DNA of 63,712 bases, filler included, from Pelomyxa schiedti (lineage: Eukaryota > Protista > Evosea): assembly GCA_020536535.1 (NCBI GenBank). It is 9 parts of 9 records of this genome, joined end to end, with 100 filler letters (N's around TTAATTAATTAA, not from the genome) between each part and the next. Parts side by side here need not be neighbours in the genome. Positions count along the whole stretch, not along the records: positions 31,999 to 46,834 come from JAHLWZ010001163.1; 8 more parts are not named here. One strand, written 5' to 3'. The notes below the pieces were generated by a model. The model did not search any database, was not told the DNA's origin, and was given only the letters and a program-made list of their open reading frames with translations. A program made the position numbers and the translations under genes. Of the stretch, positions 1 to 63,712 are shown in pieces (the first letter of the stretch is position 1; the number at the start of each line of letters is the position of its first letter).

Positions 1-495
1 CCTTGCCTGCACTGAGGCCAACACAAACCCACACCAACACCCTCAGAATAACTTGCCCAACACTGACACAAACACACTGAAGAACACACAACACACAACA
101 CACAACACACAACACACAACAAGAAACAAGAAACAAGACAGAACACTTAACCAGCACACAAACTCCATCCACAAGATGCTCAGACCAACACCAGGGTGGC
201 TGTTTTTATTTTTTTTTTCCTTATTAAAACAGCCACTGGGTGGCTGTTTTTACAGGAAAGTGATAGGGAAAAAAACAGCCACCCTTTGACCCAGATATGC
301 CCATCTGGATGGAGGTTGTGTGCTGGTTAAGTGTTCTGTCTTGTTTCTTGTTTCTTGTTGTGTGTTGTGTGTTGTGTGTTGTGTGTTGTGTTGTGTGTTG
401 TGTGTTGTGTGTTCTTCAGTGTGTTTGTGTCAGTGTTGGGCAAGTTATTCTGAGGGTGTTGGTGTGGGTTTGTGTTGGCCTCAGTGCAGGCAAGG
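1..495. repeat. Long imperfect inverted repeat (fold-back) with CA-rich microsatellite arms and a nested palindrome
   Basis: 1..~170 (ccttgcctgcactgaggcc...) is the reverse complement of ~307..495 (...ggcctcagtgcaggcaagg). The spacer carries agggtggctgttttt (193-207) / aaaaacagccaccct (271-285) and an inner aaaacagccac/gtggctgtttt pair. Confidence 0.9.
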
Positions 496-1334
496 CGTCA
501 TCGGCGTCGGCGTCGTAGGCGCAGGTGTATTACACGGAGTCCAGTCAGCCCTGGTGGCGAGGGGCCGGCGTAGTCGTAGGCCTCAGCTGATGGCATGGGC
601 GCCAGCACTGTTGAGTAAACCTTCACCCCCTTCACTCGGTCCGTTGCTGCTGTTGTTCCCAACACCGCCGCTCGACGCCTACGCATACACGGGCAACACC
701 AACACCCACCTCGACACGTTTCTGGAAAAAAAAAACGGAGACTGGACAAATCTGTTGCTGTAGACTGAGGCAGAGTACTGTTGTTGCTGCCCCTTTTTAC
801 TTTCCCCTATTGTTGTACTACACTGTTGTTTGTAACCGAGGCTTTCCAGCCAGAACAAACACCCTTAATCACGCCTTTCTGCGAATCAGTTGGTTGATGC
901 ACCACGAGCCGAGCACCAGATCCCCCATGATTTGTTGGGTCTGTTACAAGCCAATCGTTCGTGATGAGTGCCACAGCTCTGAACAATCTCATTTGGTGCC
1001 CACATTTCTCTTTTTTTGTCTCTTTCGTAATTACACTGGCAGGAGTGTGTACACCAAGTATGTGGGGGTTGCCTCGTGTTACTATGTACCTCGGCTTACT
1101 GGTCACCACCAAACTCACCGCAAGTTTTGAATAGCTGCACCAAGGAAACAACTGGTAGCACAAAGAAGGAGAATGAGGGCGAAGTGAACATTGAGTGCAT
1201 AGTGTGCCATCACGTGACAACGCTCAATCTATGGGACGTGATTGCTGATGTCCCTGTCGATGCCTGCCATCATGATGGGACATGCATCCACTCAGGTTGG
1301 ACAATCCACAACAAACATCATTTATATTTTTATA

Positions 1335-3333
1335 ATGGTCACTCACCCAGGGAAGTGCGTCTTACATCCTGACAGACCACTTGAGAGGTTCTGTATAACT
1401 GACAACCTCCTCGTGTGCCTCCAGTGTGCCTTGGAGCACCACCATACTCATGAATTGGTTACAGTCACAACACAGGCACAAACAGCAACAGCACAGGTTC
1501 CTGGAATGGTTGAGTTCATCAACAAGGAGAGGGCCCTCATGGATGAATCAATACAACAAACTGAGTGTGCCATCAGGACTCTCACAAAGGTGTTGTATGA
1601 AACACCCCTATGCATTTCTCAAAATCAAATAAAGCGTCAACGGAAAGTTGAAGGGCACATAAACTACACCTTCAACAGAATGATGAAGGAACTTCAGAAA
1701 AAGAAGGATACACTGCTTGCCAACACATCAAGATTCTTTGAGACACGGAAGAGAACTCTCAAATTGGAAAAGAAATGGACGCAGTCTGTTGTCTCCCAAT
1801 TGAATGAATCTCAGGGTCATTTGAATACTGCATCCCACCATTCTGTGGATTGTCTGCAGCAAACATCACTGGTCATCACCACATGCAATACAGTCCTCAT
1901 GAATCACAACAATGAAAAAAACTCAACGGTTTGTTTGTGCCACCATCACATTCCACTTTAAATACATTTATTAAGGAGCCACTCCACACAGCCTTGCCAT
2001 TATTAGCTGCACGGGAGGAGATATTTCATATCAATTCAGAAGATGTTATTCAATTCATAAGAAACCTATCTATATCAAGTGAGTTTCACACAAACTTCTG
2101 TAAAACTACACCAAAGCTAAACGAAGACACAGCAGTTGGAGAAGCACAGTTTGCCTTACAGACAATGAGGCTCTTTGTTGAAGGCAAGTTCAAGCAGGCC
2201 TTTCAGAACTGCCTTCAAATGTTCCCCTGTTCCTCACATGGGCCCCTTTGTGAAATACGTTCCAAAGACAACCCTGCAGATGGGGAAAATTACATGTGTT
2301 CCAGAGGCAAAACAAAGGCAACTAACCAGTCCGAAACTGTTGCGCTGGTTCTGTTGTACTTCATTTCAACCTTCAAACCCTCCCTCTTCTGCAGCCTTGG
2401 ACCATTTACCAAGTATCCAGCCATCTACATCATATCTGACTTGCTTCCCAAGTGTTCCTCCGAGTCACTGATTTTTCACAAAAGCATCCTAGAATCAGCC
2501 TTGTCATTTGCGCCACCAACTAAGATACCATCTAGATTCTGGTCTCTGTTTCGGGCAGCACAAAAACCCTCACTACCAACACAAACCGTCCCACCACCAT
2601 CAACCACAACTGACCCCACATCACCAGCACCACACAGTGACTTGGAGTGTGGTGTTGCAGCACTGGCACATGTGGTGTGTGGATTCATGTGCAACTGGGG
2701 TCTTTGTGGTACAAGTGTGCACATACCAACAGCACTAAGGGAATTTTCTGAGGCACTGTCATCCTGTTTGGGGGTATATTATAATATTGATACAACTGTA
2801 ACAACAAGCCGATGCCTCAGTATTCCTCATGCACTTGCTGAGTACTTCATGGGACGTACGAATCTCAACACTCAACACAAGAGCCAGCTTCAGCACTTCG
2901 AGGTGGCGGCACACTTTGGCCATGTGAGGGCGCAAGTGGAGATTGGATGGAGTCACATGACAGGGGACTGGGATGGAGGCGAGAAGGACGTGAGGGAGGG
3001 AGTGAAGTGGCTCACGCAGGCATCAGAGGGGGTGACGCGCTGGGACAGTACCAAATGGCCAAGCTGTATGAGGCTGGGTGTGAGGAGGCTGGTGTGCCGA
3101 AAGATGTGGCCGAAGCAATGAGGCTGTACAGGCTGTGCGCTGACCAAGGCCTGGACCTGGGACAGTACACTCTGGGTGAGCGGCTGGTGGAGAGGTGCAA
3201 CAGCTCTGCTGATCTGAAAACACAGCAGCAACACGTGGAGGAGGGTGTCAGGTTGTTGACATTGGCTGCACTTCAAGGCCACAGCTCCGCAAACCAAAAA
3301 CTGAAACTAATGGGTATACATGTCTCGAATTAA
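1335..3333 (+). CDS. B-box zinc finger + coiled-coil + SEL1-like repeat protein (multi-exon; probable 1-nt frameshift near 3030)
   Basis: CVLHPDRPLERFCITDNLLVCLQCALEHHHTH is a B-box pattern, followed by a helical region. The C-terminus has SEL1 motifs (AAHFGHVRAQVEIG, KDVREGVKWLTQAS, GDALGQYQMAKLYEAG, CADQGLDLGQYTLG). Confidence 0.8.
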
Positions 3334-3500
3334 TCACCCTGCATTGACCAGAGTTATTATTCTTTCTTTATTTTCCGTTTGGCAGAAGGACGTGGCGAAT
3401 CCGGAAAGGAAGAAAAAAATCAAAGGAAAAACAAAAAAACAGCGACACCCGCTCGGCTCTCCCAACACAGCCCGAATCTGCGACAACCCAGATCCACCAC

Positions 3501-5897
3501 ATGGGAAAGGATCACCACAAGGAACCGAGCAAAAGCGAGAAAGGCGACGCCACAACCGGCGAAGCGCCGGCCGATGGGAGTGTCACCTCGCGCGTGAAGG
3601 GGTTTGTGTCGCCTGCTGTGAACAGGGTGAGGGCGCCATCCGCCAAAGTCGCTGCGAAAATAACGCTGGGCGCCATCATAATCGGCGTGTCATTCGCGCT
3701 GCCGATCCTGGCCGCAATCGCCCTCGCTGCTCCAGGAATGGACAAGGTCACTGACAAGGCCGCTGCGTTGCCGCGTCAGTTCCACATTGTTGCCACGTCG
3801 GTGGCTCGTGTCTCAGCCTCGCGTTTGGATGCTATTTCTGTGGCAGAGAACACGTGGGATGGAATTGTCCCTTTGGCTTCCTCAGAGGGCGTACTTGAAG
3901 GCGACAGTATGTGATTCAGCCTTCATACTTTCTTTTTTTGCTCACCTTTGTTATTTTTCAGATAATGACAAAGCCTTTATGGCAATTCAGGTTCTTCACA
4001 CGTTTGAGCCTACCACACTTCACAGACACAAGGTATGTTTGATTGTTTGGTCCCCGAGTAAATCTAACTGTTCAACAGGCGTTGGTAGAGCTCGTCACAA
4101 CCCAGTGGCTTAGCTCCGCAAATCCTAAATTGATGTGGTACGGTCTCAAGACTCAAGCAATAGCCAGTGTGTACCCAGATAACACGGCAAAGCACTTACT
4201 AGTTTCAGAAGTGAGCGTACCTGCTGGAATGAAGGAGAGTTTAATGAAGTTATACGAACCAGAAATTGGAGGATTTGCCTCTGCCCTTGGTACCAAGCTT
4301 GTTCCCGAATTGGACGCATCATACTTCGCAATGAAATGCCTGGTATTCTTATGACTGCATGTGTTATCTTTTTTAAATGCCCTCATCCAGGAAGTACTGG
4401 GCCTTCCAGAAGATTTTAACCACACTAAATTTGAAGAATTTGTTCTGAGTACAAAGGATGCTCACTTTGCTGCCTTCCACAACACCCCAACAACGGATTT
4501 GGAAGCCTCCGGTTGCATTGGATGCACTCTGGAGAACATTTTCCATGCGGTTGAGTTGCTGTCCAAATCTAAAACCAGCAACGTTACAGCTGTTCTGGAA
4601 AAAGTTGGCAGGTTAGCCATAATCTCACATCATACCACCCTAAAATGTTTATTTTGCAGATTTTTGCACTATCTTCAAGGACCAGACGGGGGATTCAACA
4701 CAGAACTTCCCCATATTATGCAGCAATATCTCCACAGTCCCAGTACCGCAGCCGCGACTGCAATGGCCCTAGGTTGATAGTTGCAAGTTCCTGTGTAATC
4801 TAACACTTGCACCTTAGAGGTGAGCAAGATTCTTTATGAAGCAAACTACGGATGGCTGTCCTTGTCAGCAAGGTCAAGAGCACATGCTTATTTGGATGCT
4901 TGTGCGGTTCATGGATTAGCAGCGGCTCCATGGGGCGAGCCTGGTATTGAGGTATTTCTGCTTCCAGCTTTTTCTGTCTAAATTTCGTGGAAGTCTACAT
5001 TCTGGATGATGACCTATGACAAAACGTTTGGATTCGTGGCCGGTCTTGCGCCTTGGATCTCTCAGAGTGTATTCAGCGTTGGACTCTTTGTTTTGGTGCT
5101 TGCTTGCATTTCCTGGCTTGAGGAGAACTTGTCCGCAGGTTTTTATTTCCGGAATCAAAAGGATCACTAAATATCACACAGTTGGACTAGTCAAGCATGG
5201 TCACAAGCTGTTTATCATGCTCTCTATCTGCGCGTTCATCCTGGCGGTGTGGCCTCAAGCTGCTCTCCTGTCTTACATCTGTGTTTGGACCTGGTTGTCA
5301 CTTCGAGTTTACCAGCTTCTCAAGGATGACTTTGATGGCATCATGCTATTAGTGGCAATGTGTAACACCATCGCAAACCTGGTTCGTTCCCAATTCTTCC
5401 ATACCTTTTTCTAACCTTACCTTTCAGGGCCTGATGATCATTTTCCAGGGAATCGCTCCGCACGCATTTTCACAGCCCACTATCTTCTATGTACTTCTAC
5501 TGTGGGGAATTCTCTGCACAGCCACCGTCACCTTTGCCAGTGGCTACTTTGTCCCCAGGCACAAAGACCCGCAGCGGTGGTACATGCGTGCCAGCGTTGT
5601 TGCCTGGATCCTGAGCGTCCCCTTCGGCTCTGTAATCCTGCTTCACCTCAGGTACCGTCTCCATACCCCCGCATTCGTTTTATAACAGCTAATGCACTCC
5701 GCAGCAGTGGACCAGATATCTACCGGCTTGTTGTACTGCGCGGCGCATTTTTGAGTGTTTTCATTGTACTACCGTACCTCACCTACTGCCTTGCCCACGT
5801 TGTTGCCGTGGCCGCTTACAGGTTGTACTCACCTGAGGGTGTTATCACAATGAAAGACGTGATCAAGGCAAAGCAAAAGAAACAGCACCGCCACTGA
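3501..5897 (+). CDS. Multi-exon hypothetical polytopic membrane protein
   Basis: A chain of short ORFs is joined by gt...ag introns. There is an N-terminal hydrophobic helix (ITLGAIIIGVSFALPILAAIAL), several C-terminal hydrophobic segments and a basic tail (KAKQKKQHRH). Confidence 0.6.
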
Positions 5898-6084
5898 TCC
5901 ATCAACTCAAGCTTCGGTTTATTTAGTTAACGCTGCACTCTGACAACCATGTTAGCCACCTAAACAAACAAGTGCCAGATAATTAAAACAAACAATTCTC
6001 TAATTGTTTTTCATCCTAAGACAATCAGAAGTTTAAAAAAAAAAAAGGAAAAAACAAAAACCGTTCATATTTGCAACGTTTCGA

Positions 6085-7455
6085 ATGGCAAGTGCTTCGA
6101 TACCTGATGCCACCCCTGCGCCCATAATTGTCAAGAAGGTAGTGATACTGTACTACAGCCTCACCGGCAACACGCGGTACGTCGCGGAGCGGATAGCGGA
6201 GGGCCTGTGCTCGTACACAGGGGGGCGGTACGGCTACGACGTGCGGGTGTTCGGGGTGGTGCGGCTGATCAAGGAGCAGTACTACGGGGGCCCGGCCGCG
6301 CCCATGCACGAGACCGCCGCCGCGCTGGCGGACTCGCTGGGGTGGGCCGACGTCGTGGGCTGCGGGAGCATGTGCACCGGCGGGATGGTCACCGGCGGCC
6401 TGTCCCAGTTCCTAGCCGACGTATGTACATCAGACACCCACCCATTCGACTCTCGTGAGAGTAGAGCCCCGGCGTGTGGTTTTGTGGGGTGGGCGTAGCG
6501 GTGTTTGGTAATTGTGGGAACATAGTTTGGTTTGTGGGGTGGGATTGCGTTTTTATGTTCTGTTTGTAAGTTGTGTGCCAGACTTATAGACGGCCATTTT
6601 CATGAATAAATTCATATTAATGAATTTTTACCTTTTATTTATCTGTTGGATAGTTGCCGGCTGAGGTTGTACGTGGAAAACCTGGTTTTGTTTTTACGAC
6701 TGCTGGTCAGACTATTGGTTCTGCTAATGTAATCATGGCTGAATCCCTGATGAAGGCTGGTGTGAGGCCTGTTCTTTCCCAGTGGGCCTTGATGCCTTGC
6801 CCTGACACCTGGATATGGTGCCTACCTTCTCGCCCAATGCAGCTTCTGTGGGGTTCAAATGTAATCGATACTGCCATTACCCATGGCCGAGAACTTGCCG
6901 GGAAGTTTGACAGATTTTTCTTCGATGGGTCTGCAGTCAGTGTTGTTCCCGATGGCGCCAAATCCCATGTAAGGACTGTTGATCAAGACAAATGGATGGG
7001 GTCTAAGGTTCACTTCCTTCTTCTTCTCGTGGTTAAGTACTAATTCTCATTTCTTGTTAAGATAAGGCAGCTTTCAGTTCCCGAAATCATGTGTGACAAC
7101 TCTAAATGCCTCAAATGTGGAAGATGTTCCACGGTATGTCCAACCAATTCTATGACAAGCTCGCGTGGTGAGTTCCCAGTGTGGAAAAAAGCAACCTGCT
7201 GTGGGGTATGTTATATTTCCATCTTGCAAAGAGCAAACTTTTTGTATTAGTGCACTGCATGTGTAGCCAATTGTCCAGCCTTTGCCTTACAAGTTCGCAA
7301 TATGAAACACAAACAATACTGGACATTCAAAAAAGAGTATATTAAAGGTACCAAAGAACTCCTCTGTACGTCAAACATTATTTCTTAAATACCTTTCAGA
7401 GGGAGATAATAACTGGACCGTTTCACAAATGAGGTTCCCATTTCCATTTCCGTAG
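6085..7455 (+). CDS. Flavodoxin-domain + 2x[4Fe-4S] ferredoxin fusion (EFR1-like), intron-containing
   Basis: ILYYSLTGNTRYVAERIAEGL is a flavodoxin FMN-phosphate loop, followed by GFVFTTAG. The C-terminus has CLKCGRCSTVCP and CCG|CTACVANCP (the second motif is split by an intron at ~7206-7250). Confidence 0.85.
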
Positions 7456-7684
7456 TTATTATGTTGCTCACTTCCCAAAGGATGTGGACAGTGAAGTCGG
7501 GCTTGTGGAGGATTGCTTCGTCCAAGAAAATGATGATATGTGGCCTCTTTGCTGTTTTGACTGTGTTGTCTTGCTTGAGGATATTTTGTCACAAACGGGA
7601 CTGAATTTTCGAAGGAGAAAGAAACAAAATGTCATGATTCTATTAATTAAGTCTATTTCCACAATTTTTAAACACAACACGGTT

Positions 7685-10600
7685 TCAGCTCTTCTTTAGG
7701 GGTTTCTTGCCACTACCATCATTTGGTTTTCCGGGGCATATAAACCCTTTACAAGCATCCAGACATCCCTTGTGGCAAGGGTACTTGCATTCTGCAAGAA
7801 AATAAGCAATTACTGAATGCAACTGTCAAGGAAATACCTGTACATTTATAGCCTTGTTTACTCAAACCTAAACAGAAAAATACATTAGTTGGCAAATAAA
7901 AACTGAAGGCCGTTTACCCCAGATAAAGCTCGAGCAAAACTATGGTAATTTAGTTGGAAAATGAAATAGGTCAATGAAAAATACCTTGCAGTAAGTGAAC
8001 CGGCCAAAGGAATGCAACACAAAATGGTGCGGTGTGGGTAGTGGTACCTCCGCATCAGGGGAAAGTGCTAGCTTGCCCCTTCCGCCGCCTACAGAGAGTA
8101 CTGGTGATTGCCGGCCGGTGTCACTGCTTCCGCTGTTGGTAGAGCTTCCATTGCCACTTCCGGCAGAACCGGAAGTGCTTCCACTGATTTCGTCGATCAT
8201 TCCCTTGATGGTGGTCCTGACTTCTTCTGTGGAGAAGGAGCGTGAGCGTTCCCGCGCTTTCAGGGCGGCATTCCTGAGTGATTTGGACACGGATGGAGTG
8301 CAGCTTCCATGTAAGGCAGAGGAAATCGAGAGCAGTCTGCCGGAACTTGCGGTTGTTGATGTAGTGGTTGTGGTTGTAGCTGTCGCGGAAGCTGTTCCGG
8401 AGGGATCGGTAACGATTATACCGGGACATTTGTTGGTGCTTAGTGCTTTTGCTATAGTCTCGTCAGTGAAAACTAGATGTATGGTAAGGTCCATTACAAA
8501 GTACCTCTGTAATTACCTGCTTTTTGAATGGCATAAGAACCCACCATGATTTTAGGGTGGATCGCTGTGTACCAGAGGTATCTTTTCATAACTTTAAGTA
8601 TTTTCATGGAGAGAGGAAATTTTACGATGCAACTGGGAAGATATTGTTAAGGTAGGATCCTGGGTGCACTAATTTTTTGATAGTAATCAGAGTTTTTGGG
8701 TGCCAGGCTAGGATTGTTCCTTGTGTATCTGCCGACCACCCATATCTAAAGATTGTTATAGAGCTCACAGAAAGGACTATGCAAACTTCTTAAATTCACA
8801 AATAGCAGAGACCTCACCCTCGTGTCCGAATACTGATTCAGAGCAATTCTGTATGAGAAAATAAGAGAACTGATATTGGGAAGAGGTGTAATGCCATCAA
8901 AACAGGATCAAAAATCATGATTTTCGTGTTGACTCCAAACCAGATTCGATTTCCAACAACTGTGGCGCATGTGTACTTGCCACCCATTTCTTTACATGTT
9001 GGCATTTTGATGATGGAAAGTTGAGGACATACGACGAGATAGTACTCTTTCTGTGGCCATTGTTTGGGCGTTGAGTATTAATATTTTCCGCCAACACCCC
9101 ACCCAGACATATTGGCCACATTGCACAATGGAGTTCATTTTGACATCAGGTTCCAGTGTAACATGATTCACAACTTCTTTTGTCTATTGAACAGAAGATG
9201 TTATCTTGAACATCACAAAGTGGCTACACACAGCGGGGTCAATCATAACTAAGCTGCCCTCTGTTGCAGAGGCACTCCAGACCATTTGGTATCTTTCAGA
9301 AGACGAAAGGTCAAGATTCGATATTTCAGATGACATCTGAGGTGTTGGATCTAACGTTGTTGGAGATGCATCGGGTTCCTGTTTCGGTGTCTGTTCTGAT
9401 GCCAGTGTGGAAGTATGCTGTGGAATAATGGATGTAGGTTGTTCTGGCGGGCTTGGACTTTCTTCCGAAAGTGTGAGAGGGACAGGAGATATGGGGCTGG
9501 AGCATCTGGTGGTAGTGGAATGGGCTGGTGATGCCTGCGTAGTTGGAATAGTGCTAGTAGTAACAACTATCATTGAAGATATTATTTGTTTCTCTCCATG
9601 AGCGGCGATTTCTTGAGTCTTCGTCATATTCTATTTGTTCTCGAGTAAGTTGTATTTATTTTTTTTTATTTTTTTTTTTTCGCCATGGATACTTACAGTG
9701 GAATTTATTATTACAATCTTGCCACACTCGGAACTTGCCCACAGTTCTGTTTCAGCGGAACCGCGAGGTTTGATTGCAAGAAGAGAGTGTATTCTACTTT
9801 TCCTCTTGTCTTCAAATAAGGCCACAGACCTTGAAGGTACCTCAGACTGCGAACTTGATGGCGTAGCACTCTCTGAAGATGACGTTGTACATACAGAAGA
9901 TTCGGCAGTACTCTCACTTGTTGGGGTGAGAAAGGTACTACCATCGAGGATGCCAATTTCCCTCACAAATCCATCACCACATCCAACCTTGGTGGCATTT
10001 AACAGGGAAATATCAAGATATTCCAAAGTTACCCAACACTTCTCTCGGTCAGTGGCGATGCTCCATGGCTTTGCCTCTCCTAATTCCACTTCCCAGAAAG
10101 GCTTGAGATCTTCAAGTGGTAAGAGCTCCTGTTCATCTAAGAGACCTAAGTGAGAGAGCAACGAAATTTGGGCCCTACAAGCTGTTACAGCTATTTCTTC
10201 AGGTTTTTTTTCGATTCCTAATAGGTTCTCTAGTTTTTCTACTACCTTGGATGCAGTAGGGCGTTCCTTAGGTAACCTCAGCCAGCATTTTTGAATCAAT
10301 TCAGCAAGTTCACTGTGAGTTGTTAAAGGCAAAGACTAGCACAAGAACCTACGGTAAAATATAAGATGGCAGAGTCGGCCGAAGCCCTTCTTTTGCAATT
10401 GCACCCTTCATGGCTAGCTCTTTCCACTCCCATGTTTCTCCTCTCTTCAAGGAATACTGAGGCATTTCAGCATACTCTGCGAAATGTCATGAAATGTCTG
10501 GACGAATTAACTCTTACCATCATAGGGAAAAAGACGTGTTGCAATTTCATACAGAACAACTCCAAGACTGAATATGTCAGATTGTTCATCATATTCCTCC

Positions 10601-13600
10601 GATTGAGCATCCAGCACCTCAGGTGCGAGCCACTGTAAACAGATATGAAAAAAAAGATGGCTGACAGTTACAAACCTGCCAGGTGGCGAGGTTTCCAGCA
10701 ATTTTTCCAGCAGCCCGCACACTCAGGCCAACTTGGAGAGTTGAAGTCAGTTTAAAATAAATAGAGGAAACTTACAGTCAGCAACTTTAGCTCGTGCAAT
10801 TGCATTTGGGTCCAAGGTTTGAATCTTTCAAGTGTCATTTTTGTGCACTTTAATTTTACTACATACAAAAACGTTTGGACTCCGCAGATCCCAGAAGATT
10901 ATGTTAATTTGAATGCCTTCAGGCAATGTAATGACGACCTGTGTACAACAGGAGGGTGCAGTGTGTGCAGATATTGAATTCCTTTGCTTACGTCCAAGCA
11001 AAGTTGGAGCTTGAATCTCCAACTGAAAGAATGTGAAGTTATAGAATGAAAGACATCTCGTACGTCATAGGGAATTTGAAGCCGTTCTCCTTTGGGATAT
11101 AGGTGTCAAGTATATTGCTGTCTGGTGACGCTGGAAGTTCAATAGCTTCGCCTACTATGAAGTCACAATTTACTGAACTTTTAGGATACTTCCTACCATC
11201 GTTCGGTTTGTGCAGCAGCTTGAAAAGATCTCCTTTTTCAACAAACTCCATAACCATCATTGGAGGAGCTAAGCAGACACCAAAGAATTTGACAATCCAG
11301 GGGTTATCCAGTGTACTGACATTTAGTTAATTCTTGGGTAGTAGACCGCAAGTTTAGGGTAGGTACCTCATCAAAGAAACTTCTTGCTTGAATTCTGCGA
11401 ATTTTTCGGCTCCTTCCTCATCATCTTTCACTGTCAACTCCTTGACGGCAACTACAGCGCCTTTCATATTTGCTTTGTAGACTTTACCAAAGCCGCCTTA
11501 TTTGAAACATGAGTTACCCTTGAGTTTAGTTTAAGTAAAAACCAGTTGCTATGTGCTGGAGATCAGTGACATCATTTCTGTCGATTTGAACAATTGTGTG
11601 TAACATCAAGTCTGGTACCAGAAAGTTCAGCCTTATTGGCACATTTTCGACCTTCAAGTTTTACTTCATGCCATCACAGGGAAGAAAAACCTTGCAAGTC
11701 AAGGTAGAATTCCGGGATATGGCAGAAATAACATCTGCAAGGGGAAACCGATAGGGCACAGGGACTTCTGGAGAAGTTTGTGGGCGACAGTGGTTGCATG
11801 TTACAAATTTTTGTATGTCAAGGGCATAGGGCCTATTTTGGGATTAACTGAAGTCTTTTTTACACACGAATACTTGTAGAAGCAGTCTATNNNNNNNNNN
11901 NNNNNNNNNNNNNNNNNNNNNNNNNNNNNNNNNNNNNNNNNNNNNNNNNNNNNNNNNNNNNNNNNNNNNNNNNNNNNNNNNNNNNNNNNNGCGAGGTTTC
12001 CAGCAATTTTTCCAGCAGCCCGCACACTCAGGCCAACTTGGAGAGTTGAAGTCAGTTTAAAATAAATAGAGGAAACTTACAGTCAGCAACTTTAGCTCGT
12101 GCAATTGCATTGGGGTCCAAGGTTTGAATCTTTCAAGTGTCATTTTTGTGCCTTTAACTTTAATTTTACTACATACAAAAACGTTTGGACTCCGCAGATC
12201 CCTGAAGATTATGTTAATTTGAATGCCTTCGGACAATGTAATACGACCTGTGTACAACAGGAGGGTGCAGTGTGTGCAGATATTGAATTCCTTTGCTTAC
12301 GTCCAAGCAAAGTTGGAGCTTGAATCTCCAACTGAAAGAATGTGAAGGTATGGAATGAAAGACATCTCGTACGTCATAGGGAATTTGAAGCCGTTCTCCT
12401 TTGGGATATAGGTGTCAAGTATATTGCTGTCTGGTGACGCTGGAAGTTCAATAGCTTCGCCTACTACGAAGTCACAATTTACCGAACTTTTAGGATACTT
12501 CCTACCATCGTTCGATTTGTGCAGCAGCTTGAAAAGATCTCCTTTTTCAACAAACTCCATAACCATCATTGGAGGAGCTAAGCATACACCAAAGAATTTG
12601 ACAATCCAGGGGTTATCCAATGTACTGACATTAAGTTAATTCTTGGGTAGTAGACCGCAAGTTTAGGGTAGATACCTCATCAAAGAAACTTCTTGCTTGA
12701 ATTCTGCGAATTTTTCGGCTCCTTCCTCATCATCTTTCACTGTCAACTCCTTGACAGCAACTACAGCACCTTTCATATTTGCTTTGTAGACTTTACCAAA
12801 GCCACCTTATTTGAAACATGAGTTACTCTTGAGTTTAGTTTAAGTCAAAACCAGTTGCTATGTGCTGGAGATCAGTGACATCATTTCTGTCGATTTGAAC
12901 AATTGTGTGTAACATCAAGTCTGGTACCAGAAAGTTCAGCCTTATTGGCACATTTTCGACCTTCAAATTTTACTTCATGCCATCACAGGGAAGAAAAACC
13001 TTGCAAGTCAAGGTAGAATTCCGGGATATGGCAGAAATAACATCTGCAAGGGGAAACCGATAGGGCACAGGGACTTCCGGAGAAGTTTGTGGGCGACAGT
13101 GGTTGCATGTTACAAATTTTTGTATGTCAAGGGCATAGGGCCTATTTTGGGATTAACTGAAGTCTTTTTTACACACGAATACTTGTAGAAGCAGTCTATG
13201 GTGGTATCAACACACTCCAAGATTTGACAAAGTAGGTCTGGTTTCTGTGGCAATCAGTAATTTCTTTTGTGCAGGGGCTCATACAGCATCATCAGGAGCT
13301 CTAACTCGTATAGAAAGTGATGTACTATTTCCAGCTGTTTGGTCAAAGTCGACTGCACATTGTTGTAACCTGGCATCTAAACATTGTTGTAACTTGTATC
13401 ACACCCACAATTTTAATTACCAAATTGTGCAGCCATTTGGATCCTGAGTTTATCAGTCCAAAAAATGTTTCTGGTAATATTTCTCATATGGAGTACACGT
13501 ACGAGGAGGCGTCCGAATAATCCAATTGGGAGACATGTAAACATGAGTGTCCTCTCTAGTTAGGTAAGAGAAAGTGTAATGCAGCACAATGATACCATAT

Positions 13601-16600
13601 TCCGTGTAACCATCAGGTATATTGGGTGGCCATATTTCTTCGGCATCAGGAGGTTCTTTATCGGGAAGAGCACTGAGAGTAGTCACATGATATAGAACAT
13701 GTAAAAGCGTTACGTACCATGGAACAAGGTATCCCTCTTTTCCATTATGAGATATAGGGTGGATAATTAAAAACAGTGACAATAGATTAACGAGAGCATC
13801 ATGGTCGGAAGCAGGGTATTGCCTCCAGATTTGATGAAGCCCTTCCTTGGAAAGGTACCCATTGGAAATCATTGTTGTCTTTTTAGGGTTATCTTTCTTT
13901 TTTAGGATAAAAAAACAACCTTAAAAGTAACGATTGTACTCATAAGACCTACATCCCGTAAGATAAAAACGTTAAAAACTCTGCATACTTGCAAGATACG
14001 CGGGATCCAAGACCACCAGATCCCCCAGGTTGGAATATGTACTTTCATAGTAAATAAGAGACCCAACTGAATGAAGAAATAGAGCTGCCTGAAAATTTGT
14101 TACACATAACCTCATCGTGCCTGTTTCAATACCTGCTTCAACTTTTGTTCATCACTGATACCTATCTGAGCCCCCCATTCCCTGAAAACTGACCATGTTA
14201 TGGTTTGAAGCCCTTTCTTGTGGGTAGTGATGTGCTTGTCAAGGCGAAGCCATGTACCAGGAATCTGCAGTGATTAAGTGGGCACACAACTTTGGAAGAC
14301 AAACTTTTTCCCGGAGTATCATATGTTTGGTTACAGCCGCTTTTATGATTTGTTCTTCAAGTGCAGGGAAGTTAGTTCCATCTTTGGCACAAACAGGAAC
14401 ACAGGCCATTGCGCCACCACTGACGCACCTATTCTCCCCTCAGTACAGAAAATATGTAGTGCAAGTACTACCTCAACTGCTTGTGTAGAGAAGCACACAG
14501 TTCGGTGGAACGTTCCATGCCCAGAGCATCTGCATGTGTACCTACTAGTATAACTGGTGGTGTAGGAGGACACTTGACTGTTTTTGCAATTTGTCTATTA
14601 ACTCAACAGTTGAGTTAAAGTAATAGCAAATTTGGTACCTTAACCAGTATTCAATCCTACGTGTATCAGGTTTTTCTAGATCAAATACAACGAGATATAG
14701 TGCGCGCCCAGTGAGGAAAAACTGTGGAATATAAGTGGCAGAAAAAAAAGAGGGGAGAATGCACTTGATGTGTTGGTAAAAAGACAGCTTGTCCTGGTAA
14801 CAATTAGAGAGAAGAAAAAATCGGTATTCAACCTCCAAAATCTAAATATACTCAGTAAGAACAGAAGTTAAAAGAGGGCAAGGTACCCCAAGCACTGAAG
14901 CTAACATCCTTTATATTCAAGTCAGAGATACATATTCCGTCAGTTGATATTCCATCATGCTGTTTGCCTTGAAAACGTTGCAATAGAGTCGTTTTGCCCA
15001 CATTTTCCTTTAAAAGTAAGTACAAACTACATAAAGGCAAGGATGCCCACCCGTCCAACAACAACAAGTTTTATCTTGTTCCACCGCGTTGTTGAAGACA
15101 TGCCCAACTCCTCTAGATAACTACTAAGTATAGTCTGGCTGCAGTCGTGGTATTGCTGTGGTAATTGTTCAAAGGGATTCGAACCATACAGTACTTTCCC
15201 AAAGGCAACGTGATGGGCAAGGGTATGAGGTAAGCTTTGAAGCTATGTCGAGGTAAATGTTGAATCAAAGGTACTATTGTGGGTGTACCTGGTTGTGCGA
15301 GCAATTAATATTCATCTGTATACAATCGCCTATGTTTTCAGGAAGCACAGTCAATTTATTGTACTCAACCTGCATGATGTTCATTGCGATATTTTAGCAG
15401 ATATTTTCTTACATTAAGCTCTGTCAAATTTTGTAATGAGCATATGGATGATGGTAATTCCGAAATGCGATTCCCTGCAACAATTAAATAACTACGGATT
15501 GGTGCCTTTCTCACATGATAAGTCCAAGGTTGACAGTGCTCGCAATTCTCCAATTTCCGTAGGAATAGAGACCAGCTTATTGTGTGACAAATTCAATTGT
15601 GTGAGTTGGCTGAGAGTAACAACTTGCTCTACGAATATGTAAGACAGTATAAATTTAAGTGTTTAGAAACTTGGAACTTCTTGTAGAGCAAGGAATGCCA
15701 GTGTATAAATGGGGCCATCTGGACTTGGTATGGGGGTGTCACCTAGAAGAAAAAATGAATAGTAGTTAGGCAGAGTACTCAACAGAACTTGGAGGATAAT
15801 CCAGGAGTGGCTCTAAAGGAGATTCACTCATAATTAATTTGTACGTAGGATTGAGATAGGAACTCCAATCTTTGACATCCATAAAATGGGTCATGAGGTA
15901 GTGAAAGGCCTTTGCATCCTCAAGAAGATTCGTAACTGTTTAATGGTAAGTTACTGGTTTGCCTTCGTTTTTGTCTGCACATAAGTAAAGTTGGAGAAAA
16001 TCTGCTAGAGTTGAGTCCAGAGCAAGAGCGTCATGTATTGCACAGTCAAGAGTGGAATAAAATTCTTCCGGAAGAGGGGTTGATTTTCGTTTTGATTGTT
16101 TTATAAATGGCTCAATTTTCTCCACCACAATACGTTGCAATTTTTGTGGGGCATCAGGAAGTGTTTTTTTCCAACTTTGTCTACAGAAGAAATCGGAGAG
16201 GAAAGAGAAAGTCAAGTCGGTACCTTCTGTTATGAATTGCACAGTATAACACATCTTCAAACAAGGATTTCAATCCTTCTCCACCATCACGTGGAGCCAC
16301 TCTCACAAGATTTACAGTGTGTTCTTCCATTGTTTCCAAAATTTGTAGCAGTTCACTCCAACTAACAGGACCCCGCTTTTCCAATATACCTGCATCAATG
16401 TCTAATACAGATGCTCTTTTGAGTGCACTTGACCTCACACTCAGCAAAGCTGTTGCAGTTGATGCTGCTGAAGCGACTGCTGCCATTGCAGCTGCCAAAG
16501 CATCCTCCCCTTCACCAGAAAGGCTGCTAGTCTCATCAGACAGAGGCGCCTCTGGTACAGTGGTGTTGGCAATGACGGTGCCAATTCCCGAGGAAGAAAT

Positions 16601-17468
16601 CCCAGTCTTCCATTGAAGTGCGAGCTCAACGTCACATAGGATAATGGCAAGCTTACATCTGGACGGACATGCATCGCGTATAGCCTGAATACGTGACTCC
16701 AGCAATGAAAAGGCATTACGATCAAGCAGGCTCAGTAGAAGTACTACGGCAACATTATCTCCGCTTCCCACCACTCCACTTACAGTTGCGGCTTGACTTC
16801 CCCACAAGGTAGAATAGGTAGAAGCTGCTACCCCAGTCCCAGAAGACCACATCAAAGATAAGGATGATGCGGAGGCAGGAACTGATGCAGAAGAAATTCT
16901 TGCTGACGGTGGAGGAGGGGATCCAGAGCTGCCAGTTAGTTCTTGCCTCTGCTGTTGATGTTGCACCATTGCCGCATGATGTAGTACCAGCTGGCACCTC
17001 TTTCCATTCACAGTGACAGTTTTGGTGCACTGAGAAAACTCTATAAAGTACCAAAACATTGTAGCCCGAAGGTTAATTCCCAAACAGTAGTTTCCCATAA
17101 CCATAATAATACAATAACAACAACAACAAAGCCAAATGACTGACCTGTTTTTACGTTGAAGTCTTTAGAACCGGTGGTGTACTCTATCAACAGCGACTTT
17201 GCCAACGCGTCGTTGTCACTGACAAACAACAAAGTTGCCTGTTCAACGGACGTCGAATCGAACGCCTTGCTGATGTTGATATCTGAAAACGTTGACTTGG
17301 AGGCAAGCCTCTGAAACATCGATGCCTGTTTTCAAAGAAGGTGGTCACCATTCATCCCCAGAAAAATAAAACAACACTTGAGGAAAAGAATGGAAAAAAA
17401 TAAATGAATGGGTGTTTAAAAAAACCAATAGAAAGAAAACAACGAAATAGTGATACCTTGATGTCCAT
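7685..17468 (-). CDS. Roco-family kinase: degenerate Rho-like domain, LRR, Roc, COR, TKL kinase, beta-rich region, C1 domain
   Basis: LRRs (GNRISELPSSICSLQNLTELNV) lie at ~15.3-15.7 kb. The Roc domain reads KIKLLLLDG|ENVGKTTLL ... SAW|DFGG ... FFLTGRALYLVVFDL, followed by a COR region. The kinase has GGFGKVYKA, VAVKEL, HR|DLRSPN, D|FG and WLAPEV. The C1 domain reads HHFVLHSFGRFTYCK...CKYPCHKGC. Confidence 0.9.
10686..13199. repeat. ~1.2 kb near-identical direct duplication either side of a 100-N gap (probable uncollapsed haplotypes)
   Basis: 10686..11890 matches 11991..13199 with scattered SNPs and small indels. Both copies abut the gap at 11891-11990. Confidence 0.9.
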
Positions 17469-17860
17469 CGCCTCTGTTTTTTAAATTCCGCTGCCCTTTA
17501 TGGTTCGTTGAATTCTGATTAACTCAGAGAAATCGCTAAGAATTGACCACAACACTTTTCCTCCATTGGAGGCACCACACTGTCACGTTGTTTTCTAGTG
17601 CTGCTCTTAAGGAGCACTCCTGGGATTCCCAGAAGATGTGATGCCTGTTAAAACGAAGTCAAAAAACAAAAATGATGAAGGAGAGACAGCGTTTGCCGGC
17701 TACGAGGATTTATAAACAAAATTGTAACCAACAACTACATTAAATAATAAACACACTTGTTAAACGACACCAACCAATTCTCAACATACCGTTAAATACT
17801 AAACAAAACACCCCACACTTCACCCCAACACCCAAACACACCCACACAAGATCTTGGCAC

Positions 17861-20348
17861 ATGAGGAACTCCGTTTTGTTGTTGGCCATCACTCTGAGCC
17901 TGGTGCTTGTTGGACGAGGAGCCGTTGCAGCGGCGACTGGTGGGATCGTCTTGCCGGACGTTCTGCCGGATGAATCACCCTCCGAGAGAGCAGCAAAGAG
18001 AGATCTCACGGCGGCGCCCGATCAGCAGCGAGCCCAAGATCTTGCTTCACAGGGCGAGCCCGACGCCGACTTCGACAAGATCATCCTCGACGAGTTGCAG
18101 GCGATTACGGACGCTGACACGGACAAAGTGCTCTACAGTTTCGCGTTTCCTGAGCCAAAGGCCGATACCACTTTCGACGTGACTACCGAGGAGGCCGTGT
18201 TCACGCCTGAAGACATGAACTTCATGGACAGATTCCCGCACCACGTTCACACCCACGACTCGTTGTGCCCTTTCTGGTCCACTATTGTGGTATGCTGTTG
18301 TATGCCCTTTCCTGTATCTCGTCTAATCTTCATTGCAGAACGGTGATTACGTCGCTGCAGGCGTTGGGATGCGAGATAGATCCACTGGTACTATCGTGAT
18401 ATCAGGCATTCCTGTCTGCTCTGAGATACAGCGAGCGTTCTTGTTCTGGATTGAACTTTCTTATAAAAACTGCACCCCTTGGGCCGCTGCCCATGTTCAC
18501 ATCAACGGACACCCAATAAGAGGTATTTGCTTTCTTTACTATCTTCAAAGTCTAACCCCCTCAGGAAGCCTTATTGGAGTCAGCAGAGACCCTTGCTGGT
18601 GGACAGAGGAGTCCTACGTGTTTGCAGCTGATGTTACACCGTGGGTGACTGGAAATGGTCCGCAGTTCCTCAGTGGATTCCCAGTGTCTGGAGATGCGCC
18701 TTTGAACGAGGGAGCTTCACTTGTAGTTGTTTACAAGCGGGCCAACTTACCAAGACGAGCAATTACCATGTATCCTGCTCTCCCAAGTTTAATCTTTTTC
18801 TTACAATCCGTATCATAACAGCTATGCTGGTGCCAACACAATTGACGAAAGTGTTTCGTTTGCGTATACATTCCTACATGTACCATCAATCTGCAATAAT
18901 AACTTCTATCAATCTGTCCAGACAACGTAACCGTTTTAAACTTCTAAACATACCACACTCACTTTCAACAGGTACATCGTCGGCGATGGACAAACGGTAT
19001 CAATTTCACTCCATTGGGCTTACCTTTTTACTCTTTTATAGTGTTTCTCTGATTGGGCCATATTCGATTCTCAATTCTATCCAAGTCCGCCGAAACTTGC
19101 TCTTTTTTTGTACTAAATTCTCCTCAGATGCATTTGATATGACTGAGGGACCTTATATGGACACGGTTACTATTCCTGTAACTCCTTTCGTATCCAGCGG
19201 GCAAAATAGTATCGCCCTGCATCGTTCAATCAATTGTAACTTCCAAACAAGCTGTTTTCACTGCTATTTCAAGAGGAGTCGACTGCCTTACATGGGCTGC
19301 TCAAGTACAAGAAACTACTATTCTGTACAGCCCCTTATCCATGTAGGTCTTCAGCGCACCTTACTGCGGTTTCACGAATGCTGCTCCTCTGGATCCCTGT
19401 TGTTCTCGAGTCCGAGATTACATTGACCAAGTAAGTATCTGTAATGGCCTCCTTGTTGATTAATTTCTTTTCAGATAGTATTCGTTGCACAAGAGCGACT
19501 ACATACGGGCTGTTTGCACATCAATGACATCTACCAGGTAGATTAACAAGTCCGCTTTCACTTTGTGATTCTCATCCTAAACTACAGGCCTGCTCCGAAT
19601 GCTGGCTACAAGGACCAAAGTACGAACAACCCAATTACACAAATTCATCAAATCAACTGACCGCTATGTTCATAGCGAACTGTGCGGAACTCCATGCCTC
19701 AATCCAATAGCCACAATCAAGGCAGAGTACGAATCTGAAGTCCGGGCGGCCAAGGGACAGTTCCTCCACACCTGCGACGCCAGGGTACATTCGCCCCCCA
19801 AACCCCGCATCCATATAATCTAACCCCGAAATGCAGAACGACGCCATGGTGACAATAGCAGAGCACTACAAGGGGATGCTGACTTCGATTTGCAGTCTCC
19901 GCCAAGCCGCAGCGTTGCTCCGTGCCTTTGGTGAAGAGGTAAGCCTACCCACCCCTAAGGCTGTGCGATACTAACCCAGTGTGATATTACAGATAGAACA
20001 GTTGATCCAGGATGTGCCCCTGACCACCCTCCAAATCAACGTGTTCAACGCCGGACAAACGGTGTGTATCACCGCGTATCACTCTTTACTATTCACTAAC
20101 ACACACCCGCAGGCACTCCAGTCCAGCTGCGCAGCCGTCTACGACTCTCAGATATGCGTAGGCAGACAAGACCAGGTTACAATCCCACATGGCATCACGC
20201 AGAATTACTAACCACACAACTCAAACAGTGCGTGGTTACTGGGCCACAATCCTACACCAACTCACAACTGAGCCTCAACGACGCCAAGTACATCGTAGAC
20301 CAGACCGTTGAGCTCTACGCCAACGCCCTCCAGCAGACCTGCCATTAA
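17861..20348 (+). CDS. Secreted protein with a prokaryote-type DUF3344-like beta domain and a Cys-containing C-terminus (multi-exon)
   Basis: Signal peptide MRNSVLLLAITLSLVLVGRGAVAA. Motifs GDYVAAGVGMR, GTIVISGIP...RAFLFW, DPCW...ADVTPWVTGNG and EGASLVVVY recall bacterial/archaeal surface proteins. Confidence 0.6.
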
Positions 20349-20437
20349 CCCCACATACCATTAACCCCACCACCCTCTTGCCTCTGAAACAATCAGAAAT
20401 ATTAATGGATTCCATCATTGTTCACAAAAAGAGGATT

Positions 20438-23400
20438 ATGACAACAGGCAGCAACAACAGCGACGATGTGGGCGAGCAGCGGATTGGGGGGTTGCTCCTT
20501 ATGACGCTGGAGGCGGACCATGGGCGCCGCGGGGAGGCTGAGGCCGCGCTGAGCTCCCTGTCGTCCCACAACACCCCTGCTCTCCTTGCCGCTCTAGATG
20601 TATGTGTGTGTATGTGTGTATGTGCGTTATATTGGGAGTGTGTCACATGTTCTCTCTCTCTGTGTGTATATCTTGGGCTACCTCTCTATCATCACTCCTT
20701 GTATTTGGATGGAGACTATCATCGCACTGTTTTTAACTTTTTGGGGGTGGCATCGTGTTTGAATTAGGCTAAACTTGCTTTGTTAGGGTATCATTAGTAG
20801 GAGAGGTGATTCCAGTGTTAGTGTGTCTCTTCGGCTGGCTGCTGCTATTGCATTCAAGAGAATAGTGGATTCTCTGTGGGTCTCATCAAGACAAAAGTAC
20901 ACACTCTCACGTTATGTGATATTTCCCTCACTATTGCAACAAGTATCACTTATATTCCGGACGAACAAAAGGAACTTATCAGGCGGCGTTTACTGCTGCA
21001 TTTTGATGAACCTTCGAAACCAGTAATTCTCTCTTGACTTTATACGTCCCGCGGCCTTATACCCTTTTCGTCTTTGTTAAAAAAAGGTTGCAACACAACT
21101 AGCACTTGCTGTTGCACAAATATCTCGGTCTGATTTCCCCAAGCATTGGCCAACACTCTTAACTTCCCTCTTGGGTGTTATCACCAACCCAAGTTCACAA
21201 ACTTCAACACAACCACTTTCAAATACCACCCCTGCTTGTAGAGCTCTTTTCTTCTTGTATCATGTAGTATCTGTTTTGGCCTCCAGGAATCTTCCGGCCG
21301 ACAGACGGGCATTTTGCAATGTTTTCAATTACCCATAGTGTTCCTGCTCACTAACTGTAGATAACCCGAGAATACTTTCCCGTCGCTCATCAATTGTGGT
21401 TACAGGCTACTGAATATGTGTTAAACAATGCTGCTACTCAACAAAATCAACCCCAACTTTATCATATCGCAGGAGAAATGTCGGTCCTTTCATTTAAAGT
21501 CTTGCGGAGGTTATCATCTCCTCTTTAGTATCCCCTTAAATATTATGTAGGTTCATTGTATGGGGGATAACCGATTTCACAAATGATGCAACTGCAAAGG
21601 AATTTTTTAGCCGGGTTTACCACTTATTAGTATCCCTTGTTCGAGTGAGTGAGTACCCGTTGTTTTCTGATGACTAGACTATTTTGCTCACACTGTTAGA
21701 AAATACTATTGCACATCACGAGGAAGACCCAATTGAGGAACTGTTACTACAAGTAGCAAAACTAGTATTACAGGCATACAAGAAGGTACTCTCTATTAAC
21801 TTCTTGCTGGTTGAATCAATTATCAAAGCAACCACTTGGATTTGTTCCGTACCTGGGTCCATTCATGGAATACTACCATGTTCAACTTTGTTCACCTGGC
21901 ACGGCTGTGTTCCAAATCCAAAAATTCAAGTTGCTATGTCTACATTTATTGAAGGTAGTAGGCACTCTCTTGTGCATCAGTCCAACAACACCTCACACAA
22001 AAAAGCAAGCATTACATTTCTGCAAATACACCTCGGAGTTCTGGAAACCACTGAACTCCTCAGACAGTCCTCCACAAGCACTAGTGGATATGATTTCTGT
22101 AGTCAATCAGGTTTTCAGGTCTCCTTCTTTCTTTCATCGATTTTCCTAAGAAACCTCAGTGGAACTAGAGTGACTGAGATCTTCAATTCAATTATTGCTT
22201 GTATTACTATTACACAAACTGAAATGGAGGAGTGGTTGGCCGATCCAGAAGCCTACATTGCTGAACAAACTGGAGGGACATGGGAGTTCAGTGTGAAGGT
22301 AGAAATAAAAGGAGAGGATTTACTCTTTATCAATTACATTAGCCTTGTGCGGAAGCTCTATTCCTTACATTGATGCAACACAATCCCACTGACTTATGTG
22401 CTGCAGTTTTACCTGTTATACTTCCTGTCATCTCTCAACCTGGTATTTTATTTGGGAGTTCTATGAAGTTAATTGATCCCTTTAGTTCAAGACAATTGGC
22501 AGACAGTACTGCACCGGGAAGCCATATACAACATAGTTGGACTAGCACCCCATGAACTCTCAAATCACATCACCTTCACCCAACTATTCAATCGGTGGGG
22601 TCAAGACTTTTCTCAAAATGAGCCTTGGTCAGCTTTTTATTTATTTGCTTGACTTAACTTCCACTAAAGGTCTGGTATACTGAGAAGACGCATTGTATGG
22701 GCCATTGGTAAATGGATTTTGCTCATTCCACGGGCAATGCGCCATCAGGTACCTGATTGAAGAAGAAACAAACAATTGAAAAAAAAAAGATTTATCAGTT
22801 AGTGGTTCCTTTGATACAGGCGCCTGAAACTGCACTTGCCCTTACATCCCTGTTCACTCTTAGACACAGTACACTCTTACTTTTCCTCATTTCATTTCTA
22901 ACTCATCTTCAGTTGTGGATGATATCAAATTTGAAGTTGGGATTTTTCTTCCTTTCCTGGAGGCTGTTATGACTGGAATCTTCAGATTAATTGACAATAC
23001 AAAAGAAGGCTCCACAAAACTTAAGCTTTTGGGTGTTATGAACGTTCTCGTTATCCAAGTTGGAGATAAGGTTGGATTCTTACTACTTGTGTCCAAGCCA
23101 TTTCATATGGTCATTAGATTGTACCCTATTGCAACAAAATTTTGGAGTACCTCTCAAAACTGTGGCAAGCTTCCACTACAGAGAACTTCCTGCGGACGAC
23201 TGTATTAGAAGCTATGACGTCACTTTCCACAGTAATTAGAGAGTTCCCAGCAATGAAATTCTTACGGTATTTGTAGTGTGTGGGCACTAGTGTGCTACAG
23301 CAGATGGGTTCGGTTATTTATGCTATTTTGCAGTACACTACCGATCCAGATTGCCCGGAACAAGTATTCTTGCTTGAAGATGCACTGCAATTGTGGCACA

Positions 23401-24680
23401 CTGTTTTGATACAAGTTTCTTCAAAAATTCAAATCGGTTGAACTTACTCACTGCCAGACATCCACCTGCCCACCAGAATTACTGCAGCTGTACCCAAGAT
23501 TACCGAAAATCATGGAGGCCACAACAGAGCATTCAGAGTTGTGCTCTAAAATTGCTTTTGTTTATGTTATGATCGGTGGACCCGCCTTTGTTGACGTATG
23601 TAATGAAGTCCCTTGCCACTCTTACCTGGTGTAGACATACGGGGGTCTGTTTGTTTCATCCACATGCCAACTGATGAATAGTGTAGCTGATGAAGCAGTT
23701 CAATATCTACTTCAGCCTATGACTCGACTCATTGAGTTGCTTCCTCCTAGATGCCTAACGCAAGGTGCCTTTGTGTTCTTGGTCTTCTTTTGTAGTAATG
23801 AATGGTGTTAGATAGCGCAGGGTTCTTGGCCCCTCTTCTCCAAACTCTTGTTCCGCGCTTTTTGAATGATCAGGTACTTTGTCCAGAATCCATGTCTTCA
23901 CTCTTTTACTTTGATAGGATTCCAACTCTGCTTGTATTCAAGAAATGTGCATCTTTTCTTGGCTACTGCTTAACAATCCCGGTTTCTTTCATGCATACTT
24001 GAAGAGTCTCCCTACCTCACCAGAGTCCTACACTGTAAAATTCTTGACGCACTGGTTTGAAAAGGTTGACTGCAGCCTCGAATTCTAAGTTTAATCTACA
24101 TCCAGACTGAAAATATTGGAGACCTGAAAGCTATAAAACTCAATGCCCTCGCCCTATGTAATTTGCTACTATTGCCGGACCCATCTCTCCTCAGTTTTCT
24201 AGGTAAAACTCCTCATTCCCGAACACAAAATAAGTGATACCCACTCACCACCACACAACAGAGGATATTCTGAGCTATGTGTCCTTTGCCCTTTCACTGA
24301 TATCGAACCACCAGTCAGACACTGTGGAGGAGTGAGTACCAATTGAATTATCACCCTTATTTTGAGTCGAGAAAACACTCTGATTGGGTTCACATACCTA
24401 TAGGCTTCTAGGTGAACCAGCCGAAGGTGCCTCTGGTGGTGCATTCAACACTTCAGTTGTCAATGTAATTCCCGATTCCGCCCCGAGTCGTTCCACTCGA
24501 CTAACTTACAACTAGCTGTGCCGAAACAGTGTGATTGTGAGGGCTGACCTGCGGAATTTCCTCACAGAGGCAATGAACCAGAGTGCACAGGTTCACACCC
24601 CCACTGTTTTCAAGCAGGCACTGGACTCTGTGGACCCCATTGTGATCTCACACATTCAGTCAAGCCCATCCCGATCTTAA
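20438..24680 (+). CDS. IPO11: Importin-11 / Kap120-like karyopherin-beta (multi-exon)
   Basis: RLAAAIAFKRIVDSLW (IBN_N), ISRSDFPKHWPTLL, EMEEWLADPEAY, ILRRRIVWAIGKW and VFLLEDALQLW are typical of the importin-11 group. Confidence 0.8.
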
Positions 24681-25461
24681 CTAAGTTACATTGACAGCAT
24701 CCCCTATTCACCAAAACAATAAAAAAGAACCGTTCTCAACAAAATCGGCCAACTCAAAAATCCCATAATTAACAACTACATAAATTCAAAACACAAGTCG
24801 CCGAAAGATCACCTCGAGTTTCTGTGGAAACACCCAAATGCAGGTTCACAGCGTTGCATTGCACGACGTAAGACCACTTTCATGGCACTCAAACAATGTC
24901 TCAATGACTGGTACCTAAATTTGGCTTCAAAAATGTCGTGCCCAAAACCAGGTTTTTGCTGCACAATCCACCTCCACCTCTGCTGCATGTACTTCTATCA
25001 AGTACACAAGCGCAGACATGAGAGATGCATACAGTATCAAAGAGAAACATGAAACAGGAGGAGTGGAACAGTAAGTATGCTCCATCAAAAAATTTGGTCC
25101 TCGAAACAGGCCGGGAGCTGGACATACTTCAGCAACCTCCTGAGCAAGGCTGAGTTCGTGTACTTTGTGGAAGTACACACTGCTGCTGTCCCAGGACGTA
25201 AGTGAAACTCTTGCAGGCTTTTTATCCTCTCACTTCCCCAGAGTATGTTTGATGTGGACTTTTGGCTATGTTTGACTGAAACCCTCAAACTATGGTACCA
25301 CGTATACAACTGACTGCCTATTACATTGGTGGACTTGCTGTAGAAGATTCATCGTGTGCCATTGGTTAATTTTCCTACACTGAAGCTGTGAAGTGATGGA
25401 AAGATTACTGGTGCTTTCTTTGTTGATTGAGATGGTTGTAGGGTCTTGTTTGTAACACGGA

Positions 25462-27138
25462 ATGGAGGACACTGACTCGGAGTACGTGACCGACTCGGAC
25501 GAGGAGTTGCATGGCAGCGACGAAGGTGCCGCGGACGACGAGGACACAGACCCGCAGCGCGGCGCGTCGCACAGTGGTGGGCGAGGGAGCAAAGGACCTG
25601 GGCCCGGGGCTGCGACCAGCACAACTACCACGAGCAGCACCACGCAGGCGGCCGCGACTGGCGCGCGGGGCCCGCAGGGGGTGCAGCGGGAGGCCGCAGA
25701 GGGCTGGGGCGGGCAGGGGCGGGGTGTGGGCCGAGACGATGGCCTACTTGTCCGGCAAGGAAGTGCGCCCTGACGATATGTTCATCACGTGCAAGGCTGT
25801 GGAGGGTACCCCGGCGCCTCATTCCAAGGAAGCAATTCAACATGACGCCGATCGTGTATATAATGCTGTTTGTGCATCAGGAAACTTACCGACTTACCTG
25901 GATGGGGGTATGGGCTGTAAATGTGCATAACAATAGAATATATTATATATATATATATTTCATTCCATTCTCAGGTTCTAAAATTAACATTTCATTAGAA
26001 TATGTTTGTCCTTCTCTAAATGATCGCTATTCTTTTCAACCCTCGCCAGAACTAATAGAATACTTCTTTCAGCATGTATGACTTTAAAGCTATTTCTTTC
26101 TTTTGTAACTTTTATGCAGCTTACAACTGACTATGGCTTGATAAAAACCGATGATACCCCAAGACTGTTCCAGAGAGTCCTATCTGATTTTTTTCAGCCT
26201 TTTCATTTTGATCAGTTTCATAAGCCACTTATCCAGGAGAAATACATAGCTTCTGTGCTAGAGTATCAATGCCATTTTCTACAAGAAACTTATTCCATAA
26301 AGGGCATGCTCACCAAAACGAGTCCCATGTGGCTTTTATAATCAACCCTTTTTCCAAAGGGATACACCCGCGGATCTCCTTAGGCGATTGCGATTCTACA
26401 CTCACAACTTTGACATTACTGCAGCAATTACTTCCAAGGACAAAATCGGCAGTTCCTCCCAGACCTCCAAGCAGCACACTCCACACCTGCGTGGGCCTCA
26501 ACAAAAATCTGTAGTGGTAGCTCCCCCAACTTCCACTCAACCTAGAGAGACCCCTGCTCAACAAAAACTTCCGCGCCCTCCTCAATATGCTGTGCGGCAC
26601 GCAATGAGTACTGATCAAGAACATCCTGTGAAGTCTAAGTCCGCTTCTTCTACGTTCAGTGATTTGATGAATACGCTGACTGAGCTTGACAAGAAGGACG
26701 ACGAGACCCTAGCAGAGATGAATGAGGCTTTTGGCCAGGTTAGTGACACCCAGACACAAGCTGTGAAAAATATGCTCGACGCAAATAGCAAGGCAATCGA
26801 CGCGCTTCAACAATCAAGTGCGAAGGCTGCAACAATTGTGACAAAGACCACCACACACATGAAAACCTCCAACCAGGCAAAGACCACGGTGTTGAAAACC
26901 CTCCTCCAACAATTTTACAAACCATAAAGACTAACTTCAATAAAATGGTATTGGAATTGAAAAGAACTTTTCTTTCTTTCTTACAGCTTATCAAGGAACC
27001 TATCAAGTGGTGGGATACCCTCAGCAAGACCCTTGCGTTGTCTGACTTGTGCAATGACTTGGGCAATCTTGGTGGTGCCATCGAATGGGTCTCCCTGAAT
27101 GATGGCCCAGTGGTCAAACACGCACTGTGGGAAGGCCT
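25462..27138 (+). CDS. Hypothetical gene(s), truncated by linker; acidic GC-rich first exon and coiled-coil-like exon
   Basis: ORFs 25462-25930 and 26388-26927 look coding. No family was recognised. Confidence 0.35.
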
Positions 27139-27238
27139 NNNNNNNNNNNNNNNNNNNNNNNNNNNNNNNNNNNNNNNNNNNNTTAATTAATTAANNNNNN
27201 NNNNNNNNNNNNNNNNNNNNNNNNNNNNNNNNNNNNNN
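27139..27238. other. Artificial contig-join linker N44-TTAATTAATTAA-N44 (also at 28301, 30748, 31899, 46835, 48875, 50051, 51228)
   Basis: The same 12-mer, which has stops in all six frames, is centred in 100-nt N blocks eight times. Confidence 0.95.
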
Positions 27239-28400
27239 GCTATGGTATGTTTGTGTACCCATGGATTACACTTGTTCCATTGGGCTAACGGGTTCTGGTT
27301 TTTTTCTGTTTTTGTTATCATACAGATATCGATAGTATTCTTGCTGCAGATCAAAACAGCTTCAAGCGCCGCATATTGCTACCCGGCAAACCCACCCCAT
27401 CGTAACGTAAAACCAAGTTGATTAGTGCTAACACTGGGTACTTTTTTTTTTTGTTGTCACGCAATAACACCGGTCCCTCGCAGCACACAGCGCCAGGGTT
27501 TGTGAAAATGCCATAGTAAGTTGACAGGTTTTGAATTCCCCCTTAGCATTGCATGCACGAAGTAGAGCACCGATAACCAATCGGAAAGTCGGATAACAGC
27601 TGGGTGAGCATCAGAAACACAGGCTGTTAAAACTCCTTATGGCAAAGTTTTCGGTAATAGCACAGAACAAATACCAAACTGACATCTGATGTACCTATCA
27701 ACATTGAGAGACACAACAGTGAATCCTGAGAAGTGTGAGAAGGAAAAGGAAGAGGAAGAGGAAGAGGAAGAGGACCAAAAGTTACTTGACACACACCCAC
27801 AGAAATAGTCCATACCACAACATTGGTAGAGGGAAATGGCATATAACCGAAAAAAAGTCACTTACCGACGAAAGTTGTACATATAAAGGGGAATACAAAC
27901 GTAGTTCCGATGCACTTTCACGAGCGACGAAACCTAGAGCTAGATCTAGAAACATCTGTCACGTTTGTCAATAGGCTTCAATGTCACACCGATAGCTCAC
28001 GTAAGGACGGCAACAAAAACTCCCGATGTGTCCATGCACATCCTGTTTCAGGCGAATGTTACACCGCTTTGCGTACGACGGCACTCACGGAACACCTTTT
28101 GTTGCTTGCCTGATGTGATTTGTTTCTTCTTCACTTGGTTGGAAGTCTTCGATGTTACGAGACGGGACTCTCCATAGTACTCACAGTTTTCCTCGGCCAA
28201 CTCTTTACTGACTTCGTGTCTTCTTTTTTCTTTTTTTTTTTCTTTTTTGGGGGAAATCTAATTTCTCCATAGGAGATACCCTCGGTGATATTTGTAATGT
28301 NNNNNNNNNNNNNNNNNNNNNNNNNNNNNNNNNNNNNNNNNNNNTTAATTAATTAANNNNNNNNNNNNNNNNNNNNNNNNNNNNNNNNNNNNNNNNNNNN

Positions 28401-28837
28401 CAGAAGGAGGGCTGATATCAGCCCACATGAGACTAGGGACCATGTACACGAAGGGCACCAGTGCCACACCACAGAACTTCACCCTGGCTCTTAAGCATTT
28501 TCAGGCTGCAGTGGAACAAGGCAACCCACAGGCTGCCTTCGCTGTTGCCCAGCTCATTCTCTTTGGTTATGTGCCTGGAGCAACAACACGCGAGGCACTG
28601 GAGCTTCTTCACAAGGCCTGCACACCCTCCATCCCTGACGAGGTTGCATCTACCATTGGTGGTGTGTATGAGGGCGGTGGTGGCGGCACTGGGGGTTCAA
28701 CAACAAAGGACGTGAGGGAAGCAGTGAGGTGGTACAAGCTGGCTGTCGACTCCAATCCATCATCAGACAAGGGCAATGCACAGCAGAAGCTGAGACCCTA
28801 TCTTCATCCTGCAAGCAACGAGGACGAGGAAGACTAA
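28401..28837 (+). CDS. 3' end of a SEL1-like repeat protein (5'-truncated)
   Basis: RLGTMYTKG...QNFTLALKHFQAAVEQGNPQA and KDVREAVRWYKLAV are SEL1 consensus matches. Confidence 0.85.
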
Positions 28838-28901
28838 AACAAAAAATATTAACACTTAAATGCAATGCAATTTGACGGAACTCTTTAAAACAGTTTTGCA
28901 C

Positions 28902-30180
28902 TCATTCCTTGTTGTTGTGTAATGTATCATTGATTGTGAGGGACACTTTCACTAGGCTTGGCACCGGCCCAGTGAAGTGAAACGATAGGCCCCGTCCCCT
29001 TATGTCATTGGCCATGTCACACAGCTCGGAGGTGGGTATGACAATGTGACGCTCCTGAACCAGTGCATTGTTCTGGGTAGTCAGTTGCATGTCTATAGCC
29101 TTGGCCTGCCCATACAGCCGCTTCTTGATGATGCGAAGGAATACTCCCAGACCGGCATCATTTGACTCCACCATCACCTTGAAGTCCATGCATGGTACCG
29201 AGAAATTGCTGCCGCCGATTATTGCCCAAACTGAGCCATTTCTCCTCGCCTCCAATGAAAATGTGCGGTCTTTGCAGCCGTAAACTGACAATTGGTTATT
29301 ACACGATAAGTATTAATAGCTGCTTACCCATCTGAACAGCGGTACAAAATGTGTGGCAAACCGCACGAGTGGCAGTGATAGACTTGCGTGGCAAGTAGCC
29401 AACAATATGTGCCAAAATCTCCTCGGGTAAGTCCACAATGTGTGTCCCTTTCGGAAATAAGCTTAAGGGCTCAGGTATCGACAAAAAACCTCGTAATATA
29501 AACATTGTATCCAATGATTTTGCCAAATCCTTCACCACACATTCTTCTGGGCATATGAACTGATATATCGTACATGTTTATTAGAAAGAATGCAAAGATC
29601 TAATAAAGTGGAAAGCATACTCTCTGCATGCCTACGTACTCCATGTTTAGTAACTTAAGTGCATTCAAGTGACTCTGTTGAAGGAGGTTTGGTTTGTTGG
29701 TTTCTAGAAAAAATGCAAACCATGAGGTTCTTCCGCACTTCAGCTTTCAGTTCAGCAGCCTTTCTGTCAACCATCGCCACCATTTCCGCTCTTAGCGTGG
29801 TCAAAGTGCCATCAATTTCAGCCGTTACTTCATAAGCACGCTGTTCATCCACATCACATTGGAGGAGCAAATTAAAAGAAAGCAAACAAAGAAAGCAAGC
29901 GAACCTTTTCAGCATCATCGGCAGAGCGTCGCAAGTTCTGAATCGCATCTCCCACGATCGAGGCAACATCATCAACTTCCTCCTGCACCTCTTTCTGTGA
30001 CGACAGTTTCAGTCCCCGCATTGCCGCATCTTTGTAACTCAGCACACCCCCGTTTGACTGCGGCACTGCTTGTTGTTGTTGTTGCTTGCGCATTGTTGTT
30101 GCAATTTGAGGCCCCAGATCTTCCTTGTCACGGTCGGTGCCGTATCTTGCCCACAAGGGATCTTTTATCGATTTGTGCAC
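28902..30180 (-). CDS. Coiled-coil + F-box protein with a C-terminal beta domain (multi-exon; start uncertain)
   Basis: IVDLPEEILAHIVGYLPRKSITATRAVCHTF is an F-box. Upstream are Q-rich and coiled-coil exons. Confidence 0.7.
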
Positions 30181-30384
30181 GCAGCATTTGCCACACCCGG
30201 CAACTACTGTGTAAACGTAGTCATATGTTTGACACTTTCACGGAAAAAAAAAGTGATGGTTTTCGAGATGCAAGTTTAACAAACCCATTCAGGTTCAAAC
30301 CCGTGCAACTGGGACAAGAAACGAACAAAACCAATAACCAAAAAAAAAAACCTAAGAGACAGTGAATAAAAAGAGAATTAGAGT

Positions 30385-30747
30385 TTAGCAAAATGAGACA
30401 GAACACTTGTGGAAAAAGGTACAAGGTGACAGGTAGTAACCGTTGAGTGCATGAATGGTGAACAATTTCCTCCCACAACTCACGTCAAAGAGTTGCATGG
30501 CTGTGCAGGCCTGGTCCTGTGTCTGAGGCTGATTGTCACTTGGTGATGAAGTTGCGATGGCAAGGAAATCACCTGCGCTTGTCACAACAGCCCCTCTTGG
30601 TATTTCCAGCACACAGTGTGGGGTTGTCAAATCCTTGAAGCTCCACACTTCCAATTTTTGCACTGGATGATCTGTTGGTGGTGCTTGAATCACAAGGAAT
30701 GAGTCTAGAATGGTGATTGTTGACTTGGGGTCAGTGGGAATGGTGTG
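30385..30747 (-). CDS. 3' fragment of a hypothetical beta-strand-rich (propeller-like) protein
   Basis: The open frame runs from the linker: KLEVWSFKDL...QLFDVSCGRKLFTI. Confidence 0.4.
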   Translation of the reverse strand, partial: HTIPTDPKSTITILDSFLVIQAPPTDHPVQKLEVWSFKDLTTPHCVLEIPRGAVVTSAGDFLAIATSSPSDNQPQTQDQACTAMQLFDVSCGRKLFTIHALNGYYLSPCTFFHKCSVSFC

Positions 30748-30847
30748 NNNNNNNNNNNNNNNNNNNNNNNNNNNNNNNNNNNNNNNNNNNNTTAATTAAT
30801 TAANNNNNNNNNNNNNNNNNNNNNNNNNNNNNNNNNNNNNNNNNNNN

Positions 30848-31377
30848 ATCAGCTCTGGGGCGTTGGAGCCGCTTGTGTCCAGCTTGTACAGCGACGTGCC
30901 GGAGTAGCCGTACAGGCCTGTGGTGGTCCCTGCGGGGTCTGTGTACCACGCAATGTCCAGCGTGGAGAAACTGGCCCACACGTTGACATAGGTGGCTGAC
31001 CCAGTGACTAGGTTCAGTTCAACGGATCCGGCGATAAGCACGTACATTACAGTTCCGGACCATTCCAGTTGGGAATCCAGAACCCGTGATACCGGTGCCA
31101 CCAACCAGTGTGAGAGTACAGGTGGAAGTGTCCAGAGCGTAGAGAGAGCCCACGTCAGCGTACTTCATCACATGCATCTTTGACGTGTCATAGTCTTCGA
31201 AATCGCCTGCATGATTTGGAAAGCCATTAGAGCCCATACAACACACAGCCAGGGAAAACAAAAAGTTGTATACACATACCGGCAACAATGAAATTGGCGG
31301 CACCGGCATCGCATTTCTCGGTTCCAAGCATAGAGGTCAGTGAAGTGAAATGTTGCCGCCGTTGATGTACCATCCAT
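30848..31377 (-). CDS. Fragment of a Gly/Thr/Ser-rich, propeller-like extracellular protein
   Basis: Exons SLYALDTSTCTLTLVG and LDIAWYTDPAGTTTGLYGYSGTSLYKLDTS look like blade repeats. The gene is cut by a linker. Confidence 0.45.
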
Positions 31378-32816
31378 TCACTTCAGCCTCGGTACCGACC
31401 ACGAGAACCATCTCAAGGAGCCATTAAAAAAAAAGGGCACTGGCTCTCAACGAAGCCGTTGTCAGACAATTCAGCTATACAGATGAAGGGAAGAAATGAT
31501 CATCTTAACCTAAGTACGAATGAACGAATTTGGCTTAAGATGATCCTCAACAGAAAAACAAAAGCAACTTGTCTTCACTCTCCTGTGTGTGTGGACTTAG
31601 GCCTGGCTGGCACGCAGGTACTCGAATATGAGCATTCTCCACAGCTTGATTACAAACATCTCTGCCTCATCTTCCAGAACGTTGGTGAGCTGATCAAGAA
31701 GTGATTCTAGTGCAATGTGCTCTTCCAGTTTACCTGTTTGTGTTGTTGGTTGTTGGATGATGGTCTGTGGTGGGGGAGTGAATCACTCACTGGTGACAAA
31801 CTGCATGAAGGTTTCTTCTTCCTCACCAAGGAACTCGACGATTTTCTTGGAGACCCACGGCTTGATCCGCTTATCAATAATTTGAAACTGGATGGAATNN
31901 NNNNNNNNNNNNNNNNNNNNNNNNNNNNNNNNNNNNNNNNNNTTAATTAATTAANNNNNNNNNNNNNNNNNNNNNNNNNNNNNNNNNNNNNNNNNNNNGG
32001 GTGCCTGCTTGGTGGTGGGGCTTGCTCCGCCGCCTTGTTGGGTGCCCTCCTGATTGCCCAGGCACTGCACTGCCGCCTCGTGTGGTCAGCCCCACTTTTT
32101 CAGAACAAAGAAAAAAACCGTTACTTCTCCAGGTGTCTGAGAAACCTACCACTAATCTGGTGGGACCCTGAGAGAGGTTCAGGGGACACCAATAACTGAT
32201 ACTAGTACCTTGAGAAAGTGGGCACATGATTGTTGGGGGTTATAACCAAAGCAATTCACAATTAACTCTTATGTTTGAATTCGGGTTCTTTCTCCCTTAC
32301 TACACAAGTCCAACAACACCAACACCCCAGCACACCTCACAGTGCAGTGGTCACTATCCAAACCCAATCTCTCCACCAGTTTTCTTCCCAGAAGTGATAA
32401 CCATGATCGATCCCCCATAATGTAACTGACTGTCTCGGGGGTATAAAGACCGATAGAGGCTAGAGTCGGTCAAATTACCGGCGCAGGGCCAGGCGCATAA
32501 CGTTTTTGTCATTCGCCTTTTACTAATGAGCAACCGTGCTCCTGGTCGTCATTAAATGCGCTTTGATCACGTATTTTTTAAATGAGGGAGGCTCCGGCCT
32601 CTCTCAAATGTTAAAAAAAAAAAAAAAACAGAAATTTCTTATGGACTTTCTCTTTGCCCTGACAGGCTCAGCCCTGTTGAACCCAAGCACGAGTACCGTC
32701 AAACATGGTGTCTGGACTTCAATTCCCAACGGGTTGTCCAAAGAGCACAAACTCGTTGTGTTGCCACCGCTTTTTGTGTTCTCTCGACTTTTTTTTCCCC
32801 ATCACTTTTTACGGAA

Positions 32817-35207
32817 ATGTCGGACACGCAAGCTACTGTACCCGAGGTCGTTTCTACAACCACAGCCTCTGTTGTTGTTTCAGATCTTAACCCCGCGATC
32901 CCCGTTCCTTCCACTACAACAACAACTACAACGACAAGCGGTGCCGCCGCTCCGACATCTCCAGTAACCGCGAACACCCCGCGTCGCGTGGTAAATTTGC
33001 GTGGTGTGAAGAAGTCTCCAACTTCGGCCCCCCTGAACTCCTCGTCTCCTTCGCCCTCCGCCGCGGCAACGGCGGCCGCCGAAGCCGCCGCCGACTCGCC
33101 TGCGCAACAGCGCCAGCACAAGCTCTCGCCGCCAGTGGCGTCCCCGACGCTGCGTGTTACTTCGCCGGGGGCGGGAGCGTCGCGCCCGCGGATGATCCCC
33201 ACTTCGACTCGCTCGCCGGCTACGACGACGACGCCCGCCTCCGGGGCTGCAAATCAGGGTGACCTTTGTTGGAACGACACCAACACGGCGGAGGCGGCGA
33301 GAGTAGGACCTCCGGACGACACCACGGGATTGCCAATATGGCGCTTCGACTGGCCGTGTGGATTTGCCAAACGCATAGAGGGAGCCGAGTGCTCTTCCAA
33401 AGAAGCTGCTGCGGAGAGCACAGGGATGCCTCCACCTGAAATTGAAGGTAATCCAGCTCCACAACCCAGTGCTCAAGGCGAGACTGCTGCAGCGGAGCAA
33501 GCACCCCCTAGTACTGACCTCACAGCAAAGGTGCAAATCCCTCCACCAAAAAGGCCGAATGTTACCCCCAGCCTAGAAGCATGTGAAAACGAGTACAGAC
33601 TATGGCGAGAGTGCGACAAACTGCGGTCAAAATATGAAACCCTTGTCCATGCAGTACTTGGAATTAGTAGTCATCTTTCACCATTCCCATCGCTTACAAT
33701 CCCCAAGGTGCCCCTGACGAATCATTCAACAGGTGGCTCTATGACCAACTGGCATGTGCTGGTGCTTCTTCACAAACAGGTAACTTGTCCTTCTTTTGTT
33801 TTTTGCAGCTGAATATGTCTGTAAGGTCTTCTAAAGAACCCTAGTGTTGCTCAAAAAACACTGGTGTTGCATGAGCAACTACTTGAAAATTTTCCATCAT
33901 CTGTTTATGTAAGTTGGTATCAACGCAAAAATAGGAATTCCATTCTGCACGCACTACACAACTACATTCAAAGCTGCAAAGAATGGTTGCAACATGCTGC
34001 GCAGGATTACAAAGCAGCAGGAATACAAGAGTTGGCATCTTTCAAGACAGATATTGTAACAATCCATGAAGTTCTAGATGGTGCAACACAATTTTCAAAG
34101 TATGGGCCAGAAGAAGATGATGAAGAACACATTTATGAGCTGATGAAAATTGAAGCCAAGAAAGTCTCAGATGCCCTTGCTCCGGTGGTTAAGCCCTTGA
34201 TCGATTACCTTGTTGACAGGCTGTTGCATTCAACAAACAAAGTTATTTGCCGTTTATCTGGTGCAGTAGAACCCCACAAACTCGGAGTCAGGATAAAAAA
34301 ACAGTCAGCACAGTATTACCATGTCGTCTACCGGGATGACACCATCCGCCTCACTAATATACACTTTGACAAGTTGCGTGCCCTATACTTTACCAACTCG
34401 CGATGCCTGTGGGACAAGTTCCCTTATTCTTTATACACAATTTTGCGCCGCTATACTACTTTCTTTGGGTCTTCAACTAGAGTAACTGCCAAACAAAGGG
34501 AAGGGACTACCTTTCATGCAGCTGCCCCAGAGACTGTATTCACGTTCTTGCATAACACCTTTGGCGTGAGCTATGAATGCTTTGCCTCACCACTCAACTG
34601 TTTCTTCCCACAATTTTGCTCAGCATTCTACGATGTGGATTGGGTCTTTGGATCACAAGGGAGTTTCTTTGACTGGGAACCCCCACAACAAGGCGGAGTG
34701 TTTGAAGTTGGCCCACCCTACACATTGGGTGTAATGAACATGTGCGCCAAACGACTCTTGGAATTAATTTCTCAGTCTGATAAATCCAACGCTACTGACA
34801 CCATTGGAACAACAACCTCGACTACAGAGAGCAGCAACCAATTACCAGCACCAAAGCAACCTCTCACTTTCTTCGTTTTTGTTCCAGAGTGGCGTACTCC
34901 TCCTGCGGAATACCATCTAACGTTGGAAGCAGCTCCTTGTTTGCGCCATACCTTCGCTGCTGAAGGAAAGAAACACTCCTATGTTGTGGGAGACCAGCAT
35001 GATCGCTTCGCCAGACACTTCGTTCTGCCATTCTCAACTCGGGTCTATGTACTACAGAACAACGAAGCCTGGGCAAGAACACCCTTTTCAGCCGAAAACG
35101 GACAGCAACTTACGGAACAACTTGTCAATGCACATGGTGAAGAAAGTGCCGAACCACCACACCCCAAGAAGTTCGTATCTCCATCTCGTTTCTATGTTAG
35201 ACGCTAA
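32817..35207 (+). CDS. PCIF1: PCIF1/CAPAM-like cap-adjacent adenosine N6-methyltransferase homologue
   Basis: HFDKLRALY, ILRRYTTFFG and FHAAAPETVF...FGVSYECFASPLNCFFPQFCSAFYDVDWVFGSQGSFFD...FEVGPPY...PLTFFVFVPEWR match the PCIF1 catalytic domain. The N-terminus is Pro/Thr/Ser-rich. Confidence 0.85.
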
Positions 35208-35331
35208 CTCCGCCACAGGTCCCGCTTCTCATTCTGAAACACAAACCAAAAAAAAAAACAATCGTCTCTTCAAGAGACGCTTCCCCCTTGCTTCCTTTTT
35301 TTTATTTAGATCAAAACAGAGAAGTGAAAGG

Positions 35332-37002
35332 ATGGACTCAGAGGCTAGGCCGCGCCGAGCGCGGATGACGTCGAGGGAGCGGGTGCTGGCCGCAGTTGCA
35401 CATGACGCCAGCGCCACACCGGACCGCGTGCCGGTGGACCTGGGCGGCTCCGCGGTGACCGGGGCCCACGCGTGCGCCGTGACGGCGCTGAGGAGGGAGC
35501 TGGGGCTTGGACTGGGCGGCGGAGGGCGCGGGGTCAGGGTCACGGAGCTTTTCCAGATGCTGGGCGAGGTGGAGCCCGACTTGGTGGAGGCCGTGGGCGC
35601 CGATGTGTTGCCACTGGCTTCTCCGAGAAATTTCGCTGGGTTTTCTAATTCCGGGTCTGTGGAGCGTCCTGGAGGACGCTATCATACTTTTTTTTTTCCC
35701 CCATCAGATACATATTCACGTGCTATGATAAAATGTGATAAAATCCCCTTGTGAAAGAGGAATTTTATAATTTGTACCTACTCTCTATTTGGGCTTACAG
35801 GTTCTCAGATGGAAGCCATGGAACTTCCATGACGGAACGCCTTTACTAGTGCCTGAACTGTTCAATATAACACCTGAGCCTGATGGGACACTTTTCCAGG
35901 CAAGTTTTGTGTACTTGCTTACACTTTTAACAAAGCATAGTATCCTGAAGGAGACAGAACTGTACCTCCCTCACTGAGATTGGCTCCCAAAGGTTGCATT
36001 ACCATGTGTTTTTTTTTTCCCCTGATCAAGCTGTGTTAGGCTATTTTTTTGATGCTCTTGATAGGCAACAGTATCCAATTGATGATGCCACCCTCAGAGT
36101 AGAGGATAACACTGAGGAGTTCAAACAAATATCACAAGAGGATCTCAATTTTTATTCCGAACAAGCTCGTTACTTGTATAACAGTACTGACAAGGCTATA
36201 CTGTTCAACCCTGGTGGTTTGGCCTTTGGAGATATTGCACTTGTGCCAGCTCCTTGGTTGAAAAACCCTAGGGGCATCCGCGGCATTTCTGAATGGTACA
36301 TGAGCACTGCTACAAGAAAAGAGTTTGTCTACAAAGTATTTGAGTCACAACTTTCTGTTGGCTTGGACAATTTGCGCCGGTTACATGATGCAGTGGGTGA
36401 ACAAATACAAATCATATTCACATCTGGTACCGATTTCGGCATGCAAGTATGAGGAAAAAAAATGTATCCCCTCAACTAAGAGGTAAAGACTGGAACTCTT
36501 ATATCGCCAAGAAGCTACCGTGAGTTGTATAAACCTTTCCACACCAAGATAAATGAATGGATTCACAACCACACAACTTGGAAAGTATGCTGGTTATCCT
36601 CAAATTTTAATCGCAGAAAGTGAAGTAAGCCTTTAATCTTTTCCTTAGACTTTCATTCACTGCTGCGGTTCATGTGTTACGCTTATAGAGGATTTCATTC
36701 AGGCCGGATTTGATATTCTTAATCCAGTGCAGTGCTCCGCCGCCGGCATGGATCCAGTAACCCTAAAAACAAAGTTCGGGAGGAGGATTGCCTTTTGGGG
36801 AGGAGGTGTTGACACTCAGAAAACTCTCCCGTTTGGAACACCCGAGGAGGTAACTGCCCAAGTACAAGACAGGCTGCGGATATTTGGAGAAGGTGGAGGG
36901 TATGTCTGGAACACCACCCACAACATACAAGGCAATGTCCCATCACAGAACATCGTAGCCATGTACCGCGCCATACACCAATACAACAACCAGCATTCCT
37001 AA
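35332..37002 (+). CDS. Uroporphyrinogen-decarboxylase-fold / MtaA-CmuA-like methyltransferase family protein (bacterial type, with introns)
   Basis: MTSRERVLAA...PDRVPVDLGG, GTDFGMQ, FIHCCGS...EDFIQAGFDILNPVQCSAAGMDP and FWGGGVDTQKTLPFGTPEEV...GGGYVWNTTHNIQ. Confidence 0.88.
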
Positions 37003-37624
37003 CAGTGCACAGTACTCACAACACAAAACCCCAAAATGAACACCCTGTCTCTGCAATAAACGCTTTCTATCTCCCAATCTATCTTTGTAATTCTAGTCAA
37101 TTGGCTGGTACAGTCTTTCTCTGTCACTTTTACCGTTTCGTTCCTTTCACTGACATCAATAATCAATGTTTGCATTCGTGCACAGCGAATTGAACTCACA
37201 CGAGATAACTTTTCGTTTGGGGAATTGTGATGGGGAGACCAAGTTGGGGTGGAGCAAAGTATCGAGAAATGACACTGAAGAAAGTTTCAGCTCCGAGAAC
37301 ATCGAGGCGAAAATCATTCCTAGTTGCTATGTATGGAAGGCATGATGTCTGATGTGTGATGAGTTTTTGCTGGAGTGCATTAGTTACCCGCTGTGTGCAG
37401 AACCTCAACGAAATAAAGATAAAAAAACTTAAAAAAAAACGGACACGCCACACGAACTGCTACCGCTCGACACTGACTGCGGATCTAAGACAATGCAATC
37501 ACCTGTGCGCATCCGTCCATCATTTTTGTTTGCTTGTTGTTTGTGCACTTTTTTGTTTGGAGCGGTGGCACCATCAAAGTCCTCTTTGTGTTCGAATGCC
37601 TCTTGCTAATAAAAGCAACAGATA

Positions 37625-39307
37625 ATGTCTGCGCCGGAATCCCCCTTACTGGATACAGACCTGTCCCCCCGGTCTCCAACGCCTTCTCCGTCGCCTCCTC
37701 CTCCATTGTCGCCTTCCTCATCGCCGCAATCCCCTGACTTCTTAAGATCAACGTCACCTTCTCCCGTGCCACCTTCCGAGAAGAAACGAGTAAGTTCACT
37801 CACAATTGTGTGGTTAGTATTCACTTTTTTTTTTAGCGGTCTGATACTAGAGCTTGCCAAATGTGGTTACGGAGACGAACAAGTAGTGAAACTTCTTCTA
37901 CTTCTCCTTCTAATTTATACCCCCCAGGTCGTCAACTGCAGATTACCCGAGATACAGAACAAACGAACCCATATAACACTCGAAAGAGGCGCAACAGGAA
38001 ACCTGCATACTGCTCCGACTCCTGTTCTGATGATGAGGAACCTGCTTTGATAAGCGCACCGAAATCCAGAGGACCACTAAAGAAAGATGGTTCTGTCTTG
38101 AGGGCAGGGATAATTATCCCTTCGTCAAATTCGATCTCACCAATTGGCACACCAACATCTGCTTCTGTGACGCCCACTCCCTCCCCAACATCTTTAATTC
38201 CTGGAGTCGAGGTAACATTCTATTTTTCTCATCTTGTTAGCTTACAATAACAGAGAAGAAACACCAAACAAAAGCCAAGAAGGAAGAAGGCTACTTCAGA
38301 GTCTCTGTCAGAACAAGTGTGTCTTTTGTTGATTGTATCTTTCTGACTTTTCTACAGCCCAGTTTATCTTGCCGAGAGAGCAAAACAAGGAATTCTGCTT
38401 TTGTGCCTTCCAGTGCCTCTGCTCATCGAGGTTAAAACTATTTCTGCACAGTAGATAATTTACCCGTTCCTGTAGATTCACACCACAAACATCAAACGAC
38501 TCATGTAAATATATGCATGGGTATCTGGAATGCTCAGTACTACCCCGCGCAGCAACACCTACTGCAGAGCCTTTTTCCATTACCCCAACCGTACCTATCC
38601 TATTATGCGGCTGACCCCACTCTTATCTGCCGTATGGTGAAATACCAACGGAAAATGGTCGCAGGGGCACAGCAACCATGCTGTTGTTCATGCCAGGTAT
38701 CTTTCCTTTTCTCTGCTTTTTTCCCTAAATCATTATAGGGACCAGTTCCCCAAGCCTCAGATGCACAGTCGTCCTTACAAAAGGAAACCAAGAAATTCTC
38801 CCCACAATGTCATAAAGCAGAATCGGCTCCCTTTCTACACCATCCAACCCCCAACAAAACTCCCCAATATAACTCGACCCAACCTCAAATCCTTATGGAT
38901 CCCCAGCTAAGCAGCTGCAGCTTTTCTAGTGGGAACTCATATTGCTCCCAACCGCACTCTACGATACCGTTATCTGACACCAACCTTCCACCTGAGTGGG
39001 CCACTCTTCCCCTTCTCCAGCTTCCTCCTGACGACTCGGAGGAAGAAGACACGGTATGATTGGTCCCACACTATTCCCATTGTTTAACACACCGCTGCAG
39101 ACACCACCTGTGAAAATACCTTTGAAGCAGACTCCTCTGGAGAACGCACCGGCAGCTACCTTCGCAAGTAAGCGCACCCCAAGCATCTTCCTCAGCATAC
39201 TTATGTAACGTTCACAGTTGGTTCAGAGGATTGAACCGAATGACAGTAACAAGTCCCGAACAGTCGATCTTTGGTCCACCATGAGAGATTCATTGTGTGG
39301 TCACTAA
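37625..39307 (+). CDS. Hypothetical low-complexity Ser/Pro-rich multi-exon protein
   Basis: A series of exon-like ORFs with gt/ag boundaries and basic patches (RKRRNRK, KPRRKK). The 3' end is uncertain. Confidence 0.4.
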
Positions 39308-39644
39308 ACTTCCCAAAGAACTATTTGTATGGTACTTGGTGTTCTTCTAGACTCTACGAAGGGAAACAAAAAACAAAAGATTTGCGTTTGCGGGAATCGA
39401 ACCATTTCACCACAAACTTAAATTCACATAACAGTATCCGTACCCGGACCCTCTTTCTCCCCAGGAACAGAAGTGATTCGGATTATCGCTCCGGTGAATT
39501 GTTGGCAATGACTTGCACAACACAATGGAAACACTCTCATTGAGGCCACACAACGCATTACGTACGATGACCAGTTACAAGGAAATAGGGAATTATTTTC
39601 TTTGGGACTTTTATCGGAATTTGAATTAGAAAGAATCGATTGTA

Positions 39645-42177
39645 ATGGAGGTTTATGTCAAGATGTGGACGGAGGAAACGGTCATACTCGAGCTTGCGGG
39701 GCCAGGGGTCTCCATTGAACACGTCAAACAAGCAATAGAAGGCAGCACTACCACCACTGTTACAATTCTAACAACCGCCAAGACAAAGAAGGCATACCGC
39801 CGCACAGACAAACCCTCATATATGTAGGGAGACAGATGGAGTGCGGTAGAACACTGGGTGACTACAACGTACAGCGTGGCTCTACAATTCATCTCCTACT
39901 TCGGCACAACGGTCTTTTCGGTGCTTTTGTGCGTTTCGAACTACCTGGTGGAGAAAAGAAAAGGTTTTTCTGGGAGTCCGTCAAACGTGACCTCAAGGTT
40001 TTCTTCTTTTCCCAACTCTCCCGAATAAAATAAAAAGGTTAAAGACCTGGTTTCTGAGTGTGCAAAAAGAGTGCACATAGTATATCGGGCAGAAATCAAG
40101 GGGAAAATAGCCTCTGACGAAGACTTGATTACAGATGACCATTTTCATCATAGTGCCCTTAGGGTCAAACTTAAGGACATTGAATCAGAACAGCAAACTC
40201 AAAAAATATCAACCCTGGAACAAGAACTCAATCAAATTAAAAAGCAATACCAGAACCTACAAGTACAGGTAGAGTACCTGCACCAACAGTCAATTGAGTT
40301 GCAATCCCAAGTTGATAAAAAGACTGAGGAGGTGCACAACACGGCAACCCACATCACCCAACTTTCAGAACAACTCCAACAACAAGTAGACGTCAACCTA
40401 CAGCTGAAAAGGCAGATTGCAAAACAGAACAACAACAGAGAACAAAGGAAGGAAGGGGAATTTTCAATTCTTTTAGAGGAGTTAGCTCACTGTACGTAAA
40501 AAGAAGTATATTTTCTCACATTGAAATCCAATTTAAGATAAAGAGACATCCAATTACCACAAATTGAAAGCCAAGACAGGTTGTTGTTAATTCTTGTTCT
40601 TTTGTCTCTAATGATACAATTAAGCCCAAGAAGAAGTGGCCATGTTGAAAATAGAAGTACACGAAGGTTTCCCTATTCTCTATTCTTCTCCCCATCAACA
40701 AAATGCAACTTCAAATGCAGAGCACCACAGGAGATCTATTGAAAGAGCTTCAAGAATGGAGGAAAAATTTGGCACATTCAAAAAAGGGAGAATGTCACTG
40801 ATTGAACTGAATAACCTAAGTCTTCAAGACGCTGTTGTTCTTGGGAATGGGGGATATGGGAGTGTGAGTAGGGTGAGCGTAACTGACTCCACAACAACTG
40901 ATGATAGTAGTTTTCATGAAGCTATTCCCAAAAGGGTTGCCCTGAAGATGATGTTCAACTACAGGGCAAGGAGCAGCAGTACCCAGAAGTCTGAGTTTGA
41001 CAGAGAGTATGAAGTTGCACTTCTGTACCCTCACTGGTCTATGACAAATGTCTACAATTACTTTCGCGGGGACATCCAGACTTGCCTACTGCCAAAGGAG
41101 ATGCTTGGTACGTGTGCCCTAATTGACGAAAACGAAAACTGGGTGTCAGGATGTGATGATGAGAGGCGTGCCATCCCAATGTACAAGAGGACCACCTTCA
41201 TGACGATGGAGCTTGGCACAGGAAGCTTGGAATCTTTTATATCAAAGAAATTTGGGAGGAGCCCTTCTGCCCAAGAAAGCAACCCCTTACTTGATGACAG
41301 TGGTGGCACAGTAAGCACTAATAGCAGTAGCAGAAGAACCATAATGCAACTTGGGTTTTGCCTACTCAGTGCCATTGATAACATCAACTCTCACAACTGG
41401 TTCCACTGTGACATAAAGACAGACAACATCTTGTCAATGGAGAGGGAAGGAATAAGAGGTAGCATGTGGGTGCTCTGCGACCTGGGTACTGCCATTTACT
41501 CGTCATCACCATCAGCATCATTCTCAGTGCCAAAAGGCGAGTTCATTTCGGGAAACCCAGCAAACCGCTCACCAGAGGTTACCAGGCCACATTCTCAAGG
41601 ATCAAAGCTGATCCTGCCTTTGGAGAAGAATGACGTGTGGGCCACTGGCTGTGTTTTGTATGAGGCCATAAGTGGTGTCCACCCCTTCTTGAAGTCCAAC
41701 ATCTTGGATGTAAACAACATGTGCAACACCTCACAGCCTCCCGTAATCCCACCACTGCAACCTCAACCTCCACACAGGGGTGCTTACCCAGAGTGGTACG
41801 CACCAGCTGCTTCTCTCACTGCACACTTGCTTGAGAGAGACCCCAAGGCAAGGCCTAATTCCACACAAGCCATGCTTATATGTGGTGCTTTGATGTTCAT
41901 GCCTGAGCAGGCTGACCCAGCAGAATTCTACAGCAACCAAGACAGTGTAAAGGATGTGCTTATTGGAATACTAGAGGAGAACTTGTCAACCATCACCAGC
42001 ATGGCAAGCACCACCTCAACTAGTGCAAAAAATAGCGCTCATGAAGCTGTGACAGAGGTGGAAGTTACCCAGTTCTACTGCCTTGTGTTCACCAACCTTG
42101 CTTTGAAGCACCTCACATTGTTTTGCAAGACCATGAGCTCATTCTGTGCTGCCAGGGCATCGAGGTATGTACCATAA
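39645..42177 (+). CDS. Ubiquitin-like domain + coiled coil + PINK1-like Ser/Thr kinase
   Basis: The spliced Ubl reads MEVYVK...VKQAIE|[44 protein letters not shown]-rich coil follows. The kinase has [40 protein letters not shown] and DVWATG. Confidence 0.85.
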
Positions 42178-42381
42178 AACAAAGGCAGGTGGCAGTTGAA
42201 TACAACAAATTTCTTTTTTGGGCCCAGTGTTGTGGCCAATCCACTGAACAGCCTCACCGGTGTCAATCTACCTCTAAACTACACCCGCTTCACAATTGAC
42301 TTCAGATTGTGGCTCTGAAAACCCTGGTCCGACTCCAGGCACCCACATAATTTTTTTTTGTTGTACATATGTTTATGTTGG

Positions 42382-42872
42382 TTACTCTGTTGGCATCCGG
42401 AATGAAATTATGTGCCTGTATCCCAATGGTTTCTGACATATGACAATGACATTGTGGCCCTCAGCAAACTCCTTTATGATGTCCTCTCCCACTTGACCTT
42501 CTGGTAGGCCAACCTGCTTCACATTACATTTGTCCGTGACAATTGTGCACATTTTTCTCTCTACGTCCACATCAATAAGGTCCTCCTCTATCCTCGGCAG
42601 TGCATCCTTGTCCCTTCATGATCAGCACAACATAAGATAGAGGAGGGGGAAACAAAAACCAGTTGGTACGTTGCGGTGTGGTTTTCCTTATAGGTATGTT
42701 GGCCATCCATCAAATCAACACCCTCAATCCCCACAGGAAGACGAAACATGCGGCTGGCCCTGGCACCCCCGGTTCTCGTTGCATTGGTGCAACTAGTCAC
42801 TTGGCACAGGTGACCCTTGAGCATGACAAAGAACCCGTTCCTCACATCGCGGCACGTGATTTTCTCCATCAT
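42382..42872 (-). CDS. Divergent eIF5A paralogue (one predicted intron)
   Basis: CRDVRNGFFVMLKGHLCQV, VGIEGVDLMDG, EEDLIDVD and LPEGQVGEDIIKEFAEGHNVIV align with the eIF5A N- and C-terminal domains. The KTGKHG loop is absent. Confidence 0.75.
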
Positions 42873-43015
42873 CGAGGCAGCAGCAAGTGCTCCACGTCCA
42901 AGCAGTTATGGGAGAACGAACACGAAACCACGGACGGTGGGGTTTCAACTCCTACGTTTGAAAAAAAATGGGTGGGCTGGGCATCAATCACTTCTGGTAA
43001 GGCGGAACAAAAGTT

Positions 43016-44718
43016 TTATGCTTTTGGTACAACAAAGTGGTTTGACTGGAATGTTGTGTGGTTGTTGGAATTGGATTTAGTCCATTGGTTCAGTAGTGCT
43101 CGTTGTTGTTGTTGTAGTGGTGGGTGTGTAGCAGGTCCTGTTGCTGTTTGTAAAAACCACTTAGAAATGGGTCTGTCACTGGATAAGGTAATACCGTATT
43201 TGACAAATAGACTCAAGAACAACCAATATAGTTGGTCGCTATGCAATTCAAGTAAGTGGTGAGAGTGACTCCATTAAGTCATCTTACCTTATTTGCAGTT
43301 TTCAAGCATGAGCTTATTACAGCGGCCAGGTCGGAGGGCCACGAGCGTGGTATTTGTGCATGCCTTCCACTAATAACAGCACTAATAACCTTGCTGGTCT
43401 TCGTATTTCCATAAGGCTTAGTTTCAGAGAATATCTCCAACAGGACAACTCCAAATGAGTGTCTGGGGAAGGTAAGTGAGGAAGGGGAAAGGGCAGAAAA
43501 TGCTAGGCACATACACATCAGATCCGATTGAGGCCGGTGATCCACTCAAGACCTCCGGGGCTGTATACCAGGCCGTCCCTTGAAAGGGTTCATCCATACT
43601 TACAGTGTCAACACCATCCTCGCAGGGAAGACAAGAACCCATGTCACCTAACTAATAAATCGAAAGTTAATGATAAGCTGATACTACACCCCACCTTGGC
43701 ATTCATATGCGCGTCCAGCATGATATTGTCGGGTTTGAGGTCTCTGGAGGAAAAAAAACGTCACAAGTTTCTTTCTTTTGTAAAAACTGGAAAACCTATG
43801 AACAATACGCAGGTCATGAAGGTACCTAAGCCCTTGTGCCTGTTTGGAAAGTAAGAGTTGCCAAGTTAAAAACAAAACAAACCACATCTTCAGAAATTTT
43901 AAGCTTTGTGGGGTAGGTAAGAGGCGGTACACATATGGAGGCCAGTTGACCAACTCGCTCAGATGGATACAGAACAAAGCTCAGGTCATATAGCATCCTC
44001 TCAAGTACGAGCATTATTTGAGGGGAGGTAGGACACTCCCCAATGGCTAGATTGGTAAAGGAAATCACGATTCAACCTGATAAACAAAAAGAGGATTATA
44101 CCAAGTAGGGTCACAAGGTTAGGGTGATCAAAGGACCTAATTGTTGTCAAGCACAAAAAAAATGAAGTGGAGTTACATCTGGGCCTCTTTTAGGGCCTTA
44201 TCTTTATCCTTTAAAACTTTGATTGCAACTGGTGCTCCATGAAAGGTTCCTTTTGGTTTTTAAAAGGAGAAGATTGAAGGGTTTGATTCATATTTTCATA
44301 CCTGAATAGACAGACCCAAACGAGCCCTCTCCAAGTACACTACTGAAATCACATGTTAGTGCGCCGCCATATGCAACTCGCGGTTTAGGAACGGCAACAG
44401 CTGATTCCTTTGAGTTTTCTACTTCTTGCAAATACACATATGCAGAACCCATCTCATCCTGGTATAGATAGTGGGACTGTGATAGAGCGGCCTGGGAATC
44501 TGATCGCTTTTGAAACTTTACAAGAACCATGTGTTCATTTTTCATCAGCTTGACTTGGCATCTGTTTGCTGTTAGGGTGCTTAGTTAGTGGTAACTCACA
44601 TATTGTGCGGTGAAAAGGCGGCTCGAAGGTGTTTCTTAATATCTTTGGTGAATCGGCATCGGCCTTCCAAGCCACACACAACCAAAAAACCGGCAGGGAT
44701 ACGTGCTACACAAGCCAT
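43016..44718 (-). CDS. TKL-family protein kinase with an RRM-like N-terminus (multi-exon)
   Basis: LGEGSFGSVYSG, VAIKVL, QGLRYLHDLRIVHR|DLKPDNIML, GTAWYTAPEV and SDVY|SFGVVLLEI. Confidence 0.85.
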
Positions 44719-45197
44719 ACTACTAAACATAAAGAATAAAAAAAAAGGGGTTTACTTATTTGCGGCACACGATTTGGGAAAAAAAAAAGCGCGAAAAAAA
44801 AAGTACAACCAACCCTTGCAAAACACAGGGATCTCACAGAGACTCGAACATTCTACGTCGTCGACATGCCCTCGTTGCGGTGCAACAATGCAGACTTCAT
44901 TGTTCGGCGAAAAGATGAAATTATCTTTGATTCACAACCAGTCCCCTCCAGGAATGTCACAGTGGGAAAACTACAAAACTATAAAACTACACTGAGTGTC
45001 AGAGTCACCAAACTGGAACTCTAAAGCGTTCCTCAGTCTATTCCCCAAGGCTCCCGATTTAGAGCTGTCATCACCTGACACCATATCCCTGCTCCACATA
45101 TTGTGGACTTATAAGCAGGAAAACCAACGGACTCCAAACTGCAAAAAAAAAAAACCAACTAAACAAACAATCTCACCACCAATACAACACAACCAAG

Positions 45198-45764
45198 ATG
45201 ACGGTTCTGGGTCAACTCCCACAGACCCCCAGTATGGAAAACAGGTACTGTGTCACATTTCCCTTATTTTTTCTAATTTTTGGTTCCCACAAAGGAAACA
45301 ACTACCACTTCATCCTCTGCTGCTGAGACCCCTATGCCAGACTACAGGCGTTTCAAGCGTATCGACAAGCTCTACAGCCGCCGTTTCAAGCGTATCAACA
45401 AGCTTCAGGTACAGACCAGCAGTTCCCTGGGCAGAGGCAAGTTGTCATACCCTCAGAATCAGAAGTACATCCTCCCCGTAAGAAAGGCAGGACAGCAATG
45501 GGCAAATCCCCTTCTCAATGCCATCCTCCCGTAGTGCCCAACAATAGGCAATCGCCCCCGTTGTTGTCGTACTACACCCAACAGACAATATCTATCGAAG
45601 AGCTGGTAGCTACGATGGACAAGCTGAATGAACCACTTCGAGTAAGGCTGGACACCCTCTCCCGCGAAGGCCGGGAAAGACACGCAGAGATGATGCGAAG
45701 GTTTCAGCAATTGGAGCAAAACATCACTGATCTTCTGGGTCTACTTCTATCTGACTCTGAGTGA
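45198..45764 (+). CDS. Small hypothetical protein with an internal RRFKRI(D/N)KL duplication and a coiled-coil end
   Basis: Exon-like ORFs are present, and cgtttcaagcgtatcRacaagct occurs twice at 45349-45404. Confidence 0.4.
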
Positions 45765-47156
45765 GCTTGAAGAATGTCCTTTGTTTAAAAAATCTTCTTC
45801 CTTCTGTTATCGCACATGCACCCGGATAAACGATAGGAGTCAGTACTTCTACTACGTGCGCGGCGATCTCGTCGTTGTTCGTGTGTTGTTGTGCCATTCA
45901 TGTACGAGGCAACTGCTGTTGTAGCAGCCCCCGACACCAACATCGTCAATGAAGTTTGTGCTTTTATTTGCCCCCAAAACTACGACCACACGATAACCCG
46001 ATTATGGGGCTGCGAGCACTGGACACCTCTGATATGGATATGGGCGTACTCACGCAACATACGAACTTCATTCACAGCTAATGGTTGAATTTTGTCATTA
46101 TAATTACATTAGTATTTTCTTTGAGGATACGGCTTGTGGTTCGTAAGTATGTATTACATTGACATGATAGTAGTAGTAACTCTGTAGTGCAGAGTTCATT
46201 GCGGTGCCGGACAATTATTAATCCCTCGAATTGGAACTTGGAACTGAAAGTAATTTTTCTCCTCTCCCCTTCTGTACAAACTCTCGGGCTATCACTTGAG
46301 CTCCATCAGTGAATTCTCGCAATGAAGCTTCTAAAATCAATTTCTCGGTGTTTTCTTCCACAGCAAAATCCAATTTGCTTCCAGACTTTTGTAGTCACCT
46401 AATGATTCCCCGCCATGTGCACATTCCAACCAAGTTATTATTCACTTCAGTAAGGATCACCTACATCTTGATGACATTTCCAAGGATTCTCCACAAATAA
46501 TAAATGCTCCACCCTGTAGTTCTGCGTTGTGATGCTCAACAGGGAAAGAAGCGGAACTCCAGGATACAGTACGTGGAAGTACCGCATACAAAATGGTGTG
46601 GCTATCCCACTCTTTTCCTCTGGTCAATAAGGCAAAAACATAAAAAATCTGGGTTTTTCCCAGAGAAAATTTTTACGAAGTGCCCGCCAAAAAAGGAGTC
46701 AAAAAAAAAAATAACAAAGTAATAATAACAGTGGGTCATCATCGTCCGTCGTGTTGGGATTGGGTTCGGGATCGCCGCATGCACAGTATTCATTCTTCCT
46801 GTCTGCATTGAGTTCTCTGCACCCGTGCAATTTGNNNNNNNNNNNNNNNNNNNNNNNNNNNNNNNNNNNNNNNNNNNNTTAATTAATTAANNNNNNNNNN
46901 NNNNNNNNNNNNNNNNNNNNNNNNNNNNNNNNNNATTCAGTGGACGCACAGCACAGCATCATGTGCCATTGAATTCCCAGAAGTTGTCCGACTTCTGAGG
47001 GTGCTCAGGGCCGACTCTGTGATTCCCTTTTTCGGGAAGTCATCACTTTCACATCATCCCCCTCTCGAACAAGCGTGTGTCCCCACACGCGTTACCCTCG
47101 TGGCAGACGAGTTCACAATTTCTTCAGGATGCCGCTGCTGCACTCATGTTGGTCTT

Positions 47157-47245
47157 GTAACTCTTTGTGGCGATAGGGTTCGTCGTCTTGGCGGCGTGTT
47201 TGTAACTCTTTGTGGCGATCGGGTTCGTTGTATTGTCGGCGTGTC
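47157..47245. repeat. Two-copy 45-bp direct repeat
   Basis: gtaactctttgtggcgat(a/c)gggttcgt...ggcgtgt is repeated in tandem. Confidence 0.7.
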
Positions 47246-48974
47246 ATCACCGCTGATGTCTTCTGCGAAGCGCCCGTAACGTCGTTGCTATCGCATCTTG
47301 TCGTTCCGCAACGTTACACACTCTGCTCCGACTCATTGGTATTTCGTCTCCTTGTTGTTCCCTCTCATGGGCTTTTGCATTATCTTGGTTTACCTTGCTC
47401 TTGTGAATAATTTCCTTTGCTGGTTCTCACTCTTTATCTCCGTGTATTGCTGTGAGTTGTTTCTAAAGTGGTTTTGTTCCTTTACTCATTTTGCTTCCTG
47501 CCTTTGACCGCTTCCTCCACAGAGATGTCATCTGGGGCACCAGCGCCATCAGCTGTAATGGTAATGGCGGACTTTGTTCACCATTCATCTTGCTCACTTC
47601 AATTACAGTAATTCAGTGTCTCTTGACTCAAAAATGCACTGGCACCTCCCCCTCTTTGTATTGCCTGTCCCCAGGCAATCACTCCTGATGTAATCCTACT
47701 ATTGGCAGCACAATGTCCGCATTCCATGCTTCTGGTGCAGCTGATAATGCAGTAACTCTGCAGTCTCCTGTAGTGTCAGGTTCGTTTCAGAGGCTGGTCT
47801 TTCACTTTGTGCAGGTATGGGATCAAGCCTTTGCATGAATCTCAATTAAAAATCAGGATGACTGTATGCTGTTCAAGGCAAAATTCGTTGCAGCAAATAG
47901 TGATGGAGAATACTCAACAAACTTCATTGTACTTAGTTACTGGGCACTGGTTGTGCAGACACTCTTCCTTCTCACAATAATGATACTGCAGGATGTCCGC
48001 TGATAGTGGCAGAAGTATTTTCGTGATGACTTGCCAGCATTTAAGATCAGCTCTTGTTTTGCTGTGTATTTCCTTTCCCCAACATTCAAGAGGATCCCAT
48101 GTGTTCCATGCAGGCTTGTCAGGTGGTATACTCCTGAGGATCAGTCTCCTCTGCATCTGAGTGCTTACTGATTTTGCATGATCTCCTCCAAACCAGGTTT
48201 CCTTCTTTCACTCCAGAAAACAAAGGTAAATCACTGATTGGCTCTTAGGTGCTTCGCTGAAATTCGTCTTGATTTGAGCTCAATACAATTCACTTTTTGT
48301 TGCACTCATGCCATGAACGCTGATGTATGCATGATTTTCTAATTTCCACACTAATCCCATTTCAAGATGTATTGGTGCCAAAAATGTTTGCTTCGCTGCC
48401 AGGAATATCCCCAATCACCTGAACGAGATTCCACAGTATGGTTGGGTGGCTGAGCTGTTTCCATCCCTGGAGAGCTCATTTATTCTCGTTGATTCTGACT
48501 TTTAGATGAAGTACAATTAGTTGGTAGAATGCCTTTCATGCACCTTTGCACTTAGTCACCAACAGGTCTACTACACCCCTGAACTCCCATCCAACAAATC
48601 CTGTTACCTGAGCATGAAGACACTCAGCTTTAAGATTGCTCCATGGTTTCCCGCAGTTCCCAAGAATTAGAGCCTTTGAGCAACACCTTTGCCCCAGGAG
48701 AACCCCCCAGTGCTCATTGCATGCTCAGGTATGTCAATTCTTCCTCAACTACGATCTCATCACTCCTAAGATAATCAGCCTTGCATCGCCACATGAATTT
48801 CCTCTTGTTGTAATTAGCAACAGCACTTTGCCATTTTCTGCGGGAGTATTGGGTGTACAGAGGAACTGCAACATNNNNNNNNNNNNNNNNNNNNNNNNNN
48901 NNNNNNNNNNNNNNNNNNTTAATTAATTAANNNNNNNNNNNNNNNNNNNNNNNNNNNNNNNNNNNNNNNNNNNN

Positions 48975-49470
48975 AAACTAATCATACCATGAGGTTTTGC
49001 AGCGCTTTTGACTTTAATGATTCCATCTTGGCTTCAATCTTTCTATCCAAATGTTCTTTTATTTCTGCCAAGGACTGCTCAATCTCCGCAGTGACAGCTG
49101 TTGTGCTCTACATTTCAAACACGGTTTTATCAATAAAAGAAACATTATGGTGGTGAACCTTCTCAGCCTCAAAAGCCATGGCATCCAAGTTGGCAAAGGC
49201 TCCCAATACTGCCTGCCTTGCCACTCCATATTCATGATTATGGGAGAAGCAGGGCCCAACACCGACATGTGGCCCAACTTGGTTTTGCTGTGCCACGACG
49301 CGCGGCCTTTTTGCGCATGGCCGTCCTTGTTGCTGCTGTTGTTGTTGCCTTGCAGCAACACTCTTCTTCTTCTTCCTTTGTTGCGGGGTGCTGCTACCTT
49401 GCTCCGGATCATCATTGTGCATTTCTGTCAAACATTCAAACATCATTCGTTCAATTCTGATGAAATCCAA
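48975..49470 (-). CDS. 5' part of a paralogue of the coiled-coil/F-box gene at 28.9-30.2 kb
   Basis: Shared pattern: poly-Q, ...AEK|intron, VTAEI...DRK...NLM|gt. Confidence 0.55.
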
Positions 49471-50150
49471 ATTCCCCTAAGTGAGATCAATCCTGAAATG
49501 GCACAAGGACCACAACAAAGAGGCTGTCAATTCTCCCCATCCACACAGCATCAGCCAAGTTTGCTTTGCCATTGAAACTATGTCTTCCCAATGTGTTGTT
49601 CTTGCCACTACTAGAAACCCAACCCTTATTGTTTACTAATTAAATATTTACATTGCTAAACACCAACGTTTTGTTTTCCTTTTGTAAAGTTTTGTATGAG
49701 TGAATGAAACAAATAGTTGAGGCTGTGACAGCAGCCCAGTGGGAAAGAAAAGGTTAGTGACGCTGTGGTGGAAAATTGATTTTAATGCAGTTTCCGGCAG
49801 ATAAAAGCTTCAAAGGTATTATTATTACTATTCAGTGTCCATTCTCTCAGCACCATCATAGGAGCCTGCATCCTCTACCACCTTTTCAGGGTCATATTTT
49901 TCAAGCAACCGTGTTGCCAGTGAAACAATAGTTGTGCATTGATGGCTCTGCAGATCAGACACAGATTCTGCAAGGCTGTCATAACTTGCCCACAGCTTGT
50001 TTGGTGATCCTCTGTCTGTCGCAAGAATTCTTTGAAGTGCCTGCCGCTTTNNNNNNNNNNNNNNNNNNNNNNNNNNNNNNNNNNNNNNNNNNNNTTAATT
50101 AATTAANNNNNNNNNNNNNNNNNNNNNNNNNNNNNNNNNNNNNNNNNNNN

Positions 50151-51227
50151 AGCCAGGTGTGAATCCATCGGTATCAGAAATCAATCGACCAATCAAGAAT
50201 CAAGAGGTAGAATCTTCTCTACCGCAAGTGAAATCAGAGAAGGTAGAAGAGAAGCCACCCGCGATTCATCAAAAGCAATCAGAAAATCCCATATCAGAGT
50301 CAGATAAGCGCAACATAGAGCTTATCAAGTACCTCGATTTGTCTCATTTAGAAAAGAAAGACAGTCAACGAGTACGGAAATGGCTTCTGAACAATCTTGG
50401 TGTCATAAGTGACGGCGTTACTACCGGGAAAACAAGCTTGGTGAAGAATGATATCGATACAGGCGATGCTGAGCCAGTGGCTGGTGTAATGTACAGAAGA
50501 TCACCTATGGCTCATGAGTTGATTGAACAAGAAGTTCAGAAGAACCTCAAAGCCGGAATCAGCAAACCATCAAATACACCATAGGCAGCTCCAGTTGTAT
50601 TACAGAAGAAGCCTGATGGAAGTATTAGATTTCGTATTGATTACAGGAAACTGAATGAAGTTACCAAGAAAGTGGCGTTTCCAATGCCACGCATTGATGA
50701 CACTTTAGAGAATCTTGGAGCATGTGATTGGTACTGGAATCGATTTGAAAAGTGGATATTGGCAGGTTGGAATGACCGATGCAGCAAAAGACAGAAGCGG
50801 TTTCCGAACCAGAAGTTGCCTTTATCAATTTAAGGTGATGCCATTTGGGCTCGTGAACGCTCCTGCAACATTTCAAAGGTTGATGAACATCGTGTTGAGC
50901 GGTGTATCACCCTTAACAGCGATGGTATATCTTGATGATATTATCGTGTTCACCAAAGGCAATTTGAAAGAACATCTAGTAGCCGTAGATAAGGTTTTGA
51001 GTGTTTGAGAAAGGCAGGTTTACAAGTAACCATTGCCAAATGCCAGTTTGCGAAGAAGAAACTTAGATATCTTGATAGACATATCATCTCTAGTACAGGA
51101 ACTGAAGCAGTATGAGATCTCGCTCCACCAAAGAATGTGAGAGAAGTTCGTAGCTTCTTAGGTCTCATTGGCTATTATCGACATTTACACCATCAAGCCC
51201 ATTTCCCTTAACCACGTAACACAAGAG
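50151..51227 (+). mobile_element. Decayed Ty3/gypsy pol fragment (reverse transcriptase)
   Basis: [57 protein letters not shown] and VYLDDII, with in-frame stops and frameshifts. Confidence 0.92.
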
Positions 51228-52061
51228 NNNNNNNNNNNNNNNNNNNNNNNNNNNNNNNNNNNNNNNNNNNNTTAATTAATTAANNNNNNNNNNNNNNNNN
51301 NNNNNNNNNNNNNNNNNNNNNNNNNNNGGATTGAATCAAAGATTGAAGAAACCTAACTTCCTCTTGATGTGCCCTGGTATGAGCATCAATATCATTCTTA
51401 TGAGCATCCAAGGTGCGTTTCTTCTCATCTTGCAGATCTTTGATCCTGAAAAAAGTTACATGTGCAGTAAATTAGAGATCACACATTTGTTGCTGAGTTT
51501 CAATCTGTTGTTTCATGATAGAAATCAGCTGGGAATGTGCTTCATCAATGTTGGCCAGCTCCTTGTCATGTGCTTCAATTGTCTTGGTCAGAAGGTGGTC
51601 AAACTGAGTTCGTTGTGTAGCCATTGCAATGTCATGTGTGTCTTGAAGGCTTTGTGTAACTTTTCGGGCATCAGCAAGCTGTGCTTTCAACATTGTGATT
51701 TGATCTTGAAGTGCCCCCTGTTTTGTGTTAGAAAATAATGGAAGGAGACGAAGGGAATTAAATACAGTTGCTAGGACTGTTGACTGCTGGAGACTATTCA
51801 TTGTAGAGTGCACTAACTTAGTAGACAAACCTGGAACTGATTTCACAGGAGAACTCTGAAGCTTCAATGCTGGCTTCTTGTGGGTTGCAATTACAACAAC
51901 AACACCAGGGAAACTAGATAGCCCCGGGTAGGCGGCGTGGCAATGTTGTCTAGACACTGGTGTTGGAAAAGAAAAAGTTTGATAAGACTCTTGTTGCCAT
52001 TTGAGTTGTGTGTGTGATAGTGTCTACCAAGAAGAATTATTTTTGTTATTATTCCTATTTA

Positions 52062-53260
52062 CAATCTTTCTGTGGTACAACAGTGGGGGATTCAAGGAAA
52101 GGCCATTAGAATGAACACTCCGGCGGTTCCTGTGAATGGCCGGCTCTGTCCCTAACTAAGTTTCCCGATGATTCTTGGAACTTGCTCTCTGACAGATCAT
52201 CCCCCTTTTTGAATTTGTCGTCCTCAACAACTCCTAACCGCTTTGGTGCCGGTGGAGTAACTGTGTACAACTTGTAGTCGCTGAGGCGGGCTGGAGGGTG
52301 GTGTTTTCAGGTTGGTCTGCCGGTATTCGTTGTTGGTGCGGTCACCGCTTTTGTCGGTGCTGAGTCGGCACCCGTGGTGGGCAGGTCTGCATCGCTATCG
52401 GCCTCATTGTGGGTCGGTTGTGTGGCTCGTGTTGATTGTACAACTTGTGTTGTTGTTCTTGTTGTCTCGGGTGGTCTTGTGGGCTCTGGTGTTGTTGGTG
52501 GTTGCCACTCCCCATCTCGTGGGTCAATGCCGCCATTGACGTCGCGCGTAAGGGAAGGTACTTCTTCGTACTTTTCAATCTCTCTCTTCCTGTTTTCTCT
52601 CTTCCTTCCCTGCTTTTCTTCCCACCTTTGGTGTCGTTCTTCTTTTGTGTCCAGGGTGCCCTTGGGTTCCAGTGATGGATCAAATGTATCTCCTGCTGCA
52701 ATTTCCAGTGCCACCTCTGGTGTTCTTGGGTAATACTCCTTGAGTCTGCTCACGTGGATCAGCTGGGCAAGGGGAAATCCTCTGTCATTCTCCAGTTGGT
52801 ACAGATTAGCATTGACTTTGTCAATGATGACAAAAGGGCCTTGCCAACGAGCTCCTTGTCTTCATTCCGTGTGATCTGGTTCACATACATCCAGACTTGC
52901 TGTCCCACATGAAAGCTTGGAGGATTCTTCATTTGACCTCTCGAATTCAATCAGTTTCCTGTCAATCAGTGTCCTGTTGAAGCGCTCCACCTGTCCATTT
53001 GTCTGAGGTCTGTATGCTGTTGTTAACCTATGTTCAATGCTGAAAATCTTATTGACTTCTTCCACCAGATCATTCAAAAAGTGACTGCCTCTGTCTGAAA
53101 TGAGGATATCAGGGATCCCATGGTGGCAGATCCAGAAGTCAATAAATATTCGTGCAGTAGTTGCTGTGTCTGCACTGACTGTGGCAAAAGCCTCAGGCCA
53201 CTTTATGAAGTGGTCCACAAATACCAGGATGTATTCGTTTCCTTGTGGGGCAGGCGGTAT
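52062..53260 (-). mobile_element. 3' end of a Ty3/gypsy element: integrase core, tail ORF, polypurine tract and start of 3' LTR
   Basis: YILVFVDHFIKWPEAF...ISDRGSHF...YRPQTNGQVERFNRTL is a DDE integrase. On the minus strand an A/G-run PPT (~52201-52210) precedes TGTCAGAGAG at 52194. Confidence 0.85.
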
Positions 53261-53808
53261 GTCGGTGCCGTTGACTGTGTGGCAAGTCAGTGCAACAACA
53301 ACAAAGGGACCTAGGAAGAGAAAGGTTAAAGTCACACAACTCTGTGGTCCCATCCACCAAAAACCTACCTTGGGTACGAAACAAGCATAATTTTTTTTTC
53401 GTTTAGCAGGATGGAAGAAGAGACCGGATTCAGACAGTACAACCAATAATAAGCTCCGTCAACAACATGTTGGGCATGCAAAGCTTTTGGTCCGAACAGA
53501 GGCATCCCAACTCTGTACCCGCACACAAGTTTCAGGGCAAAAAATTGTTTTATCAGATTTGCACCAAATTGGTGTTCTGTCTCGGCCCTTCCTCATTTCT
53601 ATCCAACTCAAAGTGACATTCCTTTCTTACAGTCTGTGACACTGGTCAGCGGCACGGTCAACAGACCTGCCTCACTAAAGAAAGATAAAAAAACCGAGTG
53701 TGGAAACTAATCTCCTACCACATGCTCCACTAGAAGCAACTAGGAGAAAATAGTGAAAAATCTTTATCAATCTGTAAAAAACCAATAACAAAGAAGGTTT
53801 CCTAATGA

Positions 53809-56800
53809 CTAACACCCACCCCTGGTGGTTGGTGTTGTGCTTGTTGCATCTGTTTCGAAGAGAGACATGGAAAGAAAAGATTCGAGTCGGCCTCTAAGAC
53901 TGCAATCTGTTTTCTTTTGGGCACTCAAACTCTCGTTGAAAGCAAGCAGAGTCTCCAACCTTTCCTCTGGAATCTTTTCCAAAGTGTCTGCACACAGAGT
54001 GGCAATCAGCTTAACAATGCCTTTTATCTGTTCTTGCAAGTTGTTCAAGCAAAGGACTAATGAGGCATGTGCTTTCTCGATCTGTTCAGCAATAAAATCA
54101 CTTGATTTGCATCGTAGAGAAAGCTGATCACAAGCAAGTTCCAGCATTGCCTTGGAACACACATAATAGTATTCAGGTTGGTCCAAGAATACTCTGTTCC
54201 AGAAAGAGACTTTCCCCTCTTCAACACCACCAACAATCGTCAAAGGTGTACTCTTAATTTGAGGGAGCACACACTGCTCCAAAACCCTTCTCACTTGATC
54301 TTCAAACTTCGTTGTTATCCCGTGCAACTTAGCGACGCATTCTTTCTCATCTACTTCTATTGGAATGGTGCAAAGTTGGTCCTTTAGGGTGCCGGCAATT
54401 GTGTTCAGTTTCCGCCTAAAAATGGATTGCTTGATTGCCTCAAGCCGGTTTTCAACAGGGGCTGCAATAAAGAAATCTGCAATTTTCTTTGAGAGGAGCT
54501 GCTGAGCTTCATCTGCCTCTTGCTGGTTGTCGAATACTATGTTGCTTTTCACGTTAAAGTCCGCGCTGACTGTATCCCCAATCATGTACCGTTCTATTCT
54601 GTCGTGGTAGACTGCCCCATGTGGGCAGTTCGCCTCCCAAGCCTCAAATACCGTTTTCAAATGCCTCCTCTCCTCCTCAATAAGGCTCGACAGATTACCT
54701 TGAAAGGCAGATACAATACTTGGTTTGAGTTCCTCCAGGAGCAGGCATGATTGAAACGATTCTTCTATCATTGTGGAAATTGCCTGCAAGTGGTGGATGA
54801 AGGCCTCTCTATTGCTCTGGTGCTGACAGAGCGCAATCAGTGTGCATACAGTGGAGTCCAAGGAGCCAAGAGCTTTGCTCCAGACTTGAACTGATTCAAG
54901 ACACTGAGTAGGAAGCAGCTTGAGAGCAGTTGGTAAAACACTTGCAGTTAGAATGGAGTCCAGATTTGAGGATTGTCGCACTGGTTTAAGTCCACGTTCT
55001 ATGAGCACTTCCCTTTTGTATCCTTCAGGCAAATCGCTGAGGAACGCCACCCAGTCGTTGAAGGCTGTTTCAAGAAGAGACTTGACAACTTCAAACTCTG
55101 TGTTGGAGCACTCATCTTGCCATTGTTGTGGTTCACTACCCTTCTCCAGCAGTTTTTGCAGGATTGGTTCTCCCCAGGTTATACTGTGCACGACTTTTGC
55201 ACGCAGCCAATGTACCTGAAGCTTGCTCAGCCCATATTCCTTTCTGTAATATTCCCTATATTGTGCCAGCTTTTCCACAGGGCTTGCTGCACTTCCAAGC
55301 ACACTGCTCTCAAATTTGTTGATAATAACCATTGGGTTAAGTGGTCTTGGATTCGTCTTCATTACCAGTTTGACCAGTTCTGTTGATGAGCTGTCAAAGA
55401 CCCGTGATGGTTCGGTGAGGCAAAGAACTCCATTTGATTCCTGGAAAATTCTGCTTGCTAGTTTGCAAGTATTTATCATGAACTCTCCCACACCCCTCTC
55501 AGATACCCCAGGTGTATCAACAAACAACAGTGAGCCTGGAAACGGTATTTTTACACCCCTGCAACAAAACCGAATCAGAGGCAGTTCATCAACGACAGCA
55601 CCCCTTCCCGCCAAGAGGCACGTGAGAGGAGACACACTCCTGAGTCGGAAACCAAAACGAGGCGAGTCCTTCAGACTGTAAACAAGCCGCACCAACCCAT
55701 TGAGCCTTTCCAGAGTGATTCTGACTTCCTCCTCGCCCACTATCTCCTGGCAAACCCAGCTGTCAAGTTTCCCTCTTGTGAGAGGTACATATAGCCGCTT
55801 GTATGCATCACAAGCTTCGCGCGAGAGGACTGGAGCATCAGTAGGAAGACCCACTTCATGCAGGGAATCAATTGATTGGCCGATGCACATCCATGCTTCC
55901 TGAAGGCTTCTGTACAACGTTGCAGGAATTGACATGACCGGTTTGAGCACTGCTACATCATGACGGATGCAGATAGGAATTGCCGTATTAGGATCCACAT
56001 CAATTGGCAGGCACCGGCACCCCACAATCGACTCCATAAGGGTAGTTTTGCCCGTGCTTGTTGGACCGCACACACTGATCGTCGCCCTCATGGAATACAA
56101 AGTGCACAGCCTTCTGATGATTGTCTCTAATGCTGAAATAGAAGGCAGCACAGCATCTTTGCGGCAAACAACCTTTTGTTCCAGTGCCGAGAATAATAGG
56201 TTCCCCGATGTTTCCAGCGATGTTATTGTGGATTGGCAGATTTCGGCGCACTCAGTCAGCTTAGTAGTGAGCCGGCGGCGATTTTCTTGCTCTTCCTCCA
56301 AAGCTTGCCGGACCTCCAGGGACGTGGTGCGTGGCAGCGAAGGGGGCCGAGGAGCAGGTCGTAGAGCTTCTTGCTGCAAAAACTTGTACACTTTCGTTGC
56401 CTGAGAAAACGCACCTGAAAACTCATCACGGAACTGCTGGTACAACGGCAAAATGGTGGGATTGATAGATGCATTATCGGCGGCACTTATTTGGATTTGA
56501 AGAAGCTCACCAGTTGTTTTCATTGATTTATTGGCTGAGCACTCGGTGGGGCTTGCAGCAGTTGACACTTTATGGAATTCCGCTGGAATATGCGCTAAGG
56601 TAACAGAAGACCCAAGAGTGGGTTGGGTATCAGATAGTGATGACCCAGCAAACATATCAGCCCTAAATGGTTTTTGTTGAAGGCTAGACTCAAATCTGAG
56701 GTTGAGAAACTGTGCAGCCTCGTATTGTGAGCCATTAAAGCCAAAAACTCTGACCATAAAATTCATTTGGGTATTGTGAGTGGCCCAAGCTCGAAGCACA

Positions 56801-57207
56801 GAGGGTTTCCCCAGAGCGTCAGTGTAAATGCTTCTCTTGGTGCATAGTTCTTCAACGGATGGTAGTGAATCACTACCACAGAGCTTTAATAGTAGCCAGC
56901 GAACTGTACCAGGATTGAGAAGCTGCTCCAGGATTTCGGCCCCCTGTTCCACCGAAGACGCACTTCGAATTTTTTGTAAAAATTTGGTCTCAGTGTCTGC
57001 CAGTTTGTGAGTATTTTGGCTTTTAATTTCGCAACCTGCAATCGGTGGATGATCGTGACAGCTTGAGCACATAAACAACACTCTGCCGTCGGTTAGAGCA
57101 TTCATGAACAATACTGTGGCGTCACTCCTTTGACAGACACAACACTCTGCAGGTTTTGTCGTAGCTCGTGCACCCCCATCTACGGGCACAAAGCGGGATG
57201 GGTCCAT
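53809..57207 (-). CDS. Intronless 1132-aa bacterial-type dynamin-like GTPase (CrfC/YjdA-like) with an N-terminal CxxC...CxxC finger
   Basis: G1 ISVCGPTSTGKTT is followed by IVGCRCLP...NTAIPICIRH, then LNGLVRL, G3 LFVDTPG and G4 INKFE. A long helical stalk follows. The N-terminus reads CCVC...MCSSCH. Confidence 0.85.
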   Translation of the reverse strand: MDPSRFVPVDGGARATTKPAECCVCQRSDATVLFMNALTDGRVLFMCSSCHDHPPIAGCEIKSQNTHKLADTETKFLQKIRSASSVEQGAEILEQLLNPGTVRWLLLKLCGSDSLPSVEELCTKRSIYTDALGKPSVLRAWATHNTQMNFMVRVFGFNGSQYEAAQFLNLRFESSLQQKPFRADMFAGSSLSDTQPTLGSSVTLAHIPAEFHKVSTAASPTECSANKSMKTTGELLQIQISAADNASINPTILPLYQQFRDEFSGAFSQATKVYKFLQQEALRPAPRPPSLPRTTSLEVRQALEEEQENRRRLTTKLTECAEICQSTITSLETSGNLLFSALEQKVVCRKDAVLPSISALETIIRRLCTLYSMRATISVCGPTSTGKTTLMESIVGCRCLPIDVDPNTAIPICIRHDVAVLKPVMSIPATLYRSLQEAWMCIGQSIDSLHEVGLPTDAPVLSREACDAYKRLYVPLTRGKLDSWVCQEIVGEEEVRITLERLNGLVRLVYSLKDSPRFGFRLRSVSPLTCLLAGRGAVVDELPLIRFCCRGVKIPFPGSLLFVDTPGVSERGVGEFMINTCKLASRIFQESNGVLCLTEPSRVFDSSSTELVKLVMKTNPRPLNPMVIINKFESSVLGSAASPVEKLAQYREYYRKEYGLSKLQVHWLRAKVVHSITWGEPILQKLLEKGSEPQQWQDECSNTEFEVVKSLLETAFNDWVAFLSDLPEGYKREVLIERGLKPVRQSSNLDSILTASVLPTALKLLPTQCLESVQVWSKALGSLDSTVCTLIALCQHQSNREAFIHHLQAISTMIEESFQSCLLLEELKPSIVSAFQGNLSSLIEEERRHLKTVFEAWEANCPHGAVYHDRIERYMIGDTVSADFNVKSNIVFDNQQEADEAQQLLSKKIADFFIAAPVENRLEAIKQSIFRRKLNTIAGTLKDQLCTIPIEVDEKECVAKLHGITTKFEDQVRRVLEQCVLPQIKSTPLTIVGGVEEGKVSFWNRVFLDQPEYYYVCSKAMLELACDQLSLRCKSSDFIAEQIEKAHASLVLCLNNLQEQIKGIVKLIATLCADTLEKIPEERLETLLAFNESLSAQKKTDCSLRGRLESFLSMSLFETDATSTTPTTRGGC

Positions 57208-57300
57208 TTGGTTAGTTTTTTACTGAATTCGGAGAAGCCAAAACTTGACCAACTTTCTTGAAGTTGGAAAAAAGAAGGCTTCCCTGTATCAAGAGACCTC

Positions 57301-58370
57301 ATGCGCAACGTCTGTTCTGTTGTGGGAGCAACAGCCCATTCAACTGCAAGCACGCCATCCTCTGCAGCCTCAACATGCGCGTCGTCCACAGTCTACAGTA
57401 AAATCAGAAATACGGCAAGTGACCTTTACTTGGGTGTCGACTCAGACAACAAGTGGTTGCGAACTGTCCCCAACGAAAAGGCTCTTATCTGGTATCAGGT
57501 GCGTGTGACTGACACTGGGAATTTTTATTCACATGGAGTTGAAGGTCGGACCAAGCTACCAGTGCATCCTCGTCACTTTTGTGCAGAACGATGGACAGAC
57601 GGTGCCGCGCTTTTTAGATTTCCGTGAGGTGACTGGCTCTGGAAAGCTGTACGACGAGGTTACCGCAGATTGCATTTTCCGGTATGAACAGTCTGAAACC
57701 ACGACCTTTTTAGTCTGTCCCAGGATAGAGAAAGCTTCCACTGGCAATGCTCTGCTCAATATTCGGTACTGCGATTACCTCTCTCTGAAGGGTGAATTCC
57801 CGTACGTCTGTTCAGATGGAGATCCCTCTGTGCCTGAAGGAGTGTGGGAATTTTCTTTTACTTCCCGTCCCTTTGTTCTACGAGGTGCCGCCCATGGGTC
57901 GGCCTACCTAGGTAGCAGTGATGGAAAATGGCTCAACTCTGTTCCCGTGGCATCAAAGGCTCTGAAGTGGTACCAGGTAAATAACTTTTCCCTCACCGCT
58001 TTCTTATTACCGTATTAACAAGGCGGGACCTAATGACTCCTGTATATTTGTGACTTTTGTGAGAAGTACCCTTGATGGCAGAAGGTGTTTTACACCTCGT
58101 TTTCTGGATTATCGTAGAGTTACTGGTGCTGTCAAGCTACATAGTACTGCCTCCGAGTACTGTATGTTCAGGTAAATAACTTCCCACCCTTTTGTTGTTC
58201 ACTGATTGTCAAGGATACTGAATGCTCCAGATGGCTTGATACTTTGCAATGTCAAATACAACTGCTGGATGCATTGGCCTAGCATTAACGACACCCCCTA
58301 TGTAGATGAGGAGGGTACCTCAGCAGGACCAACAGCCAAGTGGGTGGCTGAATACTATGATTGGCTCTGA
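57301..58370 (+). CDS. Three-intron gene encoding two tandem ~140-aa repeats (beta-trefoil-like, inferred)
   Basis: Repeat 1: LYLGVDSDNKWLRTVP..KALIWYQ|VGP..CILVTFV..PRFLDFREVTG..CIFR. Repeat 2: AYLGSSDGKWLNSVP..KALKWYQ|AGP..CIFVTFV..PRFLDYRRVTG..CMFR. The intron after WYQ is at the same position in both. Confidence 0.75.
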
Positions 58371-58837
58371 GAAATATGTGTTCTTTTATGTAACACCCTT
58401 GGGCAATGCTTGACAACACCATCACAAAAAAAAATTAATTTCTCAGATTTTTTGAGAGATACAAAAACCTGAACCACAAATTCCTTCACTATTCATCCCT
58501 GGAATCTGTCAAGGTAACCAGACAACAGTATCAAACCGAGAATTCCCAGGGGAAATGCAGGAATGTGGCTTACAGGTCCCAGGGAAGTGTGTGCTGGGCA
58601 AGATGCACTGTTGGTGCTGTTACACCCAGGGCCCAGTCTGTTCACCAGGGGCTATCTGGTTGCATTCAGATAGTTCCCCCTTGAATTACCTTTGTTGGGG
58701 ATATCACATCTAATGGCTGGGTGTTGTTGGGTTGGGTACCTTGATGTTTCCGGAAGTGCGAATCAGACCCAGAGATCTAGCCCCTGTGCCATTGGAGTAG
58801 AATTGCCAATGTCATCATTGGGTTTGCCTTTGAGTAT

Positions 58838-58967
58838 TGTCAGAGAGCAAGTTCCAAGATTCATCAGGGAACTTAGTCTGGGACAGAGCTGGCCATTCAC
58901 AGGAACCGGAGTGTTCATTCTAATGGCCTTTCCTTGAATCCCCCACTGTTGTACCACAGAAAGATTG
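58838..58967 (+). mobile_element. LTR fragment, inverted copy of 52062..52194
   Basis: TGTCAGAGAGCAAGTTCCAAGA...CCCCCACTGTTGTACCACAGAAAGATTG matches the reverse complement of 52062-52194. Confidence 0.8.
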
Positions 58968-60118
58968 CAGTAGGCCCATAAAATCCAACTCACAAAAGTG
59001 AAAAACCTACTCGCAAAACTAAAAGCCGACTCGGAATTTTTCAACCAACTTCACATTTTTCCCTTTTTCTATTCTCAAGACAGGTGAGCCTTGTGGCCTT
59101 GATCAGCCTCATTACTGGTGGACAAAGGGGAAGGTCCCAGCCGTTTGAGGTCAGTGCCTACCATGATCCAACAATTCACTTAGAATTCTATTGTTTTTGG
59201 AACATACCAATATTGGCCAAGCCTCCTGAAGCTCAGCAATGAGCAAGAACAACACATAATTTCCAGCTCTGGACACTGGAAGATCTCTTTGAGTTGAATA
59301 GTGTGTGATTCTGCAAACACACAGGCAAACTGTGCAAAAGGCACACTCGCGAGACTCGAGACTGGACACTCAGAGGCTGAGTCATCACTTACCAAGTTCA
59401 GAAATCAAGTTCACAGAAAGATCATCAAAACACACACTGAGTCACCTCATTTCTATAAAAATATACAAAAAAACCTCAACACAAGAACCCACACCCAAAT
59501 GTATCCATCCATTCCAAGATGAATAAAATACTTTGTGCATATTTATTCTCTTTTGGTGCAGTTTCCCACTGAAGGAAACAATAGCATAATTTTTTCCTCT
59601 GATTGATAACCCTCATTTCAAGGTGTGTGGGCACAGGTGATGAATTCTGCTCCCATTGAAAAAACAGCTGTTCAAGTTCTTTTTCTGTTGCAGGGTTCTT
59701 CTGGAAACAAAGCTCCTGAAGACAATGAGAAGTGTGCAAGTGTTTGGTTGTTTTTGCTTGAAAATTGGAGCATGGCCAATTAAGGGGCTACCAACTGTAC
59801 CATGTGTAAGAGTCAAAATAAAGTGTTCACAAATAACACAAACAGCACCCATAACTTTTTGGTTACAAACATTCACAACCCATAACTTGGAGTTAAGTGT
59901 CAAATTGTCCAGTAGTACCCAACGAGATATGCTGATTGGGGTGCAATTCCCATCCACTCCTATACCAATGTCACCTTTTGGTTGTGGGTTAGAAGTTTCT
60001 TGTGATTTACATTTGTGAATCAGTGGAGTAACCCATATGTGATAAGAAGTTATGCTGGAAAGTAAGCTGTCAGAGTGATATTATCTTGTCTTTCAACAAA
60101 GGCTCCATGGTGACAAAA

Positions 60119-60271
60119 GTGTTTCTAGGTATATCAACTTCTTTATGAACTTCTCATAATACTTTTGTACTGATTTGTTTCCTTGTTTCAGCTTCATGAT
60201 ATCCCAAAGAAACAAATCAGTACAAGAGTATTATGAGAAGTTCATGAAGAAGCTAACATACCTAAAAACAC
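60119..60271. repeat. ~67-bp inverted repeat made of gag-like sequence (19-nt spacer)
   Basis: 60119-60185 is the imperfect reverse complement of 60205-60271. Both arms read outward as ..NKSVQ(K/E)YYEKF(I/M)KKL.., a gag-like SVxEY motif. Confidence 0.8.
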
Positions 60272-63200
60272 CTACATATTTCTGCAAATTGTTACAAGTC
60301 CAATAATAAATCTCAAAAACACCACTATAAGAGTGTTAACCTTCTTGATAAGAGGTTGGAAGGGGAAGTGGAAGTGGAGGAGACCACACCTGAGGCTGCA
60401 GTTTCACTAAGGGTGGAGGCAGATACTGCTACAACTGCTGAGCAGACACCACAGAATACTCCACAAGATTCATCACCCAAAGCCAAGACCAAGAAGAAAA
60501 AAAGTACCTGGGTATGCACAATGCTTGCCAAAGTCAACAAGCATGCAGTACCTATACTAGTTGACACAGGATTGGCAATCTCTGTCATCAGCGAGGACAC
60601 TGTGGACAGATTAGCACAAGATATACAAGTGGATAACTCACCTAACAGAATCATTGGTGAATGCAAAGTTCAACTCTAGGCAGAATCAAGCTGCTGGTAT
60701 AAATCAGCAAGTCTGAGCATGAAATTACATTCACAATCACTTGGAGTGAAGAATCAAGTCCTATTAGGATGGGACACATTGGTAAGAACAAAGAGCAACA
60801 TACTTCACAGCTGTGGATGCTTCAAATGGCCATGGAGGTTCCAAAGTACACCTATTATTGAAGGTGAAGAGGAGAAGTAATATCACAGTGGTGGAAGATA
60901 CAATGGTAGCAGGCTGGAGAATTGGCAAGGTCAAAGCAGCCCTGCCACTAGCGCTGCATGAGGGAGAAATAGTTCTGCTAGATCGCAGCAAAGCAGCAAT
61001 CAAAGAAGGAATTATGATGAAAAGTACACTCACAGAGGTCACAGAAGACAATCTGGTCACAGTGGAAGTGGCTAACAGCAACGCCAAACCCCTCAATATT
61101 CTGGCCAGGCAAGCCATTGGCAGCTTATGCAGCAGACAGGACAGGACAGTGCCTGGGAAAATCGAGAGACCATAGTCAATGGTTACAGTGGATAGTGGGT
61201 GAACACCTGAATCACAAGGAGAAAGAAGCAATCACGGCACTGCTGAATAGATACAGATGAGTCTTTGCTGTAAAGCCAGAAGAGGTTGGAGAGACCAAGG
61301 GCATAGAGCACAGAATAGAACTAACAGACAACCATCCAATCAACATCAAACACCATATGAATCCAGAGAAGCAGAGAAAATGCTGAAAGCAGGTGTATGC
61401 CAATGGAGTAATTCAGCCTATTCTGCACCTGTAGTCATGGTCAAGAAGAAAGATGGAAGCATAAGGTTCTGTGTAGATTACCGTGAACTGAACAAGACAA
61501 CTGTGAATGACCAATGTAACATCAACAACACATCTCTTTGTAGAGAATTCATACTGGTCAAAGCTGCATGCATTTTCCGGCTACTGGCAAGTGAAGATGA
61601 GAGAAGAGGACATTCACAAGACCGCCATCAACTGTGCACTGGGTCACCTGGAGATGACAAGAATGCCATTCGGACTGACGAACACAGGAGCTACATTCCA
61701 GAGAGCTATGAATTCCATATTCCAAGGCAACCAGTGGATACATATTCTAACTTACATCGACGATATAATAATCTTCTCTAAATCATTTAGTGAGCATATG
61801 GAACATTTGGAAGAAGGTTTTAAATGCCTGTACAAGGCAGGAGTTCGATTGAAGCCCAGCAAGTGCATGTTCTGCACCAAGGAGATCCTAGGACATGTCA
61901 TCAGCTGAGAAGGAATCAGACCAGATCCAGACAAGATACGAGCTATAGTTGACGTGCCAGCGCCAAAGAGCAAGGAAGACAGCAAAGAAGGTATAGGAGT
62001 AATATTAAGTCAAGGAAAGCCAGGAGAGAGAAATTACCGAGTTATCAGTTACTGGAGCAGGAAACTGAAGCAGTACGAAGGGAACTATGCTATCACAGAG
62101 TTGGAAGCTCTAGCAGTAGTATGTGGAATACTGCGCCACAGAGAGTACCTAGACCATGGCCCATGGCACCTGTACACAGACCATTCAGCATTAGTGACAA
62201 TACAGAATACTACCCCACCCAACTCAAGGATATGGCGTTGGTTCACTACCCTTCAATCCTGCATGCCAACACAGATATTCTACAGGAAGGGAAGAAGCAA
62301 CAGTGCAACAGACGCACTATCACGAGCACCTGTAGAAGAAGTCAAGGACAATGAAGAGCAAGAGGGATTGGAAAACCCTACCATTTTCTGACTGTAACAG
62401 TGGATTATATGAGACAAGAACAGCAGAAGGACGCCGAATGCAATGCCTTAGAGGTGCGCCTGTACCTAAGGAGCTAGTGAAGAAACTGGAGTGGTACTTC
62501 ATGGAGGACAACATGCTAAAGCATTGGCAGCCGAATCGGAAGAAAGAAGAGTCCAAGGCTGCCATTGTAGTCCCCATGAGCCGGAGATATGCAATATTCA
62601 CTCAGTTCCACAACAGCGACCTAGGAGGACATATGTCAGCGGAAAGGACTCTAGCTAGAATACTACAAACCTTCTGGTGGGACGGAATCGTAGGAGATAT
62701 CCACAAGCAGATCCGATGTTGCCCATACTGTCAGGTTATGAACCCATTGAACCAGCCCAAGCTCCACACTGCATCTGGCCACGTTTACGCGCCATACCCA
62801 TTCCATACAGTGCAGTGGGGTCATGCCGGTCCGTTTGGAAAGAAAGCAACAGCTAGCGGAAATAAGTTAGTACTGAATATTGTCGACATACATACAAACT
62901 ATTGGCTTTGCATCCCAGTGGGAGATGATTCAAGTGCAACAACAGCGGAAACCCTATGGAGTGAAGTGTACACCAGATATGGCATTCCTCAAGTTGTAAT
63001 AACTAATGGCACAATCAACAGAACACCAGCAAGCTCCTTGATAGACTGCACAAGATAATGAATACAGTGCACAATGTGTCAGCGCCATATCACCCACAGA
63101 CAATCAGCAGAGTCAAGCAGCTCAACACAGTGATGAGAAGAGCGTTAAAGAAGGCAGGAAGTCGCAGTGTAAACTGGGATTTACTGATTCCTGGAAGCAT

Positions 63201-63600
63201 GAGAAACGAAACCAGAAGCCCTACATGTTTCATGAAGGGGACAGAGTAAAGATATACAAGCCTATCAAGTCACCAACTTCAGGGAAGCTGGATATAATGA
63301 CACCAGGACCCTATACATTGTTGAAGAAGATAGGAGAGCACACATGGCTTACCACTGCAGAAGACAGAGACTCCGGAGAGCCACGAGTTGAACATGAAGA
63401 CAGTCTCATAGCATGGCATGATTCAGACAAGGCTCCACTGATACCAAAGGCCATTGGACCTGAAGCAGTAATCCATGGAAAGGTTATTGAAGAGATACTC
63501 GAGCACAAGGAAGTACCTGGAGGGATGTTATACCTTGTGAAGTGGAAAGGATATACCAACGAGGGAGACTGGATACACAGCAACACACTATATTTGGGAC
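60205..63600 (+). mobile_element. Decayed chromodomain-bearing Ty3/gypsy retrotransposon (gag remnant, PR, RT, RH, IN, chromo)
   Basis: PR ILVDTG; RT SAPVVMVKKKDGSIRFCVDYRELN, MPFGL and YIDD; RH ITELEALAV, YTDHSAL and DALSR; IN HNSDLGGH...CPYC; chromo IEEILEHK...YLVKWKGY. Many stops and frameshifts. Confidence 0.92.
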
Positions 63601-63712
63601 TGCCCAAACTTTTTCGGTGTGCACACGATCAAAAAACGAGCGTTTTTCTGGGAAAACAGTGTGCACACAGTTTGCAGCACGCCAACGGCCAACAGACACA
63701 CCAATGTGCTTC

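Follow-up and report, generated by a model that had tools for sequence, protein, structure and literature searches.

A probable fusion of a ubiquitin-derived domain to a coiled coil and a PINK1-related kinase in Pelomyxa schiedti

Results

Organisation of the locus

The gene described here lies on the plus strand at positions 39645-42177 of the window, i.e. of the whole stretch of Pelomyxa schiedti DNA that was analysed (63,712 nucleotides, filler included), on a contig of 14,836 bp. All coordinates count along the window. An exon-by-exon reading gives five exons in frame, with 2358 coding nucleotides (786 codons) that form one continuous frame across four short putative introns (Table 1). From the N to the C terminus the order of the domains is a ubiquitin-derived domain (Ubl), a short linker, a coiled coil of about 105 residues, the kinase and a helical C-terminal extension. 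The ATG of exon 1 is the first ATG, because an in-frame TAG is found five codons upstream (approximately 39627-39629), and the frame is closed by a TAA at 42175-42177. Since exon 3 contains no ATG, it must join upstream coding sequence. A very deep repeat is located 3' of the kinase gene (42299-42344); a tRNA scan of the contig, aimed at this repeat, gave no tRNA.

Table 1. Coordinates of the exons, putative introns and kinase features
Feature	Position	Strand	Remarks
Exon 1	39645..39741	+	start ATG and equivalents of ubiquitin residues 1-31
Putative intron 1	39742..39782	+	41 nt, GC..AG, CTAAC-like branch site 12 nt before AG
Exon 2	39783..39997	+	equivalents of ubiquitin residues 32-75, then 28-residue tail
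Putative intron 2	39998..40037	+	40 nt, GT..AG, weak donor (GTTTTC)
Exon 3	40038..40491	+	linker and coiled coil of ~105 residues; open frame of 151 codons without ATG
Putative intron 3	40492..40537	+	46 nt, GTACGT..AG; identical junction in GenBank model P0001
Exon 4	40538..40579	+	42 nt, 14 codons; frame also kept if skipped
Putative intron 4	40580..40624	+	45 nt, GT..AG
Exon 5	40625..42177	+	helical lead-in, PINK1-like kinase domain, C-terminal helical extension
Beta-3 Lys in ALKMMFNY (AAG 40945-40947) and Ser (AGC 40972-40974)	40945..40974	+	alignment
Ordered insertion of ~38 residues between beta-4 and beta-5	41074..41187	+	AF2: three short strands, pLDDT ~95; alignment
Catalytic loop H-C-D-I-K-T-D-N (Asp 41410-41412) and D-L-G (Asp 41479-41481)	41404..41481	+	alignment
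C-terminal extension, three long helices	41917..42174	+	AF2 model superposes on PINK1 C-terminal extension

The ubiquitin-derived exons and the GenBank model

The Ubl and the kinase were searched exon by exon. Exon 2 alone matches the Pfam ubiquitin family PF00240 with an E value of 5.7e-13 (48.9 bits against a cut-off of 25.4), and ubiquitin residues 32-75 with an E value of about 6e-14 and 28 identical residues out of 44 (64%). Exon 1 is weak alone when compared with ubiquitin residues 1-30 (E 1.6 against mono-ubiquitin), yet all of its top matches are ubiquitin, and the ubiquitin register passes exactly from the end of exon 1 to the start of exon 2. The N-terminus was described as a close ubiquitin mimic in the sequence-only reading, and its ubiquitin origin is borne out by these searches.

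We infer that the Ubl exons are spliced to those of the kinase. In the three RNA runs, contigs cover 40137-40287 (exon 3, one contig) as well as 41039-41189 and 41369-42201 (exon 5, unspliced, mainly the 3' half of the kinase); no contig is seen over 39363-40136, i.e. the Ubl exon junctions have no RNA coverage. The ubiquitin register at intron 1 is kept only by GC donors (this includes an alternative donor 3 nt further downstream), and GC-AG introns make up 1.59% of the introns in the Pelomyxa schiedti genome (PMC8887013). A GT-AG version of intron 1 was rejected, as the sole GT donor would remove the ubiquitin helix. Intron 2 has several alternative in-frame solutions. Four nearby introns confirmed by RNA start with GTA(A/T); compared with these, introns 2 and 4 have weaker donors.

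The GenBank model of the locus, Pelo_16664 (P0001), is 99% identical and links exons 1, 3 and 4 to the kinase, so that the second Ubl exon is skipped. It is conceivable that the Ubl exons are outside the kinase mRNA, either as a decayed upstream ubiquitin fragment or in the way the GenBank model has it, i.e. exon 1 is read through and an intron of about 245 nt removes exon 2. The missing RNA contigs, the weak or rare splice signals and the disagreement between P0001 and the five-exon structure all point in this direction. On the other hand, both ubiquitin halves are intact, ordered and in register, with no internal stop, and the frame of exon 2 stays open for 28 codons beyond the ubiquitin end, up to a GT. 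The RNA-confirmed introns are 47-51 nt here, not about 245 nt, and an independent assembly of the DNA run matches the sequence over 39644-42253. In addition, the product of P0001 would be half of a ubiquitin fold with out-of-frame residues behind it, and the model lacks a segment that is conserved in all paralogues. We thus consider an mRNA without the Ubl improbable. Pelo_16664 is probably mis-modelled, and a fusion of the ubiquitin-derived domain to the coiled coil and the PINK1-related kinase is the most likely structure of the gene.

Sequence features of the Ubl and the coiled coil

The Ubl is about 55% identical to ubiquitin overall. In comparison with ubiquitin and the Parkin Ubl, both of which are PINK1 substrates at Ser65, the positions of Ile44, Ser65, Thr66 and His68 are kept, whereas Lys48 and Lys63 are replaced by Arg, Lys11 and Lys29 are lost, and Leu8 is replaced by Trp. 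Lys6 is kept, and the part encoded by exon 1 contains a one-residue insertion. In the tail, R-H-N-G-L stands in place of the R-L-R-G-G of ubiquitin. Since the GG is missing and the frame continues beyond the tail, the Ubl, judged from its sequence, is a fixed domain, neither cleavable nor conjugatable, rather than a conjugatable modifier; that it should stay attached had been expected from the outset. The partner to which it is fused is a kinase, unlike the RBR ligase of Parkin.

A serine codon in exon 2 (TCT, 39881-39883) aligns with Ser65 of ubiquitin. The sequence-only reading regarded this as a retained phospho-acceptor. The position of the serine is correct, but its presence is uninformative about selection as a phospho-acceptor, because retention is the default expectation in a Ubl half that is 64% identical to ubiquitin.

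The segment encoded by exon 3 has the regular pattern of a coiled coil: hydrophobic residues occupy 57% of the heptad a/d positions as opposed to 19% elsewhere, and proline is absent. A search for transmembrane helices along the protein found none (the highest 19-residue Kyte-Doolittle mean is 1.14), and there is no mitochondrial presequence, the protein beginning with the Ubl. A membrane anchor is absent, as had been suspected.

The kinase domain and its relationship to PINK1

The open reading frame of exon 5 (40625-42177) matches the Pkinase family with an E value of 3e-17. The catalytic core is complete, i.e. the Gly-rich loop, the beta-3 Lys, the helix-C Glu, the catalytic Asp, Lys and Asn, the Asp of D-L-G, the P-E and the subdomain XI Arg are all present, and the invariant columns of the alignment include all catalytic residues.

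Three kinds of comparison identify PINK1 as the nearest known kinase. When exon 5 was searched as a single sequence against the solved structures, the ten best matches were all PINK1. With a family profile built without PINK1, all 12 PINK1 sequences came first (103-77 bits), followed by ULK1 with 57 bits. The predicted fold gave the same picture. An AF2 model of the kinase with a pLDDT of 90.3 was used, and an earlier model made from 8 sequences (pLDDT 57) was set aside. PINK1 occupied Foldseek ranks 1-23, with about 480 aligned columns as compared to about 360 for other kinases. With VIA-align, the PINK1 structures had Z scores of 31.2-27.4 over 322-371 residues that include the C-terminal extension, and the next kinase had a Z of 26 over about 285 residues. 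The structure alignments extend to residue ~465 of the model and residue 574 of Pediculus PINK1.

The similarities to the solved PINK1 structures (Tribolium, Pediculus and human) are also evident in specific features. Strand beta-3 is followed by the signature A-x-K-M-M-[FY]-N-[YF] in the Pelomyxa family and in all 19 animal PINK1 representatives, and the ALKMMFNY of the present protein, proposed earlier as a PINK1 feature, is identical in Tribolium PINK1. The activation segment contains G-N-x-x-x-x-x-P-E in both, in line with the other motif proposed, GN...PEV. The serine nine residues past the beta-3 Lys aligns with the PINK1 autophosphorylation position. This column is Ser in 19/19 animal PINK1 representatives; among the Pelomyxa and environmental family, only the Ubl-bearing protein has Ser there. 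A helical C-terminal extension is also common to both. The ordered insertion between beta-4 and beta-5 occupies what we take to be the position of PINK1 insertion 3 and may correspond to it; its sequence is barely alignable to the latter.

There are clear differences as well. The mitochondrial presequence, the transmembrane helix and the N-terminal helix region of PINK1 are replaced by the Ubl and the coiled coil, HCD is found for HRD and DLG for DFG, and the insertion between helix C and beta-4 is missing. Identity to PINK1 is only about 20-25%, and all kinases reach a Z of about 25 against the model. Together with the missing N-terminal targeting region, these values could suggest a generic divergent Ser/Thr kinase whose likeness to PINK1 is convergent or superficial. 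However, PINK1 leads all other solved kinases by 20 to 45 bits in the profile search, and its alignments are 40 to 90 residues longer owing to the matching C-terminal extension. Moreover, both have the motif that follows the beta-3 Lys, and the tree groups PINK1 with the Pelomyxa family. A generic kinase is therefore very unlikely.

The tree was built from a quick search, with unnamed proteins as the outgroup. Here, the Pelomyxa family, animal PINK1 and P0049 (KAH3759533.1, a Pelomyxa schiedti protein annotated as 'PTEN induced putative kinase 1') were split from tandem multi-kinase proteins with an SH-aLRT of 95. The Ubl-bearing kinase is located in a Pelomyxa-only clade (SH-aLRT 99) within a clade of environmental and Pelomyxa sequences, whereas animal PINK1 forms its own clade (support 95) that adjoins the Pelomyxa-specific expansion. 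As a member of the Pelomyxa-specific clade, the Ubl-bearing kinase is not a PINK1 orthologue. In other words, the assignment as a PINK1-like kinase holds with regard to the nearest relative by sequence, profile and fold, but the protein falls outside the animal PINK1 clade.

An expanded family with interchangeable N-terminal modules

The Pelomyxa clade, which is separate from PINK1, has grown to at least 25 copies in this one amoeba. At least 25 sister kinases carry unrelated modules at the position of the Ubl (Sel1, ankyrin, LRR, ARM, FKBP, MSP and actin), and for this reason the Ubl is best seen as a swapped-in front-end, perhaps only one adaptor among many. Across this lineage-specific expansion, the same cassette of kinase and helix or coiled coil recurs, and the protein-interaction modules at its N-terminus are interchangeable.

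No second Ubl-bearing member was seen. A phmmer search with exon 2 against 152-153 related proteins and six-frame scans of six related loci gave no other ubiquitin-like exon (in the scans, the window itself was recovered as the control at E 7e-49), so the Ubl-kinase fusion is a singleton. Pfam searches of the N-termini of further relatives gave no Ubl, and the protein collections searched contained no orthologue with which the architecture could be compared.

Discussion

Taken together, we consider it somewhat probable that the product of the gene is a soluble protein, about 786 residues long, in which an uncleavable Ubl is followed by a linker, a coiled coil and an active-looking PINK1-like kinase, and which belongs to an expansion of at least 25 paralogues. 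In the most likely mode of action, the coiled coil would dimerise the protein and would in this way replace the membrane-bound dimerisation of PINK1. The dimer would then permit activation in trans, with the Ser nine residues past the beta-3 Lys as a possible site. The Ile44 patch of the Ubl is intact, and the domain would place the kinase on ubiquitin-binding partners; it might also be a substrate of the partner kinase within the dimer.

Ubiquitin-like domains within the chain are known from other kinases, i.e. IKK-beta and TBK1, in which the ULD follows the kinase domain, and the plant PI4K-gamma Ubl-domain kinases. In these proteins the role of the domain is regulation or partner binding rather than that of a substrate, and TBK1 also dimerises, via a helical scaffold. 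Their kinase families, domain order and origin are unrelated to those of the Pelomyxa gene, and their ULDs are far more diverged from ubiquitin.

A stronger reading, already suggested from the sequence, sees in the Ubl a substrate or pseudosubstrate of the very kinase that carries it: phosphorylation of the Ser65-position Ser, in cis or across the dimer, would give a tethered phospho-Ubl signal outside any mitochondrial setting. The Ser65 loop retains its Ser and Thr, and the KMM[FY]NY motif and the C-terminal extension are common with PINK1, as may be the ordered insertion at the insertion 3 position. Furthermore, this is the sole paralogue with Ser at the PINK1 autophosphorylation column, and the linker and coiled coil are long enough to give the Ubl the necessary reach. 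Against this, Ser65 retention is the default at this level of identity, about 25 paralogues have unrelated modules in place of the Ubl, and the Ser at the autophosphorylation column belongs to an S-S-S run that may be due to chance. We therefore regard a substrate or pseudosubstrate role as rather unlikely. The full version, in which a PINK1-like kinase naturally carries its own Ubl substrate and the dimer makes a built-in cytosolic phospho-ubiquitin-like signal in an anaerobe, seems doubtful and a shade less likely still.

Work on PINK1 has been almost confined to animals, where the kinase senses damage to mitochondria and phosphorylates ubiquitin. The present gene encodes a PINK1-like kinase that lacks a mitochondrial address, is fused to a close copy of ubiquitin and occurs in an amoeba that is an anaerobe, as the sequence-only reading had supposed (PMC8887013). 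The genome paper of this species does not mention ubiquitin or mitophagy (PMC8887013), and according to a review PINK1 and Parkin homologues are absent from Entamoeba, a relative of Pelomyxa (PMC9796589). Searches of the literature gave no account of a Ubl-PINK1 fusion or of the PINK1-like expansion of Pelomyxa. The gene also leads to a large and hitherto undescribed expansion of PINK1-like kinases, in which the scaffold modules have been swapped.

Should the Ubl be a substrate, the gene would be 'Rosetta stone' fusion evidence for an ancient link between the kinase and ubiquitin, and a compact system for the study of Ser65-type phosphorylation. If the kinase is truly fused to its own substrate, Ser65-type ubiquitin phosphorylation would predate animals and be independent of mitophagy, in the setting of an anaerobe whose organelles have no respiratory chain. 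A phospho-Ubl signal across the expanded family might instead handle endosymbionts or other cargo. If the Ubl is not a substrate, the analysis still corrects a public gene model and points to an unexplored kinase family.

P0049 deserves a separate comment. It comes from the same genome and belongs to the same PINK1-like group as the Ubl-bearing kinase, but it has two kinase domains, both of which fall outside the expanded family in the tree. With beetle PINK1 it scores 117 bits as compared to 38 bits for P0001, and by this comparison P0049 is the more PINK1-like of the two. Its N-terminus gives three weak pointers to ubiquitin (Pfam ubiquitin E 0.21, di-ubiquitin E 0.35, ESM features 0.85), so P0049 may start with tandem Ubl-like modules, which would add to the case for a Ubl substrate. 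If so, the link between kinase and Ubl would be recurrent in the Pelomyxa lineage.

Gene structure and public annotation

The gene comes from the anaerobic archamoeba Pelomyxa schiedti (GCA_020536535.1), and the window contains in full the contig on which it lies. By reading the three forward frames we built a five-exon model of 2358 coding nucleotides, i.e. 786 codons that are in frame throughout. The four putative introns (41, 40, 46 and 45 nt) fit in size with the RNA-confirmed introns of neighbouring genes, which are 47-51 nt long and of the GT..AG type. The RNA-confirmed donors start with GTA(A/T); compared with them, putative introns 1, 2 and 4 have weaker donors. In putative intron 1 the ubiquitin register is kept with a GC donor only; a CTAAC-like branch site lies 12 nt upstream of its AG, and GC-AG introns account for 1.59% of the introns in the P. 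schiedti genome (PMC8887013). An assembly error at this point is unlikely, since an independently assembled DNA run agrees with the window sequence over 39644-42253.

Features of the gene and its surroundings
Feature	Position	Strand	Basis
Entire contig (14,836 bp)	31999-46834
Putative dispersed repeat	39443-39528		DNA run
Exon 1	39645-39741	+	frame reading
Exon 2	39783-39997	+	frame reading
Ser codon (TCT) aligned with ubiquitin Ser65	39881-39883	+	exon 2 alignment
Segment suited to a beta hairpin	39914-40130	+	residue pattern
Exon 3	40038-40491	+	frame reading
RNA contig	40137-40287		RNA runs
Exon 4	40538-40579	+	frame reading
Exon 5	40625-42177	+	frame reading
RNA contig	41039-41189		RNA runs
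RNA contig	41369-42201		RNA runs
Stop codon	42175-42177	+
Repeated, transcribed element	42299-42344		DNA and RNA runs
Next gene downstream	43044-43642	-

The linkage of the exons is supported by three observations. Exon 3 contains 151 open codons without an ATG and thus needs coding sequence upstream, the frame of exon 2 continues without a stop for 28 codons beyond the ubiquitin homology as far as a GT, and the public model (P0001; Pelo_16664, 703 aa, 99% identical to the gene) likewise connects exons 1, 3 and 4 with the kinase. RNA was available from three single-cell runs of one study, in which parts of the gene are present as contigs only; no contig covers 39363-40136, a region that includes the putative junctions of the ubiquitin-like domain (Ubl). 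The preceding plus-strand gene ends near 39362.

Comparison over 39645-42260 shows that the public model contains three errors. It treats intron 1 as coding sequence and splices out exon 2 within an intron of about 245 nt, so that half a ubiquitin fold remains. It deletes about 50 residues directly before the kinase domain that are conserved across all paralogues. Finally, it adds a 3' intron and tail, against which an RNA contig (41864-42201) that passes the stop codon unspliced argues.

Just 3' of the gene there is a highly repeated, transcribed element, with a depth of about 8600 as compared to 39 in the DNA run, and of 340-770 in all three RNA runs; ARAGORN found no tRNA in it. In the intergenic region upstream, the independent DNA assembly is fragmented into short contigs with a depth of 54-169 as compared to 29-39, which points to a dispersed repeat in the gene's promoter region. 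The next gene downstream encodes an unrelated kinase-like protein, and RNA confirms two introns in it (51 and 49 nt).

The ubiquitin-like domain

The Ubl was compared exon by exon. Exon 2 matches the Pfam ubiquitin family with an E-value of 5.7e-13 and is identical to ubiquitin at 28 of 44 positions (64%, residues 32-75). Exon 1 (residues 1-30, 13 identical) is a weak match alone, with ubiquitin as all of its top matches; the boundary between the exons falls at ubiquitin residues 31/32. The N-terminal ubiquitin mimic proposed in the sequence-only reading is thus borne out, as is its serine at the position of Ser65 (residue 66 in the predicted joined numbering). In the alignments Arg replaces both Lys48 and Lys63, Leu replaces Val70 and Trp replaces Leu8. 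Of the other lysines, Lys6, Lys27 and Lys33 are retained, as are Ile44 and His68; Lys11 and Lys29 are missing. The tail lacks G-G and the frame remains open beyond it; as was expected earlier, the Ubl is predicted to stay attached, i.e. to be a fixed ubiquitin-like domain. Judging from the alignments, it is near enough to ubiquitin for a putative, fairly recent derivative.

The HMMER alignment of exon 2 extends by a few residues into the start of the next polyubiquitin repeat, a hint that the Ubl may descend from a polyubiquitin gene. Exon 3 gave no ubiquitin signal in the Pfam search. The residue pattern at the end of exon 2 and the start of exon 3 suits a beta hairpin, and this segment may be a decayed second ubiquitin unit.

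Exon 3 includes a putative coiled coil of 105 residues, without Pro and with a single Gly; hydrophobic residues take up 57% of its a/d positions in the best heptad register, compared with 19% of the remaining ones. Hydropathy over 19 residues peaks at 1.14 and no exon has a membrane-like stretch; a presequence is lacking because the predicted protein begins directly with the ubiquitin fold. Both points agree with the earlier reading.

The kinase and its relation to PINK1

All catalytic residues are present, with H-C-D in the catalytic loop and D-L-G as the magnesium-binding motif. PINK1 is the nearest known kinase by every test run, i.e. by sequence, profile and fold. The ten best matches among solved structures were all PINK1, and the stretch ALKMMFNY, rightly singled out before as a PINK1-family feature, is identical in Tribolium PINK1. 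With a profile of eight family members, no PINK1 included, all twelve distinct PINK1 sequences came out on top (103-77 bits), followed by ULK1 with 57 bits. An AF2 model from a 60-sequence alignment (mean pLDDT 90.3) retrieved PINK1 at Foldseek ranks 1-23, over about 480 columns as compared to about 360 for other kinases. VIA-align 2 gave Z 31.2-27.4 for PINK1 over 322-371 residues, to the end of the PINK1 C-terminal extension, and Z 26 over about 285 residues for the next best, BIKE and AAK1.

Between beta-4 and beta-5 the AF2 model predicts an insertion of about 38 ordered residues, at a place that is occupied by insertion 3 in PINK1. Nine residues after the beta-3 Lys there is a Ser, in the column of the PINK1 autophosphorylation site, where all 19 animal PINK1 representatives also have Ser. 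Among the Pelomyxa and environmental family members the window protein alone has it, inside an S-S-S run, and its presence could be due to chance.

The kinase family

In an exhaustive profile search 49 proteins scored E below 1e-30; P. schiedti accounts for at least 25, and the rest are from eukaryotic-looking metagenome contigs. Animal PINK1 enters the ranking at about position 57; the remaining proteins with high ranks contain several kinase domains in tandem, which score lower when taken singly. All P. schiedti paralogues end in the same kinase and extension, with a helical or coiled-coil stretch ahead of the kinase. They differ at the N-terminus, which carries Sel1, ankyrin, leucine-rich or armadillo repeats, actin, FKBP, MSP, a second kinase-like domain or long coiled coils.

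A quick IQ-TREE tree was built from 83 domains (21 Pelomyxa, 12 environmental, 19 PINK1, 14 other single-domain and 14 tandem-kinase rows, two domains of P0049, a P. schiedti protein annotated as PINK1, and an extra domain of the paralogue P0003), with fragments and most of the 150 matches left out. The window kinase falls in a 16-row clade (support 99) of 15 Pelomyxa rows and one row of unknown source, nested in a 23-row Pelomyxa clade (99), which in turn lies in a clade with environmental proteins (92-93). The animal PINK1 sequences group by themselves (95), and the family together with animal PINK1 is set apart from the tandem-kinase outgroup (95). The earlier assignment to PINK1-family kinases therefore stands as regards resemblance, but the kinase is PINK1-like and not a PINK1 orthologue.

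Two paralogues deserve mention. P0003 has a second, diverged PINK1-like kinase domain (residues 65-325) ahead of the usual one, with its own A-L-K-M-x-Y-N-Y motif; its catalytic loop is altered, so it may be a pseudokinase. P0005 adjoins a Sel1-repeat kinase on the opposite strand (P. schiedti locus L004, 8186-10944); both are family members, an arrangement in line with local duplication as a route of expansion.

Judged by the order of its domains and by the pattern within its family, the protein would be a cytosolic and probably dimeric kinase. Its partners or its cellular location would be set by the N-terminal module, the Ubl being one such putative module. The earlier suggestion that the Ubl is a substrate of its own kinase seems to us rather unlikely; it is kept alive by the closeness of the Ubl to ubiquitin and by its pairing with the only group of kinases for which phosphorylation of ubiquitin is known. 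The retention of Ser65 carries no weight alone, as it is the default outcome at this level of identity.

Other candidate fusions

With exon 2 no Ubl was found among the other 152 proteins or in six-frame scans of six related loci, and literature searches found no prior description of a Ubl-PINK1 fusion or of the kinase expansion. According to a review, PINK1 and Parkin homologues are absent from Entamoeba (PMC9796589). P0049 (KAH3759533.1; locus L006, 6001-9101) is closer to beetle PINK1 than the window kinase is and contains two kinase domains of the PINK1-like type (about 279-489 and 692-963). Its first 175 residues have Pfam ubiquitin as the sole match (E 0.21), match di-ubiquitin across two units (E 0.35) and have ubiquitin/Rad60-SLD as the nearest ESM-feature clusters (0.85), none of which is significant; they are weak pointers to possible tandem ubiquitin-like modules. 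On a 482-kb metagenome contig (L001), a USP/UCH-type deubiquitinase gene (12442-14691) lies 2 kb downstream of an environmental family member.
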